Source of the DNA: an uncultured Chloroflexia bacterium
GTDB taxonomy: Bacteria > Chloroflexota > UBA6077 > JACCZL01
Direction: 5' to 3'
DNA: 64,000 nt
NCBI GenBank assembly: GCA_963765765.1
Contig: CAVXYC010000019.1
Coordinates: forward strand, 224,001 to 288,000
Shown: piece after piece, positions 1 to 64,000 of the stretch
Layout: the number at the start of each line of letters is the position of its first letter
Numbering within the stretch: position 1 is the first letter of the stretch
Made by a program: the position numbers and the translations under genes
The notes under the pieces: model-generated
The model's input: the letters and a program-made list of their open reading frames with translations, nothing else
Database searches by the model: none
Told to the model about the DNA's origin: nothing

Positions 1-11
1 AATTCATACCA

Positions 12-189
12 ATGGAAACCACCAAGCAGCGCGCCATTCAAGCCCTGAGCACGTTGCCTGACGATGCCACGATTGATGATGCGATCGATCAGCTGTGCTT
101 CCTCGCAAAAGTGGACAAAGGCCTCCGCGACTCGGACAGCCGGGCAGCCGAGCTCTCATGAGGAGATTCGCGAACAGTTCCTGGCGTGA
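12..189 (+). CDS. Putative addiction-module antitoxin (frameshifted, absent from the ORF track)
   Basis: Manual translation METTKQRAIQALSTLPDDATIDDAIDQLCFLAKVDKGLRDSD...(shift)...SHEEIREQFLA*; its stop overlaps the toxin GTG start (GTGA at 186-189). Confidence 0.7.
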
Positions 190-467
190 GACGCCTGCGT
201 TGGGCTGATCGGGGCCCGACGAGATCTCGGCGCGATTAGGGACTTCGTGAGCGGCGATTCATCCCAGTACGCTCCCTTATTCTGGCAAGGTTGATTGCGC
301 GGGCGGTCCGAATTCCCCGAGGCTGGCAGGGTTGTCCCATCTCAGATCCCCAGATTCGCGAGATTATCGTTCGTCCATACTGCATCGTTTACCGTTTTGT
401 CGGTGATGACGAGACCCATCTCATCACAGTGCACCACGGAGCCAGGCAGTTTCCCGAGACTCTCTAA
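186..467 (+). CDS. RelE/ParE family toxin (frameshifted)
   Basis: Fragments across frames: MRRLRWADR / ARRDLGAIRDFVSGDSSQYA / EFPEAGRVVP / IREIIVRPYCIVYRF...ITVHHGARQFPETL*, typical RelE/ParE motifs. Confidence 0.75.
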
Positions 468-582
468 CTTGCCCTTCGGGATCTGCGCCGCAACCGTCGC
501 TGACCTCATCCCCATAAGTCCGGTACTTTTCGCGCAATGCTGGACTCCAGTATCGACCCGCATGAGCTAGGGAGTCTCAGCC

Positions 583-752
583 ATGGACCGCTCAACGCGT
601 CTACGTTCTTCAGCCGTGCGGACCTAACCTGCTCAGAACCCTCTAGTTCGTTTTCATTGCCGGGTGGCTAGGCGGACTTGCTTCGGCTGTCATCTTGTTA
701 CTGTTCATCACGATCATTGGTCTGCCGCTGGGCCTCTGTGCGACCTGGGCCA
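583..752 (+). pseudogene. Remnant of a YccF (DUF307)-like membrane protein
   Basis: GPNLLRTL*FVFIAGWLGGLASAVILLLFITIIGLPLGL with in-frame TAG at 644-646; ITIIGLPLG resembles the YccF ITIIGIP signature; ATG 583 follows a GGGAG but is out of frame. Confidence 0.5.
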
Positions 753-803
753 AAATCCTCGTCTAAATTCGCCCTCACTTCGGCCGCTTAACCAGCCCGC
801 ACC

Positions 804-1948
804 TCAGAATCGCGCCAAACATCCTCGAGCAAAGTCTCGAGGGCTTGGGGCCCGCCTCTTGCGATTTGAGATGTCTGATGCAGCTCGCTGTACAGCTTCC
901 GCATATGCCACCGCGAGTTCATGATGGGGCGACGCGAGACTGACCTGTGTTTCTGACGGCGGATCTGTGGTCATATCGACCACCGTGATGTCCAACTCGA
1001 TTTCGTCATCCTCATCTGACGCACCTTCGGAAGTGCCCGATCTAGCGGAAAGCACAGAGTCAACCTCATAGCTGAACTCGTTAAGTCGGGTTGCTGCCAG
1101 GAGCCGACCTCCTTGGTCAGCGGGAGAGCTTCGATGTGTGTCGCGAATACGAGGAAGAGCGTGTAGAAGTCGGACTTTTTTCTCCATCGAAGTAACTTGA
1201 CGTTAGGAAGCACCTGCCTAAGCTCACCAAGAACTTCAGCGAACAATTCTAATAGTCTATCGCTGTCATCGAATTCGTCTTCATAGGTTCTATACCATGA
1301 GTCAATTGATTGCTTCTTGTTTTGTATGCCATGGAGACTTGCAACAGCAATCTCGCTAACAAACTCACGATCTAACATTCTTCTGATGTCATTAGCGCTG
1401 AATATCCCAAAGTTAATCCAGATAGGATTATCAGATATCGTATCGATAACTTGTATGAATTTCCCCCAATAAGTTGAATGACGCAACTCTTGCTGATTTA
1501 ATGCGATAGTATTTCTATTTAACCTCTGAAAAATCGTGCTCAAAATATCTCTAGAAAGATCGGGTAATATTCTGACAACAAAGTTATACCCAAAGAGCCT
1601 CCTCCTGTCTTCAGAAGATAGATCATCAAAGGACATGTCGGGCCAATCTCCGGAATCTTGGCTTCGTATCTCAAATTGACCCTCGATGAACTCAAGGCAG
1701 GTCCTAACCCTTTGCTGGCCGTCGACAACGATGAATCGCTCTTTCCCCTCCTCGTCGACCAGCTCTTGAATGTAGAGTTCGGGAACTGGATAGCCCTGAA
1801 GTATGGTGTCGATTAAGAGGCTTTTCTGTGGGGTAAGCCAGACTGGATTTCTTTGGAATGGCGGAGCAATCTCTAGTTCTCCGGCGTCGGATCTAGTCTT
1901 CAGCCAGCTGACCGTGCGATTAGTGTTCCGGAGGAAATCCTGAGCCAT
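804..1948 (-). CDS. DUF262 (GmrSD N-terminal / ParB-like) domain protein; frameshift near 1110 joins ORF 971..1948 to the tail of 804..1187
   Basis: PPFQRNPVW, LIDTILQGYPVPELYI, VVDGQQR and IFQRLNR...LNQQELR are DUF262 hallmark motifs; AT-rich coding sequence. Confidence 0.85.
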
Positions 1949-1954
1949 GACGAA

Positions 1955-2539
1955 TCAAACCCCCTCTGAAAGAAGTTGTTGCTGGAGGTCCCGTATTCCT
2001 GCGGAGTGGTATGAGCGCAGCGAATCTGAGTCTCGGTAGAGTCGGATGTTAACGGACCTACCCTCGGCAGGTGACTCTCGAGACGCCTTGGACAAAGCTT
2101 CCATCCAAACGCGACCGAAAGGGAGGTAAGGAAGGATTCGATCAGTCGCGATCGTTCCGGAGAAGACGTAATTGGCCCGGTGCGAGTTAACTGCGATTTT
2201 GGTCTTTTTGGGGAGAGCGTGGTAGGCGGCGCCGAGGTTCCTCAGGTATCGCCACGAAACATCAAAGTGATGAATGGAAATAACTGCTACATCAATATCG
2301 GAGCTAGCGCCAAAGGATTTGAACCTCTTCTGCGGGCTGAGACTGACGCCAACTGCCGCACTCCCTATGATCAGCATGTCCCGCGGGTCAATTTCTAAAG
2401 CTGACGCGAGTTTCATCCGCCAGTCAAGATAAGCGCGAGCATCTCCCTGGAAGAGATGCGGAACAGATTCGAAAAGCCATTGCGAGCAGAATACGTCAGG
2501 ATGCTCGGCAAGGATTGCTTGTCGCAGTGGGTCTTCCAA
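1955..2539 (-). CDS. Pol-beta superfamily nucleotidyltransferase-like protein
   Basis: IIGSAAVGVSLSP...SSDIDVAVIS matches the hGS...DxD NTase motif; TTG start with AGGAG RBS; stop lies 6 bp before the DUF262 ATG. Confidence 0.7.
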   Translation of the reverse strand: MEDPLRQAILAEHPDVFCSQWLFESVPHLFQGDARAYLDWRMKLASALEIDPRDMLIIGSAAVGVSLSPQKRFKSFGASSDIDVAVISIHHFDVSWRYLRNLGAAYHALPKKTKIAVNSHRANYVFSGTIATDRILPYLPFGRVWMEALSKASRESPAEGRSVNIRLYRDSDSLRSYHSAGIRDLQQQLLSEGV

Positions 2540-2692
2540 AGCGCTCTCCTGGTTAGCATCAAGATACTAAGTTCGGGATGGATCGGCACCACAGCGCATT
2601 CTAGTCCAACATCTGCAGCCGCGGAAGTTGGCCACTCGGTTTCATGACTCCGGAGCCCTCGATATCATTGGTCGGGATGAATAGACCCTCTC

Positions 2693-3870
2693 TCATGGGG
2701 CGGTTAACACCTGCCACCCGCACGGCTCAACCCTCAGCTGGGCGTTGAGCCGTGCGGCCTGTCGCGTGAGGTGCTCGCGTTCAGGGAGGTTGGGTGCTGA
2801 TCGGGCAGCTTCGGCGTAGAGCCGCGCCGCGATGACCGGGTCGCCGTCCCGCTCATGGAGGTATGCCGCGACGGCGGCGTATCGGGGTAAGGCGGGATCG
2901 AGCTCTGCCAGGGCGGCGAGGCCAGCCCGCGGGCCATCGGCCTCTCCGACCGCGACTGCCCGGTTGAGGCGGGCCACCGGGCTGTCGGTGAGGCGCACCA
3001 GCTCGTCATACCATTCGACGATCTGCACCCAATCGGTCTCATCGGGCGTCTGGGCGTCGGCGTGGAGCGCGGCGATGGCGGCCTGGGTCTGGGACTCGCC
3101 CAGGCGGTCGCGGGCGAGGGCTGTCTGGAGGATGTCGACGCCCTCGGCGATCAGGCGGGTGTCCCACAGGCCGCGGTCCTGCTCGGCGAGAGGCACGAGT
3201 CTGCCGTCTGGAGCCGGTTCGCGCCGGGCGCCGGGCGTGGTGGAGCAGCATGAGCGCGAGCAGGCCGGCGACCTCCTCATGGTCGATCTGGCCGCTAGCT
3301 GGCGGGTGAGCCGGATCGCCTCCTCGGCGAGGTCGACCTCGCCGGAGTAGCCCTCGTTGAAGACCAGGTAGAGCACGCGCAGCACCGTGGCGACGTCACC
3401 GGGCTGGTTGAGCTGGACGTCTGAGACGGTCCGCTTGGCCCGGCTGATCCGCTGGGCCATGGTTGCCTCGGGCACGAGGTAGGCTTGCGCGATCTGACGC
3501 GTGGTCAGGCCGCCGACCGCGCGCAGCGTGAGCGCGACGGCCGAAGCCGGTGTGAGTGATGGGTGCGCGCACAGAAAGTACAGCTGGAGTGTGTCGTCTA
3601 CGACGTCCCCGGTTCGGACATCGGCTCGCTCTCGACGCGTACCTCGCGGAGCCCTCGGGCGCTATCGGCGCGGGTGGCGTCGAGGAACTTCCGCCAGGCC
3701 ACGGTGATCAGCCAGCCTTTGGCGTCCCGCGGCGGGTCGTCCGGCCACACGCGCACGGCCTCGACCAGGGCGTCCTGCACGGCATCCTCGGCCGCCGCGA
3801 AGTCAGCTCCGCGACGGACGAGGATGCCAATCACGATGGGGGTGAGGGTCCGCAGCAGGGCCTCGTCCAC
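2693..3870 (-). CDS. ECF42-type RNA polymerase sigma factor with C-terminal DUF6596/TPR extension (frameshifted)
   Basis: AEDAVQDALVEA...GWLITVAWRK, TMAQRISRAK, VLYLVFNEGY, DQD-like [16 protein letters not shown]...ETDW, LNRAVAV; directly downstream of a DGPF gene. Confidence 0.85.
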
Positions 3871-3876
3871 CGTGCG

Positions 3877-4284
3877 TTACTCCGTGATGGTCGGCGGCGC
3901 GGTCAGGAACGGGCGCACCTCGAGCCACTCGTGGATCGGCTTCCCACCCGCGCCCGGAGCCGCGGACAGCTCGCCGGCCAGCTCCAGCGCTCGTTCATAG
4001 GTGTCAACGTCGATCACCATCCAGCCGGCGATCAGGTCCTTGGTCTCCGCGAACGGGCCGTCCGTGACGGGCGGCCGGCCCTCGCCGTCGTAGCGAACGA
4101 ACGTGCCCTCCGGGGAGAGCGCCTGTCCATCGACGAGCTCGCCGGTGGCCTCGAGCCGAGCGGCGAAATCCTGCATGTACTGACAATGGGCCGAATACTC
4201 CTCCGGCGTCCACTGGTCCATCGGCACGTCGTTGACCGATGCCGGCGCGCCTCGGTAGTGCTTGAGTAGCAGGTACTTGGCCAT
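3877..4284 (-). CDS. YCII-related (DGPF) protein
   Basis: TDGPFAETKDLIAGW...EVRP motif. Confidence 0.9.
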   Translation of the reverse strand: MAKYLLLKHYRGAPASVNDVPMDQWTPEEYSAHCQYMQDFAARLEATGELVDGQALSPEGTFVRYDGEGRPPVTDGPFAETKDLIAGWMVIDVDTYERALELAGELSAAPGAGGKPIHEWLEVRPFLTAPPTITE

Positions 4285-4318
4285 TGTTCTGCTGCCTTTG
4301 CTGGCTGTTCACTTCTGG

Positions 4319-4346
4319 GACGGAGCCCGGACGCGGGTTCTCGACA
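4319..4346 (-). promoter_or_regulatory. ECF42-type promoter for the DGPF-sigma operon
   Basis: Minus strand TGTCGA-N18-CGTC; same motif pair as at 17146-17172. Confidence 0.6.
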
Positions 4347-4386
4347 TCCCCCACGACTTTTGCTGTGGATTGCGCGAGCAGAACGG

Positions 4387-4512
4387 GATCCGCAGATTGA
4401 CGCAGATTGCGCAGATTAAAGACGTGTATCGAATCCCCTAGCCATGCGATGCCTGGCAGGCGTTCTCGATCCAAACGCAACAATCTGTGCAAATCTGCGT
4501 CAACTGCGGATC
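4387..4512. repeat. Palindromic element with three CGCAGATT units and their mirror images
   Basis: gatccgcagattgacgcagattgcgcagatt ... aatctgtgcaaatctgcgtcaactgcggatc. Confidence 0.7.
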
Positions 4513-4546
4513 TCGTCTTTCTTGGAGTCCCGTCATTACGCGATCG

Positions 4547-5045
4547 CTACACGCGGCGGAGCCCTGTTAAGCGAAGCAATTCATCGACCACCTCGTTGAG
4601 GGGCTGGGTAGCGTCGATATCTATCGCTCCCGCCGGTTTTTCGTCGCTTCGATTGAGCTCGAGCATGAGCTCGAGCTCCCAGGGCTGCTTGCCAAAGGTG
4701 TTGTCGGTGCGCTCTTGGAGGCGGCGACGCATGGTGTCATCGTCGATGCGGAGGTTGAATACCCTGGTGAAATAGGGCAGAAAGTCGTCGCGATTACGGC
4801 TGCTCCCACAGACGAATAACACGTCTGGTTCCGGGCTTTCGAGCTCGCTGACAGCTTTTTGCTCGTCCCACCTATGGTTGTCGTATTGAGCGGGCCCACC
4901 GGGGAGGCCGGTGTCGGGATCAACGAAGTATTTCCAGGCACGATCGGTACTCACGGCTTTGTAGCCGCGTCGGATCAGCTCCTCGTAGACCGAGGATTTC
5001 CCGGTAGCCAGATAAGCCTTCCACCAGATAGTTCCGTTTAGCCAT
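4547..5045 (-). CDS. P-loop nucleoside/nucleotide kinase-like protein (frameshift in the Walker A region)
   Basis: MAKRNYLVEGLSG/TGKSSVYEELIRRGYKAVSTDRAW continues into ORF 4547..4954 (RRRLQERTDN, IDATQPL). Confidence 0.7.
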
Positions 5046-5453
5046 GTTGATGGTCCGAGATCATGTTCATATAGCCAGGAAGTCGCACATGATCTGCGCG
5101 TGCGCGTCAGCCTCGTCCGGTCTTTCGTCGAGGTTGCCGTTGCGCTCGATCAGTGTGACGACGGGCCTACTGGACGTAAAAATGGAGGGCTCCGCGAGAG
5201 CTTGTCTGGCGGCTCCGGCCTCGGCCACCATCCGCCAATGGGTTACGATGTCCGCGGACCACCTCGACTTCGAAATGCAGAACCCCTCGTAGTTCTCTGC
5301 GAATGGAAGTGCCAGCAGGACCGCAAATGCAAACGTGGACTTTCGTGAAGCCCGGCCACCAGGGCCGCAACGCGCGTTGTTGGCTGAAGTACGCCGTACC
5401 GCGCCTCGTGAAGAATCCCTGCTGTGATTCCGGCACTCCCTAAGGCGCATCGC

Positions 5454-5664
5454 TTGGAATTCAAATTAGAAGGTGAAGAGTTCATCACACTTCAGTCGCT
5501 GCTGAAGGTCACTGGCCTGAGCGACACGGGTGGCAACGCCAAGCAGCGCCATCACGGGCGGCGAAGTGAAGGTGGACGGTGAAGTGGAGCTCCGTCGCGG
5601 AAAGAAGATCCGCGCCGGGCAAGTTGTCTCGTTCGGCGGGCAGGAAGTTACGGTAGTTGCCTAA
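5454..5664 (+). CDS. ybcJ: S4-domain RNA-binding protein, YbcJ/YaaA family (frameshifted, absent from the ORF track)
   Basis: LEFKLEGEEFITLQSLLKVTGLSDTGGNAKQ/AITGGEVKVDGEVELRRGKKIRAGQVVSFGGQEVTVVA*. Confidence 0.8.
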
Positions 5665-5926
5665 TTCTGCGCGTCCACTTTCATGATGTTCGCGACCAGC
5701 TGATGCTCGAGGCCACGAGGCCTCGTCCGTCGTCCACTGATCTACCGGCGCCCAGTACACGGGCGGGGACCGGGACACTCCGGCGGTGCCTGAGCAGGGG
5801 GTACTGGGCCATCATGTTCTCCTTGCGCGTACGGCCCATTGTGGCCGTGTTCCAGAGCGACAGCTTCTTCCCCCTTCGATGCCCTCCCGGCTACAGTAGC
5901 CTGGAGGCGATGGATGGAGATCGAAG

Positions 5927-6502
5927 ATGTCAAGAATACCTGACCTGACTCGGGAGAACCTCCCCGAGGATCTGCGCGCGGCCTTTGATGAGGTGATGGC
6001 GTCGGGTCCCGTGATTGGCCCGAGCAAGATTGCCATCAACAGCCCGGAGATGGCGCTTCGGCGGCGGCCGCTGAGCGATTACCTGCGGTTCGAGACGGGG
6101 ATCGAAGAGCGTTTCCTGGAGCTGGCGATCTTGCTGACGGCGCGGTGCCTGGATTGCGCGTACATCTGGAGCGCACACGCGGAGCCGGGGCGGAAGGCGG
6201 GGTTGGACAATGAGCTGGTTCGAGCGTTGTGCTGGAACAAGGAGGTTCCGAAGAGCACTCCGGAGGATGAGCTGGCGCTGATCGCGTACGGCCAGGAGCT
6301 GCTTCGGACGCACACGGTCCGTGAGAAGACATTTAATGATGCGCAGGCGATCTTTGGTACGAAGACGCTGGTTGAGCTGACCGCGCTCATGGGCCAGTAC
6401 GCGCAAAACGCGTTCTTCCTGAACGCGTTCGGTGTGGAAATCCCTCAGGATCGGACGGAGCCGAAGATGCCGGTGGGGTTGGAGCTGGAGGAGGAGCTCT
6501 AA
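5927..6502 (+). CDS. Carboxymuconolactone decarboxylase/AhpD family protein
   Basis: ELAILLTAR...YIWSAH...AGL and LVELTALMGQY pattern; GGAG RBS. Confidence 0.75.
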   Translation: MSRIPDLTRENLPEDLRAAFDEVMASGPVIGPSKIAINSPEMALRRRPLSDYLRFETGIEERFLELAILLTARCLDCAYIWSAHAEPGRKAGLDNELVRALCWNKEVPKSTPEDELALIAYGQELLRTHTVREKTFNDAQAIFGTKTLVELTALMGQYAQNAFFLNAFGVEIPQDRTEPKMPVGLELEEEL

Positions 6503-6636
6503 CCAGAGGTCAGAGCAGAGGCTAGAGGTCGGGGGCATGCGAGGACCTCTCAGCAGCCCTAGACACGGATGAAGGAACAACCGCTACCGCTGGCAGGTAC
6601 GGCTGGTCCAACGGCCCGTATGACATATGGACCGGG

Positions 6637-7017
6637 CTAGCCGGAGAGGCGGTCATGCTCCACTAGCCAGCGGGCGAAGGCGAGGTGTTGTTCGTCCGCG
6701 GGTGTTTCGTCGCTTTCTGGTGAGAGCTCTATCTCGGGCAGGCTTGCTGTTCGCGGTGAGTCCCAATCAGACTCGGATGCGCTGACTGTCATCGAATCGA
6801 CGTCGTCTGCCGGGCGATCAAGCGTCAGCGTGCGTTGGGTGCCGACGCTCGCGGCAGTGACGGGTTCGGGCTGGCGTTCGCCGGACAGGTACGTGAACAG
6901 GATGGCCAGAGCGAACTCCGCCAGGATGACAACCACAACGGCCAACAGTGCGAGCTGCAGCGCGTTAGCGATGGTGAATAGCTCGGATCCGGATTGAGCT
7001 GTGTCACTCGAGTACAT
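6637..7017 (-). CDS. Hypothetical single-pass membrane protein with acidic tail
   Basis: Hydrophobic stretch at aa ~14-45; AAGGAG RBS. Confidence 0.5.
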   Translation of the reverse strand: MYSSDTAQSGSELFTIANALQLALLAVVVVILAEFALAILFTYLSGERQPEPVTAASVGTQRTLTLDRPADDVDSMTVSASESDWDSPRTASLPEIELSPESDETPADEQHLAFARWLVEHDRLSG

Positions 7018-7106
7018 GGAGTATCTCCTTCACTCCGTGCGTTACGCGGAGGCCCGGATACGACCGGTGGCGGGTAGAAGGCTGGAATCTGCGGCGGGGC
7101 CTTGGT

Positions 7107-8349
7107 GTGCTCCGTACGGTGCTGTCACCGGAATCGGAGCCTGGCACCACCTGGAGTCGGCGGACGCGCATGGCCACCGGGGCGACCTCAATGGCTACAG
7201 GCTCGGCCGGTCTCCTGAGTACGGATTCGGAATCCTGGCCCAGAAATGGAGCGGCACGCCCGATCCCTCAATCAGGACGAACATTGGCTACCAGATCGAT
7301 CTGGAGCGGATGGGCGAGTTCAGCGAGCCGCTGAAGCGGCTCGAGCCGCTGATAATCGATAACGTGTGGGGCGATTCGCCCGGTGCTCGGGCCTGGCGGC
7401 ACACAGTCCAGGATCTTTTGGACGTACCGCCGATCCCGCTCATCAAGTCGTTCATGACTGTGGGTATGGGGGTGCAAGGGCGGCTGGTGGGCATTCTCAC
7501 CTCTCACACGTTCAGGCGGGATACTTCACCCCGCGGCACGCCAAGGTGGCTCAGGCGGTGGCGCGGCAGGCTGCCATCGCCATCGAAAACGCGCGTCTCT
7601 ACCAGCAGGCGCAGTCGCTGGCCATTCTGGAAGAGCGTCAACGGCTGGCCCGCGAGCTTCATGACTCCGTCTCTCAGGCGCTGTACGGGATTGGTCTTGG
7701 CGCCAAGACAGCCCGGGCATTGCTTGAGCGCGATCCTCAACAGGCGACGGACGCGGTGGATTATGTGATTGGCCTGGCGGAGGCCGGGCTTACCGAGATG
7801 CGGGCGCTCATCTTCGAGCTGCGTCCGGACACGATCGAGCGGGAGGGCCTCGTAGCGGCGCTGGACCGCCAGGTTCAGGCCGCCCAAAGGCGACACGAGA
7901 TTCGGGTGACCACCAGTCTCGGAACGGAGCCGGACATCCCACTAGCGGTCAAAGAATCGCTCTACCGCATCACCCAGGAGGCGCTGCAGAACGTGGTCAA
8001 GCACGCGCCGGCCAGCGCCGTGCAAGTCACGCTGCAGCAAAGCGCCGATGAGCTGACGCTGGAGATCCGCGACGACGGTCCAGGTTTCGATTCCACGCTG
8101 CCGTATCATGGGCACCTGGGTTTGAGATCGATGCATGAGCGCGCCAATCGCCACGGCGGCCGGCTGAGAGATCGTCTCTGCGCCCGGAGCGGGCACGCGC
8201 ATTTATGCCCGGATTCCGCGTGGGGCTGCCTAGGATGGACTCTACCCAGTCGGCCTGTCCGAGGGACCAGACCCAAACGCTGTCATAGTCAATGGCCGCG
8301 TTGTCATCCTGAGATGCGCCATGCGCTCCGCGCACCAACACACCAATGA
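7107..8349 (+). CDS. GAF-sensor histidine kinase, HisKA_3 (NarQ/DesK-like); frameshifted, true start and end uncertain
   Basis: QAAIAIENARLY, EERQRLARELHDSVSQ, QEALQNVVKHA, IRDDGPGF, GLRSMHERA. Confidence 0.8.
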
Positions 8350-8478
8350 AAATATCATCACGTCTTGTCAGTCGTCTGCTGACTTAGTCTATCTTCATGA
8401 GAGTGCAGCGAAGGATCTTCGCCGCTGATCCTCAGGACTCCGGTGGGAAGATCCTTCGCTGCACTCAGGATGACAGGG
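8302..8478. repeat. REP-like palindrome, GTCATCCTGAG family (left arm apparently interrupted)
   Basis: gagtgcagcgaaggatcttc ... gaagatccttcgctgcactcaggatgacaggg; the matching tgtcatcctgag lies at 8302-8313. Confidence 0.7.
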
Positions 8479-8524
8479 AAACAAGTGGCAGACAAGCCTG
8501 CCAGCGGGTCTCGTGTGCTGGCGT

Positions 8525-9214
8525 CTACCGCTCCAACAGCGCCGTGACTTCGATCTCCACTAACTTGCCCTCTGTGGAGTAGCCGTCGGCAAAGGCGTAC
8601 TCACTCTCCTTGGGCTGGCCTGGGAGAGCTGATGTGAGGGCGGAGCGCAGATCATCCAATGATTGGCTGCGATGCACGATGGCGGAAAGCTTGGTTACTT
8701 GATCCCACCGGACGTCGGCGTGTGATAGCGCGCTGGCGACATTGCCGAGGATCTCGGCCACTTGATCACGAAGATCGGGCAGGACGGAGGTCATCCCGGA
8801 GAGCGCAACCAGGCCGTCACGCTTCAGGTAGCGGAGAGGGACGATGGGCGGATCGTATTCCACCAGGGCCTTCTTGCTGCCGGGTGTAGTGGGGCGCATG
8901 GCCCAGAGCTGGATGGCGATGGCGGCTTCGGACTCGAAGAAGTCGGGCGCGATAAAGCTGGAGCTGGCGGAACGGGCAGCACCGCTGAGGATGGCTACTC
9001 TCGCCTTGCTGCCGACATCACGGCTGGCTCGGTCACGCGCCCACAGACGCGTGCGAATAGTGTCGTCAAGCGAGAGGCTCAGACCACGCAGCGCCCCGTC
9101 GAGTCGCTCGAAGATGTCCCGAGTCTGCTCAGCGGGATCCAGCGCGGCGCGTCCCTCGGCGCTGAGCGCAACGATCTCATGTCCGCGCCAGGAACTCACT
9201 GTCATTCGCATCAT
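8525..9214 (-). CDS. Tandem-domain RidA/YjgF-like protein
   Basis: Two YjgF-like halves (QTRDIFERLDGAL...; LSGMT...DQVAEILGNV...LVEIEVTA). Confidence 0.7.
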   Translation of the reverse strand: MMRMTVSSWRGHEIVALSAEGRAALDPAEQTRDIFERLDGALRGLSLSLDDTIRTRLWARDRASRDVGSKARVAILSGAARSASSSFIAPDFFESEAAIAIQLWAMRPTTPGSKKALVEYDPPIVPLRYLKRDGLVALSGMTSVLPDLRDQVAEILGNVASALSHADVRWDQVTKLSAIVHRSQSLDDLRSALTSALPGQPKESEYAFADGYSTEGKLVEIEVTALLER

Positions 9215-9417
9215 GGTCTCCTTACTGACGGGTGCTGGAGTCTAATGAATGTCGACATCATGGCGGTGCGCGAAGCACTGCTGTCGGCCGTCGAGCCGAA
9301 TCTTGGTGAGCCGTATGATATCCGCGGGCAGCGTCCGTTGTGGCAGGTATCCGGGTGAGTTTCCGAAACTGAAGCCGAACGGGCGCACCACCATACTCCA
9401 GCCCGCGGAGCGCGACC

Positions 9418-10002
9418 ATGACCGAGCCGAGCCGTAGCCCAACAACCTTCGATGAAGAGAGAGCAACTTCGGTATTGATGCTGGCATTCAGCGCAGACCC
9501 GGCCGTCCGCTGGGTATGGCCTGATCCGCGTCAGTACCTGGAAGACTTTCCGAGCTTCGCACGCGCGTTCGGAGGCAGCGCGTTTACCCAGGGCACTGCT
9601 TACTGTCTGCCCGGCTACGTCGGCGCCGCACTCTGGCTGCCGCCGGGGATTGGGCCGGACGAGGATGCGATAGTCGATCTCTTCAAGCGCAGCACCACTG
9701 AGAAGAGGCAGGCCGAGGTATTCGAGGTGTTGGAGCAAATGGGCCGCTACCATCCGACCGAGCCTCACTGGTATCTGCCGCTTATCGGCGTGGATCCGTC
9801 ACGCCAGGGCGAGGGACTGGGCGCGGAGCTAATGCGGCCGGTTCTGGCTACATGTGATCGCGATGGCCTGCCCGCGTATCTCGAATCTTCCAACGCGCGG
9901 AATGTTCCATTCTATGAGCGGCTGGGGTTTGAGGTGCTGGGAACGATTCAGTCGGGAGGATCGCCGGAGCTTTATCCGATGCTGCGGAAAGTGCGGGGGT
10001 AG
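9418..10002 (+). CDS. GNAT N-acetyltransferase (puromycin acetyltransferase-like)
   Basis: HWYLPLIGVDPSRQGEGLG, AYLESSNARNVPFYERLGF. Confidence 0.85.
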   Translation: MTEPSRSPTTFDEERATSVLMLAFSADPAVRWVWPDPRQYLEDFPSFARAFGGSAFTQGTAYCLPGYVGAALWLPPGIGPDEDAIVDLFKRSTTEKRQAEVFEVLEQMGRYHPTEPHWYLPLIGVDPSRQGEGLGAELMRPVLATCDRDGLPAYLESSNARNVPFYERLGFEVLGTIQSGGSPELYPMLRKVRG

Positions 10003-10039
10003 GCGAGGGCAATTTCAAGATTGCAGTGGTCTTGAAGAG

Positions 10040-10142
10040 GACCCCACCCCGGCCCTCCCCGCTGCGGCAGGGAGGGAGCCGGATTCCCCTTTCACTAAAC
10101 ACGCTCCCTCCCTGCCGCAGCGGGGAGGGCCTGGGTGGGGTC
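10040..10142. repeat. BoxC-like palindromic element, copy 1
   Basis: gaccccaccccggccctccccgctgcggcagggagggagc ... gctccctccctgccgcagcggggagggcctgggtggggtc; related copies at 15734 and 45910. Confidence 0.85.
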
Positions 10143-10204
10143 GTTTCTCCTGACGTGAGGGTCGAGCGCTCACTTTTTAGTTGTCGACTGCTAACGGCTA
10201 CCGG

Positions 10205-11173
10205 TCAACCCTTTTTCCCGAACCTCCGGCTCAACACCGCCCCGACATCGCGGACTTCTTCGGGCATGGCGTTGGGCATGAGGTTGAAGATCATGCCGTT
10301 CAGGCCGGCGTCGAAGTAGGGCTGGACCTGGTCACCGATTGAGCTCGGGTCACCCACTATCGTTGTGGCGCGCACCATCTCGCGCATTTGCGATGGGACG
10401 TTCGCGAGCATCGCTTCAAAGCGGCGGCTAGCCTCATCTTGAGTTGAAGCGAAGATCATGCTGCCGAGGCGAGTGCGCGTGATCTCGGACGGATCGCGCC
10501 CAACGTCACGGCAATGCTGGTCGAGTACGTCCAGCTTGCGCCGGATCTCATCGGCCGAGCCGAAGATGTTGCAAGCGTCGGCGTACTGAGCCACAAGCCG
10601 CAGCGTGCGTTTCTCGCCGCCTCCACCAATCATGATTCTCGGACCGCCAGGCTGGACCGGCCGCGGATTGTTCAGGGCGTTATGGACGCTGTGGTACTTG
10701 CCCTCCACGGTTGCGGATTCTTCAGTGAACATGGCTTTACAGATCCGCAGCGTGTCTTCCAGGCGGTCCATACGCTCACCGGTGGACGGCCAATCGTAGC
10801 CGTAGCGGCGGGCTTCGTCCTCATTCCAGGCGGCACCGATGCCCAGGATGGCACGGCCATTGGAGACGATGTCAAGCGTGGTGATCATCTTTGCCAGCAG
10901 GGCGGGATTGCGGTAGACGACGCCGGTCACGAGCGCACCGAGCTTGATTTTCGATGTGCATGCTGCAATGGCCGGGAGCAGCGAATAGGCCTCCAGCATG
11001 GGCTCCTCGGGCGGCCCGATCATGCCGATCTGCTGGAAATGGTCCATCACGAAGAACGAGTCGAATCCGGACTCCTCGGCAGCGCAGGCAATGGCCAGGA
11101 CGCGTTCGAACAGCCGGTCGTTGGGGACATCGGAGTAGGTAAAGCGCGGGAGCTGGAAGCCGAGTCTGAGCAT
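10205..11173 (-). CDS. LLM class, probably F420-dependent, oxidoreductase (Rv1855c-like)
   Basis: MDHFQQI, LVTGVVYRNPALLAK, GIGAAWNE, IGGGGEKRTL; start placed at MLRLGFQLP. Confidence 0.85.
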   Translation of the reverse strand: MLRLGFQLPRFTYSDVPNDRLFERVLAIACAAEESGFDSFFVMDHFQQIGMIGPPEEPMLEAYSLLPAIAACTSKIKLGALVTGVVYRNPALLAKMITTLDIVSNGRAILGIGAAWNEDEARRYGYDWPSTGERMDRLEDTLRICKAMFTEESATVEGKYHSVHNALNNPRPVQPGGPRIMIGGGGEKRTLRLVAQYADACNIFGSADEIRRKLDVLDQHCRDVGRDPSEITRTRLGSMIFASTQDEASRRFEAMLANVPSQMREMVRATTIVGDPSSIGDQVQPYFDAGLNGMIFNLMPNAMPEEVRDVGAVLSRRFGKKG

Positions 11174-11385
11174 GGTGGGTCTCCGTGGCGGGGAAGCTAC
11201 GGGCGCGCGGTGCAGAGAATGTGCCGTGGGCGCGATCAGCCAACGTAGTGGCATTCCCTCGTGGGCGCCACCCAGAAATCCTGGCTCCCGATCGCTGTCA
11301 ATGATTTCTAGGTCGCGCCCACAAGGGAATGCCACTACATTGGTGGCAGTATGCGGCGGTCGGTCCGCGTTATGGGCGCGATGTA

Positions 11386-11414
11386 TTGCGCATTAACGAA
11401 AATATCGTTACGAT
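11386..11414 (+). promoter_or_regulatory. Sigma70-type promoter with an embedded 17-bp palindromic operator
   Basis: -35 TTGCGC (11386-11391), 17-nt spacer, -10 TACGAT (11409-11414); TAACGA-AAATA-TCGTTA at 11394-11410. Confidence 0.7.
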
Positions 11415-11420
11415 GATGGT

Positions 11421-12948
11421 GTGATGACTGCCGATCAGGACAATCCTGCTGCTTCGATCATCCGCCGCTTTGGCGGGCAGTCGGCGTTGGCGGCGCTGCT
11501 GGGGCGGCGGCAGAGCACCGTGGAGCATTGGGCTCAGACCGGGCGCATTCCGGCGCAGTGGCAGCAACCGCTCATGTCGTTAGCACGAACGCGAGGTATC
11601 GTCTTGGAAGCAAAAGATTTCGCACCCACTCAGCCGCAGCCGATCAAGCCTGCCAACGGCAAGCTGGGCGTCCTGGTGGTGGGGCTGGGCGCGGTGGCGT
11701 CCACGTTCATCGCCGGGGTTGAGCTGGCGCGCCAGGGCAAGGGCCAGCTCGTGGGCTCGCTCACGCAGATGGGCACCATTCGGCTGGGCAAGCGGACCGA
11801 GCAGCGCTCGCCGTTGATCAAGCAGTTCGTGGACCTGGCCGGCCTGGACGATCTCGTCTTCGGCGCGTGGGACCCGTTTCGGGACAACGCGTACGAGGCA
11901 GCGCTCAAATGCGGCGTGCTGAACAAGTACGAGCACATCTACCCGATCCGCGAGTTCCTCGAGAGCATCGAGCCGATGCCGGCCGCGTTCGACCAGTTCT
12001 ACGTGAAGCGGCTGGACGGTCCGAACACGAAGAGCAAGAAGAACAAGCTCGAGGTGGCCGAGGCGATCCGCCAGGATATCCGCAACTTCAAAGAGAAGAA
12101 CAACTGCGATCGGTTGGTAATGATCTGGGCAGCCTCCACCGAGATCTTCATGGACGAGCACGAGGTTCACGCCACGCCGGAGAGTCTGCGCGCCGCCATG
12201 GAGGCGAACGACCCGAACATCCCCTCGTCCATGCTCTACGCCTACGCCGCGCTGATGGAGGGCGTGCCGTTTGCCAATGGCGCGCCGAACCTGACGGTGG
12301 ACGTGCCGGCGATGATGGAGCTTGCCAATTGAGAACGGCGTGCCGATCTGCGGCAAGGACTTCAAGACGGGTCAGACGCTGATCAAGACGGCCGTGGCGC
12401 CGATGCTGAAGGCCCGCATGCTGGGCGTGAAGGGCTGGTACTCCACCAACATTCTGGGCAATCGCGATGGCGAGGTGCTGGACGATCCCGAGAGCTTCAA
12501 GACGAAGGAAGAGTCCAAGCTGGGCGCGCTGGAGTACATCCTTCAGCCTGAGCTGTATGCCGAGCTCTACAACGATCTCTACCACAAGGTGCGGATCAAC
12601 TATTACCCGCCCCGCGGCGACGAGAAAGAGGGCTGGGACAACATCGACATCTTCGGGTGGCTGGGTTACCCAATGCAGATCAAGATCGATTTCCTGTGCC
12701 GGGACTCAATCCTGGCGGCGCCGCTGGTGCTGGATCTGGTGCTCTTCCAGGACCTGGCGCAGCGCGCGGGACTCAAGGGCATTCAGGAGTGGCTCAGCTT
12801 CTACTTCAAGAGCCCCCAGCACGCGCCCAAGGTGTACCCCGAGCACGATCTCTTCATTCAGCAGACCAAGCTGAAGAACACGCTCCGCTGGCTCATGGGC
12901 GAGGAGCAGATCACCCACCTGGGCATGGAGTACTACCAGGACGAGTAG
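11421..12948 (+). CDS. ino1: Myo-inositol-1-phosphate synthase with N-terminal Cro-like HTH (frameshift near 12325)
   Basis: GLGAVASTF, GSLTQMGTIRLG, NGAPN, GKDFKTGQT, STNILGNRDG, DFLCRDSILAAP, SFYFKSP; first ~66 aa IIRRFGGQSALAALLGRRQSTVEHWAQTGRIP look like a Cro HTH. Confidence 0.9.
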
Positions 12949-13085
12949 AGGCGCCCTGGCGGGCGCGGTGAAGAGTTAAGGGTGAGGGCTGGCCTTAGGT
13001 CCAGTACCCTCCTTCGTCACTCTTCAGTCCCGGCACGCGGTCTGCCGATCTTTACCGGCTGTCAATGAATGCCGGGAGGTGATGT

Positions 13086-13529
13086 ATGACGGCGGGATTT
13101 TCAGCGGTGGATCGCTTCGCCGATACGAGAACTATCCTTCTCACCACGTACCGCCGCGACGGCTCGCCTGTGGGGACGCCCGTGAACGTCGTTGTGGAAA
13201 ACGGTCGGGCGCTCATACGCACCTGGGATACGGCGGGCAAGCTCAAGCGAATGCGCAACAATCCGGAAGTCGAGATTGCTCCCTCGACATTTCGGGGCAA
13301 GGTGACCGGACCGGCAATGCGCGCCCGGGCGCGCGTACTGAGCGGTGCACAATCAGAGCGGGCGCGCAAGCTCCTCGGTCGGAAGTACCCGTTCCTGCAA
13401 GGATTCCTGGTGCCGTTGATCCACCGTCTTCAGCACCAAGAAACGATGCACATCGAGTTGATGCCACTCGATGATGGGTCTACCCTGGAGGCGGCCGCGG
13501 CGGGCACGCTCAGAACCACCGCTGAGTGA
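13086..13529 (+). CDS. PPOX class, probably F420-dependent, oxidoreductase (Rv2061-like)
   Basis: LTTYRRDGSPVGTPV, GKLKRMRNNP; GGAGG RBS. Confidence 0.85.
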   Translation: MTAGFSAVDRFADTRTILLTTYRRDGSPVGTPVNVVVENGRALIRTWDTAGKLKRMRNNPEVEIAPSTFRGKVTGPAMRARARVLSGAQSERARKLLGRKYPFLQGFLVPLIHRLQHQETMHIELMPLDDGSTLEAAAAGTLRTTAE

Positions 13530-13663
13530 GCTGCTCAAGCATGGTTCACGGACGGGCTCCAGGACAAATGTCGCCTAATTGACAGCGTCGATGTCCACGA
13601 TCTGACACCGCTTGTGTGAGAACGGAGCGACGATACCGAGAGAGAAATAGAAGGGTATCGTCC

Positions 13664-14260
13664 ATGACCCCCCAATGCAGACGATATGCATCGGCGGCGT
13701 GTGCCGCCCTGGCGCTTGCCTCTGTCACACTTCAATTCCCGCCACAGGCCGGCGCGCATCCGTGCGCACCTGCACTCGAGTCAGAATTCGATCCGGAGCT
13801 CGGCGGGTCGCCCACCCAAGGGCGGGGTCCTGACCTGGTCATTCGCAATCTCAGCATTGAACTGCTAAGTCAACGGCGCATGGACGGCGCTCCACCGTTG
13901 TTGATCTGGGTGCAAGTGGAGAACATCGGCGATCAGATTGCCGAGCCCGCAAGCGTGCATTTCCGCTATCGCGAGTATGACAGCCGTGCGCCATATGACG
14001 GAGAGTGGGCAGACGTCGGCAGGCACGCGCTGGACAGTGTGGGCCTCGCGCCAGGCACGTTCAAGCAATATCCGTTCATCGCGTCTCTGGAATACCACGC
14101 CTCGGATGACGCCCGCTATTCGCAGGTTTTCGAGGCCATCGTGGACCATGACGGCCTGGTTCAGGAGCGCTGCGGCGTGGGCGAATCGAACAACGCTTAT
14201 ACCGAGACGATCTCGTTAACGCAGCCTGAGGCGCCGATGCTCTGGGGCCGTGGCGGGTGA
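13664..14260 (+). CDS. Secreted CARDB/Ig-like domain protein
   Basis: Signal-peptide-like N-terminus; PDLVI...VENIG...VDHDGLVQE...ESNN pattern. Confidence 0.55.
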   Translation: MTPQCRRYASAACAALALASVTLQFPPQAGAHPCAPALESEFDPELGGSPTQGRGPDLVIRNLSIELLSQRRMDGAPPLLIWVQVENIGDQIAEPASVHFRYREYDSRAPYDGEWADVGRHALDSVGLAPGTFKQYPFIASLEYHASDDARYSQVFEAIVDHDGLVQERCGVGESNNAYTETISLTQPEAPMLWGRGG

Positions 14261-14298
14261 GCGGGCCTCGGCGGGCTCTCGTCATTTGCTCACGAAAT

Positions 14299-14390
14299 CC
14301 CTGTCATCCTGAGCGGCGGCGAAGGATCTTCCCCACCGGGGGTCAGGAGTTCGATGGGGAGATCCTACGCCGCCGCTCAGGATGACAGGG
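14299..14390. repeat. REP-like palindrome, GTCATCCTGAG family
   Basis: ccctgtcatcctgagcggcggcgaaggatct ... agatcctacgccgccgctcaggatgacaggg. Confidence 0.8.
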
Positions 14391-14538
14391 CTAACGGTGG
14401 AGAAGGGTGGTGGACTAAGCGCGTTGGCAGATTTGCCCGTCGTCCTCAGCTTATGCTGAGGTCGTTCATCTCCGTAAGAGTGCTAGTGCGGAGTACTGTT
14501 AGGCTCACCTCGTTAGCTCCTCAAATAGGAGGAATGTC

Positions 14539-15711
14539 ATGACTGCAGTGACGGATACTGACCGCGACCGCGTTTCGGCTGCCGTGGCCAAGGCGGCGCC
14601 CACTATTCAGGAGCATCGCGACGAGGCGGAGCTAGATCGGCAACTGCCAGCGAGCGTGATGAGCGCCATGTTGGATGCCGGGTTGTTCACCATGTGGACC
14701 GCGCGCGAATACGGTGGGGCGGAAGTCGAACTTTCCAGCTTCATGGAGGGTGTCGAAGCGGTTTCGCGCATCGATGCCGCCTCGGGCTGGGTTCTGGCCA
14801 ACCTGGTTGGTGGCGCGGTGCTGGCAGCGTATCTACCAGAACAGAGCGCTCGTGAGATCTATGCGAACGGGCCAAACGTGCCAATTGCCGGATCGGTGAT
14901 TCCCAATGGCCACGCGGTTCCAGCGGACGGCGGATACCGACTCAGCGGGCGGTGGCCTCTGGCAAGTGGTTGCCAGCACGCTGCCTGGCTGGCGTGCGTT
15001 GCGCTTGTGTTCGATGACGATACGCCTCGCATGAGCCCTCACGGAGGTCCCGACTTCAAGAACATGTTCTTCAAGCGCGAAGACTGCCAGATCCTGGACA
15101 CGTGGAATTCGGTGGGGCTGCGAGGCACAGGTAGTACGGACATCACCGTAAGCGAGATCTTTATTCCTGAGGAGCGTGTGTACTCGGTGTTCACGGCTCC
15201 GCCGACGGCGTCCGGCCCCCTCTACAAGATCGGCATCCTGAACCTCTTCAGCATGGTGCTCTCAATCGTGTCCTTGGGCATTGCTCGTGCGGCCATCGAT
15301 TCGTTCGTCGAGCTTGCAAAGGCGAAAACACCAACCCTGAGTCAGACAGGGCTGGCAAATCGTGCGACTATCCATGCCGAGGTTGCGCGCACGGAGGCGC
15401 TGGTGCAGTCGGCGCGTGCGTATCTCTACGAGGTCGCCAGAGATCTCATGGCCGCGGTGTCGGCCGGGGACGGCGTGTCGGAAGACGTCGAGGCACGGCG
15501 TAGGCTGGCCTGCGTCAATGTCGGTGAGAGCAGCCGCAAGGCTGTTGACACGATGTTCGCCTTGGCGGGCGCAACGCCGGTCTACTCTGGGCATCGCCTG
15601 GAGCGCTGCCTACGAGACGTTCACACGGCCAGCCAGCACCTGGTGGTGTCACCAGTCTGGTGGGAGAAGACCGGGCAATTCTATTTTGGACACGGCTTGG
15701 GGATGCCTTAG
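14539..15711 (+). CDS. Acyl-CoA-dehydrogenase-fold flavin-dependent monooxygenase (HsaA/IacA-like)
   Basis: GRWPLASGCQHA, DTWNSVGLRGTGS, LERCLRDVHTASQH; AGGAGG RBS. Confidence 0.85.
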   Translation: MTAVTDTDRDRVSAAVAKAAPTIQEHRDEAELDRQLPASVMSAMLDAGLFTMWTAREYGGAEVELSSFMEGVEAVSRIDAASGWVLANLVGGAVLAAYLPEQSAREIYANGPNVPIAGSVIPNGHAVPADGGYRLSGRWPLASGCQHAAWLACVALVFDDDTPRMSPHGGPDFKNMFFKREDCQILDTWNSVGLRGTGSTDITVSEIFIPEERVYSVFTAPPTASGPLYKIGILNLFSMVLSIVSLGIARAAIDSFVELAKAKTPTLSQTGLANRATIHAEVARTEALVQSARAYLYEVARDLMAAVSAGDGVSEDVEARRRLACVNVGESSRKAVDTMFALAGATPVYSGHRLERCLRDVHTASQHLVVSPVWWEKTGQFYFGHGLGMP

Positions 15712-15733
15712 GGCTTGTTTGTTGCGAGAGAAT

Positions 15734-15851
15734 GACCCCACTCCAGCCCTCCCCGCTGCGGCAGGGAGGGAGCCGGATCGAGAGAAAATCTGGCTGCGCA
15801 CGGAAGCCGCGGCTCCCTCCCTGCCGCAGCGGGGAGGGCTGGGGTAGGGTC
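15734..15851. repeat. BoxC-like palindromic element, copy 2
   Basis: Same arms as 10040-10142 with a different loop. Confidence 0.85.
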
Positions 15852-15868
15852 GTTCTTCTTGGACTCCT

Positions 15869-17128
15869 TTAGTCAGCCGCCTGCACCTCGCGCAATCGCC
15901 GCTCCAGATATCGACGCTCGCTCTCATTGGTCACCATCTCGAGGGCGCGCTGGTAGGCCTGGGCGGATTCGGACAACGATCCCAGGCGGCGCAGGAGATC
16001 GGCCCGGGAGGCGTGGAGGAGGTGGTACTCTTTCAAGTCGCCGCTGGAATCCAACTCATCGATGAGCTCCAGGCCACGTTGCGGTCCCTGCGCCATAGCC
16101 ACGGCGACAGCGCGATTGAGCGAGACCACGGCGGATGGCTGCACGGTCGCCAGCACGTCATACAGCCTCATGATCTGCGGCCAGTCCGTTTCTTCCGCGT
16201 GAGCAGACTCACAATGCAGCGCCGCAATAGCGGCCTGTAGCGCGATAGGCGCCGGACCGCCGGAGAGTGCCTCTTCAACGAGAGGTAGCGCCTCGGCAAT
16301 CTGAGCCCGATTCCAAAGCGAGCGGTCCTGGTCTTCGAGCACGATGAGATCGCCCGACGCGTCCAGGCGAGCCTCGCGTCTGGAATCCTGCAGCAGCATG
16401 AGCGCCAGGAGCGCCGTGACCTCCGTCGGCGGGTCTGGCTTCAGTAGATCGCGTAGCAGTCGTCCTAGCTGGATCGCCTCGGCGCACAGGTCGGTGCGCA
16501 CTAGCTGGTCACCCCGCGTGGCCGCGTATCCCTCATTGAAGATCAGGTAGATAACGCTGAGCACCGCCTCCAGACGTTCCGGTAAATCCGGGGCGCTGGG
16601 AACCTTGAACGGGATGCCAGCATCGCGAATCTTGCGCTTGGCTCGCACAAGGCGCTGCGCCATGGTGGCGGTGGGCACGAGAAACGCGCGTGCTATCTCG
16701 TCCGTCTCCAGGCCACCCAGGGAGCGCAGCGTGAGGGCCACCTGCACTTCCGGCGCAAGAGCGGGGTGGCAGCAGGTGAAGATTAGTTTGAGGCGGTCGT
16801 CGGGGATGTCGCCCGTTTCCTCGAGCGTCTCACTTTTCTCGGCGCCCAGTTCCGTGGACGCATAGTCGACGAGCTTTTCCTGGTAGCGCTTGCGCCGGCG
16901 CAGATTGTCGATCGCTTTGTTGCGGGCTGTCTGGACGATCCAGGCGCGGGGAGAGTCCGGGATGCCTGAGATGCGCCACTGTGTGACCGCGGTGGCAAAG
17001 GCTTCCTGCGCGGCGTCCTCCGCCACCTCGAAATCGCCCAGGTGGCGAATCAGTGTGGCAACGATCCGACCCCAGTCCTCACGATAGACAGTGTCAACGG
17101 CGAGCTCGGCTGCATCGATGGACAACAT
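15869..17128 (-). CDS. ECF42-type sigma factor with DUF6596/TPR extension
   Basis: [48 protein letters not shown]; TACAAT 6 nt upstream of ATG suggests a leaderless mRNA. Confidence 0.9.
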
Positions 17129-17145
17129 TGCGTGATTGTAATCAT

Positions 17146-17172
17146 TGTCGATCTCGAATCTCGCCGTTCGTC
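17146..17172 (+). promoter_or_regulatory. ECF42-type promoter for the DGPF-VOC operon
   Basis: TGTCGA-N17-CGTC, 20 bp upstream of the DGPF ATG. Confidence 0.65.
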
Positions 17173-17192
17173 ACACCAGTGGAGGCACTTCC

Positions 17193-17591
17193 ATGCAGTA
17201 CATGCTGCTCATTCATTTTGAAGAACCGATCTGGGACGAGTTTAGTGACACGGTGCACAAGCAGGTCCTGGATGAATACATGGGAATCATCAGCGACCTG
17301 GAGGTCAAAGGACAGTATCTGAGCGCAAGCCCACTCTATCCGACCTCCGCAGCTACCAGCGTGAAGGTGCGTGAGGGAAAGCCGCTGGTGACAGATGGGC
17401 CCTTCGCCGAGACTCGCGAACAGCTTGGGGGCTATTTCCTCATCGATGTGAATGACCTGGATGAGGCGCTGGCAGTAGCCAAGAGGTTGCCCGGCGCACG
17501 CTACGGCACAGTGGAGGTCCGCCCACTGATGTCAATTCCCGAGCATTTCGGAGTATCTGAAGAGGCCGCGGGCCACGCTCCGCGAGTGTAA
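17193..17591 (+). CDS. YCII-related (DGPF) protein
   Basis: TDGPFAETREQLGGYF...EVRP; GGAGG RBS. Confidence 0.9.
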   Translation: MQYMLLIHFEEPIWDEFSDTVHKQVLDEYMGIISDLEVKGQYLSASPLYPTSAATSVKVREGKPLVTDGPFAETREQLGGYFLIDVNDLDEALAVAKRLPGARYGTVEVRPLMSIPEHFGVSEEAAGHAPRV

Positions 17592-17621
17592 CGTCACGAT
17601 AGCACGCTATAGGGAGATTTC

Positions 17622-18023
17622 ATGATTTCAAAGATTCACTCCACCGCCATTGTCGTATCCGATCAGGAAGCCGCTCTCAAGTTCTATACGGAGATTCTGG
17701 GCTGGGAGAAGCGCACTGAGTTCAGGATGGATGAGAACTATCGATTCCTCACCGTGGCACCCGTCGGTGCGGACACGGAGCTTGCGCTCGAGCCGGGCAG
17801 ACTTCATGGGGTTCAAGCCGGCATCTGCATCTTCCCCGAGACGCCCATGAGCCCGCCGTCCACGGGGATCTCTCTGGCCGTGGAGGATATCGAGGCGACG
17901 TACAGCTCACTCGTGGAAAAAGGCGTCAAGTTCTCAGGCCCGCTTCAGGACATGCCCTGGGGTGATAAAGCGACCTGGTTGATCGACCCGGATGGGAACG
18001 CATTCTTCTTCGTCGGAAGCTGA
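17622..18023 (+). CDS. VOC/glyoxalase family protein
   Basis: VSDQEAALKFYTEILG, DMPWG...DPDGN. Confidence 0.85.
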   Translation: MISKIHSTAIVVSDQEAALKFYTEILGWEKRTEFRMDENYRFLTVAPVGADTELALEPGRLHGVQAGICIFPETPMSPPSTGISLAVEDIEATYSSLVEKGVKFSGPLQDMPWGDKATWLIDPDGNAFFFVGS

Positions 18024-18182
18024 GGCAGGCGGGCCGCCAATGTGGCAACGCCGTTTACAGATTCTCCGCCTTGATCGTATCCACAATGTTGCCGTTGCGG
18101 ATCAACGCCCCCGGAGACCGTCCGAGCACGTATGCGGATTTCGGCAAACCGGCGTATGCCCTCGGCTCGTATCTTGGCGCAG

Positions 18183-18219
18183 GGCTAGGACCGCCGATAG
18201 AATATCGGCGGTCCTAGCC
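18183..18219. terminator. Perfect hairpin between convergent genes
   Basis: ggctaggaccgccgata-gaa-tatcggcggtcctagcc; no U-tract. Confidence 0.45.
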
Positions 18220-18284
18220 TAGTGCGGGCCGGTAGGGCGAGCGTGTAGTCTCGGATTTAGGACTCGGGCCAACAAGCTCAATGG

Positions 18285-18842
18285 CTACCTTCTCGCCTCA
18301 TACCGCAGCGCTACCGCCCCTGAGTTGAACTCCAGCCGGCTCACGAGCTTCAAGTCGATGTATGTCGATAGTCCCGCGAACAACGTCGGCCCATGGCCCG
18401 CTATTCTCGGCTGCACCACAAACTCGTACTCATCAATCAATCCCAGCTCAGCCAGCGCCAGCGGGAGCTGTACGCCCCCCACGAACAGCCCTCGACCCGG
18501 CTCATCTTTGAGCTGTTGAACAGCCTTCCCCAGATCCCCGCGCACGAGCTCCGCGTTCCAATCGACCCGATCGAGGGTGCTCGAAACGACGTACTTCTTC
18601 GCCGCGTCGATCGACCGGGCGAAGGGTTCCATCCAGTCGGCCATCCAATCAGGCATCGCTCCCGTCGCCGACGGCCGCCACGCTGACTCCATCAGTTCGT
18701 AGGTCACCCGGCCAAAGAGTAGGGCATCGGCCTGCGCGAGGTTCTCGGCCCAGTAACGATGCTGCTCTTCGTCCGGCAAGCCCGCCTGATGATCGACGCA
18801 TCCGTCCAGGGTGACGTTGATGGAATACCGAAGGGGTCGCAT
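18285..18842 (-). CDS. Dihydrofolate reductase/RibD C-terminal family protein
   Basis: NVTLDG, LLFGRVTYELM, KYVVSSTL, GLIDEYEFVVQPRIAGHG. Confidence 0.85.
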   Translation of the reverse strand: MRPLRYSINVTLDGCVDHQAGLPDEEQHRYWAENLAQADALLFGRVTYELMESAWRPSATGAMPDWMADWMEPFARSIDAAKKYVVSSTLDRVDWNAELVRGDLGKAVQQLKDEPGRGLFVGGVQLPLALAELGLIDEYEFVVQPRIAGHGPTLFAGLSTYIDLKLVSRLEFNSGAVALRYEARR

Positions 18843-19139
18843 TGCGTGTACCGTCCGTAGTCGTAGGATGCTCAACACTAGCAGCACAACCTGAGGGAAT
18901 GCCGCCAATGGGCGGTTCAGCAGGGCGGCCCCGCTTCAGACGAAGCCTCTAACGATTGAGCATACGCTCCGCGTCGCCACCTGACAGTACAGCCGCCCGG
19001 GCAGTTACCGAAGATATGCCATGGCGTCTCGCCATCCTCGACCCAGCTGTGCGGTACCGGATATTGCGCCCTGGAGATCAAACCGCCGCGCCCGAGCGCC
19101 GGCGTCCAGTTCACGGTGCAGCTACCCACCGCGCGCCGC

Positions 19140-19705
19140 ACACTGGTATATGACGATCAGGGGATGCGCAGCGTGCCTCGGGCGTAAGAGGGTCCAGGGT
19201 AAACAGCGCCACCAACGCTTCCAGGAGCCGGTGCTGGTTGTCTTTGACCGCCCAGAAATACGCGCCGCCCGCCGCGACCACCTGATGACTCAGGGCACGC
19301 TGGGAAAATTGGGCGTCACCGGTGACCGTGACGCCGTGGAGGCGAGATCGGCCAACAGCGCCTCCGCCAGGCGCAGCTCGTGCTCCTTCAGCGTCCCCCT
19401 TTTTGGCCCAGCACCTGCCCATCCCGAGGCGCGAAGGCGGCCACCAGATGCACGCCCGGAATCTGTTCGCCGTGGATCCCGCGGAGGTGCTTGCCGTCCA
19501 GCGCCACCGCCCCCGTGGAACCGGCCCCCTGGACGCGGGCCCACTCGGCCAGCACCCGTTCGAAGGCGTCGCGGTCGAGATCGCGAAAGACCCGAAACAC
19601 CGTCGCCACGCTCGGGGTGGTGGCCCGGGTGATGCCGAACGCCCCGCGGATCTCGGCCGAGCCCTGATCCCGCCCCCACTGGGCGATGGCATACGCGTAA
19701 GAGGG
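19140..19705 (-). mobile_element. Degenerate ISAs1-family transposase remnant (ends approximate)
   Basis: Across three frames: AIAQWG...TPSVATVFRVF, AVALDGKHLRG, HLVAAF...VLGQ, VTGDAQFSQR, AVKDNQHRL; both termini are missing. Confidence 0.8.
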
Positions 19706-19769
19706 GCGGAGTCCCGACTTCGGAGAGCGCCGACCGGTAAGATGTGTCTCTACATTGGGAGGCTCATTT

Positions 19770-20141
19770 ATGCGCTTCATGTTGCTGATCTACCTGGATG
19801 AGAAGTCCCTGACCAAAGCCGAGTACGAAGAGTGCTACGGGAAATCCGTGGCGTTGGCTCAGGACCTCCAGGCAAGCGGTAAGTTTCTCGCCACGGCTCC
19901 GCTTCAGCCGTCGGACGGGGCCAGGACCGTGCGCATACGGGAAGGGCAACGCATATTGATGGACGGCCCGTTCGCCGAAACGAGGGAGCAGCTCGGCGGC
20001 TACTTCCTGGTTGATGCAGAAAACTATGACGAGGCTGTGGAGATTGCCACGCGTATACCCGGAGCCCAATTCGGCACCGTTGAAGTGCGGCAGGTGACGG
20101 AGATAGGCGATCGGTTCGAAGTGCCAGCGGATACCGTCTGA
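19770..20141 (+). CDS. YCII-related (DGPF) protein
   Basis: MDGPFAETREQLGGYF...EVRQ; GGAGG RBS. Confidence 0.9.
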   Translation: MRFMLLIYLDEKSLTKAEYEECYGKSVALAQDLQASGKFLATAPLQPSDGARTVRIREGQRILMDGPFAETREQLGGYFLVDAENYDEAVEIATRIPGAQFGTVEVRQVTEIGDRFEVPADTV

Positions 20142-20259
20142 GATGCTTTCATGAGGCGCTTCGCGTCCCACAGTCCGGCGGCACAGGACCGCGAGATCAT
20201 CGATTCAGGCCACTGAGCTGCCATTTCGTTCTTTTGAGTGGCTTGGGGGCCTGAGCCGC

Positions 20260-21414
20260 CTACCGCCGGGTCGCGATCTTCTCCAGAAGGGCCACACACT
20301 CCGCTGGGTTCGGAAGTGCGGCGATGTCGCCCGCGATGCGGCGGGCCACGGTGCGATGGGTGTCCGATTGGAGTATTCGCTCGAGCGCCTCGCGAACGTT
20401 GCTCTCTGCGTTCGGACCCTGCTGAACGGTGATGCCGGCACCGATGGATTCGGTGCGGTGGGCATTGGCATGCTGGTCCGTGGTGAACAGTGGGACGTTG
20501 ACTATTGGAACTCCGGCGCTCAAGGCAAGCATCGTCGTGCCGAAACCGCCGTGGCCCACGATTGCCGCGGCCCTCGGCATGACTCGCTCCTGGGGAAACC
20601 AGCGTTCGACGTGCGCGTTGGTAGGGAGCGGCTCAAGCTCCCGCGGGTCGGCGGCTTCGCCAAGTGTAAGCAGCACCCTGACTGGCAGATCGGCGGCGGC
20701 CTTCAACATGGTTCGATAGAGCTCCGGATAGAAGCCCAGACTGGCTGTCACGCTGCCGAAGGTCATATAGACTAGCGGGTCGGCGCGGTTGGTCCACCAC
20801 TCTTCGGGAATCGGATCGCGGTTCGCGGTGCCGGGGGGATAGCGGAATCGGTGGGGAGCGGCGCCATCTGTCTGGGCGTCATCGTCAAAACTCGCTGGTA
20901 CCAGCGTGAGTCGCGGCACGGTCGCTAGACTGCCCGCGCCGCGGTCCAGGCCGAGAGCACGGAGTGGCTCATCCACGAGTGGCCGAACTGCAAGTTCCAC
21001 CGAATTGAGGGAGAGGGCAACCTGAGCGTGGGGGATGCCGGCGCGCTCCGCCACCACGAGCGAAGAAAACTCCGCCACCTCGCGCAGCACGAGATCTGGA
21101 CGCCACTGGTTGGCCAAAGCCTGCATCGCAGGCAGGGCTGAGCGCGCGTCGATGCCACAGAACACCTCCTTGAAGATCACGGCGTTGGCCTCTTCTAAAG
21201 AGAGCGAGGGCAGACGGGAGAAGATAGGTCCGAGAACTTCCGGTGGCGCGTCTGCCACGGCGACGTGGTCAAGGCCCGTACGCCGCACGGATGCTTCGAA
21301 TGACGCCGGGGCCGCCACGCGTACCTCGTGACCCGCGTCGCGCAGAGCGATCGCGAAGGGAACGACCGGTCCGAAGTGGCCTTCCCCGGCGGTGGTGGCT
21401 ACCAGTATGCGCAT
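20260..21414 (-). CDS. GT1/MGT-type glycosyltransferase
   Basis: GEGHFGP, AGHEV, YMTFGS, WFPQ...HGGFGT...DQHANA. Confidence 0.85.
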   Translation of the reverse strand: MRILVATTAGEGHFGPVVPFAIALRDAGHEVRVAAPASFEASVRRTGLDHVAVADAPPEVLGPIFSRLPSLSLEEANAVIFKEVFCGIDARSALPAMQALANQWRPDLVLREVAEFSSLVVAERAGIPHAQVALSLNSVELAVRPLVDEPLRALGLDRGAGSLATVPRLTLVPASFDDDAQTDGAAPHRFRYPPGTANRDPIPEEWWTNRADPLVYMTFGSVTASLGFYPELYRTMLKAAADLPVRVLLTLGEAADPRELEPLPTNAHVERWFPQERVMPRAAAIVGHGGFGTTMLALSAGVPIVNVPLFTTDQHANAHRTESIGAGITVQQGPNAESNVREALERILQSDTHRTVARRIAGDIAALPNPAECVALLEKIATRR

Positions 21415-21449
21415 CGTCCGCACTTCTCCATCATCACAGCTGACGCTCG

Positions 21450-22700
21450 CTAGAATCCCTCGGGCACGGAGACCTGGTGCTGTAGTTTGATCTCCTCGTG
21501 GCGGCGGGCGGATTCCATGATTGCCCATTGCGCTTCGGCGGTGGCCAGTCCCCAGCGGCCGTCATGCAGCATGGGCTTATCGTCGCGAATGGCATTGACC
21601 AGCTCCATGGCTTCCTCGTCCATGAAGACCATGCCTTCGCCTTTTCTTTGAGAGATGGGAATCTCCCGCAGGCCATCCTCACCGTAGAAGTACAGGCCAT
21701 CGGCTGACGCGCGGATGTCGCCCTTGTCAAAGCTCATGATGAAGACGCCCTGGTTGCCGGGTAGCCATGGGCCACCGCGACTGGTTACTACGGCTCGGCC
21801 GGTCTCCCAGGGAATCTGGGGACCGCCCTCGCCCTCAATGAGCGCTCCGAAGCGACTGGCTTCCTTGCCCTTGGACTCATCCATCTCGCCACTCAAGAGC
21901 GCCTGACGTGAACGGGCGCGAGAGCTGATGTCCTTGTCCTCTGCCCATGGCAGCAATCCGAGGGTGTCAAAAAATCCGTACGCGTTATAGGTAACGGTCG
22001 CGGGCGTGCCGTTTTCAAACTCCATCAGGGCGGTGAAATAGCCTGTGCCGTTCGGACGCTCCGGTCGCCAGGTGCCCGTCACGGCGCGCACGCTTTTTAA
22101 CTTGCCTCCGCCGATCCATCGAATCGTTTCAAGCTGGTGCGGTGCCTGTCGCCAGACGATGCCGCCGCCCTGGCTATCGTCCACTTCCTGCGGCTCGCGC
22201 GGACGCAGCATCCAGCCGGTGAAGGCCCACATATTGATCGCGCGAAGCTCGCCCAGCTCATCGTTCAGCATCATCTTGCGAATCGTCTGGATGAGCGCGT
22301 TGGTGCCCTGAGTCTGACCGCCGGCCAGGATTTTGGCGCCCGTCTTGTCAGCGGCGTCCAGCACCTTCTGGCAGTCCTCTACCGTGAGCCCAAACGGCTT
22401 GCGGACACACATGTGTTTGCCAGCCTGCGCGGCGAGGAGAGCGTGCTGCGCGTGGAACTTGTTCGGCGTGGCGATCCAGATGGCGTCCACATCAGGGTCG
22501 GCGCACAGGTCTGCCACATCCTGGTAGGTGCGTGCGCCGTCATAGCGAGCCTTGAAGGCGTCCAGGGCGTGGGGCCGATAAAGATCCGCCGCCGCGACCA
22601 GCTTGATCTCCGGCATTCTTTCGAGCGCCGGCATGAATTCCGTACACCCGAAACCGAGTCCCGCCACTGCCACGCGGAGTGGCTCTTGATTGCTTGCCAT
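21450..22700 (-). CDS. Gfo/Idh/MocA oxidoreductase, phthalate 4,5-cis-dihydrodiol dehydrogenase-like
   Basis: VAVAGLG, IATPNKFH, RPREPQEVDDSQGGGIVWRQAPHQ, HDGRWGLAT. Confidence 0.8.
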   Translation of the reverse strand: MASNQEPLRVAVAGLGFGCTEFMPALERMPEIKLVAAADLYRPHALDAFKARYDGARTYQDVADLCADPDVDAIWIATPNKFHAQHALLAAQAGKHMCVRKPFGLTVEDCQKVLDAADKTGAKILAGGQTQGTNALIQTIRKMMLNDELGELRAINMWAFTGWMLRPREPQEVDDSQGGGIVWRQAPHQLETIRWIGGGKLKSVRAVTGTWRPERPNGTGYFTALMEFENGTPATVTYNAYGFFDTLGLLPWAEDKDISSRARSRQALLSGEMDESKGKEASRFGALIEGEGGPQIPWETGRAVVTSRGGPWLPGNQGVFIMSFDKGDIRASADGLYFYGEDGLREIPISQRKGEGMVFMDEEAMELVNAIRDDKPMLHDGRWGLATAEAQWAIMESARRHEEIKLQHQVSVPEGF

Positions 22701-22838
22701 CGCGCATGCACCTACCTTTTAGTGATCGATGAGCGCCCGTCGGCGCGCACGTCGTCCATCGTACTCGCTCATGACGGGCGCATGTAGTGAGGTTGTTAGC
22801 GGTTTACGCTCAGATTTTTGAACGGGTGCCAGACATCT

Positions 22839-22946
22839 CGTAGCGCGGTGGTGTTACGCCCCACGCCCGTAGGGATCCTGATGTCCGAAGACGATTTATC
22901 GGCCTGAGGATCCCTCGGGCGCGGGGCGCAACACCACCGCGCTACG
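22839..22946. repeat. GTAG-type REP doublet
   Basis: cgtagcgcggtggtgttacgcccc ... ggggcgcaacaccaccgcgctacg. Confidence 0.75.
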
Positions 22947-23038
22947 GGTGGATCGATTTCGAGCAGAGGCGATCCAGTGAATCCCTAAAGCGCTCACTAC
23001 ATGCACTGGGCACGCGATCACAGGACGGGTTGACGGTT

Positions 23039-24513
23039 CTAGGGCAGGGGAGAGCCGAGGGCGATGGTCAAGACCTGACTTCGGTGGCCTTCGCCGATAT
23101 TGTTGCCGCTCTTATCGAATTTGCCCACGTCGAAATCGTTGTCGTTGGCCACCATGATGGTTGATCTGTCCAGGAGCACAACGCTTTCGATCTTTTCAGG
23201 CACCTTGCCAATGGTGGAGAGGTCGAGCACGAGCGACTTTGAGAGCACCTGCACACCCGTGGTGCTCAAGTCGCGGATAGTTTCAATGCTGGGTCGCCGA
23301 TTCGGATCGTCCCATACTGTCCCGAGCACGTTCGTTGCAGGGCGAAGATCGACTCGGTAGATTTTGGCAACCTTGTCCGTTCGTTCGAGCACGAGCAGGC
23401 TGTCGTTTCCGGCGGAGGCGAGCGCTGAGATCCTCATCTCTTCCGGCTCGTTCTTTACAGACGGATCGAAGTCGGCCACCAGCTCCAGACGGTACACGTA
23501 CTCGGCGGTGGTGCGCTCTGTTGCAATGTCAAACGCGAGAATCCGAGTGTTTCGAGGGTAGAAATCGTTCTTGCCCGTATTCGAGAGCGCGCTCTGGGTG
23601 GCGAGATAGATGGTTCGACCATCATCACTGATCGCGATTCCCTCGAAGCCGCGATTGTCAGCACGCTGGCCGAAAATACTCGGTAGGGTTTCCACTACCG
23701 GATAGTCAGCGTCCTGGAGGCGAAGACCCTCTGGTGTAAAGCGTTTCTGGACCTTTCCGCCGGCGCCCACGCGAACCAGGGATGGTCCATATTCATCCGC
23801 CAGCCAGAATTCCCCGGATGGCGCACGCACAATGCCCTCCGTATCGATACCGGAAGGATTGAAGGGCAGTGGTCGTTCGCCGGTGTAGTCGTAGAGCGGC
23901 TCGTTGTGCTTCTCCAGATTCGGAAGGCCGGTCACCGGACGACCAGACTGGCCGACGATCGGGACGACATCCATGACGGCGATATTGGGCCCATCGACTC
24001 GAGCGTGAATCATTATGGGCGTGTAAGAGTCAATTGGGTAAGTCCGGCGATCCTTCCCGTCTATTCTGGCGCGCCCGTTCGGCCCGCGGTCGGTGATCAT
24101 CCAAAGCTCGTTGGGTGGATCGACGGGGGAATGCCACAGATCGCTGCCCACGCCGCCCACCATGAGTTTGTGATCGTTGTCAATGAGTCCTGGAAAGACG
24201 TCGTTCAGTACTTTCCCGATGGGCAAGTCAGGAAACGTCGCGGTCTGTACGAGCCGCGGTTTCGACTCAGCCGGGGATTGAATCGGTTCGCCTCTTTGCG
24301 CCGGCCTGTCTCTGTGGTGGGTGCGGGCTGGGGTTGCGCGGTGGCCGGCGGGCTCGCGCCCGCCCTCGGTGCAGTCCGTGACGAGGCGGCTGTGGGCTCG
24401 GGCGGAGTTTGGGTTGGCGCGGTGGTTGAAGATTGCGCAGTGCAGGCAGTCAATCCAACGATCATGACCGTTGCGAGGAGATGCGCGCCGCGCGAAACGG
24501 ACTTGCTATTCAT
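23039..24513 (-). CDS. Esterase-like activity of phytase (phytase-like) family lipoprotein (frameshifted near 24250-24300)
   Basis: Lipobox LTAC and Pro/Thr linker in ORF 24205..24594; TDRGPN, DTEGI, DEYGP, NRGFEGI, LVLER, NDNDF in ORF 23039..24226. Confidence 0.8.
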
Positions 24514-24661
24514 GGGATTCGGTTCGGCAAATCGATTAAAAGCACTGATAGTCCCAGCCTGGCTGATACATATCTGAACGAATGCCAATGGCATTCCGGG
24601 AACTAAGTGCTGGCAAAGGCGGTCTCACCTCGGGGCCTATGTCGATGCGTCGTCGACCTAA

Positions 24662-24706
24662 AGAGAGAAAGGGCCAGGGGATTGTGTCCCCTGGCCCTTT
24701 CTTTTT
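24662..24706. terminator. Intrinsic terminator, possibly bidirectional
   Basis: gaaagggccagggg-attgtgt-cccctggccctttc with pyrimidine/T-rich tails on both strands, just after the zinc-ribbon gene stop. Confidence 0.75.
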
Positions 24707-24732
24707 CGAGTACTGATACTCTGGTGCGCGAT

Positions 24733-25095
24733 TTAGCGGTATGAGCCTCGCTGCTTGGAGAAGCAGTCTGAGCAATAAACGGGCTTGTCACCGCGCGGCT
24801 GGAAAGGCACGCGGGCTTCATTGCCACAGTCTGAGCATACGGCGGAGTACATCTGTCGCTCGGAGCGACCATATCCGCCGCCGCCACCACCACTGCTGTA
24901 GCCGCCAGAGCTATAGCCACCGGAGCTATAGCCACCGGTGTCGCCCCGGGAAGCCTTTCGGGCCGCACGACAATCGGGACATCGGGAGGGCTCGTTATTG
25001 AAGCCCTTCATCGCGTGGAACTCTTGTTCCCCGCTCGTGAATACAAATGCCTGTCCGCAATCGCGGCAGGAGAGGGTCTTGTCGGCGTAGGTCAC
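24733..25095 (-). CDS. Zinc-ribbon + CxxC-x17-CxxC domain protein with Gly-rich linker
   Basis: DKTLSCRDCGQAFVFTSGEQEF...PSRCPDCR, CSDCGNEARVPFQPRGDKPVYCSDCF; GTG start with AGGAG RBS. Confidence 0.9.
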   Translation of the reverse strand: MTYADKTLSCRDCGQAFVFTSGEQEFHAMKGFNNEPSRCPDCRAARKASRGDTGGYSSGGYSSGGYSSGGGGGGYGRSERQMYSAVCSDCGNEARVPFQPRGDKPVYCSDCFSKQRGSYR

Positions 25096-25531
25096 GCTGA
25101 CTCCTATACGTGGGCTTGGTGGTTCCGTCAGCGCGAGTCTACACGGGGAACAGGAGCGGCCAATGGTTGCCGCGGCGTAATCCCGACCAGTTGGCCGTCC
25201 TGCGAAACTATCCAGCGGTACAAGTATACGCGATAACCACCAAGTTTTCATGCAACCTTCATGCAAAGTTGCCCGGAATCTTGTCCAGATGGCGGGTATT
25301 GGCCTAGAAATGGCATTCGAGCGGTTCAAAAGCTAGTCTCGGTAGGTCATCGGTCAGTACGCTTCTCACCATATTTACGCGGCTCCGCGGTGTGAGCCCC
25401 GCGCCTGGACAGCCTCAGAGACGGCACGTAAGCTGCTCAACGCGCCGCTTCCGCGACCGTCGCGATGTGAGATTCGGCCTCAGTTCAATCGTATGCGAGC
25501 ACATAATCCGTCACGGAAGCAGGAGGATAGG

Positions 25532-25759
25532 TTGTTGGAATCAATGGTTGGGAGTCGCCGCACATGGCGACGAGCAGTTGCTGGCGCGGCGCTTTTGGCC
25601 TTGCCAGTCCTGATGGCCTGCCAATCGTCCGCTCCTACAGCGTCGCCAACTACAAAGCCTGTGGCCGCGACCTCTGCGCCCCCGTCTCCCGCGCCGTCTC
25701 CGGCGGCTTCCCCTGTTGCTTCTCCGGCCGCTTCCCCCATCGCGCCGGCTCCCCGCTAG
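25532..25759 (+). CDS. Short Ser/Pro/Ala-rich lipoprotein
   Basis: AGGAGG RBS at 25521; RR..RR n-region, lipobox LMAC, SPAA repeats. Confidence 0.55.
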   Translation: MLESMVGSRRTWRRAVAGAALLALPVLMACQSSAPTASPTTKPVAATSAPPSPAPSPAASPVASPAASPIAPAPR

Positions 25760-25841
25760 CCCACGGTGGCGGAGATCGGCGGCAATGTCGGATTGGGCCG
25801 CTTTCGTAAACAGGTGTGAACGAAGCACCAAGGATTTCTCC

Positions 25842-26648
25842 ATGAGCGGTATCGCCAACGTCGCGACTCAATTTCGGTTGGACGGGAAGTGTGCCCTGGT
25901 GACGGGCGCTTCCCGCGGGATAGGCCGTGGCATTGCGCTGGGGCTGGCGGAAGCCGGAGCGGACATTGCTCTGATCAGTCGCGACCGCGATGCGCTGGAG
26001 TCAAGCGCGTTGGCGGTGCGTGCCCTCGACAGACGCGCCGTTGTGCTCCCGACGGATATGTCTCGAATCGACGAAGTACGAAAGCTTCCTGATCGAGTTG
26101 AGCGTGAGCTTGGGTCCGTTGATATTCTCGTGAATGTGGCCGGTTTCAATCGCAAAACGCCGGCGCTGGAGATGACCGAGGAATCCTGGGACGATGTGCT
26201 GACAGTGAATTTACGCTCGGTCTTCTTCCTGTGCCAGGGCGTGGCGCGCCGTTGGATTGAACGAAAACGGTTTTCCGCGGAGGCTGGGGCTTCCAAGGGG
26301 AAGATCGTGAGTATCGGCAGCCTTGCGGGGGCCATCGGCTTTCCCGGCCAGGCCCAGTATGCTGCCTCCAAGGCCGGCCTGGTTGCCATGTCGCGGGTGC
26401 TCTCGTCAGAGTGGTCTCCGCATGGCATCAACGTGAACGTTGTTGCGCCGGGCTATATCGATACTGAATTGACGGCTCCAATCTGGAGAGACCACGAGCG
26501 CTCCGCCCGCGTGATGAGCCGGACGCCGGCGGGGCGTCCGGGACAAGTCTCTGAGATCGTTGGCACTGTCGTCTATCTCGCCTCGCCCGCCAGCGACTTC
26601 GTTAGCGGGCAGACGATTTTCGTGGATGGTGGCTTCCAGGCCGGCTAG
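25842..26648 (+). CDS. SDR oxidoreductase (KduD/gluconate 5-dehydrogenase-like)
   Basis: TGASRGIG, YAASK, NVVAPGYIDT, VDGG. Confidence 0.9.
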   Translation: MSGIANVATQFRLDGKCALVTGASRGIGRGIALGLAEAGADIALISRDRDALESSALAVRALDRRAVVLPTDMSRIDEVRKLPDRVERELGSVDILVNVAGFNRKTPALEMTEESWDDVLTVNLRSVFFLCQGVARRWIERKRFSAEAGASKGKIVSIGSLAGAIGFPGQAQYAASKAGLVAMSRVLSSEWSPHGINVNVVAPGYIDTELTAPIWRDHERSARVMSRTPAGRPGQVSEIVGTVVYLASPASDFVSGQTIFVDGGFQAG

Positions 26649-27558
26649 GTGACTTCATCTTGAAACCGCAGCGTGGTGGTCTTCAAATCCTCACCGAGCT
26701 CAGTACCAGGGAAGATAGCTGTAGCCGTGGGTAAGTGATCCGCGGGACGCGAGATGGAAGCCGAATAGTGGGTGAGCCAGAGTCGGCGGGCGGACGATCT
26801 GCGGGCCAGCTCAGCCGCCTCGCTGAAAAGCATGTGTCGTCTTTCACGCGCCTTTGGCCGATCGATCTCCTGAGCGTAGTTTGCTTCGCAGATCATCAGA
26901 TCGACATCTCGAGCAAAGTCCACGATCGAATCGATTGGGTTGGTGTCAGTGATGAAGGCGAAACTTAAGCCGCGGCGGTACGAGCCCAGCACGTCGTCTG
27001 GCGCAATGGTCCGATTGCCGATGCGAACCTCCCGACCATGCTGCAGCTCCTTCCAGTGAGCCACTGGAATGCCAAGGGCCGATGCCCGTTCCGGCAGAAA
27101 TGGCCGCGCACGCTCCACACCGAACCGGTAGCCGATACATGGGACGCTGTGCTCCAACGGAAGCACGCCCACAGAAAGCTCGCCAACGCGGAATTCCGCC
27201 GGGGCCCGGACCTCGTGAACTTTCACGGTGAATGGCAGATACGGGGCGATGGAGAGAAGCGCACGCACGACGCGTCGGATACCAGGAGGCCCATAGATAT
27301 CCACGGGCTCGTCCCGGCCGCGTTGCCCAACGTCAACAGGAGCCCAGGGAGTCCTCCCACGTGGTCCCCGTGGAAGTGCGTGATGAGGATCGTGCCGAGC
27401 GCACGAAATCCCCAGCCTAGCCGCCGCATTGAGACCTGCGTCCCCTCACCGCAGTCGATAAGTGAAAGGTGGCCGTTGACTCGGAACAGAAGCGCGCTGA
27501 GGGCTCGCTCAGGCAGGGGCATTGCGCCACCGCTGCCTAGAAGACAGAGATCGATCAT
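26645..27558 (-). CDS. rnz: Ribonuclease Z (frameshift near 27310)
   Basis: [23 protein letters not shown], exosite LGIP...WKELQHG, TDT, THYS. Confidence 0.9.
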
Positions 27559-27613
27559 TCGGCAGGAGCAATGCGGACAAACAACGTAAATCTGCCTTAA
27601 ACTTCGCACAACG

Positions 27614-27994
27614 ATGGCTGGCAAAGGAGCATACGCGCAGGACTTCGATAGGGAGCAAGTCGACCTCCAAACGCGCCGTAACGTCGAGGCACTCGCGCTC
27701 GAGGGTGAAGGGCGAACGGAAGAAGCAATCGCGCTCTACGAACAGAATATCGCTGATGGCTTTGAAGGTGATTGGCCCTACGGGCGCCTGGTCGCTTATT
27801 ACGAGCGACTCGGCCGACTGGATGATGCACAGCGAGTGCTCGAGCGCGGCATCGAAGTGTTCAATGCGTCGAAGCGTCGAACGCCGTTAGATCGTCGATC
27901 TGTGCTGCGCGCTTTCAAGGGGCGGCTCAAGCTCGTGTTGAAGCGAATGCGAGACGAAGCCAAAGCAGGGGCTCTCAAATCTCGGTCTGATTAA
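27614..27994 (+). CDS. TPR-like protein
   Basis: [15 protein letters not shown]...[26 protein letters not shown]. Confidence 0.7.
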
Positions 27995-28030
27995 TCCGGG
28001 ACACAGGTCTGCCCTGGATACGCACCACGG

Positions 28031-28279
28031 CTAGCGTGCCGCGCCAGCCACCCCGGCTAACAAGATCACAACGCATGACCCCACAATCGACAGGGCAAGC
28101 GGCACTGCGCCGAGTAACTGCGCACCTGCAACCACGACGATGATCGATGCCGCCGCCCAGATACCGACGCTTCTCAGAACGAGTGTGCGGCGTCGACCCA
28201 GCCAACGCTGCTTCAGACTCAAAACCATCGCAAGTGCCGTGATCGCAACGCTCAGGGCCATGAAGACGATTGCCTGCAT
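28031..28279 (-). CDS. Small three-helix membrane protein downstream of the ABC exporter
   Basis: Three hydrophobic segments; co-oriented with, and 62 bp after, the ABC gene. Confidence 0.45.
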   Translation of the reverse strand: MQAIVFMALSVAITALAMVLSLKQRWLGRRRTLVLRSVGIWAAASIIVVVAGAQLLGAVPLALSIVGSCVVILLAGVAGAAR

Positions 28280-28341
28280 GTAAATCGATCAGTGGAGCGT
28301 CTGGTGGGTCAGATGAGTTGAGGTTCGCTTATCCTGCCTGA

Positions 28342-31076
28342 TCACGGTGTTCTTTCCGGAGTCCTGGCTTCGCGATCGGGATCCATTTCGGACGAACTCT
28401 GTGAGTCGTGGCCATTGGTCATCGCTGCGATGATGATCTGATTCTGATCGTCGAATAACTTTCGATAGACGCCACCATTCACCATCAGCTCGGCGTGCGT
28501 GCCCGACTCGGCAATCTCGCCACGATCCACCACGTAGATGCGGTCGGCGCGCATGGCCAGCGCAAGTCGATGGGTGATGCTAATGACAGTCTTATCACGA
28601 GTGACCTCGTCAAGCTCCTCCAGAATCTCCCGTTCCGTCTCGGCATCCAGGGCGCTAGTCGCCTCATCCAGGATGAGGATCGACGGATTGCGCAGGAGCG
28701 CTCGAGCCACGGCGATGCGTTGGCGCTGTCCACCCGAGAGCCGAGAGCCCCGCTCACCTACGAGCGTGTGGTAGCCGGATGGCAATGACATGATGAATTC
28801 ATGGATGCGGGCGCGCTTCGCCGCGGTGATGATCTCCTCGTCCGTCGCGCCCAGTTTCCCGAGACCGATGTTCTCGCGGATGGTCATGTTGAACAGGAAG
28901 GTGTCCTGGGAGACGAGACCGATCTCAGCACGGAGCGCGTGAAGCGCAATGTTTGTCGTGGGCACGCCGTCGATCCGGATCACGCCTTCTGTCGGGTCGT
29001 AAAAACGTGGAACCATGTTGACCAGGGTTGACTTTCCAGCACCGGTAGGACCGACAAATGCCACGCTGTCGCCGGCCGGTATCTCGAGGCTGACATTGCG
29101 CAAGATCTGGTCGGCACCGTTGTACGAAAACCAGACGCCGTCGAATTGGACCGTTGACGACCCTTGCCAATTCGGCCGAATGGGAGCGCGCTCCGGAGTC
29201 TCATCAAGGGGCTCGACCTCGAACTTCAGAACTTCCTCAACGCGTTGGAGGACCGCGGCCGAGAGCGCAACATACCGATAGATGTTAAGAAGCGAGTGCA
29301 TCCGGGAGATGCCACGCGTCGTTTGAGTGACGAATGCCAGGATTGTTCCGACGGTGATAATTCCGAACACCGCGAGGATCCCACCGACGAGGTAGACGAG
29401 CTTTCCAAAGAACTGGTCCACCAATTGCAGCGTCTCGGCGAAGAGTCCGGTGTAGAAGTCCGACCGGATCTCAACCCTTCTGGAGTGCTCAATTCCCGGC
29501 TCGGATCGGCGACGCAGGAATCGTTGGAGGTTGCCAATTTGAATCAGCGGGTGAGCATCCACCATCTGCTTGAGGTCTGCGTTGAGCTGGGCCAATCGTT
29601 CCTGCCGTGCGCGAGTCGCGCGCTGGAGTTTTGGTCCGAGCCACGCCGCAATCGCAATGTAGAGGGGTGAGGCGAACACGAGCACAAGTGTCAACTGCCA
29701 GGAAAGTAGGAACATTGCCCAGATGACCGCGATGAGGAAGGTAATGTGATAGATGCTGTACGAAACGATCTGAGTCATAGGGTCCGCGAGTCGCACAAGA
29801 TCGCTCAAAAATCGCGCTTGGAGATCACCTGTGGATGTGCGATTGAAGTTCGTTGCGCTCAGCCCATTGACTCGGTCGAGGTACCGTAGGCGAAAGTCCC
29901 GCAAGACGTTCTGGCCCAGGACGTTGACGTAATAAACCAAGAGAATCTGGGTACCCGCTGCGAGAAGATTTGCTCCCAGCAACGCGAGAACCAGGCGGAT
30001 GATTCGCGCCGTCTTGATGAGACGAAGCTCATCTGGGTCTTGACCGAGGAAGTGTGCAACCCCCTCCATCGCAAATCCCAAACCTGTCCAGGGTTCCTGA
30101 GTGATAGCGGGTGCATCTGGCTGCAACGCGATCGTATCGGTGATGTCCCGTATAAGAAACGGCGAGAACTGGGCAACAAAGCTGGTGACGAAGACCAGCG
30201 CCATGCACCAGGTCACTAGCTTGGGATATGGGCGGAAGTATGGTAGCGATCGTTTCAGAAAATTGAGCCAGCCAACGGTCTTCCGCCCAGTGCCCAGCTT
30301 GAGCTGAAATTCGATCCACTCAACCGTAAGACCTTCGATGTACTTGCCATAGGCCACCGCTGATGCGTAAGAGATGTCACCGCCAGCTGTTTCCCGGATG
30401 AACTCGACGCATGGCTTTGGGCCCATCGCGCGTCAGGAGATAGTCGCCAAACGATTCCGCGATGGGCCAGTAGGAGTCTTCGGTCGGTGCGTGCTGCAGG
30501 ACCACCGATCAGGCAGTCGTAGACTGGTAGCTTCCAGTCGTTCTCCCGGCCGATCTCGCGGCAGATGTCGTCCGCTCGCTGAACCTCGATAGGCCGACTG
30601 GAGAATGGCAGCCCGGGTTCGACTCGCGCGGCAATCGCTCGCGCGATGCCGCCGATGAGGAAGTCGAGCCCCTTGGGCTGGGTGAGTGCTACGGCACGTG
30701 CTGAGACATCAGCAGTCGTGCCCTCACTCTGGATCCGATACAGGATGACTCGCGCGATCTCCCGTGCAAGACCGTAGGCAGGAACGTCTCGTGTGAGTAC
30801 AACGTTCACTTCGCCGTCAATTGGATCGCTGGACGCTTCATCGGAGCCGTCCGGCTGCGACTCGCGGCAGATAATCCGGATTGGAGCTGGTTGAGTGGCC
30901 AGCCTGGACTTAAGCTGGAGCTGCTTTAGAACGGCTGAAAGCACCTGCCGGGCATGCTGCCCGAACTGCTGCCGTACACTCTCCGCGTGGGATCCCGGGA
31001 GGTAGGCGACCTCGAGATCCTTGTACTGTTCAGTCCGATAACCGGCGGGAAGCCCCCTACCACTGGATCCGTTCAC
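28342..31076 (-). CDS. ABC exporter (TMD + canonical NBD) with N-terminal peptidase-MA-like domain; frameshifts near 30410-30480
   Basis: NBD motifs GPTGAGKST, LSGGQRQR, ILDEATSALD, THRL; a third frame bridges the two ORFs (YWPIAESFGDYLLTRDGP); GTG start with AAGGA RBS. Confidence 0.85.
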
Positions 31077-31144
31077 GAGGTCCTTTCAGCGCAAGCGTCG
31101 CCGCGTGCGAGTGCCACGAGCCGATAATACCGATAGGAATACGT

Positions 31145-31182
31145 CCATGCAATCGATTCCATGGTGACAGTAACGCTGTCAC
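31145..31182. promoter_or_regulatory. Two abutting palindromes in the divergent ABC intergenic region
   Basis: CCATG-C-AATCGATT-C-CATGG (31145-31164) and GTGACAG-TAACG-CTGTCAC (31164-31182). Confidence 0.45.
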
Positions 31183-31288
31183 GTACGATTGTCCTCCATA
31201 TTGGTGATGGTTGCTCTCTCGTGCAACAATGAGCGTCCACAACGATGCTGACGTGATGACCGTGAAGGACACCGAGAAAGGAGGCTCC

Positions 31289-34223
31289 ATGAGTGATGAC
31301 GACTTAGTAACGCGCACGGATGGGCCTCTGGTATTCCATGTGCGGCCTGGGTCCTACGCTGAGGAGCGATTGGGTGGCTTGTCGGCGGCCTTCGTCGCCG
31401 CGGCAGCGCGCATCGCGGAACACTTCGGCAAACATTCCTCTGATCTGAATCCCATCCATCTCTGTTTCGTGGACGTTCCTCACTCGCACGAGGAGAGCTC
31501 CGACCCGGCGGGCACTGTCTACTGCTTGCAGATCAACTCCGAATCACCTGGCCAGCCGGCGGAGATTGTGCTCACGCCGATCGTGGCTGACCAGCTCGTC
31601 GGACCAGGACACCCGTTTGGGCGATTCTGGATCGATGGCCTGGCTGGCTATCTCGCCGCTCAAGCCGGATCCACCGAATACGCTGAGATGCCGGCCAGGG
31701 TCAACAGGATGAGGGAAGAGGGCCAGCTCCAGTCGGTGCTGGAATATATCCGTCAGCGCGCTGAGCGCCGGTCTCCTTTGGCATCCTATGTGGCCTCGGC
31801 CTTCGTCACGTATCTCATCACCTGGCGTGGCCCCGAACGATTTCAACGGCTCCTGCTCGAGGCGCGGAAGGGGAATCCCGATGCGTTTCGCAGCGCCTAT
31901 CGTCCCCCGCTGCAGGTTGTGGAAGGACAGTGGCTGCGCAAGCTAGAGGCGGCCAACCAGACAGGCGGCGGGTCGATGATTGACGCTGTACGACGAGTTG
32001 ATCCCGTACTTCACCCCCTATGCCAGTACGCTGAGCTGGGTCATGCTCACAATCGTTCTAGGGCTCTCGTTCGATCTTTTCGTGCCATTTGCATTTCGCT
32101 TCTTGATCGATCAGATTTTGACCCGGCGACCATTGCCGTTCCCAATACCCGGTATTGGCAACGCCGGCGAGCAGATTGCCGTCGACGAACGAATGCAAAC
32201 GCTCTTTGTGCTTCTTGGCGCAATGGTGTTCATGTTCATCATCAACACGATTGCCCGGATCCGTCAGACGTACCTCGTGGCAACGGTCAGTCAGAGCGTG
32301 AACCTCGAGCTACGCCGCCGTTTCTTCGAGCACATGCAGCGCTTGCCGGTGACGTTCCACGCACGCACCGCGGCCACTGACATTAGCCAGCGTTTCTTTA
32401 CCGATATCGCCTACGTTCCGGCGTCGCTGTCCACGGGGCTTGTTCCGTTGCTCAGCAACGGTCTGGCGATGCTCCTTTTCGGTTTCTCGATGCTCTCAAC
32501 CAATCTCATTCTCGCCGGGATCGCGATTGCCGGATTACCCCTCTTTGCTTTTTCAGCGAGGACCGGGCGCGTCACTACGCGCGAGCTGCAGCGGGAGGGC
32601 TCACGACGTGTCAGTGAGATTCAGCAGTCGCTCTTCGAGAACCTCGCGGGCCAGAGATTTCTTCGCTTCTGGAATGCTCGTGCAGGCCACCGTGAATCGC
32701 TTCGAGGAAAAGCTCCAGATCAATCGCGATCTCAACGTCCGAACCACCCTAGTCACTTCCACATTTGCTCGAGCGACCATGCTCATCACGAATGCAGCGC
32801 AGGTGGCCATTCTCATCACTGGCGGCGCCATCGTCATACTTTCCAATGGTCAGGACCTCACCGCGGGAGCACTGACGGCCTTTTATCTCCTTTTGCTCCG
32901 TCTCTATGGTCCAGCGGGCCAATTTGCAGGTGCTACACAATCGCTGACGCAGGGCGCTGACGGCCTGAATCGACTGCGACGCATCTTCGATCAGAAGCCC
33001 GAGGAGGAGCCGGTCGAAGCGGTCGTCCTGGGGCCGTTGCAGAAGAGCATCGAGCTAAAGGACGTGGGACTGAGTCAGAGCGGTGGCAAAGTCGTGCTAC
33101 GGCGACTCTCGGCTGTCATCCCAGCGGGCAAGAAGATCGCTTTTGTCGGTCCAACTGGATCTGGGAAGGCCAATCTCATCACGCTCTTTCCGCGTCTGGA
33201 GAGTGCTACATCCGGTCAGGTCCTCTGGGATGGGTTGGATACCGCGCTGGTGACGCGGGATTCGCTCCGGTCTCAACTGACGGTGCTTACGCAGGATACC
33301 TTCGTCTTGAATGCCACGATCTACGAGAACATACGAATTACCAAGCCCGATGCTACCGAAGACGAAGTACTGCGCGCCTCAAATGACGCCGGGCTTCACG
33401 AGTTCGTCAACGGACTCCCAGGCGCCTACGATACGGTTACGAGCGATCGCGATCCGACATTGTCTGCTCCATTGCGGCAGCGGCTGAGTGTGGCAGGGCG
33501 TTATTGCGCGACTGCTCTGTAATTCTTATGGACGACGCGCTCTCCGCCCTCGATCCTCCTACTCAGAGAGAGCTGGAGCTAAAGCTGCGCGCGCATGCAT
33601 CATCCGGCACCCTCATTGTTGTTGCCCAGCGGCTTGGGAGCATCGAGGATGCAGACAACATCTATGTGATGGACGATGGTCAGGTTGTCGAGTCGGGCAC
33701 GCATTATGAGCTCCTTGACGCGCCCGGGCTTTACGTCCAGCTTCTCAAGGATGAGCTGGGTGAGGCCGCGGTAAGTGGCGCGCGCCAGGCTATGCGCCGA
33801 TTGAGCAAGCTGGCGCCATTCTCCAGTCTGCCGCCCGAAGTCATTGAGGAGACATCTGATCTTCTGCTTTTCATGGAGCGGTTGCCCGGTCAGGACATCG
33901 TGCGGGAGGGAAGCCTGGGCGATGAGCTCTTCATTATCGGGCGTGGCGAGGTGGAGATCGTCGTCCACGATGAGGACGGGGATGAGCAGATCGTTGCGAC
34001 GCTGGGTGAGGGCGATTACTTCGGGGAGATCAGCTTCCTCCGCAGAACGGCCCGAACTGCCACCGTGCGAGCTCGAACGCCCACCGAGCTTCACGTGCTC
34101 CGTCGTGTGGACTTCGACTTGTTGCTCAACCGGCTGGGCGAGGGCACCCTGGAGCACATGGAAGAAACCGCTCGCGCTCGGCTCGAGGACACGCGCTCAA
34201 AGCTAGCGGCGCTTTCAGCGTAG
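31289..34223 (+). CDS. ABC exporter with N-terminal peptidase-MA-like domain, TMD, degenerate NBD and C-terminal cNMP-binding domain; frameshifts near 31990, 32670 and 33500
   Basis: FWIDGLAGYL, SAFVTYLITWRGPERF; NBD GPTGSGKAN, LSAPLRQRL, LMDDALSALD, AQRL; cNMP cassette GDYFGEISFLRRTARTATV; AAGGAGG RBS. Confidence 0.85.
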
Positions 34224-34255
34224 TTTCCTTCATCAGGTCCATCTCTTCCGTTGAA

Positions 34256-34354
34256 CCTTGGACGCGGCGGTTTCGCGCTTCTCCTAGTGCGAAGCGCGTC
34301 CGGCAGCGGCTTCGAGCCTCGCAAGAAAGCGGCGAAGACCGCCGCGGTCCAAGG
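34256..34354. repeat. Imperfect inverted repeat between convergent genes
   Basis: ccttggacgcggcggtttcgcgctt ... aagcggcgaagaccgccgcggtccaagg. Confidence 0.55.
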
Positions 34355-34367
34355 CGCTTGGCGCCGA

Positions 34368-35102
34368 CTAGCTGTCGTAATTTCCGAGCTCGCGCTGTAG
34401 AAAATCCACTACAAGCGGCCAGGCAAGCTCTCCCGCGTGTGGCTCGTAGAAGGCGTCCGGATCGATGAACCCGTGTCCGCCGTGAGCGAAATAGTGCCAT
34501 TCCAGCCGCTGACCATTTTCAAGACATGCTTTCCAGAGCAGCATCTGGACTTCAACGGGGGAGACTGTCTCATCCGCTCCGAACATGATCAGCGAAGGAC
34601 ATTTGAAATCCGCAGCTGCTTCCCAGCCGCGACGTGGACGCATCTCGGTCTTCGGTTCGTCGCGCACAGTCGGGTAATAGCCCACGAATGCCCGTACATT
34701 GGGCGTGGCGGCAACGAAGTGCAGGGCAATTCGACCGCCCATGCAGTACCCAGCTACCGCGGCTCGTTCCTTATCCACATCGGGACGTGCCAGGAGATGC
34801 TCCCAGCCCTTGTTGATCGCGGCTATGAACTGCGCGTCAGACGTCTGACGCTGAAGCTCGGCCCCGAGGTGAATGTGCGTCACCGAAGGATGCCCGAGTA
34901 TCTCGTACAGGTTTGGAATGATCGTGGTGTAGCCCAGCTTGGCGTACTTGCGCGCCTCGATCTTTAGGTAGCCAGTGAGACCCGTGTACTGATGCACGAG
35001 AAGCAGCGCCGGCCCGGGACTGGTACGACGCGGATACGCGATGTAGCCCGCAATTCCATGCTGATCCGTCTTCAGCGCATGCTCGATGATCTCGTAATCC
35101 AT
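34368..35102 (-). CDS. Dienelactone hydrolase family protein
   Basis: GYCMGG nucleophile elbow, FGADE, HGF. Confidence 0.85.
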   Translation of the reverse strand: MDYEIIEHALKTDQHGIAGYIAYPRRTSPGPALLLVHQYTGLTGYLKIEARKYAKLGYTTIIPNLYEILGHPSVTHIHLGAELQRQTSDAQFIAAINKGWEHLLARPDVDKERAAVAGYCMGGRIALHFVAATPNVRAFVGYYPTVRDEPKTEMRPRRGWEAAADFKCPSLIMFGADETVSPVEVQMLLWKACLENGQRLEWHYFAHGGHGFIDPDAFYEPHAGELAWPLVVDFLQRELGNYDS

Positions 35103-35191
35103 AGCGAGAAAACTCCGAATCGAATTCATTCATCACAAGTGCCGGATCGCGGTTGATGGAGGATTGCCGTAGTTCAAAGTACAATCGGTCC

Positions 35192-35416
35192 ATGAGCTGG
35201 GAGGATCGAATCACTGTTACGCCAGGCGTGCGCAGCGGGAAACCCTGCATCCGCGGAACACGCATAACGGTGTACGACGTACTCGAGTATCTCGCAAGTG
35301 GAATGTCCGAAAGCGAGATTCTCCGTGATTTCCCCGATTTGACTCAGCATGATATTCGGGCGGTGCTCGGATTCGCCGCCGCGCGTGAGCGGCGAGTAGC
35401 TTCTCCTGCGATGTGA
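35192..35416 (+). CDS. DUF433 antitoxin
   Basis: ITVTPGVRSGKPCIRGTRITVYDVLEYLASGMS; TACAAT 6 nt upstream of ATG. Confidence 0.9.
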   Translation: MSWEDRITVTPGVRSGKPCIRGTRITVYDVLEYLASGMSESEILRDFPDLTQHDIRAVLGFAAARERRVASPAM

Positions 35417-35763
35417 GGCTGCTCTTTGATGAGAACTTAAGCTATCGACTAATTTCCATCCTGACCGCTGAATATCCCGAGAGTGCGCACGTCAGAGACC
35501 TTGGCCTAAAGGGTGCGGCCGATCAGTCGATTTGGCAATTCGCACGCGACAACGGTTACGCCGTTGTGTCCAAGGACTCGGACTTTCGTGATCAAAGCTT
35601 TGTCACCGGCCATCCTCCCAAAGTGATCTGGCTGGATGTTGGCAATGTCAGCACCACAGTAATCATTAATATCCTCCGGTCCCACCTCGAGCTCGTCAAT
35701 CAATTCGAAGTCGCCGAGCAAGAATCACTGCTGATTCTGTCTTTGCATGACGATTCCATCTGA
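35413..35763 (+). CDS. DUF5615 PIN-like toxin
   Basis: LLFDENLS, ADQSIWQFA, VSKDSDF; GTGA overlap with the DUF433 gene. Confidence 0.9.
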   Translation: MRLLFDENLSYRLISILTAEYPESAHVRDLGLKGAADQSIWQFARDNGYAVVSKDSDFRDQSFVTGHPPKVIWLDVGNVSTTVIINILRSHLELVNQFEVAEQESLLILSLHDDSI

Positions 35764-35794
35764 CCGAATTGTTTTGCGGATGAGCCAAGCCGCG

Positions 35795-35820
35795 GGAACA
35801 AAGATCTGACTTCCTGCGTC
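35795..35820 (+). promoter_or_regulatory. Candidate ECF sigma promoter
   Basis: GGAAC-N17-CGTC, 40 bp upstream of the DUF2330 gene. Confidence 0.45.
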
Positions 35821-35860
35821 TCCCCTGCCAACGGGTAACTGACTCGTGAGAGGAGATGGC

Positions 35861-36904
35861 ATGCGAGGCCTTGTTAATGTTTTCGCGGTGGGTGCCGCGA
35901 TCTCCGCGGCGGCTCTCGGAGCGGCCGCCCCCGTGCTGGCATGCGCGGGGCTCATCGGATCGAATGGCGCAGTGAATCTTGGCCGCACAACGACCCTCGC
36001 GGCCTACAGCGACGGTATGGAGCATTACGTCACGGCGTTCAAGTTCCAGGGTGGTGGCGGCCAATTTGGAACCTTGATCCCACTGCCTGACGTGCCATCC
36101 AGCGTTGACCGCGGCGGCGCATGGACCCTGCAGCGACTCATTCGAGAGACAGAGCCGCCTCGAGCGCTACGCTTAGCTGCCTCGGATAGTGTTCTAGCCG
36201 CGCCTGCGCCGGCGGAAGTGCTACTGCAGACTCGCGTTGATGCCCTTGATCTCACCGTTTTGAAGGGTGGAGCTCCGTCGGTAGCAGCCTGGGCGACCGA
36301 CCACGGTTTCCGACTCTCCCCCGACGCTCCCGAGGTGCTCGAGTTTTACGCTGAACGCAGCCCGATCTTCCTGGCGGCGGTGTTCGATGGCGAGGCGGCC
36401 GCGGCTCGTGGCCAGCAGCTCGGCGATGGCACTCCAGTTCACATCACCATTCCGACATCCAATCCGTGGGTACCCCTGCGAATCCTCGGTCTTGGTCGAC
36501 AGCCCACAGACGAGATTCAAGCGGATGTGTTCCTGCTGACTGACCAACTCCCCACCATGCTTCCTGGAACAAACAAGGAGCTGGGACTCGCCCACAGCGC
36601 TCAGGCGAACAAGCGACTCCTGGACGATCTGCGGGCAGACGAAGGGATGAGCTGGATTCCTGAGTCAGCATGGCTGACAAAGGTCACTGTGAACAGCACG
36701 ACGGCGAACCTGCGATATGACCTTGCCGTGGACGCTACCGGCCAGGGTATGCCGTCACGTGTGGCTGCCGGACTCGAGTCGCCTTCGCAACCCGTGTCGC
36801 TCGACGGCATGGTGCCACCCGCGGCGGCAGGGGCCGGAGCGATGATCTTGATGGCTGCTCCAGCGATAGCTCGTGCCCGCCGCGAGCGCAAGTCGGAGCC
36901 GTGA
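35861..36904 (+). CDS. DUF2330-like secreted protein with C-terminal membrane anchor
   Basis: Signal peptide ending LACAG, FGTLIPLPDVP, W..DHGF, PLRI; hydrophobic tail followed by RRERK. Confidence 0.65.
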   Translation: MRGLVNVFAVGAAISAAALGAAAPVLACAGLIGSNGAVNLGRTTTLAAYSDGMEHYVTAFKFQGGGGQFGTLIPLPDVPSSVDRGGAWTLQRLIRETEPPRALRLAASDSVLAAPAPAEVLLQTRVDALDLTVLKGGAPSVAAWATDHGFRLSPDAPEVLEFYAERSPIFLAAVFDGEAAAARGQQLGDGTPVHITIPTSNPWVPLRILGLGRQPTDEIQADVFLLTDQLPTMLPGTNKELGLAHSAQANKRLLDDLRADEGMSWIPESAWLTKVTVNSTTANLRYDLAVDATGQGMPSRVAAGLESPSQPVSLDGMVPPAAAGAGAMILMAAPAIARARRERKSEP

Positions 36905-37302
36905 GGCGATATAGGGCGCTGGGCGCGATCCTGCTCATCGGACTGATGAGCGGGTGCGCGCCCGGCGGCCCAACCACCAACGATGCGACAGTGGTCTTCC
37001 GATACTCACACTTTGATCCGGGCGACCTGAAGGTCAAGGCCGGCGTACCGGTCATGTTCACGCTCCGCAACGACGATCCGATCGAGCACGAATGGATCGT
37101 GGGACCGAGCTCGATTCATCAGGTCCACCGAGTCGGTACGGAAGCGGTCCACAATGAGCGGCCAACCGAAGTCACGGTGCCGCCTTATACGACCAAGACA
37201 ACCACGATTGTCTTTGAACAGCCAGGCGCCATCCAGTACATCTGTCATCTCCCCGGCCATGAGGAATACGGCATGAAGGGAGTGCTCACCGTCGTTCGGT
37301 AA
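36901..37302 (+). CDS. Cupredoxin (plastocyanin/azurin-like) lipoprotein
   Basis: Lipobox MSGC; type-1 Cu ligands H(EW), C-HLPG-H-EEYG-M. Confidence 0.85.
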   Translation: MRRYRALGAILLIGLMSGCAPGGPTTNDATVVFRYSHFDPGDLKVKAGVPVMFTLRNDDPIEHEWIVGPSSIHQVHRVGTEAVHNERPTEVTVPPYTTKTTTIVFEQPGAIQYICHLPGHEEYGMKGVLTVVR

Positions 37303-37382
37303 CGGAACCGCGCGAAGCGCCTTGAGCAGCACGGAACCGGTACAGTGTCTCGTCACGGAATGGAGATCTGGAGGATCCGTAT

Positions 37383-38244
37383 ATGGGCGCGCATGAGCAG
37401 CGAAAGCGACTTCGCGAGATATTGGCCGGCGACGAGTTCGTGTCCCCCGCGTCGGTGTATGACCCGCTGACAGCGCGCGCGGCCGAGGCACTCGGATACG
37501 AGATGATGATGTTCGCGGGCTCCACCGCGTCGCTCACGGTGTTAGGAGCGCCAGACCTCGTGGTGCTGACGCTTTCTGAGTTCGCGGAGCAGTGTCACCG
37601 AATCACGCGAGTAAGCTCCCTGCCGCTCATGGTGGATGCCGATCACGGGTATGGCAATGCCCTAAATGTCATGCGCTGCGTGCAGGAGATGGAAGCGGCC
37701 GGAGTCTCAGCGATGAGCATCGAGGACACCGTACTGCCGCGCGCATTTGGATCGAGCGGCGAGACGTTCACCTCGGTGGAAGAAGGCGTGGGCAAGATGA
37801 AAGCTGCTCTAGCGGCACGCTCCGATCCGAGCTTCGTAATCTACGGTCGCACCAGCGCGATTCGAGCTGAAGGGATCGAGGGCGTGCTCAAACGGGCCAA
37901 GGCCTATGAGGAGGTAGGCGTCGATGGCCTCTTCTTCGTCGGCCTTCGTACCAAGGCGGAGCTGGAGGCGCTTCGGGCGCAGTCATCCCTGCCCTTCATC
38001 ATGGGCTCTACTGGACCGGAGATTGCGGATCGAGCCTATCTGGCATCTCAGGGCGCTCGCGTGGGCGGCTGGGACCACGCGCCACTTCAGGCAGCAGCTC
38101 GTGCGGCCTACGATTCGCTGCGCGGGCACCGGGAGTCAACCGCGCCCGGCAAGGTTCCGCCCGGCATTAGAAGCGTCAGAATTCATCGGGAAACTTACGG
38201 CGCAGTCTGAGTATGAGGCGGCAACAAAGGAGTTCCTGAGCTAG
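37383..38244 (+). CDS. Isocitrate lyase/PEP mutase family enzyme (oxaloacetate decarboxylase-like); frameshift near the C-terminus
   Basis: SVYDPLTAR, VDADHGYGNALN, IEDTVLP, GRT. Confidence 0.85.
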
Positions 38245-38283
38245 TCTGTCGCAAGTATCGAATGCGGCAGCGACTTCACTAGC

Positions 38284-38380
38284 TTCCGGAGCGACGGGCT
38301 TCCCGCCCGCCCGCGAAGCGCCGCTTCTAAGGCTGAGGTAGCGCCTGCGCGGACGGGCGGGAAGCCCGTCGCTCCGGGAA
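38284..38380. repeat. Long inverted repeat (REP-like)
   Basis: ccggagcgacgggcttcccgcccg ... cgggcgggaagcccgtcgctccgg. Confidence 0.7.
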
Positions 38381-38408
38381 TTCGAAGATACGATCGGACT
38401 GAGTATTC

Positions 38409-39105
38409 GTGACCCCGGAAGGCAGCTCTTTAGAGAATGTCCGCTCCGCCTACGACCGCTGGTCGCAGGTCTACGACCACGATGCCAATCCACTACCCGC
38501 GCTCGAATCCGGGCCCATGCGGGCCGCAATCGGCGACGTGCAGCGGAGACGAGTGCTGGACCTTGGCTGCGGGACAGGTCGGCACACGGCCTGGCTCTCA
38601 GAGCAGGGCGCGGACGTCACGGCGGTGGACTTTTCAGCCGGCATGCTCGCCCAGGCTCGCTCACAGTGCGCGTCGGGCAGACGTGCGATTCGTCGTTCAC
38701 GATTTGCATGAGCCGCTGCCGTTCCCTGAACGCTCATTTGACGTGCTGGTTAGCGCCCTGGTGCTGGAGCACATCCGAGCTCTCGAGCCCTTCTTCACTG
38801 AAATGCAACGCGTGCTTACGCCGGGCGGGCGAGCGCTTGTTTCGACGCTCCATCCGTCCATGTTCCTCGTGGGCAGTCAGGCAAGGTTCACCGACCCGGA
38901 GTCCGGAGCCATCGTTCGTCCGGGCAGCGTTGACCATCCAATTGGTGAGATCGTGATGGCCACGATACGCGCCGGGCTCAAGCTGGAAGCGATTGAAGAG
39001 CATGCACCCACACTGGAGTTTGCCGACAGGTACATTCGCGCCGTGAAGTACGTTGGTCGACAGATGTTGTTGATGCTTGTGATGCGCGCGGGGCAGAGAA
39101 CATGA
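38409..39105 (+). CDS. Class I SAM-dependent methyltransferase (frameshift near 38670)
   Basis: VLDLGCGTGR, VDFSAGML, LPFPERSFD, RVLTPGG. Confidence 0.85.
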
Positions 39106-39440
39106 CCATTGAGCGATTTTCGGAATACCAGCGTCAGTCCAGAAAAACCTGGAACCCCGTGCACACGGACGATCCTATCGTCTATCCCACACTGGGCCTG
39201 GTCAACGAGGCCGGAGAGGTCGCTGGGAAAGTCAAGAAGATCTTCCGCGACAAGGGCGGGACCATCTCAGACGAGGATCGTGAGGAGCTCAAGCTTGAGC
39301 TTGGTGACGTCCTCTGGTACATCGCCCAGATCTGCACCGAGCTGGGCATTTCGCTGGACGATGTTGCCGACGCAAACATTGAGAAGCTTCGCTCACGGTT
39401 CGAGCGCGGCACGATTCGGGGCGAGGGCGATCATCGGTAG
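39102..39440 (+). CDS. MazG-like NTP pyrophosphohydrolase
   Basis: LGLVNEAGEVA, ELGDVLWY, NIEKLRSR...GEGDHR; ATGA overlap with the upstream gene. Confidence 0.9.
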   Translation: MTIERFSEYQRQSRKTWNPVHTDDPIVYPTLGLVNEAGEVAGKVKKIFRDKGGTISDEDREELKLELGDVLWYIAQICTELGISLDDVADANIEKLRSRFERGTIRGEGDHR

Positions 39441-39465
39441 AGGTCGCTGAGTCTGAGTCCTGGCT

Positions 39466-39585
39466 ATTTCGCGAGCCCCTCACCCCAACCGGCGAGGGAG
39501 CCGTTGTGGCGTTGATCGGGATCGATCTCCCCAGCTTGGCTCCCTCGCCCTTTGGGAGAGGGTTGGGGTGAGGGGCTCGCGAAAT
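39466..39585. repeat. BoxC-like palindrome (variant)
   Basis: atttcgcgagcccctcaccccaacc ... gggagagggttggggtgaggggctcgcgaaat. Confidence 0.75.
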
Positions 39586-39592
39586 CCTCTCC

Positions 39593-40393
39593 CTACTCCG
39601 GCATTACATGCAGCTGCGCAACAATCCCCTCCAGCGCCTTGGACGCAGCCGGGTAGCGTGCGAGCACGAGTGGATCATGGCCGGGAACAACGTGAGACGG
39701 GGACTCAGCAAGGCTGCGCAGCCTCTCATAGCCATCGACCATCTGGCCAAGGTGAAATGCAGTGGGGAAGCAGCGCCCGGTCTCCATATGTTCGTAGTAA
39801 TGACTCGCGTCTGAAGCCAGCACCACCCAGCCGCGCTCAGTGTGGACGCGCACTGACTGCAAGCCCATGGTGTGACCACCGATGCGATGCAAACTGACGC
39901 CAGGTGCAATCTCAGCGTCTCCGTCGTGGAATGCAATCCGCCCCGCGAATGACATGCGCACCATGCTGACCACGTCTTCTATCTCAAAGCTGTGCTTGAA
40001 CTGGCGCTGCTGCATATATCGTCCCGTCACGAAGCGCATCTCATCATCCTGAAGATGGAACGTCGCGTTCGGAAAGTCGGGGTACGTGCCCACGTGGTCG
40101 TAATGCATGTGCGAGATGATGACCGTGTCGATCGCGTCAGCGTCCACATCCAGGAGCGCTAGCCCATCCTTGGGCTTACGCAGATGACGCCGCCCGCGCT
40201 TCTCCGCGACCTCGGCGGTGTAGCCCGTGTCGAGCAAGATGGTCCGATCGTCATTGCGGATCAGCCAGACGAAGTAGTCCATAGGCATCGGGGCATCATG
40301 GGGATCCCCACCAATGAAGTGCTCCGATCGTCGGGCATCGCGCTCGGCATATTTCACCGCGAAAACCTCGTAGGTCGGTTCACTCATTTCCAT
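39593..40393 (-). CDS. Metallo-beta-lactamase fold hydrolase, N-acyl homoserine lactonase family
   Basis: LDTG, SHMHYDHVG, GGHTMG, ASDA, PGHDP. Confidence 0.85.
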   Translation of the reverse strand: MEMSEPTYEVFAVKYAERDARRSEHFIGGDPHDAPMPMDYFVWLIRNDDRTILLDTGYTAEVAEKRGRRHLRKPKDGLALLDVDADAIDTVIISHMHYDHVGTYPDFPNATFHLQDDEMRFVTGRYMQQRQFKHSFEIEDVVSMVRMSFAGRIAFHDGDAEIAPGVSLHRIGGHTMGLQSVRVHTERGWVVLASDASHYYEHMETGRCFPTAFHLGQMVDGYERLRSLAESPSHVVPGHDPLVLARYPAASKALEGIVAQLHVMPE

Positions 40394-40693
40394 ATCCCCT
40401 CTACCGCTTCATGACCGCGTTGCATCGCCAGCGCGTCCGCTGTGGTTCCGAAGGAATCGTCTAACTCTTCTCTTCGCCAATCCATAGGTGCATGATCTTA
40501 GCGGGCATTGGCCGCGTTTTGGAACGGAGCGCCGTCGAAATGCGATTCAAGCCTACGGCAATAGAAAACCCTACCCGTTCCCGTGGCGCTTCGCGCTCTC
40601 GTTTGGCCTGAATGGTTGCCGGACCGGTCATGCGAGGTAATACTGGGAGCAGATCAGGCAATGGCACAACCCCCGGTACCTGGGAGGTCATCC

Positions 40694-42433
40694 ATGTTGC
40701 TCAGGCGGATGCGCGGCGGACTCGTTCGATCGGCCCAAGTTGCGTCTGTGGTGGTTTTGATGGTTGGGTGCGCGGCGCCCGGAGCACCACCGTCCACCGC
40801 GCCAACGGCGGCCCCGCCGCCCAAGGAGCAGCCCGCCGTCCCGACTGTGGTTCCAGCGCCAACGGTCGCCGCGGCCCAGGCACAACCGTCCCTGTCGCGA
40901 TTGGTCATGGCGGTGGCTCCTCCGGGACGCGAGTCGAACGACGTCCGCTTCACCGGTAACACTGACCTGTGGGCACTCCGCCCGATGTACGAGTTCCTCA
41001 TCGGCCTAGATCCCAAGACGGGCAAGTACATTCCGCAGCTCGCCACCGAGTGGCAGCTTGACGAGGCCGGCCCATCGGCTCGATTCAAGCTACGCAAGGG
41101 TGTGCAGTTCCATGGGGGAAACGGTGAGTTTACCGCCAAAGACGTCGTGTTTACCCGCGAGCAGATGCGCAAGGATGACGTCATCAACGGCTGGCGTACG
41201 TTCTTCGACTCAGCGATCAAGGACATCGAAGTCGTCAATGACTACGAGGTCGTTTTCCATCTCTCGCGAGCAGATCCCAACTTGCTCGACATTATCTGCG
41301 GAAGCCGAAAACGGGTTTGAGATCCGAAGCGCGGCGCACTTCGACAAGATAGGGCCTCCCACCATGGAAAGTGGCCCACTGGCCGGGACGGGTGCCTATC
41401 AGTTCAAGGAGCGTGCTCAGGCACAGTACATTCGGTTTGAGCGCGTGCCATATCAGCATTGGCGAGCCCAGCCCGAGTTCCCTGAGTTCGAGTTCCGTTT
41501 CCAGCGCGAGGCGTCCACTCGTCTGGCCGCGCTGCAGGCCGGCGAAGTCCACATCACCACCTTACCGGCGGACCTACAACGCGATGCCGAGCGTCGAGGC
41601 TTCCCGGTCATCAGCAGTCAGGCTCCAGGCCTGCGCACTTTCATGCGTTACTACTGCTGCATCATGAAGGATCCCAAGAATCCAGACGCTGGCTGGGAGT
41701 ATCCGGATAGCCCGTTGATGGACGTACGTGTCCGCAAGGCGCTCAACAAGGCCATCAACCGCGACGAGCTGAACAAGGCGCTGTTCGACGGTAAGGGCGA
41801 GCCGATGTACGTCACTCAGCACCATCAAACTCGCCTGGGCTGGGACCCCTCGTGGGTGCAGCGCTGGCCAGACGAATACGGCTACGATCCCGCCGCTGCC
41901 CGCGCGCTGCTTGCCGAGGCGGGCTTTACAGCCGGCAAGCCGATGACCACGAACATCGTTTGTCGACGCCGATGGCCTCCATTGGTCAGGCACAGGATGT
42001 TCAAGAAGCCGTGGCCGGATACTGGCGTGCTGTAGGTGCCCAGGTGGAGCTACTGTCCACAGATCCGACAGAGATCGCCAACAACACACGCGTCCGTAAG
42101 TACAGCAACCACGTCCAGATGTGGGCAAACGCTTCGGCGATGTTCACGGGCTTCACCGGCCTGTTCCTCACCTGGGGCGGACGCGGCAATGGCTTCGAGG
42201 ACTTCGACGTCGATCGCTACGTCCTCGAAGCGGTCAGCACCTTTGACGAGAAGAAGCAGGACGAGGCCTGGCGCAAGGCCGGCGAGGTGCACTTCGCCAA
42301 GCACGCCGCGGTCCCGCTCTTCTGGCTCCCGGCCGAGGCCGTTATCAACCCGCGGGTGGTGTCAGAGTACACGTACCCTGGCAACGTTACCGGGACGTGG
42401 ACGCACGTGTACACGGCGAAGGCCGCGAAGTAG
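40694..42433 (+). CDS. ABC substrate-binding lipoprotein, family 5 (frameshifts near 41295 and 41960)
   Basis: Lipobox MVGC, PQLATEW, FKLRKGVQFH, GTGAY, DVRVRKALNKAINR, YDPAAARALLAEAG. Confidence 0.85.
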
Positions 42434-42550
42434 ACACAGTAGCCGCTGACATCCGGATGACGCAGCGAGCGACCTATTCCGCGGCAGCCGCTGAATACGG
42501 TGGCAACGATCCATCGCGCATAGGCTGTCTAGAAGGCTACGCCAGTGCGG

Positions 42551-43734
42551 TTACCCCCAGAGCTGCTTCGAAGCGATCCGCGCCCCTTCAGCTCCGCGCG
42601 AAACTTGGCCCACATGATCGATGAATGGGCGACGCGGCTCAGGCCGCAGTCGGTGCCTGCGATCACGTTCTCTTTGCCCACCAGATTGGCGTAGCGAACG
42701 AGGCGCTGGGCGACGAGCTCGGGATGCTCCACGAACTCTGGGGCGCAATGGCCCAGCACGCCCGGCATTAGGATCTTGCCGTCGGGGAGCTTTACGTCCT
42801 CGAAGACTTGCCACTCGTGCTCATGTTGCGGATTGGCGGCTTCGATAGAGTAACACTGGGCTTTGACCTTGAAGACTACATCGATGAGGTCCTTCAGGGC
42901 GATGTCCTGAGTGTGCGGATGGTGCGTGCTGCCCCAGCAGATGTGCAGCCGAACCATCTCCTCGGGAATGCCTCGGATAGCGTGGTTGATCGCATCTACG
43001 CGCAGCTCAGCAAACTTTCGATAGTCGTCCACACTCATCTCAGGGTGCACGTGGTAGCCATCGGGCAGGTCAGGATCGTCGAGCTGGAGCATGATGCCTG
43101 CGTCGGTAATGGCTTTGTACTCCTCGTGCATGGCGTCGGCCACGGCGAAGAGCAGCTCTTCCTGGGTCTTGTAGTGGTGATTGCGAAGCCAGTGCTCCAC
43201 GGTGCCCGGAGCGAGCGCCGAGAGGAATCCTTCGGTCACGTCGGCGCCCTGGAGACCGGCCTTGAAGTACTCGATATCGCGCTGCACTTCTTCCTGGCCG
43301 ACGTAGGTGATTGGGCCAACGCAGAAGACGCCCTGCTGGGCAAAGCCGCCGCCGCTTTGGACGTTCGCCGGCGTACCGCCAAATCCCTGCCGGGCCATCT
43401 TGAAGAATTCAGGGAAGAGCTGCGCCTCTCGGTTGAGAATCGACCCGTACATCGGGTCTTCCCCCTCGGCCAGCGGGCGCTGTTCCACGCCGCCCAATCG
43501 GCCACGAGCATACGTTTGCCAGCTGCGCTTTGTGTACTCACCATCGTTTACGACGTCGACGCCGTTGTTGGCCTGCTCTTTCACGACCCAGGCAACGGCT
43601 TCTTTCACACGAGCGGCGAGCGCGTCGTCGAACGGGTCTCCGTCCTTCCTTGTGGCCATCAAATCACGGAGATCGTCTGGCCGGTGAAGGCTGCCCGCGT
43701 GGCTGAGGAGAATCCTATTCTCACTGCGTTTCAT
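42551..43734 (-). CDS. Cobalamin-independent methionine synthase II-like protein (frameshift at the extreme C-terminus)
   Basis: SHAGSLHRP, NDGE, LQLDDP, HICWG, EAANPQHEHEW, GTDCG; true end probably ...ASKQLWG*. Confidence 0.85.
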
Positions 43735-43780
43735 TAAAAGCTCCGAAGGGACGTATGGGAGAAACGGTACGGACGAGCCA

Positions 43781-45067
43781 TCATCGAGACGATGGCTCCA
43801 GACGGGGGTCGAATCGCTCACGGTATTCAGCGCTTGCTTCCCACCAGTCGACGTTTCGAGGCAGGATGACCTCCCCTGAGCGCACGCGATAGACCGTGGG
43901 ATTGTCCACACCAGGTGGGATCACGCCGCGCTCCTCGAACGCGCGGGCGGCCTCAATAAGTCGTCGGCGGGTGCGGATAATGAGCACGTCTGAAGTTCCG
44001 AGGCGTTCCCTGGTTCGATCGTAGATCGCCCCCATGCTCTCGGTCACTGCCACGTCCTGCTGGCGTATACCAGGGATGCCCGTATAGCTCTTCCAGGTGC
44101 GCTGGGCTTCGCGATCCAGGAGGTAGTCGTTGCTGACGTTCTGCTCGATGTTCCATCGACCGTAGCGGCTGTTCGTGTTCGGCAGCCAATTTGCGCTGGG
44201 ATCGCCGGTGCGGGCGGTCGCGTCCTGCATGGAGACGTAGCACTCCCATTGCAGCATGTGCTCGTCGTCAATCGGGACGTAGGCGTTGAGCTTCGCTTCG
44301 CTGCCCATCGTGCCGGTTGGCTGCATCGCGTAGAACGGAAACAGATAGTGACCGATGCGCCAGTAGTGGCTATCGTCCTCGGCCGGCCGGTAGGCGCCAT
44401 AGGACGTGCCCCACTCCGTCTCCAGGACCGAGAAGCGCGGCGCCCGCTGCTTGTAGTGGTAGTAACCAAAGCTGCCGGGCTCATACTCGTCAGGCTGGTT
44501 CGCTCCGCCGTGCAGAAACGCGGCGTGAACTGTATCCATCTCCCCTTCCCAGCCCTGCATCCAGTTGCAGGCTCGAGAGATGATGCGGATCTTCGTGGGA
44601 TCACTGTTTGCTAGCGTCGCTTCGAGGTCGGGTAGTGGCGGAGGGACGGACCGCGGCCCCATGTATGCCCAGATGATCCCATTTCGCTCCTTCGCGGCGT
44701 AGGCCGTAACCTTGACCTTGTGTTTGAAGTTTGACTCTGGCGGCTCATTCGGCATGTCCACGCAGGCGCCCGAGGTGTCGAACTTCCAGCCGTGATAGAC
44801 GCAGCGCAGGCCTTCCTCCTCATTGCGTCCGAAGAAAAGCGATGCGCCGCGGTGCGGGCAGTTCTCTGCAACGATGCCCACCTCGCCCGAGGATGATCTG
44901 AACCCGACGAGGTCCTCACCCAGGAGCCGAAGTCGAATCGGTGGGCAGTCGGGCGCAGGAAGCTCGTCTGATCGGATCGCGGGAATCCAGTACTGCCGCA
45001 TCATCCGACCCATTGGGGTGCCGGGGCCTATACGACAGAGGTACTCGTTGGCCTCATGACTCAGCAT
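43781..45067 (-). CDS. Rieske oxygenase alpha subunit (phthalate 4,5-dioxygenase/LigXa-like)
   Basis: CPHRG...CVYHGW Rieske motif; EGEMDTVHAAFLH and QDVAV mononuclear Fe site. Confidence 0.9.
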   Translation of the reverse strand: MLSHEANEYLCRIGPGTPMGRMMRQYWIPAIRSDELPAPDCPPIRLRLLGEDLVGFRSSSGEVGIVAENCPHRGASLFFGRNEEEGLRCVYHGWKFDTSGACVDMPNEPPESNFKHKVKVTAYAAKERNGIIWAYMGPRSVPPPLPDLEATLANSDPTKIRIISRACNWMQGWEGEMDTVHAAFLHGGANQPDEYEPGSFGYYHYKQRAPRFSVLETEWGTSYGAYRPAEDDSHYWRIGHYLFPFYAMQPTGTMGSEAKLNAYVPIDDEHMLQWECYVSMQDATARTGDPSANWLPNTNSRYGRWNIEQNVSNDYLLDREAQRTWKSYTGIPGIRQQDVAVTESMGAIYDRTRERLGTSDVLIIRTRRRLIEAARAFEERGVIPPGVDNPTVYRVRSGEVILPRNVDWWEASAEYRERFDPRLEPSSR

Positions 45068-45246
45068 GACGTAACTCCTCGAGCGTGTCCTTGGAGCAGT
45101 AGAGCGCGGCGTGGATGATTGCCGTCGCTCGCCGATGCTAGCAGAATGCCCATGTAGAGTCTACGAAGTCAATGATCACTGTCATCGTTGGCAGGCATGT
45201 ACAATCGGCGCACGTCCGAACGGTGGAAGAGGGAGGAGCATCGATC

Positions 45247-46011
45247 ATGCCAAAGAAGGGCTCGGGCATCTTTCTCGTCTACACGGATCTCGGGGACCCG
45301 TCTCTCGAGGCGGAGTTCAACGCCTGGTACACCAACGAGCACATACCTGATCTGCTCAAACTGCCGGGTTTCCTGGATGCCGCTCGCTATCAGGCCGTGA
45401 GCGGCGGCCCCAAGTACCTCGCAGCATATGAGGTGGAGACGACCGATGCGGTCTACAGCCCAGAGTTCACCAATCGCGTGCGCTCAGAGCGAGATCAGCT
45501 CTATTCACCCACGGTCATCGGGAAAAACCTGACTCGAATCGTGGGCAAGCAGTTCTACCCGACTGAGCTGGAGAACCTGGATCGTGGCATGGCGCCTGTT
45601 CTGCAGATCGGCCGCATGTCCGTGCCCGAGGATCGGGAGGAAGACTGGAACGCCTGGTACAACGGCACCTACATCCCGGGCTACCGAACCGTACCCGGTG
45701 TCATCTACGCTCGGCGTTACAACGTGGTGGAAGGTGAGCGACGGTTCACCACCGTGTACGAGTTCGAGCACGAGAACGTGCCACAGAGCAAAGAGTGGAA
45801 CGAGCTCCGAATGAACGGCTCGCCGCAGAATGTCCCCATGCGCGAGATCATGGACATGGCGCCGGGGTCGCCTGGAGTGTACGGAGAATTTCGTAGGCAA
45901 CTGTGGAAGGACCCCACCCCAGCCCTCCCCGCTGCGGCAGGGAGCCGGAATCTCAAATTCCCTAAACATGCTCCTCCCTGCCGCAGCGGGGAGGGCTGGG
46001 GTCTTCCCTAA
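45247..46011 (+). CDS. Duplicated EthD/DUF4286-like dimeric alpha-beta barrel protein (true stop probably near 45900)
   Basis: Two repeats, EAEFNAWYTNEHIP...PGF and EEDWNAWYNGTYIP...PGV; the ORF runs into a palindrome. Confidence 0.75.
   Translation: MPKKGSGIFLVYTDLGDPSLEAEFNAWYTNEHIPDLLKLPGFLDAARYQAVSGGPKYLAAYEVETTDAVYSPEFTNRVRSERDQLYSPTVIGKNLTRIVGKQFYPTELENLDRGMAPVLQIGRMSVPEDREEDWNAWYNGTYIPGYRTVPGVIYARRYNVVEGERRFTTVYEFEHENVPQSKEWNELRMNGSPQNVPMREIMDMAPGSPGVYGEFRRQLWKDPTPALPAAAGSRNLKFPKHAPPCRSGEGWGLP
45910..46003. repeat. BoxC-like palindromic element, copy 3
   Basis: Same arms as 10040; loop shares ctaaaca with copy 1. Confidence 0.8.
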
Positions 46012-46017
46012 GATCTC

Positions 46018-46395
46018 CTAGTGGTTGCCCTTGTTGTTGTTCTCGTCCGACCGACGGTCAGACTGCTCTCGCCCGTCGCGTGGGTCGCGTTTTGAGTCGA
46101 GATGTTCCACCGTCAGGTGGTCAAGAATCCCAATAGCCCGGAAACCGCCGGCCGGGCGATTCATCACCTGCAGCACGTAGTAGTCATCCTGGAGCGGTAG
46201 CGAATCGTTCGATTGATCTTTGATCCAGTCGATGTGGATGGTGACGCGCTCTTTCACGCCGCTCACGCCGGAGCTGATCAGCACGATCTTGTCCCGAATC
46301 GGACAGTCGTCTTCAGAGCTCGCACCGCAATCGAGTGTGCCATCAAGGGCGAGCTCATCCGCGTACGCGGCAGAAATGTGCCCAACCATTCCCAC
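46018..46395 (-). CDS. Hypothetical protein (start uncertain)
   Basis: Fills the gap between repeat and LLM gene; acidic, two Cys; no recognisable motif. Confidence 0.4.
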   Translation of the reverse strand: MGMVGHISAAYADELALDGTLDCGASSEDDCPIRDKIVLISSGVSGVKERVTIHIDWIKDQSNDSLPLQDDYYVLQVMNRPAGGFRAIGILDHLTVEHLDSKRDPRDGREQSDRRSDENNNKGNH

Positions 46396-46468
46396 AAATG
46401 CTGCAAGGAGCGCTGCACCTGCATATCACGGCATGAATTTCATGTGATGACGGTTCACCATGGTCGCC

Positions 46469-47320
46469 CTACTCGGATGCGAATTGACTGATCAGGCTGG
46501 CGTAGCGATCGAGTCTCGGTAGTAAGGCGTCAGCCGGCTCAGAGGGAAGACCGAATATTGCGCGCGTGACACCTGCCTCGGCCAGGGCGGTAATGTCCGC
46601 TGGTCGCGGCGGGGCAAAGAAGATTGAGATAGGTGCGGACGAGCGCGCTCGTCCGGCCTCATCAAGACGCTGGTGCAGCTCGGCGATGCGCGGGAGTGGA
46701 TCTTGACCGGGGCGCATGATCGGCATCCAGCCGTCGCCAAACTCAATCACCCGATCGAACGTTGTCGCGCCATCGCCACCAATCAAGATCGGCGGGTGAG
46801 GCTGCTGCAGCGGCTTGGGCCAGGACCAGATTGGATCGAAATCAACGAGCTCGCCGTGGTATTCCGCGGCGTCGTTGGTCCAGATCGCCTTCATCGCCAG
46901 GACGCGTTCACGCAACAATCGCATCCGTGTCTTCGGATTCGTCCCGTGGTTCTCCATCTCCTCGGTGTTCCAGCCGCCGCCGATTCCAAAGATGAAGCGT
47001 CCGCCGGTAAGCTGATCGAGCGTCGCGACTTCTTTAGCCATGACTATCGGGTCGCGCTCCACCACCAGACACACCCCGGTACCCAGCTTCAGGTGCTGTG
47101 TAGCGCCGGCCGCGGCCATGAGTGCGATGAAGGGGTCATAGGCAGACGAGTATTCGCGTGGTAGGGTGTCGCCTCCTGGCCAGCGACTGCGTCGACTCGT
47201 TGGGATATGCGTGTGCTCAGGTACCCAGAATGACTCGAACCCACGCTCTTCGAGTGCTCTGGCCAGCTCCGCCGGCTGCATGGCGTACTCGGTGGGGAAC
47301 ATCACCGCTCCGAAGTCCAT
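46469..47320 (-). CDS. LLM class, probably F420-dependent, oxidoreductase (Rv2161c-like)
   Basis: WVPEHTHIP, YDPF, AKEVATLD, GIGGGWNTEEM, WPKPLQQPHPPI. Confidence 0.9.
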   Translation of the reverse strand: MDFGAVMFPTEYAMQPAELARALEERGFESFWVPEHTHIPTSRRSRWPGGDTLPREYSSAYDPFIALMAAAGATQHLKLGTGVCLVVERDPIVMAKEVATLDQLTGGRFIFGIGGGWNTEEMENHGTNPKTRMRLLRERVLAMKAIWTNDAAEYHGELVDFDPIWSWPKPLQQPHPPILIGGDGATTFDRVIEFGDGWMPIMRPGQDPLPRIAELHQRLDEAGRARSSAPISIFFAPPRPADITALAEAGVTRAIFGLPSEPADALLPRLDRYASLISQFASE

Positions 47321-47466
47321 TGACGTGCCTCCGCTCGCGTTTCAGCGCCTGAGAATTCTGACGCTACGGCCGAGATTGATTATGGGGTCAATCCCCCGCT
47401 GATGCGCGTCAACTGGTTTCCCCGTACACTGCGGCTATCAGCAGTAGATGGATCTGGAGAGTCACC

Positions 47467-48813
47467 ATGCTCAGCCGCGAGAACAACGAGATGCTGACCC
47501 GGGTGGGGCCTGGTACACCCATGGGCGAGGTGCTCCGACAGTATTGGCACCCGTTCCTCTATCCCGATGAGCTCAAACCGGACGGCGCCCCTCTGCGTAT
47601 CCGACTGCTGGGCGAGGACCTGGTGGCGTTCCGCACCGCGTCGGGCGATGTCGGGTTGATTCAGAACAACTGCCCACATCGCGGCGCCAGCATGTTCTTC
47701 GGCCGCAACGAGGAAGAAGGCCTGCGTTGCGTCTATCACGGCTGGAAATTCAACGTCGCGGGCGATTGTGTGGACATGCCCAACGAGCCGCCAGAGTCTA
47801 ATTTCAAGCACAAGGTGCGGGTCACCGCCTATCCGTGCGTGGAGCGCGGCGGCATGATCTGGACCTATATGGGCCCCGAGAACCCGGCTCCTGCCATTCC
47901 CGACCTCGAGTTCCTGAATGTGAACGACGATCAGCGCTTCTACTGGAAGCGGGTCCAGACGTGTAACTGGGTCCAGGCCATGGAAGGCGACATCGACCAG
48001 AGTCACAACTCGTTTCTCCACACGTGGCTGGATTCGGCCATCGACACGACCAGTCGAAGTCGAATCACTCAGATTCGCGATCGTGACAAGAGTCCGCACT
48101 TTGAAGTGGTCGAAACAGACTACGGCGTCTGCGTAGCTGCGCGGCGGAACGCCGAACCCGATACTTACTACGTGCGGCTCACCCAATTCCTGATGCCCTA
48201 CCACACTATGACCGGACCGTACGGTGAGAATCCCATGCGCACCTGGCGGGGCTGGGTGCCGATTGACGATGAGAACACCCTCGTCCACGGCGTGAACTTT
48301 CACCCACTGCGTCGGCTGAACGAGCACGAGCGTGGTGGCAACAACCTGCGTGCGCCGGGGCCAAATGGATACCGAGTGCGAGGAAACGTGTTCTACGTGG
48401 AGCCCGAGGATCGCGCGCCGGCCACGAGCCAGCCTTTTGGCGCGTGGTATCCGCTGGACAGCCTGGAGAACGATCTACGGGTCAATCGCGACGTCCAGAA
48501 AAAGCTGACGTTTTCGGGCATCCCGGTCTTCTGGGCCCAGGACGGCGGCACGCAGCTCACCATGGGCAAGATCTACGACCGCACGAAGGAGCATCTCGGC
48601 ACCACCGACCTGGGCATCATCGGCACCCGCAAGAAGCTTCTCAATGCCGCGAAAGCTCTCCAGGAACGCGGAGAGACTCCGCCCGGCGTGCGCAATCCCG
48701 AGTGGTATCAAGTCCGTGGCGCGGCCATCGAGATCAAACGAAGTCAAAATTGGTACGAGGCTTCCGAAGAGACGCGGAAGGTGATTCCCGGCGTAAATCA
48801 AGCGGGGGTGTAG
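47467..48813 (+). CDS. Rieske oxygenase alpha subunit (phthalate 4,5-dioxygenase/LigXa-like)
   Basis: CPHRG...CVYHGW; EGDIDQSHNSFLH; AQDG; EHLGTTD. Confidence 0.9.
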   Translation: MLSRENNEMLTRVGPGTPMGEVLRQYWHPFLYPDELKPDGAPLRIRLLGEDLVAFRTASGDVGLIQNNCPHRGASMFFGRNEEEGLRCVYHGWKFNVAGDCVDMPNEPPESNFKHKVRVTAYPCVERGGMIWTYMGPENPAPAIPDLEFLNVNDDQRFYWKRVQTCNWVQAMEGDIDQSHNSFLHTWLDSAIDTTSRSRITQIRDRDKSPHFEVVETDYGVCVAARRNAEPDTYYVRLTQFLMPYHTMTGPYGENPMRTWRGWVPIDDENTLVHGVNFHPLRRLNEHERGGNNLRAPGPNGYRVRGNVFYVEPEDRAPATSQPFGAWYPLDSLENDLRVNRDVQKKLTFSGIPVFWAQDGGTQLTMGKIYDRTKEHLGTTDLGIIGTRKKLLNAAKALQERGETPPGVRNPEWYQVRGAAIEIKRSQNWYEASEETRKVIPGVNQAGV

Positions 48814-49045
48814 GCGCTAGCGCCATAGTCTTGCTGGAGTCGTGCGTCAGCGAACCGCGATTTCGAGGATGTTTGAGCGGATTCTGCAAGGTCATCCCGA
48901 CTGAGCGATGCAGACTGCTCGTCGAGTCGACTTGTGAAATTGCGGATTATTACCCTAGTTGTAGAGCGCACCTTGATGGGAGCAAATGCACCTGACTTGG
49001 TTCACCGAATACGGCTCATTGACTGAGATGTAGACAACCTCGGAG

Positions 49046-49360
49046 CTACGCCGCCAGTGGCTCACCCGCAGGCTTACTTTGGTCAAGCCGCAGAATCATT
49101 CGGGCATCGTCGCGCCGGCCCTGCTCCACACAGTCCAAGTAGGTGGAGTACAGGGCCTTATCGACCATTTGCCGGCGGCGAGGATGCACGACCGGATCGA
49201 TCTTCTCGCGGGCCTCATTCAATCTGGCAAGGCGCTTGAGTAGCATGAGGTGTAGCTGCAATCGCCTCACGTCCTCAGCGTCCGACGGCGACTCGGTGAT
49301 GTTCGATTGGACGGCCAGCGGGGAATTGGTCATAAGCGGTTCTCTCATGGGAGATGGCAT
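49046..49360 (-). CDS. Hypothetical helical protein
   Basis: GGGAG upstream; amphipathic helical composition; fills a gene gap. Confidence 0.5.
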   Translation of the reverse strand: MPSPMREPLMTNSPLAVQSNITESPSDAEDVRRLQLHLMLLKRLARLNEAREKIDPVVHPRRRQMVDKALYSTYLDCVEQGRRDDARMILRLDQSKPAGEPLAA

Positions 49361-49504
49361 TTACGGCGTCTCCCTAGATACATAATCGTTTATGGATTGT
49401 TAGAGGGACGTGGGAGCGGTGTCAGATTTATCTAATATTCTTCTCGGCCGTAGTGAACTCATCCCCAGCGCTCTCAAGCTCCAGATATATGAAGGGACTG
49501 ACAA

Positions 49505-50382
49505 TGATCGTGCCTGGTGAATCTCTCGCACCCGAGCTGCTGGAGCGAATTCTTGCCAAGCTTGGGTTTGCGAACGCGCCAGAGCCCTCGTTGAGCGGGC
49601 TTCGGTCCCTTTACGAAGCGTGGTGTCGTTCGGTGCCATTTGACAACGTGCGCAAGCTGATCCACGTGCGGAGTCAGGATTCGGGGCCATTGCCAGGCGA
49701 TGACTCGGAGGATTTCTTCGATGCCTGGTTGAAGCACGGGACGGGTGGGACGTGCTGGGTGACGAACGGCGGGCTGTTTCGGCTGCTGGACTCGCTCGGC
49801 TTTAACGCGGTGCGGGGTGAGGCGACGATGCTGATCGCGCCAAATATTCCGCCGAACCATGGCACGGTGATCGTTTCGCTGGACGATGAGCGCTACATCG
49901 TTGATGGATCGATTCTTCAGGTGGAGCCGCTGCGCCTCGATGAGACGAGCGTGACGGGAGTGTCAAACGGGGCCTGGGGAGTGCAATGTGAAAAACGAGA
50001 TGGGCACTGGGTGATTCGTTGGCGTCCAGCCCATATGCCGGATGGGATGGATTGCCGTATCGAAAGACTGGAGGTCACGCGCGAGACGTTCCACCAGCGG
50101 CATGAAGCAACACGCCCGTGGAGTCCATTCAATTACGAGCTGTACGCGCGATCAGTTCGAGGTGATTCGATGGTTAGCGCGTGCTTCCAGCAACGGGTGG
50201 AATTCGATCATAACGGTCAGATGTCGAAGTCACCACTCGATGAACGCGGGCGAGCGCGTTTTCTCATCGAAGAGTTGGGGATGAGCGAAGAGATCGTCCA
50301 CGCGCTTCCCCCGGACATGCCCACACCGCCGCCACCATGGTCGGAGACGGCTAAACGCGCCGCGAGCCACCCCGGCCGGTGA
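49505..50382 (+). CDS. Arylamine N-acetyltransferase family protein
   Basis: VPFDN, GGTCW (Cys), NHGTV (His), IVDG (Asp) catalytic triad. Confidence 0.8.
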
Positions 50383-51155
50383 TCTCTCGGGTGGAGCTCG
50401 CAGCGGCGTCGCTCCACGCCACGAACTACTCCGTTGGAGTCGTGCGGGTCGGCAATGACGGTCGCGGACTGTTTGGCTCGGGCACCCTCATAGCTGCGGC
50501 CAGGTCACGATCGATTCTTACCAGTGCGGACGTTCTCGACCTCCTTTCCAATTCTGGGAGGCTTGGAATCGCCCTGCGCACTGAGCTGAATCAGATTAGC
50601 CTCGACGCGTCTGGGCTGATTTATCGGCGGCTCCCGGTCATTCACGGTCAGGTTGACAGTCGTCTCGGGCTGATCGAGTTCTCGGAAGACGCGGCGCAGC
50701 GATTCGACGAGCGGAAGAGATTCGTTGACGTGGGCGCTGCTTTAGCGGCGGAGACACCTTTAGCGGCGGAGACACAAGGAAGGGCGTTCTGGTGCGTGAA
50801 TGGTTTTACCGCCAAGATGACGACGACTGACCTACCGCTCGATTGCTTTGACATGGTGTGTGGGTACACGAACATCACCGCATTACGGACGACGCCGATC
50901 GACAGCTCATCCGAGCTCGAGAAGATCATCGATCTGGAGCTTGACATGGTGAGTGAGCACGTTGGGCCGCAGGGTTTCGCAGGACTGGTGGGCGGTACTC
51001 TCTGGAAGATGCAATTCGCCCGTGACCCGTCCCGCACGTGGATTCAAGAGGCTGTCCTCTCCGGGGTGGTTGATGCTGTCATGGATACGACGAAGGGCTC
51101 AGTCCACGTGCGATGCATCTCCGCGAGGCTGGCCATGGAAGCCATTCAGGCATAA
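50379..51155 (+). CDS. Trypsin-fold-like protein lacking the catalytic His/Ser
   Basis: FGSGTLI...ILTSADV (cf. TAAHV) and FAGLVGGTLW (cf. GxSGGPxW); GTGA overlap with the NAT gene. Confidence 0.45.
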   Translation: MISRVELAAASLHATNYSVGVVRVGNDGRGLFGSGTLIAAARSRSILTSADVLDLLSNSGRLGIALRTELNQISLDASGLIYRRLPVIHGQVDSRLGLIEFSEDAAQRFDERKRFVDVGAALAAETPLAAETQGRAFWCVNGFTAKMTTTDLPLDCFDMVCGYTNITALRTTPIDSSSELEKIIDLELDMVSEHVGPQGFAGLVGGTLWKMQFARDPSRTWIQEAVLSGVVDAVMDTTKGSVHVRCISARLAMEAIQA

Positions 51156-51159
51156 GTAG

Positions 51160-51296
51160 CCCCCCGTGACCGCCGACATCCTGTAGGCCCGGCCCCTGAG
51201 CGCCGCCCCAAAAGACTCAGACGCTAGATGATGTGGCGCTCGCGATGCGGCCCTATCGGGTCGGGCCGAGAGGATGTCGGCGGTCACGGGAGGGGC
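51160..51296. repeat. Long inverted repeat (REP-like)
   Basis: cccgtgaccgccgacatcct ... aggatgtcggcggtcacggg. Confidence 0.7.
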
Positions 51297-51352
51297 CTTA
51301 GTTGCCCCGTCATTGGGAACGGATCAAGAATGCTTGCGCACGATGGAGTTAC

Positions 51353-52450
51353 ATGATGTCAGACACGACTGTTGCCGCGGTGCTTGTGGCGCCCAAGGAA
51401 TTCGAGCTTCGGGAATTCGAGCTACCTGAGATTCCCGATGATGCGGGCTTATTGAAGTTGGAGGCCTGCGGCATTTGCGGGAGTGATATCCACGGTGCTG
51501 AGCGACTCAATGACGGTCCGAAGATTCTGGGCCATGAAAACGTGGGAATCGTCGCGAAGATCGGTCAGCGAGCGCAGGAGCGGTGGAAGATCAAGGAAGG
51601 CGACCGCATTGCCCTCGAGGAATACGTGCCCTGCGGCGCTTGCAAATGGTGTCGGTCCGATGATTTCCGATTTTGCGAACAGACGGACATCGCCGGTCCG
51701 GGCCCGCGTCTCTGGTATGGCTCCACTGCCATAAACACCTGGCCGTCGCTTTGGGGCGGCTACAGCCAGTACATGTACATCCATCCCAACGCTGTGATTC
51801 ACAAGGTGCCAAGTCACATTCCAGCCCCACACGCGGCCGCCTACTTGCCGTTCTCCAACGGCGTTGAGTGGGCGTATGAATACGGCGGGGTTGGTCTCGG
51901 TGACGCCATTCTCATCCAGGGTCCGGGCCAACAGGGCCTGGCTTGCGTCATCGCTGCCAAGGCCGCAGGCGCTTCATGCATCATCGTATCCGGACTCGCA
52001 CGCGACTCCCGTAGGATGGAGATCGCTCGCAAGCTGGGAGCGGACTACACGGTAAACGTGGATGAAGAAGACCTGGTCGCTCGTGTAATGGATGCGACCG
52101 GCGGTGAAGGCGTCAACGTTGCGGTAAACGTCACGGGCGGCGGCTCCACGACCGTTGCGGACAGCGTCGCCGTGGCATCGAAGCGATGCACGATCGTGCT
52201 GGCGGCCGCGGGCAAGGAAAACGTCAACGTCGGCACGTTTGGCCGCCGCAAGCTCGTCATCAAGCAGGCCAACGGTCACTCCTATCAATCGGTGGAGCGA
52301 GCGATCGAGTTCATCGCATCGGGACGGCTCCCGATGGACGAGATATCGACGCATACGTTTCCGATGAGCCGTGCTATGGAGGCCATTGACGCGGTTGCTG
52401 GTCGTGGAGCGCCAGGGGCGATCCACGTCAGCATCATGCCCGAGGTCTAG
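51353..52450 (+). CDS. Zn-dependent alcohol dehydrogenase (MDR family)
   Basis: GICGSD, GHE, CGACKWC...FC, GPGQQG. Confidence 0.9.
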   Translation: MMSDTTVAAVLVAPKEFELREFELPEIPDDAGLLKLEACGICGSDIHGAERLNDGPKILGHENVGIVAKIGQRAQERWKIKEGDRIALEEYVPCGACKWCRSDDFRFCEQTDIAGPGPRLWYGSTAINTWPSLWGGYSQYMYIHPNAVIHKVPSHIPAPHAAAYLPFSNGVEWAYEYGGVGLGDAILIQGPGQQGLACVIAAKAAGASCIIVSGLARDSRRMEIARKLGADYTVNVDEEDLVARVMDATGGEGVNVAVNVTGGGSTTVADSVAVASKRCTIVLAAAGKENVNVGTFGRRKLVIKQANGHSYQSVERAIEFIASGRLPMDEISTHTFPMSRAMEAIDAVAGRGAPGAIHVSIMPEV

Positions 52451-52490
52451 CCCACTCGTAGGGCGGAACTTACTCCGCCCTACGAGTGGG
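52451..52490. repeat. GTAG-type hairpin between convergent genes
   Basis: cccactcgtagggcgga-acttac-tccgccctacgagtggg. Confidence 0.75.
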
Positions 52491-52502
52491 ACGGCGGCGC
52501 CT

Positions 52503-53277
52503 TCAATCTAGGTGTTGATGTAGAAATTCCCGCGTCGTCTGCCATGACGCCTGGGCGGTTGCATAGCCTTCGGCGCTTGGATCATCGAGAAATGACCTCA
52601 GAAATCCGTGGCCGATGCCCGGGTAAATTTTGATCGTATGGTCCACGCTGTCGGCATCGAGACGACGCTTGAATTCCGCCCACGTTTCAGCGTCGTACAT
52701 CGGGTCTTGGTCACCCCAGTAACCCAGCAGGCGCGCGCAGCTCGGCGGTCATGTCCATGATGCGAGGAGGTGGAACAAGCGCTTTCCCCGGCTCGCCCAT
52801 GGGATAGCCGTAGTAACTCACGCTTGCGCCCAGTTTAGGCCAGAGTGCTCCCAGGGCGAGTGACAGCGTACCGCCCATGCAAAATCCAATGGCACCCTCA
52901 CGCCGACCGTCCACCTCGGGGAGTGATGACAGATGGTCAAGCGCGGAGCAGAGGTCTTGTACCACCTGCTGCTCGTCCAGTGAGGTGGCGCGGCGTGCTC
53001 GGCGGGACTCCGGCTCCGCATTGGCCAGTGGCGGCACACGGAAGAAGTAATCAACCGTGCAAGCCACGAATCCATCCTGCACCAGCATCCCGGCCAGGTG
53101 CTCGTAGAAACCCGCTCGCCCGAGCGCATCGCTGACGATGAGCACCGCGGGAGCAGGAGTTTGCTCGGGCAGTGCAAGGAACGACGGCATGCGGGCGCCG
53201 TCCTCGCAAGGAATTGGCTCCTCGCGGCTTCGGACCATCGGCGCGACCGGGCCCGCCGACACGGCTGAATGGCACAT
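52503..53277 (-). CDS. Dienelactone hydrolase family protein (frameshift near 52730)
   Basis: GFCMGG, WGDQDP in the bridging frame, YPGIGHGF. Confidence 0.8.
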
Positions 53278-53421
53278 CGACTGGACTCCTACCTTGCCTG
53301 AGGCCGTAGAGCGGGACTCTGTGTCCGGCGATTCTCTGGCGTCGATTTCAGACCCAGGACTCGCGGGCACGGACTCCCGCTCTATAAGCTGCGCGAATCT
53401 CCCTGAAGACTTAGCAGGAAA

Positions 53422-54627
53422 TCAGACGCCTAGCAGCCGCTTCATCATTTCGCGAGCATCGGGCGTGAACGTTTCGAGCGCGCTCACGCTGCCCAGGATC
53501 TCTTGCGGACTGCCGAATCCGGCAGTCAACTGCCGCTTCTCCATATCCGCGATGAACGCGGGATTCGTGGCAGCCTGACGCATCGCCGTCCGCAGGGTCT
53601 CCAGAATGGGCTCGGGTGTCTGCTTGTGCATCGCGTAGACGTTAGTGCCCTTGTTGTTCGCGTTTATGTTTTCCAGTACCGCTTTGTGGTCGGCGGTGAT
53701 CTGCTTCGTCTCCAGCACGTTCTTGAACCAGGGAAAGCGGCCCTCGGCCTGAAGCTTCTTCAAGGTCGCTGGTGCCTCCGCCCAGTAGAACAAGGGCGTA
53801 ATCAGGTCCTTCTCCAGCCAATCTGAGTTCTGCGCCAGGTCGATGTCGCGGCACGACGGCGTGGCTTCCACCTCGCCCTGGTTGAACGCTAGCGCCATCT
53901 GAGCCGTGCCAGCGTAGCCGGCCACCAGATCGATGGGGAACCCTGCTTCCTTCGTCCACTTCAGGAGCACGTCGTAGAGCGAGCCTCCGGTGAGCGCGGA
54001 CACTTTTATCGGCCGGTTTGACGCCAGGAACTCGTCGAGATTTCCAATGACTTTTTTCTGAGCGCACAAGGCGAGCTGGGTCGGAGATGAATCGGGCTTG
54101 CCCAGTATCGCGGCTTCTTTCTCAATAGCGAAGCCGTCGAGTCCGCCGCCCAGGCTTGACTTACTGAGCAACGTTGCGATGAACACAACCACGTTGAGCT
54201 CATCCGGACGCACGGGGCCCGAGAGCACGGTCTTGGCAGCCACCAGGCTGTCCGCGCCTGGCATGTTTTCAATGACGATCGTGGGCTTCCCGGGAATCGC
54301 TTCCTGGAGGTACGGCCCCAAGATACGAGCGGCGGTATCGAAGCCGCCGCCCGGGGCGTAGCCTACGATCAGGCGTATCGTCTTGCCCGAGAGATCCGCT
54401 GCCGCGGCGGCGGGTTTGGCCGCCTCGGCGGCTGGCTTCGCGGCCTCGGCCGGCTTGGCAGCCTCAGCTGCCGGCTTGGCCGCGGTGGGCGCCGCCGGTA
54501 CGTTCGTCGGCGCCGCCTTCGGGGCCGGCGCCGCGGGACTGCTGCATGCAGAGATAACCAATGTGGCTGCAAGGGCCACGAGACCATGGCGCATGGCTCG
54601 CCACCGGACGTCAACGGATCGTGTCAT
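53422..54627 (-). CDS. tctC: Tripartite tricarboxylate transporter substrate-binding lipoprotein
   Basis: Lipobox ISAC, PAAEAAK linker repeats, VGYAPGGGFD, ENMPGA, GYAG...QGEV. Confidence 0.85.
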   Translation of the reverse strand: MTRSVDVRWRAMRHGLVALAATLVISACSSPAAPAPKAAPTNVPAAPTAAKPAAEAAKPAEAAKPAAEAAKPAAAAADLSGKTIRLIVGYAPGGGFDTAARILGPYLQEAIPGKPTIVIENMPGADSLVAAKTVLSGPVRPDELNVVVFIATLLSKSSLGGGLDGFAIEKEAAILGKPDSSPTQLALCAQKKVIGNLDEFLASNRPIKVSALTGGSLYDVLLKWTKEAGFPIDLVAGYAGTAQMALAFNQGEVEATPSCRDIDLAQNSDWLEKDLITPLFYWAEAPATLKKLQAEGRFPWFKNVLETKQITADHKAVLENINANNKGTNVYAMHKQTPEPILETLRTAMRQAATNPAFIADMEKRQLTAGFGSPQEILGSVSALETFTPDAREMMKRLLGV

Positions 54628-54648
54628 GGAGCCCTCCAGCCCACTTCG

Positions 54649-55725
54649 TTATTCGGGAACTGAACGTCCGCTCAGGCGGTGACCCAGGCGTGGTTCTCTG
54701 GCCCGGCCATAATTGGCGCGCCAGACTAGACGAATCCGAGCCATCGTCTCATCCGATAGGGGCGGGGCGCCACTATTGCCGACGGCCTCTTCTAGATGGC
54801 TCAGCTCCGAGTAACCGCCCAGGACGGTTGTCACCCCGGGTGTATCGAGGATGAAGCGGTAGGCCGCCTCGGAGACCTTGTGCACGCCCGGCTGGGACAG
54901 GAAGCCCATGGGGCGCGCCTGGTCCACCATCTCCTGGTACACCTCGGTCCGCCGCGACAGTCCGCCGCCCGCGTTCGGGTGGCGGGCGCCACCCCCGATC
55001 GCGTGCTCCGTCAGGGCGCCCCCACACAGCGGTCGAATGATCGCCACACCGGTGCCGACCGACTGGGCGTGCTGGATGACGTTGTCGTAGTAGTGACCCA
55101 CATTCATGCCCGGGATCCGTCCGTAGGCCGCTGTGGGGTTCAGCAGGTCGTACCAGACGTTGATCATCTTGAACTCGCGCGTATCCAGGAGCGTGCGCAT
55201 GGCGCGCGGATCGGCGTGCTCGCTGGCGAATCCGAAGTAGCGTACCTTGCCGGCGCGCCGACAGCGCTCGAGTCCTTCGAGAGCGCCCCTGGGTCCGAGA
55301 TAGTCCTTGTAGCCCAGGTAGATCCAGCCACTGACCGTTGGGTCCGTCTCCAGATGCGGTGGGTTGTGGATCTGGAGGAAATCAACCCAGTCCACGCCCA
55401 GGCGCCTAAGGCTGCCTTCCAGGCTGCGCTCCACGGCGCCAGCAACGTCGTCGAGATCATTGGGCATGACCTCGACCTTGGTCGTGATGATGGGCCGGAC
55501 GGTGAACTCGCGCATGAGCTTGCCGATGCTCTCTTCGGCGATGCCCACCTTGTCCCCGTAGTCGGGCGAGGTGTCCCAGTAGTTGATGCCCGCTTCCAGA
55601 GCTCGCTCGAAGCAGCGGTGCTGCTCATCCGCGTCGCCGCGGATGAGCACACCGGCATTGTCCCCTGTGCCGAAGCCGATCTCTGAGGCCATCAGACCTG
55701 TGTTTCCGATAGGTCGATACTTCAT
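54649..55725 (-). CDS. Aldo/keto reductase
   Basis: SEIGFG, DTSPDYG, TKV, SLRRLGVDWVDFLQIH; ATGA overlap with the Rieske gene. Confidence 0.9.
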   Translation of the reverse strand: MKYRPIGNTGLMASEIGFGTGDNAGVLIRGDADEQHRCFERALEAGINYWDTSPDYGDKVGIAEESIGKLMREFTVRPIITTKVEVMPNDLDDVAGAVERSLEGSLRRLGVDWVDFLQIHNPPHLETDPTVSGWIYLGYKDYLGPRGALEGLERCRRAGKVRYFGFASEHADPRAMRTLLDTREFKMINVWYDLLNPTAAYGRIPGMNVGHYYDNVIQHAQSVGTGVAIIRPLCGGALTEHAIGGGARHPNAGGGLSRRTEVYQEMVDQARPMGFLSQPGVHKVSEAAYRFILDTPGVTTVLGGYSELSHLEEAVGNSGAPPLSDETMARIRLVWRANYGRAREPRLGHRLSGRSVPE

Positions 55726-56999
55726 CCGGCTGCCACCATCTCCGCGTCGGCCTCGCGCGCCGCACGCGCGGCCTTGTCCATCATCTCGTCAACTTCGTCC
55801 AGCCACGGGCAGTGCATGCCCGTGGTCACGGCCACCAGGCTGCCCTTCTTGAACGACTTCGGGTTGTGGTAATCGGGAATAGGCAGATCAATGCGCTCGT
55901 GGAGCTCGCGGATCGTGTTGATCGGGTCCTCACCGCGCTCCACGGCGTCTATCTGATCCATACACATCCGCCGCAACATGATGAGGCCCTTGTCCGACTC
56001 TCCGAGCCACTCCTTGGAGCGGTCCATGATGGCCCCCTGGAGTGGCCAGGCAAGAATGTCCTGGCCCAGCACATAGTCCGGCAGGTCCTCCATCGGGACG
56101 TCGAAGATTGGCACGTACTCCTGTGCTGGCTGCGGGTTCCACTTGCCCGGAAGGAACACCTGGTAGGAGAGATGCCAGGTATTCTCGTCGTCGATGGGCA
56201 CACGAATTTGCATCTCGTAGCGCCCAACGCTACCGATGAGCACGAAGGACGGAAAGACCAGTGGGTTACCTGTGACCCAGCCGTTGGACGTCTGGGGGTC
56301 TTCGCCATCGATCAACCGATATTTGCGGAAGCCATGCTCGAACGGCTCAAAGCGAATGTCCAGGTGGTGACGAACGAAGCGACGGACTTCGTTGATCTTG
56401 ATCGGGTCCGTGACGCCCTTGCGCTCGAGCACGTACTCCCACAAGTGACCGTGCAGATACTCGGTGTGCACGGTGTCCATCGAGTTCTCCATGCACTGGA
56501 GCCAGTTGCATGGGATCATCGTGGCGCCCACCTGTCGCCACGCGCCCTCTTCAACCAGCGGGAACCAGCGCGGAATCTCGGGAGCCGGTAGTGGGCCAAG
56601 ATATCCCCAGATCAGTCCACCGAGCTCTTGCACGGGGTACGAGTCTAGTCTGACGCGCTCCTTGAAGCGATGCTCAGGAGACTCCGCCGGTTGGTCGGTG
56701 CACTGGCCCGTGGCGTCATACGCCCAACCGTGGTATGGGCATTTGAGTCCATTTTCCGTGGGAATGCCACAACGAAGATCCACCAGCCGATGAGCGCAGC
56801 GCTGGCCGATGAGTCCCAGATTCCCTGAGCGGTCACGGTAGAGCGTCAAATCCTCACCGAGGATGCGAACGGGTTTGACCGGATTCGCGGCCAGCTCACC
56901 AGTCACGGCGATTGGTTGCCAATATCGGCGCTGAAGCTCACCCATGGGCGTTCCAGGGCCTACGCGAGTGATTCGTTCGTTCTCTTCTGGCCGTAGCAT
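55722..56999 (-). CDS. Rieske oxygenase alpha subunit (LigXa/CbaA-like)
   Basis: CAHR...CPYHGW; ENSMDTVHTEYLH; GQD. Confidence 0.9.
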   Translation of the reverse strand: MLRPEENERITRVGPGTPMGELQRRYWQPIAVTGELAANPVKPVRILGEDLTLYRDRSGNLGLIGQRCAHRLVDLRCGIPTENGLKCPYHGWAYDATGQCTDQPAESPEHRFKERVRLDSYPVQELGGLIWGYLGPLPAPEIPRWFPLVEEGAWRQVGATMIPCNWLQCMENSMDTVHTEYLHGHLWEYVLERKGVTDPIKINEVRRFVRHHLDIRFEPFEHGFRKYRLIDGEDPQTSNGWVTGNPLVFPSFVLIGSVGRYEMQIRVPIDDENTWHLSYQVFLPGKWNPQPAQEYVPIFDVPMEDLPDYVLGQDILAWPLQGAIMDRSKEWLGESDKGLIMLRRMCMDQIDAVERGEDPINTIRELHERIDLPIPDYHNPKSFKKGSLVAVTTGMHCPWLDEVDEMMDKAARAAREADAEMVAAG

Positions 57000-57119
57000 G
57001 TGTCCCTCCTCGATGGGATGCGCTTCTCATTTACTGGATGCGCTTCGGACCCCGATCCTGAACGCAGTCCGTCCGGCTTACTCCGTTTCAGCGGCTCCAG
57101 ATTGTCGAGCAATGCACTC

Positions 57120-57148
57120 AGTATTCAAAGCGGTTGACGCGTTGTCAA
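57120..57148 (-). promoter_or_regulatory. Sigma70 promoter of the Rieske-AKR-tctC operon with overlapping palindrome
   Basis: Minus strand TTGACA-N17-AATACT; TTGAC-GCGTT-GTCAA at 57134-57148. Confidence 0.6.
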
Positions 57149-57223
57149 TGAGGTGGCGATGCGCCTCGACACATCAACTCAAGTCGGAACGGCTTCTCAG
57201 CATGAGTCTCGGAGTATGGAGGT

Positions 57224-58432
57224 CTACGAACCAATAATCCGCTTGAGAAGCTCGCGAGCTGATGGAGTCATCTTTTCAACGTCCGCGGCGGTCTTTTCGA
57301 TGGTCTCTGGGCCCTCGAACCCTGCGGGGAGTTGGCGCCGCTCGATGTCGGCTTTGTACGCGGGATTCGACGCGGCCGTACGAAATCCGTCACGCATGAT
57401 CGCAAGTAACGGGGCGGGCGTTTGCTTATGCATCGCGTAGACATTGCTTCCAACGTTTGTGTCGTTCCAATTGTCCAGAACGGCCTTCTGGTCCGCAGTC
57501 ACTGGCTTAACCTCGAGGACGTGCTTGTACCAGGGATACTTCCCCTCGGCCTGCGCCTTTTTGAGGGTCTCGGCTGGTACGGCCCAGTAAAAGAGGGGTG
57601 TAATGAGGTCCTTTTCAAGCCAATCTGGGTTCTGAACCAAGTCGAAGTCACGACACGCCGGAACCGCGTCCACTTCACCCTGATTGAATGCCAGCACCAT
57701 TTGAGCGCCTGCCGGATAGCCAAAGATGGGTTGGATCGGATAGCCGACTTCCTGCGTCCAGCGGAGCATTACGTCGTAATTGGAGCTGCCCGTCAACCCG
57801 CCGACTTTAAGCGGGCTACTGCGCGCCAGGAATTCGTCGAGATTTCCCACTAGATTTTTCTTTGCGCATAGCCCGAGCGGAGAAGGCGCTCCGTCTGGCT
57901 TGCCGAGGTACGCCGACTCCTTTTCGATCGCAAATCCGTCGAGCCCCCCGCTCAGGATTGACTTGGTAATCAGCGTGGAGATATAGATCACCACGTTGAC
58001 CTCGTCACTCCGCCCCGGGCCTGAGAGGACGCTCTTGGCTGCTACGAGACTATCCGCTCCGGGCATGTTTTCGACGACGATCGTAGGGTGTCCGGGGAGC
58101 ACTTCCTGGAGATAAGGCACCAGGAGACGTGCATTGGTGTCGAAGCCGCCGCCAGCGGTGTACCCGACGATCAGTCGGACTGTCTTGCCTGCGAGGTCGA
58201 CGCCGCCGGGCGCCGCTGCTGTCGTCGCCGGGGCGGCCGGCTTGGCTGCATCGGGCTTTACCGACTGCGGCTTCGCTGCTTCGGGGGGTGCTGGTGCCGC
58301 CTTGGCCGAATCCGTGGGCTTCGGTGGCGCGGACGGTGCCGTACTCGTCGAGCAGCCCGCGAGCGCCAAGGTGAAAACGACAAGAGCGCTGCCCAGACGG
58401 AATTTGAGCCTCGAGCCTTCCGGAAACGTCAT
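57224..58432 (-). CDS. tctC: TTT substrate-binding lipoprotein, close paralog of 53422..54627
   Basis: Lipobox LAGC, VGYTAGGGFD, ENMPGADSLVAAK; shares DWLEKDLITPLFYWA with its paralog. Confidence 0.85.
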   Translation of the reverse strand: MTFPEGSRLKFRLGSALVVFTLALAGCSTSTAPSAPPKPTDSAKAAPAPPEAAKPQSVKPDAAKPAAPATTAAAPGGVDLAGKTVRLIVGYTAGGGFDTNARLLVPYLQEVLPGHPTIVVENMPGADSLVAAKSVLSGPGRSDEVNVVIYISTLITKSILSGGLDGFAIEKESAYLGKPDGAPSPLGLCAKKNLVGNLDEFLARSSPLKVGGLTGSSNYDVMLRWTQEVGYPIQPIFGYPAGAQMVLAFNQGEVDAVPACRDFDLVQNPDWLEKDLITPLFYWAVPAETLKKAQAEGKYPWYKHVLEVKPVTADQKAVLDNWNDTNVGSNVYAMHKQTPAPLLAIMRDGFRTAASNPAYKADIERRQLPAGFEGPETIEKTAADVEKMTPSARELLKRIIGS

Positions 58433-58664
58433 AAAACTTTGCCTTTCGCCATGGTGGAGATCCGAGGCCAAGAATGCTAGTTACTTTAGTAACACATCTC
58501 GAGAAACACATCTCGGAATTGCCAGCGCGACCGAAGTCCCAGGCTGTGGCCTAAGCTGTCGAGCCGCTGCCCTTCCGAGTAAATGGGCGCTAGTGCCGTT
58601 CCCGGTGAAGTTCCCAGTGAGGCCATACTCGACAAGATGCGCCGGCCATCTTTCCGGGTCCCAG

Positions 58665-59156
58665 TTAACGCGGGCCTGTCGAGACCGCGCCGGGATCATA
58701 GGTGGACGTGGGATCTGCCGTTGGCACCTGGCCAGGCCCGCCGGCGTCGAAGAACTCGGTGCCAGCAGTCGCGGAAGTGGGCTGCGTGTAATTCACGCGA
58801 TGCATACGATCCACGTTAGGAATCGATGCTGTTACATGAAGGATTTCGAGTGGCTCCACACCCGCGTTCTCGAACCAGTACTTGCAGTCGTGCGGAATAA
58901 TGACGCCTTCAGATGGGCCGAGTTCCGCCAGCACCGTCTCGACGTCCGAGTAGAATCGAACCCGGCCGTGGAGAACGAAATAGACGCTATCAATGCCACC
59001 ATGGGAGTGCAGGTTTGTCTCCCCGCCGTTCGCTGCAACGACTTGCACATTGCCCGAGATTTGATCGGTCTTACCGAGTCGAACGATTCCTTTGGGTCGA
59101 GACACATCGGGCTTCTGGTAGCTGAACACCTGAGCCTGGGGCTCCTGAGCTGGCAT
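58665..59156 (-). CDS. Cupin domain protein
   Basis: GETNLHSHGGIDSVYFVLHG, GVIIPHDCKYWFEN; GAGGAG RBS. Confidence 0.8.
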   Translation of the reverse strand: MPAQEPQAQVFSYQKPDVSRPKGIVRLGKTDQISGNVQVVAANGGETNLHSHGGIDSVYFVLHGRVRFYSDVETVLAELGPSEGVIIPHDCKYWFENAGVEPLEILHVTASIPNVDRMHRVNYTQPTSATAGTEFFDAGGPGQVPTADPTSTYDPGAVSTGPR

Positions 59157-59250
59157 GCTAAGTCTCCTCTCGGTGAGCGCTGCGAACCGATTTGTTCTGA
59201 TTCCCTTTGCCGGCGCGGAGTAGGTCGCCAGATCGTCAACCATTCAGAAC

Positions 59251-59279
59251 AGTATCGATGGGTCCTCAGAGGTTGTCAA
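59251..59279 (-). promoter_or_regulatory. Candidate sigma70 promoter for the cupin gene
   Basis: Minus strand TTGACA-N17-GATACT; a second TTGACA faces tctA at 59318-59323. Confidence 0.45.
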
Positions 59280-59512
59280 TTGAGGCCCGTTGGTCCCTGG
59301 CGTGCGCCCGAGAATAATTGACAGTCGTGGGGCGATGCTGCGAAAGTTCGCACGGCGCCCGCGAGACATGCCATGCTACTTGCCAGAGGGCGCAGCGAAC
59401 TGCAATACAGAGAGAGCCTCACGACTCCAGCGGGCGAGAATCGCCTGTCGCTATGTCCGCGGTTTATTGGTTCGTGCTGATGACTGAAAGGGCACTGTAG
59501 GCCAGGACATAT

Positions 59513-61030
59513 ATGGAGCTCATGTACGTTGTCGACGCGTTTGTCGGCGGGTTCGTTCAGGTCTTTGCCTGGCCCACTATTGGCTACATGCTCGTTGGCA
59601 TCGCCATCGGCTTCGCGGTCGGCATCCTTCCCGGGCTGGGTGGCGCTGTCACGCTGGCTTTGATGCTGCCATTTACCTTCAAGATGGCGCCGGTGGACGC
59701 GTTCGCGTTCCTGCTCGGCATGCTGGCTGTCACGGCTACCACCGGCGACATTACCTCGGTGCTTTTCGGCGTCCCGGGCGAGGCGAGCAGTGCCGCGACG
59801 GTGCTGGATGGTCACGCCATGGCGAAAAAGGGCGAGGCGGGGCGCGCGCTGGGCGCGGCGCTGATGAGCTCGCTCGTTGGCGCAGTCTTCGGAGCGTTCA
59901 CCCTCGCGGCGTCGGTCCCGATCATTCGACCCCTGGTCCTTCAGTTCGCGTCCCCCGAGTTCTTCATGCTCACAATCCTGGGCATCACCTTTGTCTCAGC
60001 GCTGAGTAGTGGTCAGATCATGAAGGGGCTCATCATGAGCGGGGTCGGATTTGTCCTCGCCATGGTTGGACTGGATCCGCAAACGGGCGTTCAGCGCTAT
60101 ACGCTCGGCCAGATCACTCTGTGGGACGGGATCGGACTGGTGCCGATCGCAGTTGGACTTTTCGCCTTCCCTGAGATCGTCGCGATGGCAGTTTCGGGGA
60201 CGTCCATTGCCCATGGCGCCGTAGGCAAGATGGGCGGCGTGCGTGAAGGTGTCAAGGACACCTTTCGGCACTTTGGCCTGACGATCCGCTGCAGCATGAT
60301 CGGAACGTTCATCGGAATCATTCCGGGCCTGGGTGCTGCATTGACCCAGTGGATGGCCTACGCCCACGCGGTGCAGTCGTCGCCCAACAAGGAGCGATTT
60401 GGCAAAGGCGCCGTGGAGGGAGTTCTCGGACCTGGAGCTGCGAACAATTCCGGGCTGGGTGGCGGTCTCATACCTACGATCTGTTTCGGGGTGCCGGGTG
60501 GATTAACCATGGCCATTCTACTCGGTGCGTTCCTCATTCAAGGCATCACACCCGGGCCAAAGATGCTGACCGATAACCTCGGCCTCACGATGTCCTTTGT
60601 CTGGATCATCGTGATCTCAAACATCATTACGGTAAGCATCTGCTTCCTCTTCCTGGAGCAGATCGCTCGACTAACGTTTGCGCGTGTGGGGCTGCTTATC
60701 CCACCAATTATCTTGCTTGTCTATATCGGCGCCTTTGCCGAGAAGAACGCCATGCTGGACCTGGCGGTAACAATCGTGTTTGGTCTCGTCGGCCTGGTGA
60801 TGGTGCTTACCAATTGGCCGCGGGCGCCGCTGATCCTGGGACTGGTGCTCGGCAAGCTGGCTGAAAATTACCTCTTTCTCACCACTGCACGATACGCTCC
60901 CGGTGAGTGGCTGACTCGCCCGGTGGTCATCGTCCTCATTGCGCTCTGTGCGTTCGTGATCTGCCTGCCACTCATTCGGAAGCGTTTCGGGCGCGGCCCA
61001 CTGCCCATGGAGATGGCCAATGAGACGTGA
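59513..61030 (+). CDS. tctA: TTT permease
   Basis: GILPGLG, GVPGEASSAATVLDGHAMAKKGEAGRAL, GLDPQTGVQR, GPGAANN. Confidence 0.92.
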   Translation: MELMYVVDAFVGGFVQVFAWPTIGYMLVGIAIGFAVGILPGLGGAVTLALMLPFTFKMAPVDAFAFLLGMLAVTATTGDITSVLFGVPGEASSAATVLDGHAMAKKGEAGRALGAALMSSLVGAVFGAFTLAASVPIIRPLVLQFASPEFFMLTILGITFVSALSSGQIMKGLIMSGVGFVLAMVGLDPQTGVQRYTLGQITLWDGIGLVPIAVGLFAFPEIVAMAVSGTSIAHGAVGKMGGVREGVKDTFRHFGLTIRCSMIGTFIGIIPGLGAALTQWMAYAHAVQSSPNKERFGKGAVEGVLGPGAANNSGLGGGLIPTICFGVPGGLTMAILLGAFLIQGITPGPKMLTDNLGLTMSFVWIIVISNIITVSICFLFLEQIARLTFARVGLLIPPIILLVYIGAFAEKNAMLDLAVTIVFGLVGLVMVLTNWPRAPLILGLVLGKLAENYLFLTTARYAPGEWLTRPVVIVLIALCAFVICLPLIRKRFGRGPLPMEMANET

Positions 61031-61493
61031 TTACTTCGACCTCGGGTTCACGCTGCTGTTACTTGCGTTGATCGGCTGGACCACGTTTGAAGCGCGTCAA
61101 TGGGACACACGCGCGCGTCTATTTCCGTGGGCCGCCGGAATACCCGTGTTGGTGTTGTTGGTTATCCAGCTTGTTCGTCAGGTTCGAACCATGGTGACGT
61201 CTCCAGATGGCGCGGCCCTCTTCGTTGATGCAAACGTTGAGCCTCGCGTCGCGGCCCAGCGGACGCTCCAGATCGCGGGATGGATCCTTGGTTTCGCGGC
61301 ATTCATCTGGGCCATGGGATTTAGTATCGGAGGAACCCTGGCCACGTTGGTGTACTTGAAGACATCCTCAGGCGAGAAGTGGCCCATCAGCATTGCCATC
61401 ACGGTCGGTGTCGGTGCGTTCTTCTGGCTGTTGAGCACGCAATTGCACGTGCCATTCCCGCGTGGATTCATCGTGGATCAGTTGCCCATCTAA
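61020..61493 (+). CDS. tctB: TTT small membrane subunit
   Basis: About 4 TM segments, ARLFP, LHVPFPRG; overlaps the tctA stop. Confidence 0.8.
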   Translation: MRRDYFDLGFTLLLLALIGWTTFEARQWDTRARLFPWAAGIPVLVLLVIQLVRQVRTMVTSPDGAALFVDANVEPRVAAQRTLQIAGWILGFAAFIWAMGFSIGGTLATLVYLKTSSGEKWPISIAITVGVGAFFWLLSTQLHVPFPRGFIVDQLPI

Positions 61494-61650
61494 CTATGAT
61501 TTCAGGCGACATAACCGACGCAAGCTATCGCGACACGTCGATCGGGAGGAGATGTTAGGAGCCGCTGTCCGACGGGCGCCGAGAAGGAAGCCGATTCGAG
61601 AAGCATTCGGCTTCGCTACAGGGCGCTAGAGTAGAGAGTAGGAGCGATCA

Positions 61651-62896
61651 ATGTTGTTCGCGAGATCCATGGGGATCACACTTGCAAGCCTTCTTGCCGG
61701 AATGACCGTCATCCTGGCCGCGTGCAGTAGCGGTAGTTCGACGCCAGCAAAGCCGACTGCCGCTCCGGCAGCGCCGCCGACCACGGCGCCCGCTGCGAAG
61801 CCAACGGACGCGCCAAAGACCGAGGCGGCGAAGCCCGCTCCGACAACGGCAGCGGCCGCTGCGAAGCCCGCTGTGGACAATGCCAAGATTGCTGAGCAGT
61901 TCGGTGGCAAGACCATCGATCTCTATATTGGCTACGCGCCCGGCGGTGGTTACGACATTCGTGGCCGAATCTTCGCTGAGTTCTTCAGCAAGCACATGCC
62001 CGGAAATCCAAAAATGGCGATTCAGAACATGGCCGGCGGTGGTGGACTGCAAGCCACGCGTCACGTCATGCGTGCCAAGCCAGGACGGCCTGTCGATGGT
62101 CACCATTCCATCAGGGATTTTCCTCCTGGACCTCCTCGGCGAGAAGCAAGAAGGGTTCGATCGCAAGCAGCCGCTGATGTTGGGCAACTATGAGGTTGCC
62201 GCCGACGCCTATACGCCCCTCTGGGTTCGCACTGAGCTCGGCACAAGCTGGGACGAAGTGGTCAAACGCGGACAGCAGCTCAAGTACGGCGCGCCGGCCG
62301 TGGGCAACAGTCAGGCACTGGCTGGCGAATGGCTCAGCATTGTGGGCGCGCCGGTCAAGGTGGTCTACGGATACGGCGGAAGCAACGAGCTTCTCGCGGC
62401 GATGGACCGAAAAGAAGTGGACTTGATGGCGGTGGACGATCTGGCCGAGGACGTTGAAGCGTCACTGCCTCGATCCAAGCAGGCCTTCCCCGAGTGGTTC
62501 ACTACCAATCCCAAGTACATCACGCCGCTTCTGGCCACCCGAACTCCGATTCCTCAGGCTTGGGCAACTCCTTTTGGTTGGACAACCCCGCCGCAGATTC
62601 TTGACGCGGTGCAATCCACCGAGCTGCAGAAAGACGCGTACAAGCTGGCATTCGCGGTACGCGAAGCGGTCGATCCACTCTCGCTGCCACCGGGCGTGCC
62701 GGATGACGTGTTCAAAGCGCTGCAGCAGGCAATGATCGACACCTGCAATGACCCGGAATTCAAGAAGGCGATGAAGGATCGTAGCTTCGACGGTGGCTAC
62801 CGCTCCCCTGAGGAGATTCAGACAACGCTTGATAGGCTCGCTGAGTCACCGAAGGAAGTGGTGGACATCCTGCGCCGCATGTACATCGGGAATTGA
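61651..62896 (+). CDS. tctC: TTT substrate-binding lipoprotein (frameshift near 62080)
   Basis: Lipobox LAAC, IGYAPGGGYD, QNMAGGGG, YGYGG...EVD, PPGVP. Confidence 0.85.
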
Positions 62897-62999
62897 TGAA
62901 GTCATGAGTGCTGAGTTGACATTGGAGATGCGTCGACTGAGGCAGCTTGTGGAGTCAAGCGACTGCTTGCTCATCACTCATCACTCATCACTCATCACT
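62894..62999. repeat. Heptamer tandem repeat (CTCATCA)x4 with a degenerate mirror arm
   Basis: ctcatcactcatcactcatcactcatcact at 62970-62999; tgatgaagtcatgagtgctgagt at 62894-62916. Confidence 0.7.
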
Positions 63000-63018
63000 G
63001 CGACCGAGGAGGTCGCTG

Positions 63019-64000
63019 GTGCTTGAGGCTGGCCTAGACGCGGCAATGCGCTTTGGCCAGCCATGGGTCTTCGCCGGCCTCGTCTTCGGCGTTGCCTGCG
63101 GCCTGATCTCGGGCGCCCTGCCGGCGGGTGCGAATCTGCCGGTGCTCGTCGTTATGATGGGCTTCGCGTTCCAGCTTGATCCGTTCGTAGCGGTTGCCGT
63201 TGTCATCGGCAACCTGGCGGTCAACGGGACCACCGATCCCATCCCGTGCATCCTGATGGGGATTCCTGGCTCATCCGTGGCGCAAGCCACCGTGTTGGAC
63301 GGCTATCCGATGGCCCGGCGAGGCGAGGCTGGCCGGGCGCTTGCCGCGGCCTACATGGCCTCGCTCATCGGCGGGGTCATCGGCGCGATTGCGCTGTTGG
63401 CTAGTCTGCCGATCGCACGCGAGGTCCTCAAGATGTTCGGCTCGGCTGAGTTTTTCATGCTCAGCTTGTTGGGTATTGCCATCGTTGGAATCGTTAGTAG
63501 CGGCGCATTTACCAAAGGCTTGCTGGCCGCGTGCGCTTGGACTAACTCTGGCAATGGTTGGCTCGGATCCGGTCCGCGGCGTGCCACGGGCGACGTTCGG
63601 GATCGAGCATCTGTTCAACGGTATCAACATCATCCCCGTTGTTGTTGGCTTGTTCGCCATTCCAGAACTACTCAATCTGGTGATCGGTGGTACGCCCATC
63701 GCTCAAGCCGACCTGGATAAAGCGCTCAGCAATGTGAACAAGGGCCGAAAGCAGGGGATCATGGACGTGCTCCAGCACAAGTGGCTGGTCATGCGCTCTT
63801 CTCTTGTTGGCGTGTTCATAGCCATGCTGCCGGGGGTGGGTGGCTCAGCCGCGCACTGGATGGCCTATGCCCAGGCGCGCCAGACAGAGAAGAATGGCAT
63901 AAAAACGTTTGGCACGGGCGATGTGCGTGGCGTAATTGCACCTGAGAGCGCCAACAACTCAATCGATGGTGGCCATCTGATTCCGACCCTCACGTTCGGC
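63019..64000 (+). CDS. tctA: Second TTT permease (frameshifted near 63530-63580; truncated by the window end)
   Basis: GIPGSSVAQATVLDGYPMARRGEAGRAL, AEFFML; later frame GVIAPESANNS. Confidence 0.85.

Follow-up and report, generated by a model that had tools for sequence, protein, structure and literature searches.

The genes of hundreds of Chloroflexota and Dormibacterota species for myo-inositol-3-phosphate synthase (Ino1) encode a Cro-like HTH domain in frame at the N-terminus and have an operator-like palindrome in their own promoter, and we consider it fairly likely that these genes have two translation starts and that their product is an enzyme-repressor acting on its own promoter. The gene was found in a 64,000-nucleotide stretch of DNA from an uncultured Chloroflexia bacterium, here called the window, and its features are collected in Table 1. 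Few enzymes also act as transcription factors, and most are from model bacteria. In a phylum that has received little study, sequence comparison by itself outlines a complete and compact circuit of promoter, operator, leaderless start, putative DNA-binding head, enzyme and probable second start, and this provides a directly testable case of an anabolic enzyme pool that perhaps sets its own transcription.

Table 1 Features of the HTH–Ino1 gene, in positions of the window
Feature	Position	Strand	Basis
-35-like hexamer TTGCGC	11386..11391	+	Direct reading
Operator-like palindrome TAACGA-AAATA-TCGTTA, 17 bp	11394..11410		Direct reading; conserved in relatives
-10-like hexamer TACGAT (TAnnnT)	11409..11414	+	Direct reading
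Long-isoform start, GTG 11421 (position 27 from palindrome start) or ATG 11424 (position 30)	11421..11426	+	Direct reading
Cro/YdaS-like HTH domain, aa 11–62, NCBIfam NF046037 'carph-isopro'	11451..11606	+	64.6 bits
Internal SD-like GAGGT, from Arg (CGA) and Gly (GGT) codons	11593..11597	+	Direct reading; codon bias in relatives
In-frame TTG (Leu62), candidate start of HTH-less Ino1, ~447 aa	11604..11606	+	Codon evidence in relatives
Ino1 N-terminal part, NAD-binding Rossmann domain, HTH frame	11664..12329	+	PF07994, E 8.4e-65, aa 82–303, profile positions 1–237 of 321
Frameshift, one extra base in AATT 12327–12330; premature TGA 12330–12332	12327..12332	+	Reading and tblastn
Ino1 C-terminal part, catalytic/oligomerisation domain, +1 frame; stop 12946–12948	12331..12948	+	PF01658, E 9.4e-34

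A conserved fusion of an HTH domain to Ino1

In the window, the HTH-like N-terminus reads stop-free into the Rossmann motif of Ino1 across a linker of ~13 residues. Both Ino1 domains (PF07994 and PF01658) were found across the two pieces of the gene, the C-terminal piece also covering PF07994 profile positions 238–321 (E 5.2e-23), and the homologue P0001 matched the solved Ino1 structure 7nwr over residues 71–498 (E 6.2e-162). By domain content, the enzyme part is a myo-inositol-3-phosphate synthase (Ino1/MIPS).

The in-frame fusion proposed by an earlier reading of the sequence only (hereafter the sequence-only reading) was recovered in relatives. A genome scan returned 364 stretches, 359 of which were confirmed, placing the gene in at least 359 species-level genomes. 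Locus comparisons used the best 80 loci of these 359 confirmed relatives, and in the 80 loci kept the match continues into Ino1. A start could be assigned in 78 loci, comprising 66 complete ORFs of 495–535 aa, 11 that run off the contig end and one (L011) that is interrupted, which leaves an intact reading frame in 66 of the 67 complete genes. For the Ino1 part, the 120 closest relatives share 76–81% identity and are nearly all 503–527 aa in length. Among longer proteins bearing the N-terminal domain (n = 365), the best 120 include 112 with Ino1 Pfam domains and eight short fragments without, making the Ino1 fusion both the closest and the largest group for this domain within that set. On these comparisons the HTH–Ino1 fusion is real, widespread and conserved. 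Searches of open-access papers and preprints in the contexts of Chloroflexi, trigger enzymes and Thermomicrobi/Ktedonobacter found no literature on an Ino1–HTH fusion.

A frameshift in the window copy

The sequence-only reading had taken positions 11386 to 12948 as a single ORF, a claim that failed on inspection. The HTH-frame ORF (11421–12332, 303 aa) ends at the premature TGA, and the remainder of Ino1 lies in the +1 frame (12322–12948, 208 aa), so the uninterrupted frame seen in 66 of 67 complete related loci is absent from the window. In a tblastn alignment of P0001, the matching frame changes from 1 to 2 after residue 302, with 92% identity over the first piece (residues 1–302) and 95.6% over the second (residues 303–507). 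As sequenced, the window copy cannot make full-length Ino1, which matters for metabolic reconstruction from the window; the one-base insertion reflects either an error in the assembly or inactivation of the gene in the very recent past.

If the insertion is real, the gene would be a true pseudogene encoding an inactive Ino1, and its promoter–operator–HTH module a relic. The stop and the frame switch found there fit such a history, as do at least two further window genes that look split (SBP_bac_5, 40583–42035, and an ABC transporter, 31980–33522), which could reflect genome decay. However, several split genes in 64 kb fit assembly indel error equally well, both halves of the Ino1 gene are 92–96% identical to an intact homologue with no other defect, the extra base falls within a short AATT run, and L011, the one other broken locus, is interrupted elsewhere in the gene. 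We regard a true pseudogene as rather doubtful. Programmed frameshifting in Ino1 was also considered and rejected, as the gene is interrupted in just two cases, the window copy and L011, and not at the same place.

The N-terminal domain is a Cro homologue

The sequence-only reading described the N-terminus as Cro/YdaS-type, and database searches and structure prediction bear this out. The domain exceeds the curated cut-off of NF046037 (38 bits) and spans profile positions 2–53 of 54. Pfam cut-offs were not reached, either by P22_Cro (PF14549, 22.2 versus 30.2 bits) or by YdaS_toxin (PF15943, 25.2 versus 30 bits), which by Pfam's rule indicates a relative of these families and not a member. A profile of the domain (alignment A4) matched solved Cro proteins, including Xfaso 1 Cro (3bd1, E 2.3e-8), P22 Cro (1rzs, E 6.3e-5) and N15 Cro (E 0.017). 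The structure model of the domain has five helices (pLDDT 81.6), and the best PDB folds detected by Foldseek were all-alpha Cro proteins (3bd1, 5w8y, 6on0 and 2hin; probability 0.98–1.0, TM 0.51–0.72), with weak E-values (1.5e-2 upward) as expected for a 75-residue model. By homology and predicted fold, the N-terminal domain is a Cro homologue of the all-alpha type. The Q, S, T and W of its recognition helix are invariant in 67 full-length sequences.

Two further predictions addressed the assembled protein. A two-copy complex of HTH residues 1–70 (alignment A4) returned "no answer", with a score of 0.00, a result that weighs on neither side as to dimerisation. The full-length AlphaFold model of P0001, built from 67 sequences, had a pLDDT of 65.4 with the C-terminal half below 50, and the placement of the HTH on the enzyme is therefore not readable from this model.

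The sequence-only reading had put forward a domesticated phage cro, promoter and operator as a possible origin. A search of a phage collection (50,697 records) gave one weak match to the domain (34.9% identity, E 8e-4), and in the ESM Atlas the closest similar clusters without Ino1 are from viruses; the survey of flanking genes found no prophage context at the chromosomal loci. Other proteins above the NF046037 cut-off, which P0001 also exceeds, include stand-alone proteins of 67–70 aa and fusions to P63C, MEDS, RhuM, MBL hydrolase, DHBP synthase, IalB, rhodanese and DUF218. The library gives NF046037 a name only, and no paper on 'carph-isopro' turned up among open-access papers and preprints, nor any function or operator.

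An operator-like palindrome in the promoter

The sequence-only reading had described a TTGCGC-N17-TACGAT promoter with a perfect 17-bp palindrome, TAACGA-N5-TCGTTA, and all of these elements are present on direct reading. The two boxes are separated by 17 nt, and the palindrome, with perfect half-sites at 11394–11399 and 11405–11410, lies inside this spacer and covers the first two bases of the -10. A consensus promoter scan of 10800–13400 reported none at the site because the boxes match the consensus at just 3/6 and 4/6 positions (7/12). For the palindrome pattern with up to two mismatches, the expectation in the window is 0.74 and at least one match occurred in 47 of 100 shuffles, while perfect 6-N5-6 palindromes of any sequence number 34 in the window. 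Taken by itself, the window shows nothing remarkable in either promoter or palindrome, and the palindrome could be chance; its significance comes from the relatives only. Rfam searches of 10900–13300 (E up to 1) detected no riboswitch or leader RNA, and a miRNA-family match on an upstream hairpin in this region was dismissed as chance (24.8 bits, gathering score 67).

In the relatives the palindrome is kept in both position and sequence, a point on which the sequence-only reading had made its interpretation depend. It occurs with up to two mismatches just 5' of the start in 79 of the 80 loci, within 80 nt upstream in 78 of them and, as a perfect copy, in L078. Fifty of these 79 palindromes are perfect and the remainder have one or two mismatches. 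Only eight other sites of this quality were found in 544,898 nt of flanking DNA, a tally that leaves out L078's own operator and a second upstream site in L069. The exact palindrome is present in 50/80 loci, as a single copy each and always at the promoter, and was absent from three non-fused Ino1 loci used as controls without the HTH, all from other phyla. Most loci have a single operator site (two sites in 5/80), and no second copy was detected in front of any neighbouring gene in the flanks of the 80 loci.

A palindrome-anchored profile of the 79 loci and the window (80 rows) showed near-invariant half-sites against random flanks, with AACGA and CGTTA present in 73–80 rows. The -35 columns (cTTGC) are conserved in 62 (C), 64 (T), 48 (T), 60 (G) and 50 (C) rows at a spacing of 17 nt, and the final T of the -10 in 77, hence the palindrome in relatives also sits between a TTGC-type -35 and a TAnnnT -10. 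Gene neighbours vary from locus to locus, and conservation of the palindrome is therefore not owing to synteny. Pfam searches of 101 of 138 flanking ORFs (44/61 downstream and 57/77 upstream, the shortest being left out) found no conserved partner or neighbouring regulator gene; the recurring families were TruB (5 loci), Lip_A_acyltrans (3) and luciferase-like, PNPOx and CtaG (2 each).

The palindrome might instead be the site of an unlinked transcription factor, or an element of promoter architecture, with the fused HTH-like domain in a non-DNA role, for example as an appendage that serves structure or oligomerisation, comparable to the Cro/cI-like alpha domain of HppE. Chains of this epoxidase were among the weaker Foldseek matches (E 0.6–1), so Cro-like domains do occur on enzymes, and the origin of all HTH-less Ino1 controls in other phyla leaves room for such an explanation. 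Yet the recognition-helix residues and the operator half-sites are both invariant over the same set of genomes, and the closest PDB sequences are those of Cro proteins that genuinely bind operators. The same domain also heads MEDS-domain proteins (P0148, P0149 and P0152), MEDS being named after the regulator DcmR, and no conserved regulator gene was found among the flanking ORFs searched. Taken together, we find this alternative improbable.

Leaderless geometry of the long-isoform start

The first in-frame start codon is located at position 27–29 from the palindrome start in 75 of 79 loci. As the -10 ends at position 20, the start codon in these loci lies 6–8 nt downstream of it, and the window conforms, its in-frame GTG falling 6 nt after TACGAT just as the sequence-only reading had placed the start. 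Bases between the -10 and the start are variable in the profile and include no SD, a geometry that is leaderless. The long form therefore probably starts at the 5' end of a leaderless mRNA. A TAnnnT motif just upstream of the start codon is described as a predictor of leaderless genes, including those of some Chloroflexi, in a published study (PMC3160421).

An internal Shine–Dalgarno and TTG at the junction

No separate ATG or RBS had been seen at the HTH–Ino1 junction by the sequence-only reading, and here it needs correction: a GAGGT motif stands 6 nt ahead of an in-frame TTG, and both are conserved in relatives. Among 79 sequences, the codon at this site is TTG in 64, GTG in one and CTG or CTC in 14, with GAGG upstream in 55 of the 65 sequences having TTG or GTG. 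Codon choice in the 66 complete relatives is strongly biased at these positions: the Arg codon of the SD is AGA in 36/57 (3.5% gene-wide), the Gly codon is GGT in 45/66 (9.8% gene-wide) and the Leu codon at the internal site is TTG in 52/65 (4.2% of Leu codons gene-wide). When columns were ranked by non-random codon choice, that of the TTG came first (LLR 144, median 7.2), and those of the Arg and Gly second and fourth. The motif resembles an ordinary SD of this genome (GGAGGTG, 5 nt before ATG 13086). One public gene call (P0283, 447 aa) begins exactly at this TTG, and the closest solved non-fused Ino1, 7nwr, is 449 aa long, its alignment starting at query residue 71. The conserved SD and TTG suggest that a second, HTH-less Ino1 isoform is probably also made, although this may not be universal given the CTG or CTC in 14/79 sequences.

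Alternatively, the internal GAGGTG–TTG could be no start site at all, with only the full-length fusion produced, and could represent either what is left of a translationally coupled two-gene cro–ino1 operon, or a site of ribosome pausing or another nucleotide-level signal. Such an origin would account for the 14 sequences lacking a canonical start codon there, nine of which nevertheless keep GAGG. Against it, most of 66 divergent genes retain the rare AGA, GGT and TTG codons, which form the 7-codon stretch with the most strongly non-random codon use anywhere in the gene, above even the 5' end, whereas a relic would be expected to decay at ~75% protein identity. Furthermore, the TTG, like the 5' start, is followed by A-rich codons (GAA, AAA), and the predicted product equals non-fused Ino1 in length. 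An internal motif without a start function thus appears unlikely to us.

A proposed autoregulatory circuit

An enzyme and a predicted DNA-binding domain are joined in one chain with an operator-like site at their own promoter in 79/80 loci. The Cro-type domain, the conserved fusion, the palindrome and the leaderless geometry together give most support to a reading in which the fused HTH represses its own gene. From these features, with the internal SD–TTG, we infer DNA binding, repression, leaderless transcription and two protein products; the protein may in addition respond to a ligand, for which the sequence-only reading had suggested G6P, NAD or inositol phosphate. The proposal in the sequence-only reading that Ino1 acts as its own repressor is accordingly supported in part, and its model is altered by the probable HTH-less isoform. 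Given the conserved SD–TTG at the junction, the model shifts to one where enzyme production is monitored, or repressed, by a minor isoform bearing the HTH.

Transcription would be initiated by a sigma-70-type promoter (TTGCnn, 17 nt, TAnnnT) 6–8 nt upstream of the start codon, giving a leaderless mRNA, with the TAACGA-N5-TCGTTA palindrome filling the promoter spacer and overlapping the -10. Two HTH heads, joined through the Ino1 oligomer, would bind the palindrome and block RNA polymerase, resulting in negative autoregulation. Translation from the 5'-terminal start would yield the HTH-tagged regulator form, while ribosomes also starting past the HTH, at the internal SD and TTG, would yield HTH-less Ino1 of canonical size as the bulk enzyme, with which the long form may co-assemble.

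More tentatively, and with the odds in our view against it, the locus may be a self-contained homeostat, where one leaderless mRNA supplies both Cro-headed and bulk headless Ino1, the two forms assemble into mixed tetramers, and operator occupancy reports the size of the enzyme pool and perhaps its substrate or NAD state. Read-through transcripts with a 5' leader would yield headless enzyme only, and, if this scheme is true, would uncouple enzyme supply from repressor supply.

Comparison with known regulators and dual-start genes

The domain shares profile and predicted-fold similarity with the all-alpha Cro proteins of lambdoid phages (Xfaso 1, 3bd1; P22, 1rzs; N15, 2hin/6on0). Cro operators are 17-bp palindromes with half-site centres ~11 bp apart that overlap a promoter, and the window palindrome agrees in all three respects. 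Unlike lambdoid Cro, the domain here is covalently fused to a 440-aa enzyme and is chromosomal, with a single operator in most loci.

BirA, PutA and NadR combine an enzyme and a DNA-binding domain in one polypeptide, with an operator at the promoter of their own pathway. The archaeal riboflavin kinase/regulator RbkR is likewise described as having both in one chain (PMC5397151). The present case differs from these four in both its enzyme (Ino1) and its DNA-binding fold (Cro-like). The locus also has a leaderless promoter and a probable internal start giving an enzyme without the HTH, features that, to our knowledge, are not described for BirA, PutA, NadR or RbkR.

In-frame dual-start genes include those of IF2 (alpha/beta), ClpB and CheA (long/short), where, as proposed here, an internal SD and in-frame start give an N-terminally shortened isoform lacking one domain. 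Here, however, translation of the long form would begin at a leaderless 5' end, the domain dropped would be the DNA-binding head, and the products are predicted ones. The ino1 promoter is also under transcriptional control in Corynebacterium and Mycobacterium, which produce inositol lipids or thiols and regulate ino1 through the LacI-type protein IpsA. That regulator belongs to a different family and acts in trans as a protein of its own, whereas in the present case Ino1 would itself contain the regulator.

The other fusions of the domain, including those to RibB, rhodanese, MEDS and MBL hydrolase, may be further enzyme-regulators. Several public gene calls of 456–458 aa start inside the domain, a consequence for annotation being that the HTH is cut off from these proteins.

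A Cro-like domain is joined to Ino1 in many Chloroflexota genomes

The N-terminus of the ino1 product had been read from the sequence as of phage Cro/YdaS-like type, and this assignment holds. Residues 11–62 match the NCBIfam model NF046037 ("carph-isopro domain") (64.6 bits; cut-off 38), and hits to YdaS_toxin (25.2 bits) and P22_Cro (22.2 bits) each fall under their Pfam cut-off. The domain sequence profile matches Xfaso 1 Cro (2.3e-8), P22 Cro (6.3e-5) and N15 Cro (0.017), and the best PDB folds for a five-helix model of the domain (pLDDT 81.6, from a 70-sequence domain alignment) are all-alpha Cro proteins, namely Xfaso 1 Cro (3bd1), hybrid XPH1 and N15 Cro with its operator (6on0), with probabilities of 0.98–1.0 and E from 1.5e-2 upward. 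Given these profile and fold matches the domain is a Cro relative, yet it lies outside Pfam membership under the curated rule. The HTH equals the enzyme part in its degree of conservation over 67 full-length sequences, with invariant residues including F16, Q19, R29, Q30, S31, T32, W36 and W46; the full-length model was too poor to reveal any head–enzyme contact. The non-Ino1 look-alike clusters nearest to the domain in the ESM Atlas are viral, but only one weak match was found among 50,697 phage genomes; a phage origin of the HTH–operator module is a lead only.

An architecture search bore out the joining of the HTH to Ino1. Among longer proteins there were 365 matches to the 70-aa domain, and the best 120 of these comprised 112 with Ino1 domains (typically 503–515 aa) and eight short fragments without a Pfam domain. 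When one genome per species was scanned, 364 stretches matched, of which 359 were confirmed, and in the best 80 loci kept, every one a MAG, the match continues through the linker into Ino1. Lineage labels were Chloroflexota (n = 72; Ktedonobacterales, Thermomicrobiales, Dehalococcoidia, Tepidiformales, Anaerolineaceae and others), Dormibacterota (n = 4) and other or no phylum label (n = 4). A start could be assigned in 78 loci, giving 66 complete ORFs of 495–535 aa, 11 still open at the contig end and a single interrupted one (L011), frameshifted at a different residue from the window copy. The closest 120 relatives of the Ino1 part alone were nearly all of fused length. Public NCBI-sourced gene calls of 456–458 aa (P0269, P0291, P0334, P0342, P0343, P0346; for example at locus L025) begin at an internal Met (MSLAR..., MALAR..., MELAR...) within HTH helix 4, hence annotation conceals the DNA-binding domain even with the full ORF open in the DNA.

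The window's own copy does not form the single ORF first described. It is broken by a one-base insertion into two pieces (303 and 208 aa), the remainder of Ino1 following in the +1 frame after a TGA stop. The pieces are colinear with full-length homologues and otherwise undamaged, and Ino1 Pfam domains span both (PF07994, 8.4e-65 and 5.2e-23; PF01658, 9.4e-34). Searching the window with P0001, an intact fused homologue (tblastn), placed the frame change between its residues 302 and 303, with identities of 92% and 95.6%. The extra base is either an assembly error or real decay; at least two further genes in the window, SBP_bac_5 and an ABC transporter, appear split, which suggests that indels are frequent in this sequence.

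Features of the ino1 region and of other elements in the window
Feature	Position	Detail
-35-like box TTGCGC	11386–11391	followed by 17 nt; direct reading
-10-like box TACGAT	11409–11414	direct reading
Perfect palindrome TAACGA / TCGTTA	11394–11399 / 11405–11410	fills spacer, covers first two -10 bases
In-frame start codons	GTG 11421, ATG 11424	direct reading
Internal SD-like cGAGGT	11592–11597	direct reading
Internal in-frame TTG	11604–11606	direct reading
ino1, first piece	11421–12332	ORF list
ino1, second piece	12322–12948	ORF list
Extra base in AATT	12327–12330	frameshift source
Stop TGA	12330–12332	
SBP_bac_5 gene, apparently split	40583–41320 + 41058–42035	
ABC transporter, apparently split	31980–32960 + 32440–33522	ABC_membrane + ABC_tran
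Hairpin, 104 nt, near-perfect	11240–11343	between divergent luciferase-like monooxygenase gene and ino1 promoter
GC-rich intergenic hairpins	10040–10145, 15729–15856, 14299–14390	

A conserved operator-like palindrome in a predicted leaderless promoter

The promoter boxes and the perfect 17-bp palindrome, which lies between them and covers the start of the -10, are present on direct reading, and a promoter scan of 10800–13400 does not report the two boxes. Taken by itself, the window's copy of the palindrome does not stand out: its pattern, with up to two mismatches, is expected 0.74 times and was found in 47 of 100 shuffles, and the window contains 34 perfect 6-N5-6 palindromes in all, whatever their sequence. 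Among relatives, 78 of 80 loci carry an operator-like site with up to two mismatches no more than 80 nt upstream of the gene (perfect in 49, one mismatch in 22, two in seven); L078 has a perfect operator outside this span, and L067 a variant with wider spacing. The 544,898 nt of DNA at these loci contain only eight further operator-like sites (the L078 operator and a second upstream site in L069 excluded), and 50 loci have the exact sequence once each, at the promoter.

When 79 loci and the window are aligned on the palindrome (80 rows), the flank farther upstream is random, positions -9 to -5 keep cTTGC (62, 64, 48, 60 and 50 rows), and the half-sites are kept as AACGA (78–80 rows) and CGTTA (73–80 rows) around an A/T-rich spacer. 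The -10 takes the form T-A-n-n-a-T, its last T in 77 of 80 rows, with a gap of 17 nt from the -35. No operator site was found at three non-fused Ino1 genes from plasmids of other phyla, a weak control because a Chloroflexota-specific regulator would give the same outcome. Two upstream operator sites occur in five of 80 loci (L012, L023, L024, L003, L069), as paired operator-like palindromes ~30 nt apart, except in L069, where the distance is 97 nt. Both promoter boxes seem duplicated together with the operator in L012 and L023.

A start codon 6 nt past the -10 had led to the prediction of a leaderless transcript, and the relatives share this geometry. Counting the first palindrome base as 1, the -10 ends at 20 and the first in-frame start at or after 24 falls at 28 in 54 loci, 27 in 17, 29 in four, 24 in two and 30 in one, with one of 79 unassigned; 75 of 79 are thus at 27–29, and the window conforms, with its GTG at 27. 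The 6–8 bases between -10 and start are variable. In PMC3160421, TAnnnT just 5' of the start codon is a signature for predicting leaderless genes, which were predicted in four of 12 Chloroflexi genomes.

A probable internal start and the proposed mechanism

The HTH–Ino1 junction had been described as lacking an RBS or start, which is contradicted by a conserved SD-like GAGG and TTG. The Leu codon of the motif G-V-I-L-E-A-K-D-F is TTG in 64 of 79 sequences, GTG in one and CTG or CTC in 14; in the 66 complete genes TTG accounts for 4.2% of Leu codons gene-wide versus 52 of 65 at this site. The Arg four codons earlier is AGA in 36/57 (3.5% gene-wide) and the Gly directly after that Arg is GGT in 45/66 (9.8% gene-wide), together spelling AGAGGTG 6–7 nt 5' of the TTG; 54 of the 64 sequences with TTG carry GAGG, as does the single one with GTG. 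These columns rank first, second and fourth in the gene for departure from gene-wide codon usage (LLR 144, 124 and 76 versus a median of 7.2), and no seven-codon stretch elsewhere in the gene, the 5' end included, scores as high as the one around them. The product from the TTG would have ~447 aa; among solved non-fused Ino1 proteins the closest, 7nwr, has 449 aa and aligns from fusion residue 71, and a public gene call of 447 aa (P0283) starts exactly at the site. From these features we infer a second, HTH-less Ino1 isoform.

We propose that a sigma-70-type promoter would give a leaderless transcript whose 5'-end translation yields Cro-headed Ino1. Ino1 enzymes are oligomers, and in the oligomer two heads could be close enough to bind the palindrome jointly, its half-site centres being ~11 bp apart and facing the same side of the helix. 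Substrate, NAD or product may modulate this binding. As the operator sits in the spacer and -10, its occupancy should shut out RNA polymerase, giving negative autoregulation, and the internal SD–TTG would supply headless enzyme. Of what was first read from the sequence, the promoter, palindrome and fusion are borne out, and the single ORF and the missing RBS are not; judged by the comparative evidence, autoregulation by the fused HTH appears well supported.

Among known systems this one comes nearest to Cro repressors, in its fold and the logic of its operator, and to enzymes that double as repressors, among them BirA, PutA and NadR. Archaeal RbkR (PMC5397151) belongs with these bifunctional enzyme-repressors. 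Against these known repressors and an NCBIfam domain model that already exists, what appears new is a Cro head on Ino1 with a predicted leaderless promoter–operator and a probable dual start, together suggesting a trigger-enzyme-like autorepressor. Nothing was found in the open-access literature on the NF046037 domain or the HTH–Ino1 fusion.

The NF046037 domain also occurs stand-alone and ahead of P63C, MEDS, RhuM, MBL hydrolase, DHBP synthase, IalB, rhodanese and DUF218. NF046037-headed DHBP synthase (RibB; P0237), rhodanese/sulfurtransferase (P0248), MEDS sensor domains (P0148/P0149/P0152), Apyc1-like MBL hydrolase (P0200) and DUF218 (P0139) may be further enzyme–regulator fusions. Tandem stretches of 4–11 Cro-like domains were seen in P0125 (701 aa), P0189 (790 aa), P0133, P0185 and P0251, in P0189 alongside homing-endonuclease-associated repeats.

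Gene neighbourhood

Neighbouring genes are heterogeneous among related loci, and in 41 of 61 the next gene downstream is transcribed in the opposite direction, hence the HTH–ino1 unit is monocistronic and mobile between contexts, and synteny is ruled out as the cause of operator conservation. A lipid A-type (HtrB-like) acyltransferase gene adjoins fused ino1 in L025, L039 and L040, an arrangement resembling the phosphatidylinositol-mannoside gene clusters of actinobacteria, and five loci have TruB among the neighbouring genes.

The hairpin upstream of the ino1 promoter has 41-nt arms, 90% complementary (-69.8 kcal/mol, z-score -10.3), which were found nowhere else in the window, and it matched no Rfam family. 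The GC-rich intergenic hairpins look like REP/MITE-type repeats; one family has two copies, 88–96% identical with 40–47-nt inverted arms each, flanking the ino1 neighbourhood, and an unrelated third hairpin has 35-nt arms.

Follow-up and report, generated by a model that had tools for sequence, protein, structure and literature searches.

Divergent ABC half-transporter genes with putative zinc-less gluzincin heads in Chloroflexota: a predicted canonical exporter and a paralogue with a degenerate NBD and a cNMP-binding tail

Our analysis revealed that the two divergent paralogues located in the window (the whole stretch of 64,000 nucleotides that was analysed) encode members of an uncharacterised family of head-bearing type IV (ABCB-like) ABC half-transporters which occurs almost exclusively in Chloroflexota. 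We consider it moderately likely that the heads of this family are catalytically dead zincins, that the minus-strand gene encodes an ATP-driven exporter and the plus-strand gene an ATPase-dead cNMP sensor, and that the frame breaks in both genes are errors of the assembly. In each gene the order is head, six-helix TMD and NBD, and a canonical cNMP-binding tail forms the extra C-terminal part of the plus gene (Table 1). A divergent pair of exporters with dead peptidase-like heads had been proposed in the initial annotation, and all the strings it quoted were found in the translations, namely LEVAYLPGSHAE, LAREIAR, FLIGGIARAIAA, ESFGDYLLTRDGP, AYGKYIEGLTVEW and LPYFRPY on the minus strand and LVFHVRPGSYAE, FWIDGLAGYLAA, SAFVTYLITWRGP, AYRPPLQVVEGQW, IPYFTPY and FGEISFLRRTARTAT on the plus strand. 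Its joining of the pieces into a fused head-TMD-NBD protein agrees with the existence of intact single-ORF relatives of about 900-1030 aa. As a whole, its interpretation is partly supported; the degeneration of the NBD throughout the plus clade (9/9) and the restriction of the gene adjacency to the lineage of the window had been missed.

Table 1. Position of the transporter genes, their domains and neighbouring features in the window.
Feature	Position	Strand	Remarks
TPR protein, 126 aa	27614..27994	+	syntenic neighbour, 72% identity to L001 counterpart
82-aa protein	28031..28279	-	three predicted membrane helices; directly downstream of minus gene
Minus gene, head-TMD-NBD ABC half-transporter	28342..31076	-	canonical ATPase motifs; net frame-breaking indels ~30496 (+1), ~30412 (+1)
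ABC_tran NBD core, minus gene	28654..29103	-	GPTGAGKST, LSGGQRQR, ILILDEATSALD, SITHRL
ABC_membrane (type IV exporter TMD), minus gene	29323..30207	-	Pfam; residues 74-368 of 694-aa ORF
Head, minus gene	30244..31076	-	~275 aa ahead of LPYFRPY elbow; gluzincin-like pseudo-peptidase
Segment between the two single-base insertions of minus gene	30412..30496	-	three frames traversed
Divergent intergenic region	31077..31288	.	212 nt between start codons
Palindrome in intergenic region	31145-31164		CCATGCAATCGATTCCATGG
Plus gene, head-TMD-degenerate NBD-linker-cNMP domain	31289..34223	+	net frame-breaking indels ~32006 (+1), ~32681 (+1), ~33495 (-1)
Head, plus gene	31289..31960	+	~224 aa; AF2 model gluzincin-like
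ABC_membrane, plus gene	32043..32907	+	Pfam; split over two frames
NBD, plus gene, degenerate	33097..33760	+	Walker A GPTGSGKAN, signature LSAPLRQR, Walker B VILMDDALSALD, H-loop VVAQRL
cNMP_binding domain, plus gene	33885..34130	+	Pfam; phosphate-binding cassette FGEISFLRRTARTATVRA

Further proteins of this architecture were recovered by sequence searches. Among the matches listed, about 45 intact proteins of 874-1032 aa share 45-85% identity with the minus ORF and are, where named, annotated only as 'ABC transporter' from Chloroflexota, and in 38 of the 51 proteins P0005-P0055 a regular-expression search placed the elbow motif behind a stretch of 240 or more residues. A search of all 1.84 billion representatives with the plus head returned 24 clusters at E<=1e-3; some of their proteins are full-length, with 955-999 aa and in one case 1586 aa. 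The eight loci retrieved from GTDB genomes all come from MAGs of Chloroflexota, and in each of them the plus-type gene is a single uninterrupted frame (cut by the contig end in L005). Neither Pfam nor NCBIfam holds a named family for the architecture and our literature search found no paper describing it, in line with the earlier remark that the exporter class was not a recognised one.

The ATPase of the minus gene is fully canonical. Pfam identified ABC_membrane (6.4e-33) and ABC_tran (2.8e-34), the signature and Walker motifs of the NBD are canonical, and the NBD is the best-conserved part (80-84%) in the minus-type clades; orthologues are P0005 (85% identity) and L001:2720-5440. The minus protein is thus predicted to use ATP to drive export and, by default, to do so as a homodimer. 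In the pieces of the plus gene, for which L001:5695-8622 is the orthologue (73% nucleotide identity), ABC_membrane (8.7e-17) and ABC_tran (7.4e-14) were similarly detected. However, the NBD of the plus clade lacks LSGGQ in 9/9 members, D-D or E-D replaces D-E with loss of the catalytic Glu, the H-loop histidine is replaced by Q and the canonical GK[ST] of Walker A is missing in seven of the nine, whereas the motifs are canonical in 14/14 other rows of the same alignment. The degenerate-NBD clade is fully supported (100%, FastTree SH-like). Deeper in the ABC-core tree the nodes have little support (43), and one common event of head fusion is a candidate reading only. By its motifs, the plus protein probably still binds ATP, but cannot hydrolyse it, and since every hydrolysis motif of the NBD is degenerate it would be unable to power export by itself.

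The cNMP-binding tail of the plus protein, in turn, appears intact, as had been noted previously: the Pfam cNMP_binding match (4.7e-22) reaches 78.2 bits at a cut-off of 27.5, and the tail is similar to the CNB domains of PKG and PKA (E 1.9e-28 to 1e-22) with the GE...RTA cassette aligned. Conservation in the plus clade decreases from the linker (84%) and the cNMP domain (74%) to the NBD (62%), the TMD (58%) and the head (49%). A full-length AF2 model of the L001 orthologue (pLDDT 82.7) displays six long TM helices, the NBD, a linker helix and the cNMP roll, and matches TM287/288, MsbA, Sav1866, TmrAB, HlyB and PCAT1 in Foldseek (E ~1e-33). The loss of the NBD motifs, together with the linker and the cNMP domain being the best-conserved parts, suggests that the plus protein is a cyclic-nucleotide sensor on an exporter scaffold. 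The proposal that a cyclic nucleotide gates export had not taken this NBD degeneration into account and is still an analogy.

In the lineage of the window, the plus protein may pair with its divergent canonical paralogue as a regulatory subunit. Taken further, the two proteins might form an obligate heterodimer in which the cyclic nucleotide controls export by an ATPase-competent minus half through the cNMP-sensing, ATPase-dead plus half, a model that we regard as tentative and, on balance, rather unlikely. A plus-plus dimer would be left without a competent ATP site, and the exchanges of the Walker B Glu to Asp and the H-loop His to Gln are, according to PMC7756269, a hallmark of the degenerate subunits in the TM287/288, TmrAB and MsRv1273c/72c pairs, which are also among the top Foldseek matches. 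The same source describes that each ATP site is built from Walker A/B and the H-loop that one NBD supplies, together with the other's signature. In contrast to TM287/288-type pairs, where the defects are complementary and one site is intact, the plus chain carries all defects in both halves of a site and its neighbour is fully canonical, as homodimers are; in a heterodimer, the 'good' site too would lack a part, since the plus protein's own signature is degenerate.

In both the window and its close relative L001, the divergent genes flank an intergenic region with a conserved palindromic stretch, the sequence CCGATAAT..CGATA..CATGCAAT.GATTC of this region is conserved in L001, a Shine-Dalgarno-like purine run is conserved at both start codons, and an 82-aa counterpart of the small membrane protein (L001, 2451-2699), which belongs to no Pfam or NCBIfam family, occupies the same place. 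The relatives P0007 (96%) and P0147 (93%) each lie on a single contig of 28,281 nt, probably the same one, which would be the only further instance of adjacency. The genes of known heterodimeric ABC exporter pairs are usually co-transcribed; here they are divergent. Moreover, at the four other loci with 10-kb flanks (L003, L006, L007 and L008) the plus-type gene stands alone, the 10 kb to its left and right containing no further gene of ABCB type, and the degenerate clade has ychF and an ECF sigma / zf-HC2 pair as conserved neighbours rather than a partner transporter. Accordingly, the pair is not a conserved unit, as had been implied, but is confined to the window's own lineage.

The two heads are homologous to each other, as originally claimed, with a profile-profile alignment (hhalign) of 99.6% probability (E 2e-24, 216 columns) which is far above chance. 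Their fold was not recognised by Pfam: at E<=1 the two heads of the window matched no family, and PF13485 matched neither any head nor P0155; Peptidase_C39 had no match in the window genes. Structural modelling, in contrast, supported a gluzincin/Peptidase_MA-like fold, as had been predicted. The AF2 model of the plus head (pLDDT 92.2, pTM 0.89) matched exclusively M1 aminopeptidases or M9 collagenases among the PDB entries listed by Foldseek (37/37); similarity to the solved gluzincins was moderate (TMq 0.43-0.63, E ~1e-3 to 3e-2, best 9.7e-4). For the head of P0005, the model in the ESM Atlas gave TM values of 0.64-0.71 to Peptidase_MA_2 clusters, with PF13485 in four of seven rows. The head profile also retrieved P0155 (E 1.1e-11), the nearest live relative found, a free-standing 250-aa protein with HESNH and NEG, which hhalign relates to the plus heads at 98.5% and to the minus heads at 94.6%. 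Heads, PF13485/clan MA(E) gluzincins and P0155 share the order of an N-terminal beta sheet, the 'active-site' helix, the 'Glu' helix (xxEGxAxY) and, at the C-terminus, a bundle of helices that contains SF..YL....G...F and YGK.L..LE.EW; the heads differ in being transporter-fused and cytoplasmic, whereas the N-terminus of P0155 is hydrophobic and lipoprotein-like.

The conservation pattern of the heads allows different readings. The residues invariant across both head types, G117, F172, L176, G181 and W215, form a hydrophobic/Gly core, and no conserved surface motif common to both types was found; phmmer with the P0005 head retrieved only eight close relatives. Such fast evolution is compatible with a module under little constraint and equally with a specific receptor. 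It might be speculated that the proteins are MsbA-like exporters of lipids or small molecules, the head being regulatory or scaffolding and never contacting the transported substrate, and this possibility, which we rate as doubtful but still worth considering, would be consistent with the core being most similar, in NCBIfam and the PDB, to MsbA, Sav1866 and TM287/288. Also, the window and the eight related loci contain no candidate cargo gene, membrane-fusion protein or processing enzyme, and none of the nine loci is adjoined by a small-peptide or RiPP-like gene. However, the core reaches no NCBIfam family cut-off (MsbA 306-380 bits at a cut-off of 602), each head subclade has strongly conserved polar motifs of its own (the minus type has, for example, WRLPLYQ and DPNHSAE, and the plus type RFWxDGLAG), and the head directly precedes the elbow helix, the position of the cargo-docking domains of PCAT and HlyB.

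The reading frames of both genes are broken. With the intact orthologue P0005 (909 aa) as tblastn query, residues 1-192, 193-221 and 218-887 map to frames -3, -1 and -2 of the minus gene, and the plus gene spans four pieces; the break points were placed by DNA alignment to the intact orthologous locus L001. All five sites are intact in orthologues of 72-96% identity, P0007 (96%) being uninterrupted across both sites of the minus gene, and ino1, an SBP_bac_5 gene and rnz of the same window are likewise split. For these reasons the breaks most likely go back to errors in the consensus sequence of the assembly and both genes are real and probably intact, so that the earlier advice to polish the assembly was well founded. 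Alternatively, both transporter genes and rnz might be decaying, functionless pseudogenes. Real decay is improbable, but is retained for consideration since the five indels that break the frames within 5.9 kb, with another one in the adjoining rnz (six breaks in 7.6 kb), look denser than in the sampled parts of the window, and the copies of the closest relatives, P0007 (771 aa) and P0147 (479 aa), are truncated as well. These relatives are, however, truncated at different positions, as expected of random errors; the disruptions are all 1-nt indels with no larger deletions and no in-frame stop between break points in any piece of either gene, the pieces retain 85% identity to P0005 and 96-97% to P0004 and P0007, the split ino1 and SBP_bac_5 genes are unrelated and of housekeeping type, and all three genes have intact orthologues in L001.

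The family is defined by these N-terminal heads, cytoplasmic gluzincin (Peptidase_MA_2-like) domains that have lost the HExxH zinc site: as stated before, the motif is absent, here from all of 63 heads. The minus head of the window has REIAR at the HExxH position of its relatives and GG at their EG position; in the plus head, the helix AEIVLTPIVADQLV (with EIVLT) takes the place of the HExxH helix and FWIDGLAGY that of the Glu helix. The suggested loss of the third-ligand Glu holds for the window heads (GG and DG), but not for many heads of the large minus-type clade, which read F-I-E-G. Activity of the heads as metallopeptidases that use a non-canonical metal site is very improbable: the large clade does conserve GEHLARVVLHR and FFIEGAAR, which puts a Glu, two His and another Glu close to the former site, but its two histidines are seven residues apart where zincins have i, i+4 spacing, subclades do not share these residues, and the former active-site helix of the window heads has no His at all.

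Comparison with known systems indicates how such proteins might work. As in PCAT1, ComA and the HlyB-type T1SS ABC proteins, a cytoplasmic domain of peptidase fold is fused to a type IV half-transporter right before the elbow helix/TM1, and the core folds of PCAT1 and HlyB match the family in Foldseek. PCAT and HlyB differ in having a C39 cysteine-peptidase fold instead of the gluzincin metallopeptidase fold (Foldseek M1, M9), and no leader-peptide, RTX, membrane-fusion or outer-membrane partner gene lies near the window or the related loci. In HlyB, the catalytically dead C39-like domain (CLD) tethers the cargo, according to PMC8277102. HetC of Nostoc PCC 7120 also combines an ABC exporter with a cNMP-binding-fold and a peptidase-fold domain; as described in PMC10986499, its function requires the cNMP domain, which is N-terminal, has ppGpp as its ligand in vitro and lies next to an active C39 peptidase and an active ATPase, whereas that of the plus gene follows an ATPase-dead NBD and has a PKA/PKG-like cassette. 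Sequence and model comparisons establish the architecture and the dead zincin fold; by analogy with these two systems, the dead zincin head may dock a cytosolic peptide, protein or partner beside the transmembrane entry, and cNMP binding may be relayed via the conserved linker helix to NBD dimerisation; the cargo recognition put forward initially rests on the same analogy. The dead-zincin-headed pump would thus represent an uncharacterised design, in which the plus-type members keep a well-conserved cNMP sensor, yet have given up the motifs for burning ATP.

The two genes diverge from each other across 212 nt within window 28342-34223, and the ATG of the plus gene is preceded by AAGGAGG, as it is in L001, a closely related locus, which carries intact orthologues of both genes. 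Pfam searches detected ABC_membrane followed by ABC_tran on a single chain in both genes, i.e. the layout of a type IV half-transporter, and a cNMP_binding domain at the end of the plus gene (4.7e-22; 78.2 bits against a cut-off of 27.5). All motif strings quoted in the initial annotation were recovered in the translations. Residues 1-192, 193-221 and 218-887 of P0005, an intact 909-aa minus-type orthologue, map by tblastn to frames -3, -1 and -2 of the minus gene, and the positions of the frame breaks are listed in the table together with the coordinates of the other features.

Coordinates of the gene pair, its frame breaks, neighbouring genes and related loci
Feature	Position	Strand	Remark
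Minus gene	window 31076->28342	-	three frames
Plus gene	window 31289->34223	+	four pieces
Net frame-breaking indels, minus gene	window ~30496 (+1), ~30412 (+1)	-	DNA alignment to L001
Net frame-breaking indels, plus gene	window ~32006 (+1), ~32681 (+1), ~33495 (-1)	+	DNA alignment to L001
rnz-like metallo-beta-lactamase gene, two ORFs	window 26645-27624; 1-nt deletion ~27318 (-1)	-	against intact 305-aa L001 orthologue
myo-Inositol-1-phosphate synthase gene, split	window 11421-12948	+	NAD_binding_5 positions 1-237 / 238-321 on successive ORFs
SBP_bac_5 solute-binding gene, split	window 40583-42035	+	profile positions 1-89 / 107-284 on successive ORFs
82-aa membrane protein gene	window 28031-28279	-	63 nt after minus-type gene
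82-aa membrane protein gene	L001 2451-2699	-	21 nt after minus-type gene
Palindrome CCATGCAATCGATTCCATGG	window 31145-31164		divergent intergenic region
DUF433 / DUF5615 (PIN-like) pair	window 35153-35763	+	between DLH and DUF2330
198-aa zinc-finger protein gene	window 24733-25329	-	zf_Tbcl and zf_Tbcl_2
Rieske / LigXa_C-type oxygenase gene	window 43781-45067	-	
Rieske / LigXa_C-type oxygenase gene	window 47467-48813	+	
Minus-type gene of L001	L001 2720-5440	-	
Plus-type gene of L001	L001 5695-8622	+	
LuxR-type response regulator gene	L001 8684-9424	+	Response_reg and GerE
ychF / head-ABC-cNMP / ECF sigma order	L002 105-5284		
ychF / head-ABC-cNMP / ECF sigma order	L003 8654-13879		
head-ABC-cNMP / ECF sigma order	L004 76-4150		
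ychF / head-ABC-cNMP / ECF sigma order	L006 8687-15668		
Head, L001 plus orthologue	residues 1-222		AF2
Six long helices, L001 plus orthologue	residues 229-565		AF2
NBD, L001 plus orthologue	residues 585-822		AF2
Linker helix, L001 plus orthologue	residues 824-838		AF2
cNMP beta roll, L001 plus orthologue	residues 848-948		AF2
C-terminal helix, L001 plus orthologue	residues 950-975		AF2

The six disruptions in the two ABC genes and the rnz gene are all single-base indels; the pieces of these three genes contain neither in-frame stops nor larger deletions, and their counterparts in L001 are all intact. The pieces match their orthologues at 85% (P0005) and at 96-97% (the related proteins P0004 and P0007), and both break sites of the minus gene are read through in P0007. 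Pfam searches of 31 hand-picked window ORFs revealed that the unrelated myo-inositol-1-phosphate synthase and SBP_bac_5 genes are split as well, and the frame breaks are thus not restricted to the ABC genes. That the genes are true pseudogenes appears unlikely, even though six breaks in 7.6 kb seem denser than in the sampled parts of the window: the copies of the closest relatives, P0007 (771 aa) and P0147 (479 aa), are truncated elsewhere than at the window breaks, a pattern that random errors predict better than shared decay. The evidence from these sequence comparisons, although indirect, favours consensus errors. Heads encoded as separate genes could be ruled out, since the orthologues are single ORFs.

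The two types of head are homologous to each other (hhalign 99.6%, E 2e-24, 216 columns). The AF2 model of the plus head (pLDDT 92.2, pTM 0.89, from a 47-row alignment) consists, in order, of two beta hairpins and a helix, two more strands, helix 91-104, helix 109-125 and a helical bundle, and all 37 PDB rows listed by Foldseek for this model are M1 aminopeptidases or M9 collagenases, the M1 matches including IRAP, APN, APA, LTA4H, cold aminopeptidase and a Deinococcus M1 enzyme; these matches are of moderate strength (best E 9.7e-4, TMq 0.43-0.63). Similarly, the ESM Atlas model of the P0005 head reached a TM of 0.64-0.71 to Peptidase_MA_2 clusters, with PF13485 in four of seven rows. The head profile also retrieved P0155 (E 1.1e-11), a free-standing head relative of 250 aa with a hydrophobic, lipoprotein-like start, which contains HESNH and, about 20 residues further on, FMNEGMA. 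This protein aligns by hhalign with the plus heads (98.5%, E 2.8e-15) and the minus heads (94.6%, E 6.5e-8), and in the Atlas PF13485 occurs on 6 of its 30 nearest clusters (score 0.95). The gluzincin or Peptidase_MA-like fold proposed for the heads in the initial annotation is thus borne out by AF2, Foldseek, the Atlas and the alignment to P0155. Pfam at E<=1 assigned no family to either window head or to the related proteins P0123, P0150 and P0155, PF13485 staying below its threshold, and PDB searches by sequence and head profile gave no head match, the start of the TMD alone matching Sav1866 and MsbA. Peptidase_C39 likewise had no match in the heads at E<=1 in Pfam, and the heads are accordingly not those of PCAT or AMS proteins.

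The absence of HExxH, which had been noticed for the two window heads, holds for the family, as the motif occurs in none of 63 heads (38 minus-type, 25 plus-type). In the alignments, AEIVLTPIVADQLV of the plus head and GLAREIARVILYR of the minus head take the place of the HExxH helix; at the zinc site, the window heads read REIAR...GG (minus) and EIVLT...DG (plus), the NEG position being occupied by I-G-G and I-D-G, respectively. GEHLARVVLHR and FFIEGAAR are conserved in the large minus-type clade, so that the Glu of the third ligand has not been lost everywhere, whereas the His pair has. An active peptidase with a non-canonical site was judged unlikely. The head begins at residue 1, no hydrophobic segment precedes it, and a short Gly-rich linker leads into the elbow helix. 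As it is established that type IV exporters have their N terminus in the cytoplasm (PMC8277102), the head is cytoplasmic as well, at the position of the C39 or CLD domain.

AF2 modelling of the complete L001 plus orthologue (976 aa, pLDDT 82.7) resolved all parts of the protein from the head to the C-terminal helix, and its Foldseek matches comprise TM287/288, MsRv1273c/72c, MsbA, Sav1866, TmrAB, HlyB and PCAT1 (E ~1e-33), with a TMt of 0.8-0.87 for TM287/288, MsbA and Sav1866. By motif, the NBD of the minus gene is competent (GKST, LSGGQ, LDE, THRL). The NBD of the plus gene reads GKA, LSAPL, D-D and Q at the corresponding positions, which does not amount to a catalytically competent site. 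A motif table of 24 rows delimited a degenerate set made up of the window plus gene, L001-L004, L006 and the proteins P0124, P0125 and P0127. LSGGQ is missing in all nine, which instead have LSAPL, LPAST, LATPH, LSTPQ, ISTPY, ISTPN, LTTAL, FSTPY or FGLVQ; Walker B D-E is replaced by D-D (n=6) or E-D (n=3), the H-loop His is Gln in 9/9, and canonical GK[ST] is missing in seven (GKA in six, no Lys in P0124). Fourteen other rows are canonical, namely both minus genes, L007, L008, P0132, P0133, P0136, P0137, P0146, P0005, P0017, P0045, P0047 and P0051. In a FastTree phylogeny of 41 rows (SH-like support), the degenerate members group together as one monophyletic clade (100% support), whose sister is a canonical cNMP-bearing clade (also 100%); deep nodes are weak, and we do not claim a single origin of the head fusion. 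This motif-based degeneracy of the plus NBD had escaped the initial annotation. An ATP site is built from Walker A/B and the H-loop of one NBD together with the signature of the other (PMC7756269), and any dimer that includes a plus-type chain is therefore devoid of a fully canonical site.

Within the degenerate clade, the linker (84% mean pairwise identity) and the cNMP domain (74%) are followed by the NBD (62%), the TMD (58%) and the head (49%); in the minus-type clades, conservation is highest in the NBD (80-84%). As judged from its sequence, the NBD of the degenerate clade is not decaying. The cNMP tail aligns with CNB domains of PKG and PKA at E 1.9e-28 to 1e-22, including the G-E...R-T-A cassette; the cassette of the plus gene, FGEISFLRRTARTATVRA, is aligned with those of PKG and PKA and lies in a beta roll of the PF00027 type. 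The cNMP module of the plus clade, a predicted cyclic-nucleotide-binding domain, is canonical and strongly conserved. The sister clade (P0132, P0133 and P0136; L007 and L008) exhibits the reverse pattern, with canonical NBD motifs and cassettes without the G-E pair, e.g. FGVSSFL and VGDQSFL, and only 38% identity in the cNMP domain. P0124, a plus-type protein of 1586 aa which is either fused or mis-called, shows the strongest degeneration of Walker A among the proteins compared and carries an N-terminal stretch of 620 aa. A nucleotide cyclase domain was suspected in this stretch but not confirmed, Pfam showing just Polyketide_cyc2 and DUF5939.

With the 694-aa minus ORF as query, a word-indexed search identified about 45 intact proteins, 874-1032 aa long and 45-85% identical to the query, which their sources label merely "ABC transporter" of Chloroflexota. 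By regular expression, the elbow motif L/W-P-Y/W-x-R/K-P-Y is preceded by at least 240 residues in 38 of 51 proteins (P0005-P0055). Exhaustive phmmer searches of 1.84 billion representatives with the plus head gave 24 clusters at E<=1e-3 and 12 at E<=1e-10, among them full-length, cNMP-tailed proteins of 955-999 aa and a single fusion of 1586 aa; with the P0005 head region as query, phmmer retrieved just eight close relatives. The related loci were obtained from a scan seeded with a six-sequence head alignment: the pattern RFWx[DE]G[LV][AG]G[YH] yielded 30 candidate stretches in the GTDB species genomes, and all eight that were confirmed are from Chloroflexota MAGs. A further relative, the partial P0139, carries the label Polyangiaceae. 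No listed NCBIfam family reached its cut-off, the best being MsbA_lipidA (TIGR02203) with 306 bits for the L001 plus protein and 380 bits for P0005 against 602. The family is plentiful in Chloroflexota MAGs, yet its members are annotated generically, and Pfam contains no model for the head.

The divergent pair is reproduced in L001 alone among the eight loci, where it shares with the window a neighbourhood of SDR, rnz, the TPR gene, the gene for an 82-aa membrane protein, DLH, DUF2330, cupredoxin and PEP mutase. Of the neighbours named in the initial annotation, the TPR, 82-aa membrane and rnz genes recur in L001; the pair is absent from the other loci with full flanks. Within 10 kb on each side, no second ABCB-type gene was found in L003, L006, L007 or L008 (tblastn, E<=1e-5), and the upstream sequence of L002, L004 and L005 is too short to judge a partner gene. 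One 28,281-nt contig is given for each of P0007 and P0147, which probably stem from another close relative, the third genome in which the pair is present. The complementary motif defects of heterodimers are not seen, the plus chain bearing all defects and the minus chain none. Outside the lineage of the window, the degenerate-clade gene has ychF upstream in L002, L003 and L006 and an ECF sigma factor downstream in L002, L003, L004 and L006. In the first three of the latter loci, a gene for a zf-HC2 anti-sigma factor comes next; in L006, two genes intervene before the sigma factor. This order may reflect a functional link or just lineage synteny. Genes for small peptides, RiPPs, membrane-fusion or outer-membrane proteins were not seen in any locus; the neighbours were annotated with Pfam for 45 of the 98 listed ORFs, those flanking the ABC genes.

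Several further features of the neighbourhood were observed. The 82-aa protein, with three predicted membrane helices, is of equal length and clearly similar in the window and L001; no family was matched, and the protein is a candidate accessory subunit. The palindrome between the divergent genes lies within a stretch conserved in L001, CCGATAAT..CGATA..CATGCAAT.GATTC, and is a candidate for a shared operator. A sequence scan counted one promoter-like site against 2.2 expected and four terminator-like sites against 4.2 expected. In L001, the gene for the LuxR-type response regulator is directly downstream of the plus-type gene; the window is devoid of it, just 145 nt separating the plus gene from DLH. 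As DLH and DUF2330 are adjacent in L001, the toxin-antitoxin-like DUF433/DUF5615 pair looks like an insertion in the lineage of the window. Elsewhere in the window, the 198-aa protein carries two treble-clef zinc-finger domains with GGYSS repeats between them, and the two Rieske/LigXa_C-type genes, less than 4 kb apart and adjoining a Meth_synt_2-like gene, suggest an aromatic O-demethylation cluster.

PCATs, HlyB and HetC are known ABC exporters with accessory cytoplasmic domains, which show how cargo selection and regulation have been added onto a common motor. The present family differs from the PCATs in that the same position is taken by a zincin, a peptidase fold unrelated to C39; recruitment and inactivation of a zincin at this site would represent convergent domain recruitment. 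In the open-access literature searched, we found no description of a zincin-like head or of a C-terminal cNMP domain on an ABC exporter.

The proteins of the pair have a cytoplasmic dead zincin head, and the ATPase motifs are competent in the minus and degenerate in the plus protein. The initial annotation had proposed an exporter in which a non-catalytic metallopeptidase fold recognizes a peptide or protein cargo and a cyclic nucleotide gates export. Its structural half, the architecture and the dead head, is retained; its functional half is an analogy, which is complicated by the degenerate NBD and the non-conserved pairing. The CLD of HlyB is described as a dead peptidase that tethers and chaperones the cargo (PMC8277102), and the cNMP domain of HetC as being needed in vivo (PMC10986499). 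By analogy with HlyB, the head might dock a cytosolic polypeptide or a partner, and by analogy with HetC, the cNMP domain might govern NBD closure via the conserved linker helix. The plus protein would be a sensor or regulatory subunit, either working together with the adjacent canonical paralogue in the lineage of the window or acting alone without ATP turnover.

CFTR and SUR are repurposed ABC transporter scaffolds. In a comparable spirit, the plus-type clade might not be a pump at all: its ATPase-dead exporter fold would be switched by cAMP or cGMP at the strongly conserved linker-CNB unit rather than by ATP hydrolysis and would form a bacterial cyclic-nucleotide-gated channel, facilitator or membrane receptor, with the dead zincin head as its partner- or ligand-binding face, and it might signal to the ECF sigma/anti-sigma pair downstream in four loci. 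We regard this as a minority reading and as quite improbable; if true, an ATPase-dead exporter scaffold gated by a cyclic nucleotide would be considerably more interesting. The plus-type clade is unusual in that a whole NBD without hydrolysis motifs is still conserved beside a canonical cyclic-nucleotide sensor, and if plus-type proteins act alone, they would provide a natural test of the ABC exporter fold without ATP turnover.
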